A stretch of 13,453 bases of DNA. Source: an uncultured bacterium. GTDB taxonomy: Bacteria; Lernaellota; Lernaellaia; Lernaellales; Lernaellaceae. The DNA lies in NCBI GenBank assembly GCA_964534375.1, contig CAZHPN010000164.1:1-13453 (forward strand), read 5' to 3'. Both the position numbers and the translations under genes were made by a program. Positions 1-13,453 of this stretch are shown here, piece after piece. The notes below the pieces were generated by a model. It ran no database searches and was not told the DNA's origin. It worked only from the letters and a program-made list of their open reading frames with translations. How positions within the stretch are numbered: the first letter of the stretch is position 1; each line of letters begins with the position of its first letter.

Positions 1-361
1 CGCCGTCGCAATCGTAGCCGAGGCCGAGCCAGTCTTCGCAGATGTGCGCCTGGCCGGTGCGGCACATCTGGCAAACGCCGCAGAACAGGTGCCCTTCGCC
101 GGACACGTAATCGCCGACGGCGAAGCGTTTGAGCGCGGCGCCGGTGGCGACGATCTCGCCGGCGAATTCGTGGCCGATGACGCGCGGCGTTTGCACGCGA
201 TGCTGCGACCACGCGTCCCAATTGTAGATGTGCAGATCGGTGCCGCAGATGGCGACTTTGTCGATCTTGATCAGCGCTTCGTTGGCTTTCGGCGTCGGCT
301 GCGGCAGGTCGCGCATCTCCAGCCCGCCGGGTTCCCGCCTAACTTTGACAATCGCTTTCAT
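1..361 (-). CDS. tdh: L-threonine 3-dehydrogenase (Zn-dependent MDR family), 5' part; runs off the left edge
   Basis: Manual translation from ATG at 361: MKAIVKVRREPGGLEMRDLPQPTPKANEALIKIDKVAICGTDLHIYNWDAWSQHRVQTPRVIGHEFAGEIVATG...GDYVSGEGHLFCGVCQMCRTGQAHIC... It has the catalytic Zn ligands (CGTD, GHE), the four structural-Zn cysteines, and the Tdh-typical ICGTDLHIYNWDxW and SGEGH motifs. It is absent from the ORF track because no stop codon lies in the window. Confidence 0.9.
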   Translation of the reverse strand, partial: MKAIVKVRREPGGLEMRDLPQPTPKANEALIKIDKVAICGTDLHIYNWDAWSQHRVQTPRVIGHEFAGEIVATGAALKRFAVGDYVSGEGHLFCGVCQMCRTGQAHICEDWLGLGYDCDG

Positions 362-407
362 GGATGTTCACTCTCGCTCGCTGTTGATGGATCGTCCGCC
401 GCGCGGC

Positions 408-1163
408 TCACTTCGCCGGCAGCGCCGCCTGCAATTTGGTGAGCTGCTCCTTGAAATACGCGCATTCCCACGCGTTCTCCGGGCAGCCGCTTTGGGCCAA
501 TCCCGCGTCGGCCGCCGCCCGCGCTTTGTCCCACTTCTTGTCTTCGCGGTACAGGTCGGCCAGGTAGTAGTAGGTGCGGATCATGCACGGCGCCGCGGCG
601 ATCGCGCGTCGGAAGTAGTCCTCGGCCTTGTCCGCGTTCCGCAGGAAGAAGGGCAGCTTCTGATAATAGAGGCCCATCGCCCGCAGCGGCCCGGCATCGT
701 CGTACGCGGGGTTCAGGGCGATGGCCCGATTGCCGTACGTCTCGAATTTCTTGGCCAGGCCGTCTTTCACCGCCTTGCCGATGCCGACGCCCTTCGAATA
801 CTCGCCGACGCCGCAGCAGGCGAAGAAATGTCCTTCGACGCCGTTCGGATTCAACTCGATCGCCTTCTGGCCCCAATCCCACGCCTGCTTGCCGTACATT
901 TTCTTCACTTCTTTGCTTTCGGTGCGATCACAGATCCAGAACGCCGCCCGCGCGGCGCGCCAGGCGATATCATATTTAGGCGTCGCGGCGAAGGCCTTTT
1001 CGGCTAACTCGAGAATTTGCTTCGGAATCGCGTCCGTCCCGCCGCGCTGGGCGTACAGGGCGTCCATTTGGGCGACGGGATCGTCGGCCTTGGCCTGACC
1101 GTTCCAGCAGCATACGGCGAGCAGCGCGACCAGCAACAACGCCCATTGTTTGCGCGAAAACAT
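408..1163 (-). CDS. Secreted tetratricopeptide-repeat (TPR) protein, TatT/BstC/RMDN-like
   Basis: ATG at 1163 has AAGGGGG 6 nt upstream, preferred over the TTG at 1169. Signal peptide MFSRKQWALLLVALLAVCCWNGQAKA. TPR-type motifs KAIELNPNGVEGHFF, AIALNPAYDDAGPLRAMGLYY and AEDYFRRAIAAAP...YYYLADLY. Confidence 0.8.
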   Translation of the reverse strand: MFSRKQWALLLVALLAVCCWNGQAKADDPVAQMDALYAQRGGTDAIPKQILELAEKAFAATPKYDIAWRAARAAFWICDRTESKEVKKMYGKQAWDWGQKAIELNPNGVEGHFFACCGVGEYSKGVGIGKAVKDGLAKKFETYGNRAIALNPAYDDAGPLRAMGLYYQKLPFFLRNADKAEDYFRRAIAAAPCMIRTYYYLADLYREDKKWDKARAAADAGLAQSGCPENAWECAYFKEQLTKLQAALPAK

Positions 1164-1250
1164 ACCCAACCCCCTTATTTTCCGGCCGCGACGGCCGGCC
1201 GTGCCGTGGAGTTCGCGGCCCCTGGGACCCGCCCTTTTTTCTGTCGGCCT

Positions 1251-1279
1251 TTTCTAATCCCGCCGCCGGGCCGCGACAA
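1251..1279 (-). promoter_or_regulatory. Putative sigma70-type promoter for TPR-tdh
   Basis: Minus strand TTGTCG (1279-1274), 17 nt spacer, TAGAAA (1256-1251), about 85 nt upstream of the TPR start. Both hexamers are imperfect. Confidence 0.35.
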
Positions 1280-1395
1280 GTGGGGGGCGGGCGCGAATTT
1301 CTGTGGCGCGGGTTCGGCTTTTCGCGGCAGCGCGCAGCGGGGCGGAGTTCGGTCGACGGCGGCGCCCGGGGTTCGAGGCCGCCATTCTCTTTTCA

Positions 1396-1408
1396 ATTCA
1401 GATGCTTA
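1396..1408 (+). promoter_or_regulatory. Putative IHF binding site
   Basis: ATTCAGATGCTTA matches WATCAANNNNTTR with 2 mismatches. It follows a T-rich tract (ttctcttttca) and lies about 30 nt upstream of the sigma54 -24 element, a typical placement. Confidence 0.35.
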
Positions 1409-1434
1409 CAACGCGCCATGATTTTGGCGGGAAG

Positions 1435-1451
1435 TTGGTGCATAATTTGCA
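1435..1451 (+). promoter_or_regulatory. Putative sigma54 (RpoN) -24/-12 promoter
   Basis: TTGGTGCATAATTTGCA: GG (1437-1438), exactly 10 nt, GC (1449-1450), in TTGG...TTGCA context (consensus YTGGCACG-N4-TTGCW). The implied start near 1462 lies just before the RBS AAGGA (1465-1469) and ATG 1478. Confidence 0.6.
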
Positions 1452-1477
1452 AAATAACGCGCGCAAGGACGGCGCAA

Positions 1478-2797
1478 ATGAAAAATTCTCTTCGCCTGTT
1501 GGCGATTCTCGCGTTTCTCGGGGCGACCGCCGGCTGCGGCCACGTGGCGCCGGTCGCGTCGCCCCTGCCGCATACCGCGGCGGTCGTGCACCCGGCCGGC
1601 GGTCCCGGTCCGGCCTATTTGTTCGCCTCGAACCGCTTCGTCGGCATGGTGTTTCGCATCGATCTGGCAAACCAGGCCGTCGACGGCGTGTTGGTCGGCA
1701 GCAAACCGAACAACCTCGCCGGCAGCCCCGACGGCACGCTGATCGCGGTGGCCAACGAGGACAGCGGCAGCGTCAGCCTCATCGAGGCGGTGAAACTTCG
1801 CGTGTACGAAATTCCGACCGGCGCGTATCCGTTGGACGTTCGCTTTTCGCCGGACGGCCAATGGCTGGCGGTCGCGAACTACAACGACGAAAGCGTGACC
1901 TTGATCGACCCGGCGAGCCGCGAAACCTGGCGCATTTGGGTGGGCGGCGGTCCGGCGAGCGTCGATTTCGACGCCGCGTCGCAATTTGTCGTCGTCGCCT
2001 GCTTCGACGCCAACGCGGTGGTTCTGCTCAGCGTCGCCGGGAAAAAACTCGTCGCGACCTGGTCGCTGGCCGATCTTCTCCAATCTGGCGTCGGCGGGCC
2101 GCAGACCGTCGCGTTCGGGCCCCGCGATTCCGCCTTCGGCAACACGTTTTTCGTCGGTCTGAACACCGGCGCGACGGGAACCAGCGCGAACTCCGTCGCG
2201 GTCGTTCCGTTCCCGCGGCTCTTTTATGACGATCCGACGGTCACGCCGACCGATGCGCAACTCGTCCAGGCCGGCCCGAATCCGTCCGGCTTCGTTTGGA
2301 ACCACGACCTGACCAAGTTGCTGACCGTCAACCATCGGGATTTCGGCGGCGGCTCGACCGAAGGCGATTCCGTCAGCGAACTCGTCTATCAGTCCGACGG
2401 CAGTCTGTCGCCGCCGCCCGCGCCGCCGCCGGCCGCGCCGTTTCAATTGGCGGTCGCGCAGACCCAGTGGCTCGTGAATCTGACGCCGGTCTGGAGACAG
2501 GTTTCCGGGTTCGTCGTCGGCGTCAACCCGACCTCGGCCGTCCTGGCGCCCGACAGCGATCTGGTCGCCGTCGCCAGCAACGACAGCGCTGAGGTTTCTT
2601 TCCTCGATCTGGCGACCAGCGGCATGACGACCGTTCCCGTCGCGGCGTCGCCGTATGCGCTGGCGTACTCGCCGTCCGGGGAATATGTCTTCGTTGTTCA
2701 CGAGACGCCGCTGATGCCGGTCAGCCTGGTGAACGTCGCCGACGGCACGTCGCACATTTTGTACAAGAGCCTGTCCATGAAGCGTTGGCTTCCCTAA
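1478..2797 (+). CDS. YVTN/YncE-family beta-propeller lipoprotein (about 8 blades, 439 aa)
   Basis: Start moved to ATG 1478 (RBS AAGGA). Lipoprotein signal MKNSLRLLAILAFLGATAG-C20. Repeated blade motifs SPDGTLIAVANEDSGSVSLIE, SPDGQWLAVANYNDESVTLID, APDSDLVAVASNDSAEVSFLD, SPSGEYVFVVH. Confidence 0.85.
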   Translation: MKNSLRLLAILAFLGATAGCGHVAPVASPLPHTAAVVHPAGGPGPAYLFASNRFVGMVFRIDLANQAVDGVLVGSKPNNLAGSPDGTLIAVANEDSGSVSLIEAVKLRVYEIPTGAYPLDVRFSPDGQWLAVANYNDESVTLIDPASRETWRIWVGGGPASVDFDAASQFVVVACFDANAVVLLSVAGKKLVATWSLADLLQSGVGGPQTVAFGPRDSAFGNTFFVGLNTGATGTSANSVAVVPFPRLFYDDPTVTPTDAQLVQAGPNPSGFVWNHDLTKLLTVNHRDFGGGSTEGDSVSELVYQSDGSLSPPPAPPPAAPFQLAVAQTQWLVNLTPVWRQVSGFVVGVNPTSAVLAPDSDLVAVASNDSAEVSFLDLATSGMTTVPVAASPYALAYSPSGEYVFVVHETPLMPVSLVNVADGTSHILYKSLSMKRWLP

Positions 2798-2807
2798 GGA
2801 GGCGGCG

Positions 2808-3452
2808 ATGCGCAAAACGATTCTCGCCGCCGCCTTCGCCCTGTGTTTCGCCTCGGCGGCGCACGCCGGCGAGTACGCCCTGCAGGTGCAGGGATTTTTC
2901 ACGCACCTGTTCATTCCCGGCCACGATTGGCAAAGCCTCTACTTCGATGCGCCGGCGAACGGCGGCGGCGCGACGGTCGACACCGAGTTGTTCCAGGGCC
3001 TCGGGCCGTACCTGACCGTCGAGGGCGTCGGCGTCCGGCGCTTCATCGACGGCGGCATTCGCGTCGGACTGGGCCTGACCGAAGGCGCGCTGGGCGCTTC
3101 GTACCGTATTTTCCCGGCGCCGTGGTTCGGGCCTAGCGCCCACGTCGGCGCACTGTATTTCAGGGCTGCCGAGACCATTGCCGACAACGTTTTCACGTAT
3201 AAGTTGGGGCACGGCGGCTTTGGCTTCGACGCCGGCGTCGATCTGAATTTTTACCCGTGGGCCCGCATCAAGAATGGCGCGCGCGGCATCGCTTTCCGCG
3301 TCGGCGCCGGCTACCAGTTGCGGCCGCTGGCCGGTTTCGGCGATTTGAAAAGCGTTTCGGGTTGGAACGTCGCCGCGGGGCTCGCCTACCGGTTCGACTG
3401 GGGCCGCCGCGAACCGGCGCCGCCGGCGCCCGTCCCGCCGTCAGGTCCGTAA
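2808..3452 (+). CDS. Small outer-membrane beta-barrel protein (OmpA/OmpW-like, probably 8 strands)
   Basis: Strong RBS AAGGAGG overlapping the upstream stop. Signal peptide ends in AHA. Alternating amphipathic strands GFGFDAGVDLNF, IAFRVGAGYQ and GWNVAAGLAYRF (beta-signal-like), followed by a Pro-rich tail. Confidence 0.8.
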   Translation: MRKTILAAAFALCFASAAHAGEYALQVQGFFTHLFIPGHDWQSLYFDAPANGGGATVDTELFQGLGPYLTVEGVGVRRFIDGGIRVGLGLTEGALGASYRIFPAPWFGPSAHVGALYFRAAETIADNVFTYKLGHGGFGFDAGVDLNFYPWARIKNGARGIAFRVGAGYQLRPLAGFGDLKSVSGWNVAAGLAYRFDWGRREPAPPAPVPPSGP

Positions 3453-3455
3453 GAT

Positions 3456-4868
3456 TTATTCCGCGATTTTGTGATATGTCGAGTTGTCGACCAGCAAACG
3501 GTTGACGACATTGCCGCCGGTGTCGGCGACGAAAATCCAATCGAGGCCCGGCACGTGCCGCGACGGGGTAACCAGCAGCCCCTGCGGCAAGAGGCCGACC
3601 GGAATCGGCGCCTGCTGTTCCGTCGTCTGGAGGCGGAACGTGTCGCCCTCGGATTCGTGGAAGGTCCCGGCGACGATCAGGAACTTGAGCTGGCCCTTGT
3701 CGGAAATGTAAGCCTGGCCCGTGTACGCCAGATTCGCCTGGAGTCCGCTGACGGTCCCGTTTACGGTCCAGTCGTCGTTGATTTGGTCGTACACGATGGT
3801 CCAGATCTCGTTGCGCGTGAGGCAGTCGGTAACCACAATATTGGTCATCGTCGGGTTGCTGAACGGATCCTGGTCGAAGAACACCGGCTGGTAGTAGCTG
3901 GCGACGCACGCGCGGTTTTGATCGGGATAGAAATAGTACAAATTCCCGTCGTCGCTCGTGATGAAACCCACCTTGCCGTCGGTCGTCAAAATCATGTCGT
4001 TCAGCGGCGCCTCCCAGGTGAACAAGTCGGCGGTTTGCGTCCAATTCGCCAGGTCGATGATGTGCAGTTGCACCGGGTCCCTGTTCAGCACGTACAGCAC
4101 GTCGCCAGCCACGCTCTCGACCATGCGGTCCGGGTTGCCCCCGAGGTAGAGCGAGTCGTCGAGCACCGTGTGCGTGGCGGTGTCCACGACGCGTACGGTC
4201 GCGTCCGCGCCCGTCACGTACGCCAGCGTGCCATCCCGGCTCACCAGCAGGCCGACCGGTGCGCTCGGCAACGCCACCTGGCCCGATAGCTCGTTTTTCA
4301 CGTTATCCCAGGTCACCAATTCGCTGCCGTCCGGGTCGGTGAACCAGACTTCCGGCTTCGCCGTCCACGCCGGCGGCACCGTCGCCGTAAACGACGCCGC
4401 GTCGATGGACGCCGGCGCGACGGAAACGCGCGCCTCGCGGAGAGCCAGCAGCAGTTTGGTCACGGCGAACGGCACGGGCGGCTGAATGAGGCGAATCGGC
4501 GCCAAGTTGGCGTCGGTCACGTAAATTTCGCTGCCGTCCGGCGTGATCGCGATGTCGTACGGCGCCAGGCCGACCCAAACCGTGTTGGGTTGATAAGGCA
4601 CGCGGTGCGCGCTGCTGATGATCTTGTCGGATTCGGCGGTCAGCACCGTCACGTTGCCGCCGAAGGAATTGATGGCGTAGACGAGCGGGCCGGTCACGGT
4701 ATTGGTCGTTGACGGCTGCGCCGCCAGGCGTGTCGGCCCGTAGAAATGGCGATGCGTCGCGCCCACTTTCGCGGGTTGGGTGCAGGCCACGGCGGCCCAG
4801 AGCGCCGCGGCGAAGACGGCGAGCGCGGCAAGACCGGCAAGAGAGCGGAAGTTCGCGCCGTCGGTCAT
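3456..4868 (-). CDS. YVTN/YncE-like beta-propeller lipoprotein (about 7 blades, 470 aa) with an inserted beta-rich domain
   Basis: Start moved to ATG 4868, which overlaps the upstream TGA (ATGA). Lipoprotein signal ...ALWAAVA-C29. Blades VYAINSFGGNVTVL, TPDGSEIYVTD, VWFTDPDG, SRDGTLAYVTGADATVRVVD, LYVLNRD, TTDGKVGFITSDDG, IFVADTGGNVV. Confidence 0.85.
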   Translation of the reverse strand: MTDGANFRSLAGLAALAVFAAALWAAVACTQPAKVGATHRHFYGPTRLAAQPSTTNTVTGPLVYAINSFGGNVTVLTAESDKIISSAHRVPYQPNTVWVGLAPYDIAITPDGSEIYVTDANLAPIRLIQPPVPFAVTKLLLALREARVSVAPASIDAASFTATVPPAWTAKPEVWFTDPDGSELVTWDNVKNELSGQVALPSAPVGLLVSRDGTLAYVTGADATVRVVDTATHTVLDDSLYLGGNPDRMVESVAGDVLYVLNRDPVQLHIIDLANWTQTADLFTWEAPLNDMILTTDGKVGFITSDDGNLYYFYPDQNRACVASYYQPVFFDQDPFSNPTMTNIVVTDCLTRNEIWTIVYDQINDDWTVNGTVSGLQANLAYTGQAYISDKGQLKFLIVAGTFHESEGDTFRLQTTEQQAPIPVGLLPQGLLVTPSRHVPGLDWIFVADTGGNVVNRLLVDNSTYHKIAE

Positions 4869-5962
4869 GGAATGCCCCAGATCTGGTCCTTGGTCATGGC
4901 GTCGTAGAGCGTCAGGTTGTGGCCTTTGAAATTGACCGACAACGCGTAGTAGTAATCCGGCCGTTCGGGCCGCGCAAAGAAGCGGATGTCGCACGGTCCG
5001 CCGCTGGCCGGCAACGACACCAGCGGCACGCCGGTTTCCGCATCCACCGGGATGACGGAATCGCTATCGAAATTCGTCACCCACACTTCCTTGCCGTCGG
5101 GGCGCACGGCGACGCCCATGGGGGCGCCGTCCATCGGCGCCGTACGGATCACGGCTTGCGCCGCATTGAGCGGCAACAGCGTCGCGTCGATCATCAGCAG
5201 GCCCGCCGGATGGCTCGAAGCGACGTACAAGCGGCGGCCGTCGGGCGAGAAATCGAGGCCGCGATAATCGTAGCCGGTCAGCGTCCGCGCCGTGGTCACG
5301 CCGAAGCTGGTCAGAAAATTGCCGTTTGCGCTGTCCAGGATCGAAACGGTGTTGATTCGCAAATTGGTCACGTAGACGTACTTGCCCTGCCGATCGTACT
5401 TCACGTCGTTGACGCCATTGGCCAACGTCGTGCTCGTCAGCAACTGGTTTGTCGCCAGATCGATGATCGAGACGTGCCCGCTTTGCTCGCAGGCGACGAA
5501 CAAACGCGCGCCGTCGGGCGAGAGCGCCAACCCGTAGGGCTGCAAGGCCGTCGGGATTCCGGCGAACCCGACTTGCGGGTTGATGGAAATCGGCTGCGGG
5601 TTCGCCGGGTCCGACAGGTCGAACAGCAGCACGGTGTTGATCCGCCGATCCGTCACGTAGGCGGTCTTGCCGTCGTTGCTGAGGACGATCTTGCCGAGGA
5701 AGGGATCGGTTTTCAGCCGGCGGATGACGCACAGGTCCCCGCGCGTCAGCGCGATGCGCAGGTCGATGGTCGAGAGGAAGCCGTGCTTGTCGGCGGACAA
5801 GCCGAAATTCCCGTTCGTGACGTACGCATAGGGCCAATTGATCGCGATGCCGACCGGCGAGTTGAACACGCCTTCGGTGCTGTTGGCCGGCGGTTCGGCG
5901 CACGCCGACAAACCGGCTGCGACCAGCGATAAAATCACGGCCATCACGAGCAAGCGCCGCAA
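4865..5962 (-). CDS. YVTN/YncE-family 7-bladed beta-propeller lipoprotein (365 aa)
   Basis: TTG start with AAAGGA 7 nt upstream. Lipobox LSA-C21. Literal YVTN repeats: AYVTNGN, DGKTAYVTD, SPDGARLFVAC, YVYVTNLRINTVSILD, SPDGRRLYVAS, RPDGKEVWVTNFDSDSVIPVD. Confidence 0.88.
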   Translation of the reverse strand: MRRLLVMAVILSLVAAGLSACAEPPANSTEGVFNSPVGIAINWPYAYVTNGNFGLSADKHGFLSTIDLRIALTRGDLCVIRRLKTDPFLGKIVLSNDGKTAYVTDRRINTVLLFDLSDPANPQPISINPQVGFAGIPTALQPYGLALSPDGARLFVACEQSGHVSIIDLATNQLLTSTTLANGVNDVKYDRQGKYVYVTNLRINTVSILDSANGNFLTSFGVTTARTLTGYDYRGLDFSPDGRRLYVASSHPAGLLMIDATLLPLNAAQAVIRTAPMDGAPMGVAVRPDGKEVWVTNFDSDSVIPVDAETGVPLVSLPASGGPCDIRFFARPERPDYYYALSVNFKGHNLTLYDAMTKDQIWGIP

Positions 5963-5998
5963 ATAAGGGTCCTTTCAGGGCAGTTCCACAGCCGGCGC

Positions 5999-6028
5999 AT
6001 CATACTGGCGCGGCTCCGCGCAAGTCAA
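5999..6028 (-). promoter_or_regulatory. Putative sigma70 promoter for the lipoprotein pair
   Basis: Minus strand TTGACT (6028-6023), 18 nt spacer, TATGAT (6004-5999). Both hexamers match consensus at 5/6. It lies 36 nt upstream of the TTG start. Confidence 0.6.
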
Positions 6029-6049
6029 CCGCCGCGCGAAAATTCACGG

Positions 6050-8104
6050 TCAATATTCCAGATTGTAGTTGTACCAATGCGCGAAGGTGGTCGCCGCCAT
6101 CAGAACGAACGCGAGCGCGACGGCAACCGCGCCGATGGTCCGGACGGCCGTCCGTCGCTGTCCCGACGGCAGCAGGTAGGTCAGAAACAGCCCGGCGAAG
6201 GGAACCAGATGAAACAACTTGTAAGCCGCCGCGTGCGCGGTCGCCGGCATAAAAACCGTCCAATAAGCGGCATCGACCAGCGGCGCGAGACAAAAAATGG
6301 CGGTCAGCATCACGTCGCCTTCGCGCAGCATAGCGCCGACGCACCACGCGGCGACGATGACGAGGAACGGCATGAGCGGAATGCGGTACCAGCCGAACGA
6401 CTTGTCCGAACTGATCGTGACGCTCGTAAAAACCAGCATGATCATCAGCGGCCAGATCACCATGCCGATCGAGGGTTTGCCGGCCTCGCCGGTCACCGAG
6501 AAATGGCGCCAGAAAACCACGGCGCACCACCAGAACCAGACGTAGGTCAAACCGCCGAAGCGCGCGGTAGTCACGCCCGTGTCGGTCAGCATCGTCCACA
6601 AACCGCGCGTCGAGAGCGCCGGCAACAACTGTTGGGCGTATTCGCGCGTTTGCAGGTTGGCGAAGACCCGCTTGAAGGTCTCCCAGCCGAAGATCGCGCC
6701 ATAAGCGAAATACGTGCTGAAAAACAGCACGCCGACGCCGATGACGATCAACGCCGCGTTCCAGCGGCGTTCGAGAACCAGCACCGCCGCCGTCGCGCCA
6801 ACCACCGCGACGCCCGTCCCCTTGAACACGCACGACAAGCCGGCCGCCAGCGCCGCCCCGGCCAGCGCGGCGCGCGACCGCGAATCGAGATAGCGCGCCG
6901 CGAACAACAACGCCCCGACAAACAGCGGCGTCAAGACGTTTTCGTCCTTTAACAGCCGCCCGGCAAAGGCCGCCGTGGGATTCAGCGCGTAAAAGGCGAC
7001 GGCCAGCAACGCCAGATCGCGACGACCCAGCGCGCGGACAGCCAGGAAATAAATCAGCAGCGCCGTCACCACCGCCAGCGCGATCGGCAGCGGCCGCGTT
7101 TCGCGAATGAAATACCGATCGTAGCGTTCGCTGAACTCGACGCCCCAACCGCGCAACAACAACCCCGTCACCAGCGCCAGGCCCGGCGTGTGATCGAAAA
7201 ACGGTTCGACGATCGTGAAGTTTTCGCCGAAGATCTTGCGGTTGGTTTTGATTTCCGAATGGCGGTAGGCGGGCAACTGCGACCACCCCGACGGCTCCCC
7301 GCGATACACGAGACTCAGCCCGTTGAGCATCGAGTCGTATTCGTCGGCGGTCTCGTTGGCGTAGGGCATGCGGTCGTAGCGCCACGCGCGCGTCGCCAGC
7401 GTAACCAGCAGCAACGCCGCCAGCGCGATCGCCGCACGCCGCGACGCCACGAAATTCCACACCGCGTCCGACGCGACCGGCCGCCGCCGCGCCAGCCAGG
7501 CCGCTTCCCCCGCGAACAGGGCGAGAAACAACACGATGCCGGCCGTCTTCGCCAACGGCAGAATCGGCCGCGTGCGGTAAAAATTCGACCACCCCAACGT
7601 GCGGAAGCCCTCATCGTTGCGCTGCCAGGTCAATTGCGGTCCCGTGTCGCCGCGATAGCTGGCCACGAACTGATGGAAGCCGGCGGCCAACGTTATCGGA
7701 CCGACTTCCGCCGAACGGGGCAGATTTTCCGTCCGCGAATCGATAGTGATGGACAGGATGCCCGGCGTTGCCGAGCGGAAAAAATAATGGCCGCCCGCGG
7801 GCACGCGCAGCCAGCCGCGCCACGTCGTTTGGAGAACGGGGATTCCCTGGTTGTCCCCAAACTTGTCCGTTTGCCAGCGCATGTAAACCGGTCCGGCGAA
7901 CAGTTGCCGTTTCGCGAAGTACATGCCCGGCTCGACGAGGGTCACGCACGGAATCAGATCCGTTTTCACCACCACGTCATATTCGGCAAGCAAACCGTGC
8001 GCCGGCCACAACGCATACGCGACGAGCGTCGGCGCCGCCAGCATCGCCAGGAACAGCGCCGGCATCTTCACCCGCAAAAATATCGATCGAATGATATTCT
8101 TCAA
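6050..8104 (-). CDS. GT-C membrane glycosyltransferase (ArnT/PMT-like, GT39/GT83 type) with an N-terminal PA14-like domain
   Basis: Many hydrophobic helices. Acidic loop ETADEY after the first TM of the GT domain, FFDHTPGL (DHPPL-type motif), GRLLKDE and CVFKGTG are typical of ArnT/PMT_2 enzymes. The N-terminal segment WRGWLRVPAGGHYFF...ITLAAGFHQFVASY...QLTWQ resembles PA14. The start codon (TTG 8104) is uncertain. Confidence 0.8.
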   Translation of the reverse strand: MKNIIRSIFLRVKMPALFLAMLAAPTLVAYALWPAHGLLAEYDVVVKTDLIPCVTLVEPGMYFAKRQLFAGPVYMRWQTDKFGDNQGIPVLQTTWRGWLRVPAGGHYFFRSATPGILSITIDSRTENLPRSAEVGPITLAAGFHQFVASYRGDTGPQLTWQRNDEGFRTLGWSNFYRTRPILPLAKTAGIVLFLALFAGEAAWLARRRPVASDAVWNFVASRRAAIALAALLLVTLATRAWRYDRMPYANETADEYDSMLNGLSLVYRGEPSGWSQLPAYRHSEIKTNRKIFGENFTIVEPFFDHTPGLALVTGLLLRGWGVEFSERYDRYFIRETRPLPIALAVVTALLIYFLAVRALGRRDLALLAVAFYALNPTAAFAGRLLKDENVLTPLFVGALLFAARYLDSRSRAALAGAALAAGLSCVFKGTGVAVVGATAAVLVLERRWNAALIVIGVGVLFFSTYFAYGAIFGWETFKRVFANLQTREYAQQLLPALSTRGLWTMLTDTGVTTARFGGLTYVWFWWCAVVFWRHFSVTGEAGKPSIGMVIWPLMIMLVFTSVTISSDKSFGWYRIPLMPFLVIVAAWCVGAMLREGDVMLTAIFCLAPLVDAAYWTVFMPATAHAAAYKLFHLVPFAGLFLTYLLPSGQRRTAVRTIGAVAVALAFVLMAATTFAHWYNYNLEY

Positions 8105-8129
8105 CTTAACGCTCTTTTCCGGACGCCGA

Positions 8130-8159
8130 AGTCTGCGCGAGCCGGCCGCCGACTGTCAA
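8130..8159 (-). promoter_or_regulatory. Putative sigma70 promoter for the PA14-GT-C gene
   Basis: Minus strand perfect TTGACA (8159-8154), 18 nt spacer, CAGACT (8135-8130), which keeps the conserved A-11 and T-7. It lies 25 nt upstream of TTG 8104. Confidence 0.4.
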
Positions 8160-8171
8160 GCGCGTCGCCAG

Positions 8172-8217
8172 AAACGGGTCCCGGGCGGCTCTGTTGCTCC
8201 CCGGAAGGGCCCCGTTT
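8172..8217 (-). terminator. Stem-loop, possible weak intrinsic terminator after the 8240-10384 gene
   Basis: AAACGGGTCCC (8172-8182) pairs with GGGCCCCGTTT (8207-8217): 11 bp, 1 mismatch. It starts about 22 nt after the stop. Only a short U-run (UUUCU) follows on the minus strand. Confidence 0.35.
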
Positions 8218-8239
8218 GCGCGAGCCGCTTTCATCGATT

Positions 8240-10384
8240 TCATGGACGGACGAGTTTGGGCGAGGCGCAAGGAATCGGCGCCAGGTCGTATTCGTTGGCG
8301 TGCGACGAACAGGGTTGGCAAAGGACCCCCTGTTCCGCCAACGCATCGCGCAGCACGGGAAAATCGATGGAATGGTATTTGAACTGGAATCGATTGAACG
8401 TATTTTTGATCCGCGTCGCCAATCCGGCCATAAAACCCTGGCGGAACGTTGCTCGCGCTTCCGCGTCCTCGGCGTAATGAAATGCAGCCTCGACCACCGA
8501 GCGCGCCGCCCGGATCGCGTCGTCGTCCAAGCCGGCCGCGTAGCCGAACCAAACGCCGAAACCGCGGGCCAACGCCAGCGAAAATTCGCGTTCCGTCAAT
8601 TGCGGGAAATAGGCCGAAAACTCGGCGGCGCGCGCCATCGCTTCCCGCTGAAGTTGCCCCTGATCGCGCGGCGTGCTCAACATGAATGCCGGAAGACGAG
8701 CGCCGATTTTCTCGTCGAGAATCCCGCGGCCCATGCCGTTCGTCGCCGCCAGCGCAATATTTTTTTCGACGGTCCCCATGCGCGACACGTCCGGTTCCGG
8801 AGGGGACGCCGACGCGAACGCCGGCGGCGCGCCCCGGTCGGCCAAGAATTGGGCAAGGCGCAATCCCTGCCCGATCGCGACATCGAGCCGAGCGAATTCC
8901 GGCCGCGAGTCGTCCTGGACAATTGCGACGAAGTCGTCCGTCGCCAGTCGGCGCCCAATCGCGACGTAGCCTTCCGGACGCCAGCGGCAGGGCAGTTTTG
9001 CGACCTCGGCGAAAGCCTCTTCGCGCGATCTCCAGCGGCTCGCGAGATCGTCGCCGACCAGTCGCCGGTAGTCGTCGCCGCGATGCGTCCGCTGCTGGCG
9101 CCAACCCTCGACCAGAACCCGCGCGTGCAACCCCGGGGGCGCCGCGATATTCGCAAATCCGGATAGCAGGAATGGCGTCATCACCAGCCATTTTTGATAC
9201 GGGCGCAGCCGCGCAAGAAAGAGCGACGCCAACGTGAAAAACGATAGCGAAAGCGTGGCGAAATATCGAGTTCCCGCCAGCGTGTCGAGGTCGAGTTCCT
9301 TGATGCTGAAGCCCAGGGCGGCGAAAAAAAAGAACAAATGAAACACGAGCAGCAACTTCGTCCATTGCGGGCCCGCCAGCTTGTTTTTTTTCGCCGCGAT
9401 CTCGCGAAATACGACCGCCACGCCGCCGGCGATCAGCAGCGGCCAGGCCATCGTCAGCAAATTGCCGGCGATGCCGCGGTAGCCGGCGCAAAACGGCAGT
9501 ATCCGAAAGAACAAATTCCACCAGCGCGCCGCGCAGACCGCCAATCTGCCGGCGACGTCCACCTGCCCCATTTCGATCGTCCGCGGGTAGTCCGGGGACA
9601 TGAGCACAGGCGACAAACCGATGGCGAAAGCGACGGCGCCCGGCCACAGCAATCGAAAGACGCCGTGGCGGCGCCAACGCAGGCCGGCGACCGTCGCGGC
9701 CGCCGCGACGAAGGGCAGATTTTCCGGCGAGAAAAACACGGCGAATCCCCCGACGAATCCGAACATAGACGTCTCGCCGAAGCGCGGGCCGTCGTTGGGC
9801 ATGCGCGTGAACAAGTAGAGCAGCAAGCCGAGAAAAAACAGGCTTTCGATGTGGATGGCGTAGGGTGCAAAATATGTCGACGCCAAGAACGGCGGCGGAA
9901 ACACGGCCCACAAAACGAACAGCAATCTCACCGGCGGCTCGTCGATGCGACCCAGCGCCAACGCCCAGAAAATGATCCCGCCGATCAGAAAGCAGGCGCT
10001 GAGCATCTTAAGCCATAGAAAGGACGAGCCGCACCATGCGTAAACCGGATACAGCAAAACGCCGAAGAGCATCGAACCAGTATTGTAAACACATTGATAG
10101 TGCCAGACCGACGACGCCAAACCATCGGCCAAACCAGCGGCGACATTGCCGATGGGCGCGCGATCCCCGATCTCCGCATCCGGGTCGAGAAAGCGGAACG
10201 AAAACATCAACAGGCCGAATGCCGCCGGCAGCGCCCACAGCCAGGCCCGGGCCAGCCGTGGGAAGCGCGCGGAAGCGGAGCAGGCGTTGCATCGGTCCAT
10301 GATTCCGCGTCGTCCCCCTGGCAAATGCGCCGCGGCGTCCGCTGCGGTTGGCGCGTTCGGAAGATCGTCGGTCGTCCGACTCAT
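8240..10384 (-). CDS. Multi-pass membrane protein, probable GT-C glycosyltransferase, with a soluble helical C-terminal domain
   Basis: About 10 or more TM segments in the N-terminal 430 aa. Acidic loop DPDAEIGD after TM1, followed by YQ..YNTGSML..LLYPVYAWCGSSFLWLKML, HIESL and a late RYF, a layout typical of ArnT-like GT-C proteins. The C-terminal part (about 280 aa) is hydrophilic. An alternative start is ATG 10300. Confidence 0.65.
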   Translation of the reverse strand: MSRTTDDLPNAPTAADAAAHLPGGRRGIMDRCNACSASARFPRLARAWLWALPAAFGLLMFSFRFLDPDAEIGDRAPIGNVAAGLADGLASSVWHYQCVYNTGSMLFGVLLYPVYAWCGSSFLWLKMLSACFLIGGIIFWALALGRIDEPPVRLLFVLWAVFPPPFLASTYFAPYAIHIESLFFLGLLLYLFTRMPNDGPRFGETSMFGFVGGFAVFFSPENLPFVAAAATVAGLRWRRHGVFRLLWPGAVAFAIGLSPVLMSPDYPRTIEMGQVDVAGRLAVCAARWWNLFFRILPFCAGYRGIAGNLLTMAWPLLIAGGVAVVFREIAAKKNKLAGPQWTKLLLVFHLFFFFAALGFSIKELDLDTLAGTRYFATLSLSFFTLASLFLARLRPYQKWLVMTPFLLSGFANIAAPPGLHARVLVEGWRQQRTHRGDDYRRLVGDDLASRWRSREEAFAEVAKLPCRWRPEGYVAIGRRLATDDFVAIVQDDSRPEFARLDVAIGQGLRLAQFLADRGAPPAFASASPPEPDVSRMGTVEKNIALAATNGMGRGILDEKIGARLPAFMLSTPRDQGQLQREAMARAAEFSAYFPQLTEREFSLALARGFGVWFGYAAGLDDDAIRAARSVVEAAFHYAEDAEARATFRQGFMAGLATRIKNTFNRFQFKYHSIDFPVLRDALAEQGVLCQPCSSHANEYDLAPIPCASPKLVRP

Positions 10385-10436
10385 TTCGGGTTTCTGTCAG
10401 GACAGTTGAATCCGGCAGGCGACGAAAAGCCGGCGG

Positions 10437-12332
10437 TCAGCAACTCGCGACCTTCTCTTGAATCTCGGCGAACGCTGCGACGACTTCCTTGAACTTCGCC
10501 CGCGCTTCCTCGCGCCGGCCGGCCGTCGCCGCGCGCGCCAGATCGGCCAACAGGCTCGGGAGGCGTTCGAGGCCCAGGCAGGCGGCCGACTCGGCCATCG
10601 TCGTGGCCGCTTCGCGAGCCCCAGAACCGCGCCCCGCCGCCAGGTCTTGGTCGAGTGTGCTCAGGTTTTGCGCAAATTCCTTCAGAAACAGGGCGAGGAT
10701 TTCGTCGACGGCGCCGGCTTCGCAATCGAAACGCGCCAGCAAATCGGCAACGAGCGGCGACGTCGTGGCTTTCCGGCGCGGCGCCTGGCGTTCTTTCAGA
10801 TACCGCTCGATCGCCTCGCGCAACACCGACGCATGGATCGGTTTGCCGATAATCTCCAGCATTCCCGGGATACGGCGCGGCTTCCGCGAACCCGGGCGGT
10901 TCGGCGGCGCCATGCCAATGACGGCCGGCTGCCGCAAGCCGCGCGACAGCGCCGATATCACCTCGCGCGCCTGGCCGACGTCGACAAACAATAAATCGTC
11001 GCCCAGCAGCAGGTCGATTTCGTCGACGCGGCGCGCGTGCGCCCGGCAACCCAGGTTTTCCAACAGTCGCAACATCACCAGGCAATGAACCGGGTTGCCG
11101 TCGATCACGCCGATCTGCAGTTGGCGGAACCGCAGTTCGCGCAACGAGTGGCGGGTGATTATCGCGGCGGGCTGCTTCGCCGGCGCTCGCTCCGCAAGCG
11201 GCGCCGCAACGGCCAACGCCCGCAGCAACAGCGACGGTTCGACCGGCTCGGTCAGGTAAGCCGCAAAGCCGATCTCGCGCAACCGCGCGGCGTCGCCGCG
11301 CCGACCCGTCGCCGCGACCAGGAGCAAGGCCGGACCGCGCATCGCCACGTCCGTCAACGCCGCGCGCCCGAAATCCTCCGCCGCCTGCCCGCCGCGGTCG
11401 CAAAATACCACGGCCGCCTGCAGCGGCGCGCCGCCGGTCGCCGCCCGCCGCATCGCCGTCAACGCGCCGGCGAACGAAGCCGCCATCTTGACCCGGCAGC
11501 CCCAGTCGCTGAACGCGGCCCGCCAGCGGCCGGCGCGTTCGCCGTCCGAATCGAGCAGCAATACGCGCATGCCTTCGAGCTTCGCCGGATGATCCGCCGC
11601 GACCGCCGCCCGGGTCGTTCGCCGGCCGAGCGCGATCGTGCACCACGCCTCCATTTCGGCCTCGCCGACTGCGGCCGCAAGGGTTCCGCCCATCGCGACG
11701 GCCAGCCGGCGGACCAGGGCGGCGCGCAGGACAGCCGGCGTCGGATCCTGACGCAGCCGTTGTTCCGCCGCGGCATCGTCCGTGAGCAACATCAGCCAGT
11801 CGCGGCGGCGATTCGCCGTCGCCGCCGCCGGGAATTGTGCGGAAAAACGCATGGCAAACGAATCCGGGTTTTCGCGCACCGGCGCGGCGGTCAACAAAAC
11901 GTCGGCCGGCGGCGCGTCGGTCGGTCCGAGCGACGCCAGATGCGCCAACAATTGCCGCAGCCGGCCGGGGTCGCCGACCGCGACGGCCGGCGTCTCGGGA
12001 TGCAACAGAAATTCGCAGTTCGCCCCGCGGCGCCGGCATTCCCGAAGCAGATCGTCCTGCACGCCGTCGAGCAAATCCCACAGGTCGAACGTCTCGCGAG
12101 CCAGCACGAAATTTCCTTCTTCCAGCCGCGTCAAATCGAGGATTTCGTTGATCAACGCCAGTAGCGCATGGGTTTCGCCCCGCGCCAGTTCCAAGAGGGC
12201 GCGCTGTTTGTCGTCGTCCGCGTTTTCCAAGAGCGCGGCGAACTCTTCGAGCAGCCCGCCGAGCGGCTGTCGCACGCGGCGGCTGAGGCCGGCAAACCAC
12301 GCGCGCCGGGGCGCCGATCGCTCTCGTTTCAC
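10437..12332 (-). CDS. Degenerate (pseudo) hybrid histidine kinase: HisKA-HATPase-REC-REC-Hpt, no sensor domain, 631 aa
   Basis: Start moved to GTG 12332 (GTGA overlap with the upstream stop; RBS GGGGAG 7 nt upstream). Scaffold motifs are recognisable: LLALINEILDLTRLEEG, FDL, VGDPGRLRQLL, RRLAVAMGG, LEGMRVLLLD, GRRGDAARLREIGFAAYLTEPV, IITRHSLRE, GKPI, ESAACLG. Most catalytic residues are substituted (see findings). Confidence 0.85.
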   Translation of the reverse strand: MKRERSAPRRAWFAGLSRRVRQPLGGLLEEFAALLENADDDKQRALLELARGETHALLALINEILDLTRLEEGNFVLARETFDLWDLLDGVQDDLLRECRRRGANCEFLLHPETPAVAVGDPGRLRQLLAHLASLGPTDAPPADVLLTAAPVRENPDSFAMRFSAQFPAAATANRRRDWLMLLTDDAAAEQRLRQDPTPAVLRAALVRRLAVAMGGTLAAAVGEAEMEAWCTIALGRRTTRAAVAADHPAKLEGMRVLLLDSDGERAGRWRAAFSDWGCRVKMAASFAGALTAMRRAATGGAPLQAAVVFCDRGGQAAEDFGRAALTDVAMRGPALLLVAATGRRGDAARLREIGFAAYLTEPVEPSLLLRALAVAAPLAERAPAKQPAAIITRHSLRELRFRQLQIGVIDGNPVHCLVMLRLLENLGCRAHARRVDEIDLLLGDDLLFVDVGQAREVISALSRGLRQPAVIGMAPPNRPGSRKPRRIPGMLEIIGKPIHASVLREAIERYLKERQAPRRKATTSPLVADLLARFDCEAGAVDEILALFLKEFAQNLSTLDQDLAAGRGSGAREAATTMAESAACLGLERLPSLLADLARAATAGRREEARAKFKEVVAAFAEIQEKVASC

Positions 12333-13453
12333 AGTCGACTCCCCCGTTGTTCCAGAAGGTTTCTGGCCATCTGCCGCGTGAACCCGGCGACGTTGCGGCT
12401 CATGCCCAGCCGCTTTAGGTCGGCGCTCGCCAGGATGCTGATGTGGCGAAAGACGAACCGCATCGGAGCCTTCGGATTGAAGCACAACGATCGCGTGACG
12501 TCATAATTCCGCAGCCATTCGCGATTGCGTGCGACTTTCTCCAGAATCGCCTGCGGCGTGGTGCGCTCTTTGATGACGTGAACGATCTCGCCGACGGTGA
12601 TCCGCGGATTTTCGAGCACGCTCTCTTGAATCAGCTTGTTCGGGTTGCGGATCAGTATCTGGCGCGTCTCCGAATTGCCGCGCCGCGCGAGCAGGATGCG
12701 GTCGACGATCGTCATGCGGGCGATGCGGCGCAGCAGCGGAACTTTTTTCGCCTCTTCCAGCGCCGTTTCCGGTTCCGCGGTCAAATCGTCGGCGAACAGT
12801 CCTTCGATATCGAAGTCGGCGGTGGCGAGATCCGGCAGACGCACGCAACGATGAAGATCCTCGTCCGGCACGGACAGCAAGCGCTCAGCCGCCGCGGCGT
12901 CGAGCGGCGGGGGGGTGGGCGCGACCGCCCGGCGCGCCGGCGGCCGGGCGAGCATTTCGGACGAAAGATCGGCGGTGAACGGCCGGCCTTTTTCGATCGC
13001 GTAAAACTTCGTCAAACGGTCGATGGCGCTCTGCGGCGTGTTTGGATTGCGCGTCAGGCCAAACAGAATGGCCGGGCTGCGGAGAATTGCGCGCTCGTTG
13101 CCGGCGATCGCCTCGATGACGCGATCGTGCGCCGCGGTTTCGGCCATTTCCGCGAGCGTCGCGTCCGTCACGTTTTGGTGCAGCGCGACTCGTTCGTGGA
13201 TGTGATGATTGTCGTACGGCCGATTCGCGACAAAATGCAGCAACTTCGGGTTGGCGGCGCCGGAAATGCCGATGAGCGTCAGGCTCTCCGGCAATTCGCG
13301 CAAGCTCTGTTGCGCTTCCTTCGCCACGTCGGGGTCTTTGTCGCCCGCCAGGTAGTACAGCGCCAAAAGCAGGTCGCGCGAGCCGAGCGGCACCAAGCCG
13401 CGGGCCCTGCCGAACCGCTGGGCCGGCAGCAAGTCCGGGATGAAGATCTCCCG
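12329..13453 (-). CDS. Conserved hypothetical alpha-helical repeat protein (LRV/HEAT-like); 5' end lies outside the window
   Basis: The frame stays open to the window edge (REIFIPD-LLPAQ...). Helical repeats with NP.TP motifs (LTRNPNTPQS, LENPRIT, KERTTPQAILEKVARNREW, CFNPKAP). The C-terminal block IARMTIVDRILLARRGNSETRQILIRNPNKLIQESVLENPRIT resembles a family I associate with deltaproteobacterial hypothetical proteins (from memory, not searched). Confidence 0.7.
   Translation of the reverse strand, partial: REIFIPDLLPAQRFGRARGLVPLGSRDLLLALYYLAGDKDPDVAKEAQQSLRELPESLTLIGISGAANPKLLHFVANRPYDNHHIHERVALHQNVTDATLAEMAETAAHDRVIEAIAGNERAILRSPAILFGLTRNPNTPQSAIDRLTKFYAIEKGRPFTADLSSEMLARPPARRAVAPTPPPLDAAAAERLLSVPDEDLHRCVRLPDLATADFDIEGLFADDLTAEPETALEEAKKVPLLRRIARMTIVDRILLARRGNSETRQILIRNPNKLIQESVLENPRITVGEIVHVIKERTTPQAILEKVARNREWLRNYDVTRSLCFNPKAPMRFVFRHISILASADLKRLGMSRNVAGFTRQMARNLLEQRGSRL

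Follow-up and report, generated by a model that had tools for sequence, protein, structure and literature searches.

The DNA analyzed here, a window of 13,453 nucleotides from an uncultured bacterium, carries on its minus strand two overlapping genes, one for a HEAT/ARM-like repeat protein and, directly downstream, one for a 631-residue protein (P0002) laid out as DHp / CA-like / REC1 / REC2 / Hpt (Table 1). The downstream gene starts with a GTG at 12332 that shares bases with the TGA stop of its upstream neighbor, giving GTGA at 12332-12329. The frame is open upstream as far as a GTG at 12485, and a longer ORF from that codon was rejected because in all eight orthologs examined the start codon sits where the preceding gene stops, which makes 12332 the better start. 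Two other overlapping ORFs, 10381..12300 on the minus strand and 11037..12164 on the plus strand, were set aside, as homologues were found only for the P0002 frame. An earlier, sequence-only reading of this DNA had described an unbroken frame of 631 codons, no sensor ahead of the DHp, and a series of degenerate motifs including a CGC Arg codon at 12281-12279. The frame is unbroken, every quoted motif string is present, and the DHp begins at residue 3 of the AlphaFold2 model, with no sensor domain anywhere in the product.

Table 1. Positions of the kinase-like gene, its domains and motifs, and its upstream neighbor within the window
Feature	Residues	Position	Strand	Basis or remark
Upstream partner gene, HEAT/ARM-like repeat protein		12329..13453	minus	5' end cut by contig end
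Ribosome-binding site GGGGGAG		12339..12345	minus	6 nt before GTG start, within last codons of upstream gene
Pseudo-hybrid histidine kinase gene (P0002)		10437..12332	minus	631 codons plus stop at 10439-10437
DHp helical hairpin	3-71	12120..12326	minus	Pfam HisKA and AlphaFold2 model
Codon 18, CGC (Arg at phospho-acceptor His position of H-box)	18	12279..12281	minus	Read from sequence, and alignment
CA-like alpha/beta domain, lacking N, G1 and G2 boxes	80-236	11625..12095	minus	Alignment and model
REC1 pseudo-receiver	256-381	11190..11567	minus	Alignment and model
REC1-REC2 linker motif IITRHSLRE	391-399	11136..11162	minus	Alignment
REC2 degenerate receiver	406-516	10785..11117	minus	Alignment and model
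Hpt-like four-helix bundle	526-630	10443..10757	minus	Pfam, model and alignment

Homology excludes chance as the source of the resemblance between P0002 and histidine kinases, the E values being 4.6e-145 for its relative P0003 and around 1e-47 for canonical kinases, and the protein is 25-29% identical to HK-REC-REC-Hpt proteins over 98-99% of its length. Residues 12-523 align with the NCBIfam BarA model at E 4.7e-14, a match well short of the cut-off score of that model. The AlphaFold2 model has five domains and a mean pLDDT of 87.4, and Foldseek matched it best to ShkA (6qrj, E 2.3e-19 over 534 aligned columns), as well as to GacS (7z8n) and DivL (4q20); the RetS structures 6dk7, 6dk8, and 7n0e, which match the kinase region at E about 1e-11, were also among the top matches. 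The Pfam search that the sequence-only reading had proposed gave a divided answer. HisKA (PF00512) matched residues 9-73 at 36.8 bits against a cut-off of 26.9, and Hpt reached 27.1 bits against a cut-off of 24.6 when its segment was scanned alone, whereas HATPase_c and Response_reg had no match to the CA-like, REC1, or REC2 domain at E<=10, either in the whole protein or in isolated segments. These three domains were identified by full-length hybrid-kinase homology, the AlphaFold2 model, and Foldseek.

Alignment of P0002 and 12 orthologs with a canonical set of 58 hybrid kinases located the catalytic positions. The H-box reads SRRVRQP, where R18, R19, and Q22 stand in place of the His (54/58 canonical sequences), the Glu at H+1 (55/58), and the Thr at H+4 (50/58); across orthologs, H+1 varies and Gln occupies H+4 without exception. 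Conserved DHp residues specific to the family are F13, L16, Q22, L24, L67, R69, N74, and F75. In the CA-like domain, the N-box is AHLASLGPTD, with L135 at the site of the Mg-ATP Asn present in 57 of the 58 canonical kinases, G1 is FSAQFPAAA (D/G/G to F/A/A), and G2 is PTPAVLRAAL (G/G/G to P/V/R), while helices 173-195 of the model occupy the place of the ATP lid. As modeled, the domain keeps the Bergerat fold, and both its sequence and its model indicate that it cannot bind ATP in the normal way.

Comparable losses extend into the C-terminal half. The phospho-Asp of REC1, found in 55/58 canonical kinases, is F310 (motif AVVF), its Thr is A340, and its Lys, present in all 58, is E362, so that EP replaces KP; no substitute Asp was found for REC1, and an Asp two residues past the site is not conserved in orthologs. 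Conservation in REC1 covers two family motifs, GQxAEDFGR and GRRGDAARLREIGFAAYLT, with G315, Q316, and A318 counted among the family-specific residues. In the linker that follows, all 12 orthologs share T393, R394, H395, and E399, and this motif is common to canonical relatives too. The Hpt motif reads ATTMAESAACLG, with T577 at the His position and A580-E581 replacing KG, and no His occurs anywhere in the Hpt region of P0002. The catalytic residues had been proposed as lost rather than shifted, and the alignment with the 58 canonical kinases bears this out in that it offers no substitutes for them.

The further claim that the relay is dead at all four steps goes too far, because REC2 retains both its phospho-Asp (D451) and its Lys (K497), and judging from these residues REC2 may still accept phosphate. 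One-step phosphorylation could then be the point of the protein: a canonical hybrid kinase or acetyl phosphate would phosphorylate Asp451, making P0002 a phosphate sink or a phospho-switched adaptor. Two paralogues of the canonical type that share the HK-REC-REC-Hpt layout do occur in the genome, at L110:3044-6997 and L111:2706-7610. The Asp is present in 9/12 orthologs, and Pfam Response_reg gives 67 bits for REC2 of the L030 ortholog, which branches early. However, the Thr is lost in 12/12 orthologs (A475 in P0002), the Lys is kept in only 6/12, the second acidic, Mg-binding residue is a Gly (G412), Pfam does not recognize the domain, and the model lacks an alpha4 helix. Only 4 of 116 REC2 positions are conserved across the family, and in PsmA the conserved REC Asp is dispensable (PMC12963549). 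We regard phosphorylation of REC2 as the basis of function as quite improbable.

A set of 1.84 billion representative proteins contains only 11 clusters of the P0002 family, whose members form one clade with support of 1.0. They are 26-47% identical overall to P0002, the nearest non-identical relative being 47-49% identical, and their source names run only to 'hypothetical protein', 'CheY-like chemotaxis protein', and 'response regulator'. The lineage is uncultured and labeled by depositors as 'bacterium' or 'Deltaproteobacteria bacterium', and a search of the literature on the concept and its analogues found no description of this pseudokinase family. The losses, which the sequence-only reading had proposed to test in orthologs, are shared. 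The N-box Asn, G2, and the REC1 Asp are absent from P0002 and 12/12 orthologs, and the Hpt His is absent from 10/10 orthologs and present in all 43 canonical kinases having the domain. A complete G1 D-x-G-x-G occurs in none of the 12 orthologs (Asp in 4/12, first Gly in 4/12, second Gly in 2/12). In the canonical set, these catalytic positions carry the expected residue in 54-58 of 58 sequences.

The DHp His follows a different pattern, being retained in 11/12 aligned orthologs, the one in L020 among them, and in 10/11 cluster representatives, with Arg only in the species of the window. Arg18 is identical in P0117, in L108, and in DNA contigs of runs X2 and X3, which come from separate assemblies or samples, and it is fixed in this species. 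Arg in place of His had been taken as a trait of the protein, which holds for the window species and fails for its relatives.

Purifying selection maintains the family, as measured in relatives: four ortholog pairs, drawn from two pairs of sister genera, gave dN/dS values of 0.092, 0.109, 0.112, and 0.151, figures that describe relatives and not the P0002 branch. Per domain, the values in ortholog pairs were 0.035-0.19 in all five domains. A metagenome scan and a cluster look-up for closer relatives, from which dN/dS on the P0002 branch could be calculated, returned only identical copies. P0002 departs from 2 of 60 family-conserved positions, joint lowest of 12 with P0003 and P0007, and P0003, its sister, has the longer terminal branch. 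The sequence-only reading had named orthologs that keep the catalytic residues, together with dN/dS near 1, as the mark of a decaying gene; the DHp His is indeed kept, but the ratios lie at 0.09-0.15 in relatives, and its view of an intact, folded gene preserved by selection as a non-kinase is supported. P0002 is very probably not a decaying gene; its family is small, old, and restricted to an uncultured lineage.

An alternative in which P0002 is a young pseudogene, with a stop or frameshift yet to come, would draw on its being the sole family member without the DHp His and on the dN/dS figures coming from relatives and none from its own branch. The alternative is highly improbable in the face of the few departures and the short branch just described, an intact ribosome-binding site and GTGA coupling, and a 631-codon frame that remains open in DNA of 65-72% G+C. 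Against a second assembly, the gene shows 0 differences in 1,893 nt, while 10 differing sites over 4,885 aligned nt all fall outside it. An RNA library yielded five contigs with two exact full-length matches, one of them on P0002, where a 244-nt contig at the 5' end of the gene crosses the junction with the partner gene and codon 18; because such libraries can hold DNA, this is weak evidence of expression, and the uncovered parts are uninformative.

Since nearly all of the phosphate-carrying residues are lost, the P0002 product probably signals by binding other proteins. On balance, we favor a phosphorylation-independent adaptor or regulator that acts via its DHp and REC1 surfaces and keeps the full five-fold scaffold. 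Its ancestor would have been an unorthodox kinase of the PAS-HisKA-HATPase-REC-REC-Hpt type, from which a soluble product without a sensor would have emerged with all five folds kept. Sequence and model suggest that normal ATP binding, autophosphorylation, and relay through REC1 or Hpt disappeared. The adaptor is expected to be dimeric and to work without phosphorylation, and partners would dock on the DHp hairpin and on the alpha4-beta5-alpha5 face and linker of REC1, the best conserved parts of the protein (17/75 family-conserved positions in DHp and 24/140 in REC1, with 0/111 in Hpt). The pseudokinase gene appears to be translationally coupled to the HEAT/ARM-like repeat gene, and joint action with that co-translated protein is probable. 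By analogy, the mode of action may resemble that of PsmA or DivL, or the binding mode of RetS.

Retention of the DHp His in the rest of the family points to a phospho-function there, to which P0002 may be an exception. The family may still use this His because its loss is private to the window species, and the case for a phospho-function is strengthened because the His is so widely kept, whereas the corresponding position varies in PsmA. The family could consist of histidine phosphotransferases of the ChpT/Spo0B type, in which the DHp His shuttles phosphate between receivers, the CA-like domain serves only in structure or recognition, the T-to-Q change at H+4 suppresses hydrolysis, and the Arg of P0002 is a recent loss-of-function or dominant-negative allele. 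The His persists despite overall identities to P0002 of 26-47%, and conservation across the family is highest in the DHp. No member has the ATP boxes, and the lid region is helical in the model, as in ChpT (PMC3433190). H+1, which matters only to a kinase, is variable, and the Gln at H+4 recalls an Asn-to-Gln change at this position in CrdS that abolished phosphatase activity (PMC3510030). The same CrdS result led us to drop, as a leading idea, a dedicated response-regulator phosphatase, which the invariant Gln had brought to mind. However, P0002, with its fixed Arg, keeps 58/60 conserved residues and shows no acceleration, which is unexpected if the sole job of the protein needed the His. There is no cognate receiver near the gene in any of 8 loci, and REC1 and Hpt, needless for a simple shuttle, are under purifying selection. 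We therefore consider a phosphotransferase role unlikely.

The adaptor that we favor has precedents. The sequence-only reading considered loss across a whole relay unusual, which overstates the case: pseudo-hybrid kinases are already in print as PsmA (PMC12963549), with RetS and ChpT as analogues. PsmA of Streptomyces venezuelae is described there as a hybrid histidine pseudokinase without the His or ATP motifs and with no autokinase activity, whose function is unchanged by mutation of the REC Asp or by restoration of the H-box, and whose homologues vary freely at the H-box His position (PMC12963549). PsmA and P0002 both lack the H-box His, the ATP motifs, and the H-E/D-x-x-T/N motif, both are conserved within one lineage, and PsmA functions independently of the canonical phosphorelay. 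PsmA is a far bigger protein that contains PAS domains, an extended disordered region, and a single Asp-bearing REC but no Hpt; it binds DivIVA, and its variable His contrasts with the His kept in P0002 relatives. At the sequence level, the relationship supported here is membership of the same superfamily.

ShkA of Caulobacter crescentus, the best structural match, shares with P0002 the lack of an N-terminal sensor, the order DHp-CA-REC1(pseudo)-REC2, and conservation of both the linker motif between REC1 and REC2 and the alpha4-beta5-alpha5 face of REC1. ShkA, however, retains kinase activity, the His, an ATP site, and a canonical REC2, and is switched by c-di-GMP on REC1 (PMC6969517); it has no fused Hpt, and its linker motif is DDR where P0002 has IITRHSLRE. 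RetS of Pseudomonas aeruginosa likewise places a kinase core before two receivers, and its kinase region matches P0002 structurally. Of its three mechanisms, one is a pure binding event, a DHp-DHp heterodimer that blocks GacS, and the other two are dephosphorylating (PMC8498467). RetS differs in those two mechanisms, in being a membrane sensor, and in having GacS as its heteromeric partner kinase. ChpT and Spo0B pair a DHp four-helix-bundle dimer with a Bergerat-fold domain in which a helix replaces the lid; ChpT has additional helical turns where the ATP lid would be and binds no ATP (PMC3433190). ChpT has the DHp His that relatives of P0002 also keep and P0002 itself lacks, and it has neither REC nor Hpt.

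The NCBIfam RcsD model also matches residues 8-132 of P0002 at E 2.1e-8, well short of the cut-off score of that model. The enterobacterial RcsD, derived from a hybrid kinase, combines a His-less kinase-like core, a degenerate receiver-like domain, and an Hpt in one polypeptide. RcsD is a membrane protein whose Hpt His is functional, whereas that of P0002 is lost. Bacterial histidine pseudokinases have been characterized only recently, DivL among them and PsmA in 2026. The P0002 family extends the pseudokinase idea to a protein in which purifying selection has preserved the folds of all five unorthodox-kinase modules, with nearly every phosphoryl site gone. It also supplies a natural series that runs from early branches with a near-canonical REC2, through a majority that keep only the DHp His, to one species without it.

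What is new here is the pairing of a pseudo-hybrid kinase gene with a gene for a HEAT/ARM-like repeat protein of about 390 residues. At full length the partner is 390 amino acids (L108:1832-3004), and its product is a two-domain, all-helical protein with HEAT/ARM-like repeats. Searches of Pfam, NCBIfam, and PDB profiles found nothing significant for it, Foldseek gave only weak ARM/HEAT-like rows at E>=3e-3, and the ESM Atlas returned only 'hypothetical protein' clusters. The partner gene is adjacent in 7/7 relatives with a visible site, and an A/GTGA start/stop overlap is found at 9/9 partner/pseudokinase junctions examined. Downstream, no conserved context was found, as the genes for a membrane protein, a glycosyltransferase-like protein, and a beta-propeller in the window do not lie beside orthologs. 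A complex prediction for P0002 residues 6-631 with the upstream protein scored 0.16 and 0.20 against a mark of 0.32, which counts neither way. Because the organisms are uncultured and the role of the family is a predicted one, immediate impact is modest; the natural series and the obligate co-translated partner nonetheless define concrete constructs for probing a kinase scaffold after loss of catalysis.

We also raise, tentatively and as something rather doubtful, the idea that the fossil hybrid kinase and its helical-repeat partner make up a previously undescribed two-protein signaling module in which the whole kinase scaffold was re-used beyond ATP-driven relay. It might work either as a ChpT-like His shuttle inside dead REC and Hpt domains or as a platform for binding a ligand or partner on the rebuilt REC1 pocket (GQxAEDFGR) and alpha4-beta5-alpha5 face, with the window species as a natural His-less variant. 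If this were true, that variant would show that the two-protein module works without any phosphorylatable His.

The window is one entire 13,453-bp contig, C164, from a metagenome-assembled genome of 6.3 Mb and 94% completeness. Because the window's G+C content is 61-72%, long open frames lie on several strands; only that of the pseudokinase gene has homologues. This frame stays open 5' of its GTG as far as 12485, and we accepted the 631-codon model because all eight examined orthologs begin at the stop codon of the upstream partner gene, with an ATG overlapping it in the same manner.

An AlphaFold2 model of the protein, built from a 70-sequence alignment, has five domains and a mean pLDDT of 87.4, with a pTM of 0.50 that leaves inter-domain packing uncertain. 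Residues 173-195 of the CA-like domain are helical where the ATP lid is expected, and the top PDB matches in Foldseek were full-length ShkA (6qrj, E 2.3e-19), GacS, the RetS kinase region, HK853, and DivL. A Pfam search for the four domain types named in the sequence-only reading recovered HisKA (36.8 bits versus a cut-off of 26.9) and, marginally, Hpt (21.8 bits on the whole protein; 27.1 bits versus 24.6 when only the last 111 residues were scanned), but HATPase_c and Response_reg gave no match, even with isolated segments at E<=10. The NCBIfam BarA model covers residues 12-523 with a score far short of the cut-off for naming, and dozens of HisKA-HATPase-REC-REC-Hpt proteins align at 25-29% identity across 98-99% of the length; judged by such alignments, the protein's middle is clearly a homologue of unorthodox kinases.

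Features of the pseudokinase gene and protein, with catalytic positions read from an alignment of 12 orthologs and 58 canonical relatives
Feature	Position or residue in window copy	Strand	Orthologs	Canonical relatives	Remark
Pseudokinase gene	10437..12332	-			sole frame with homologues; 631 codons
Start codon GTG	12332	-			overlaps upstream gene's TGA as GTGA
GGGGGAG	6 nt 5' of GTG start	-			sequence read-out
DHp hairpin	residues 3-71				AlphaFold2 model
CA-like alpha/beta domain	residues 80-236				AlphaFold2 model
REC1, complete (beta-alpha)5	residues 256-381				AlphaFold2 model
REC2, without alpha4	residues 406-516				AlphaFold2 model
Hpt four-helix bundle	residues 526-630				AlphaFold2 model
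H-box His	R18		H in 11/12	H in 54/58	
H+1	R		vary (R/E/Q/N)	E in 55/58	
H+4	Q		Q in 12/12	T in 50/58	
N-box Mg-ATP Asn	L135		missing from 12/12	N in 57/58	
G1 D/G/G	F/A/A		all three kept by 0/12 (Asp 4, first Gly 4, second Gly 2)	D, G, G each 57/58	
G2 G/G/G	P/V/R		third Gly R 10/12, Q 2/12	G in 57-58 of 58	
REC1 Asp	F310		missing from 12/12	D in 55/58	
REC1 Thr	A340		present in 8/12	T in 49/58	
REC1 Lys	E362		present in 1/12	K in 58/58	
REC2 Asp	D451		present in 9/12	D in 58/58	
REC2 Lys	K497		present in 6/12	K in 58/58	
REC2 Thr	A475		missing from 12/12	T in 56/58	
REC2 second acidic residue	G412		D 3/12, E 1/12	D in 57/58	
Hpt His	T577		missing from 10/10 having domain	H in 43/43 having domain	

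The motif strings quoted in the sequence-only reading, and the meaning given to them, were borne out by this alignment, and codon 18 is indeed CGC at 12281-12279. The claim that a whole relay was lost holds for REC1, Hpt, and the ATP boxes, but REC2 is only partly degenerate, keeping D451 and K497; similarly, the H-box change from His to Arg is present in the window copy but is unique to it. To the extent that sequence allows such a judgement, ATP-driven autophosphorylation of the protein is excluded. His55 on DHp helix 2 (GETHALL; codon 12170-12168) is found in 7 of 12 orthologs, with Asp, Glu, or Gln in canonical relatives, and since it is not universal among orthologs, it is unlikely to be a substitute phospho-acceptor. 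Phosphorylation at REC2 Asp451, in a domain that has also lost its Thr, is a third possibility, behind the two weighed below.

Sensorless relatives of ~630 aa share 32-49% identity with the window protein, and orthologs occur in eight related genomes (5/7 of the same taxonomic family and 3/7 of a neighbouring one). When 1.84 billion representative proteins were screened with a 12-ortholog profile, 11 family clusters at 543-819 bits were followed by canonical long kinases at <=530 bits, with one exception: P0123, a canonical hybrid kinase of 1558 aa, reached 687 bits, inside the family range and the top score among canonical proteins. It has Ala at the REC1 phospho-Asp position and intact kinase, REC2, and Hpt residues, and may represent both the nearest active relative and a stage preceding the losses. 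The cluster representatives, which overlap the 12 orthologs, have Gln at H+4 (11/11) and lack the N-box Asn and REC1 Asp; the Hpt His is missing from 10/10, and the DHp His is kept by 10/11. A midpoint-rooted FastTree phylogeny of 70 sequences and 627 columns unites the orthologs in a single clade (support 1.0), where P0003 is the sister of the window protein; P0003 keeps the His and has the longer terminal branch of the two. Two early-branching orthologs (L030:5194-6765 and L024:9196-10767) stop after REC2, without Hpt, and the REC2 of the former scores 67 bits on Pfam Response_reg, which suggests stepwise erosion within the clade.

A young pseudogene would be another explanation for the window copy. 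The sequence-only reading proposed that ortholog dN/dS be computed, with retained catalytic residues and a ratio near 1 pointing to decay. The orthologs do retain the DHp His, but Nei-Gojobori estimates for pairs close enough in two genera were low (0.092, 0.109, and 0.112 in one; 0.151 in the other), the window's own branch lying outside these pairs. That branch has no value because the closest sequences, from cluster members and two metagenome contigs, encode an identical protein. Across the five domains the ratio ranged from 0.035 to 0.19, and the neighbouring gene gave 0.057 and 0.099. At 60 positions near-invariant in the other eleven orthologs, the window copy departs at two, the His and a Gly that is gapped. 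Counts run from 2 to 13 across the orthologs, and the window copy ties for the fewest. A second assembly has 10 differing sites in 4,885 nt and 0 inside the 1,893-nt gene, and codon 18 is unchanged in DNA contigs of two further samples. A 244-nt RNA-library contig matches 12180-12423 exactly, across the gene junction, a hint only, as such a library can hold DNA. These indirect signs argue against decay, and a young pseudogene is unlikely.

In CrdS, an Asn-to-Gln change at the H+4 site abolished phosphatase activity (PMC3510030); because H+4 is Gln here also, canonical HisKA phosphatase activity in the family seems unlikely. Near-invariant positions in the family alignment comprise 17/75 in DHp (8 family-specific) and 24/140 in REC1, where GQxAEDFGR at the old phospho-pocket and GRRGDAARLREIGFAAYLT on alpha4-beta5-alpha5 are conserved, as is the linker IITRHSLRE. 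In ShkA, a linker motif is reported to dock on this REC1 face, competing with c-di-GMP (PMC6969517). Taking together the lost ATP catalysis, the improbable phosphatase, the DHp and REC1 conservation, and the ShkA precedent, we favour a binding-only adaptor or regulator, whose platform would be the DHp dimer and REC1 face and which would be produced in step with the repeat protein. PsmA, as described in PMC12963549, and DivL may be likened to it in this role, and RetS in its binding mode only (PMC8498467). The chief competing view is a ChpT-like His shuttle (PMC3433190) for the whole family, which would account for retention of the DHp His and would make the window copy a variant that was recently disabled or acts as a dominant negative.

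The pairing assumed under the favoured adaptor reading recurs among relatives. When 11 window proteins were searched against eight fetched ortholog loci, only two genes recurred, the kinase-like gene (8/8) and the one immediately upstream (7/8); the eighth locus begins within the kinase gene, placing the upstream site off its end. At 9/9 examined junctions, the start and the stop of the partner overlap as ATGA or GTGA, with a GGAG-type site 5'. The partner, 385-398 aa among relatives and 390 aa in the window species (L108:1832-3004), has no significant sequence match in Pfam, NCBIfam, or PDB; its model (pLDDT 90.8) comprises two all-helical repeat domains with a disordered linker between them and resembles ARM/HEAT repeat proteins alone, weakly, in Foldseek. 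Homologues of the partner sharing 25-35% identity occur widely, chiefly in metagenome-assembled genomes (MAGs) labelled Myxococcota or Deltaproteobacteria, and the kinase-like gene lies 3' of them in only 6/80 fetched loci, a seventh close locus ending too early to show it. Pfam contains no model for this partner family.

The protein class is already known; the particular family is new, and our literature search for the concept and its analogues found no description of it. Also new are the joint, graded erosion of five modules over the clade, the obligate pairing of a pseudokinase gene with an uncharacterised repeat-protein gene, and a naturally occurring His-less family member. The genome additionally encodes two canonical PAS-HisKA-HATPase-REC-REC-Hpt paralogues.

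Elsewhere, the partner homologue lies immediately 3' of an EF-G paralogue in 20/80 fetched loci (L035-L107), mostly from MAGs with the Myxococcota or Deltaproteobacteria label; in L069, from a Myxococcaceae MAG, birA and coaX precede it instead, and it faces a gene encoding a REC plus a coiled coil. Within the window, a predicted polytopic membrane protein of 714 aa without a Pfam match (8240-10384, -) begins 53 nt past the pseudokinase stop, and a PMT_2-like glycosyltransferase (6050-8104, -) comes after it; neither gene adjoins the ortholog in the relatives' fetched loci. The contig's left half holds a cluster of three lactonase/SGL-type beta-propeller-like open reading frames (1280-2797, +; 3456-4994, -; 4865-5962, -) and a TPR protein (408-1169, -).
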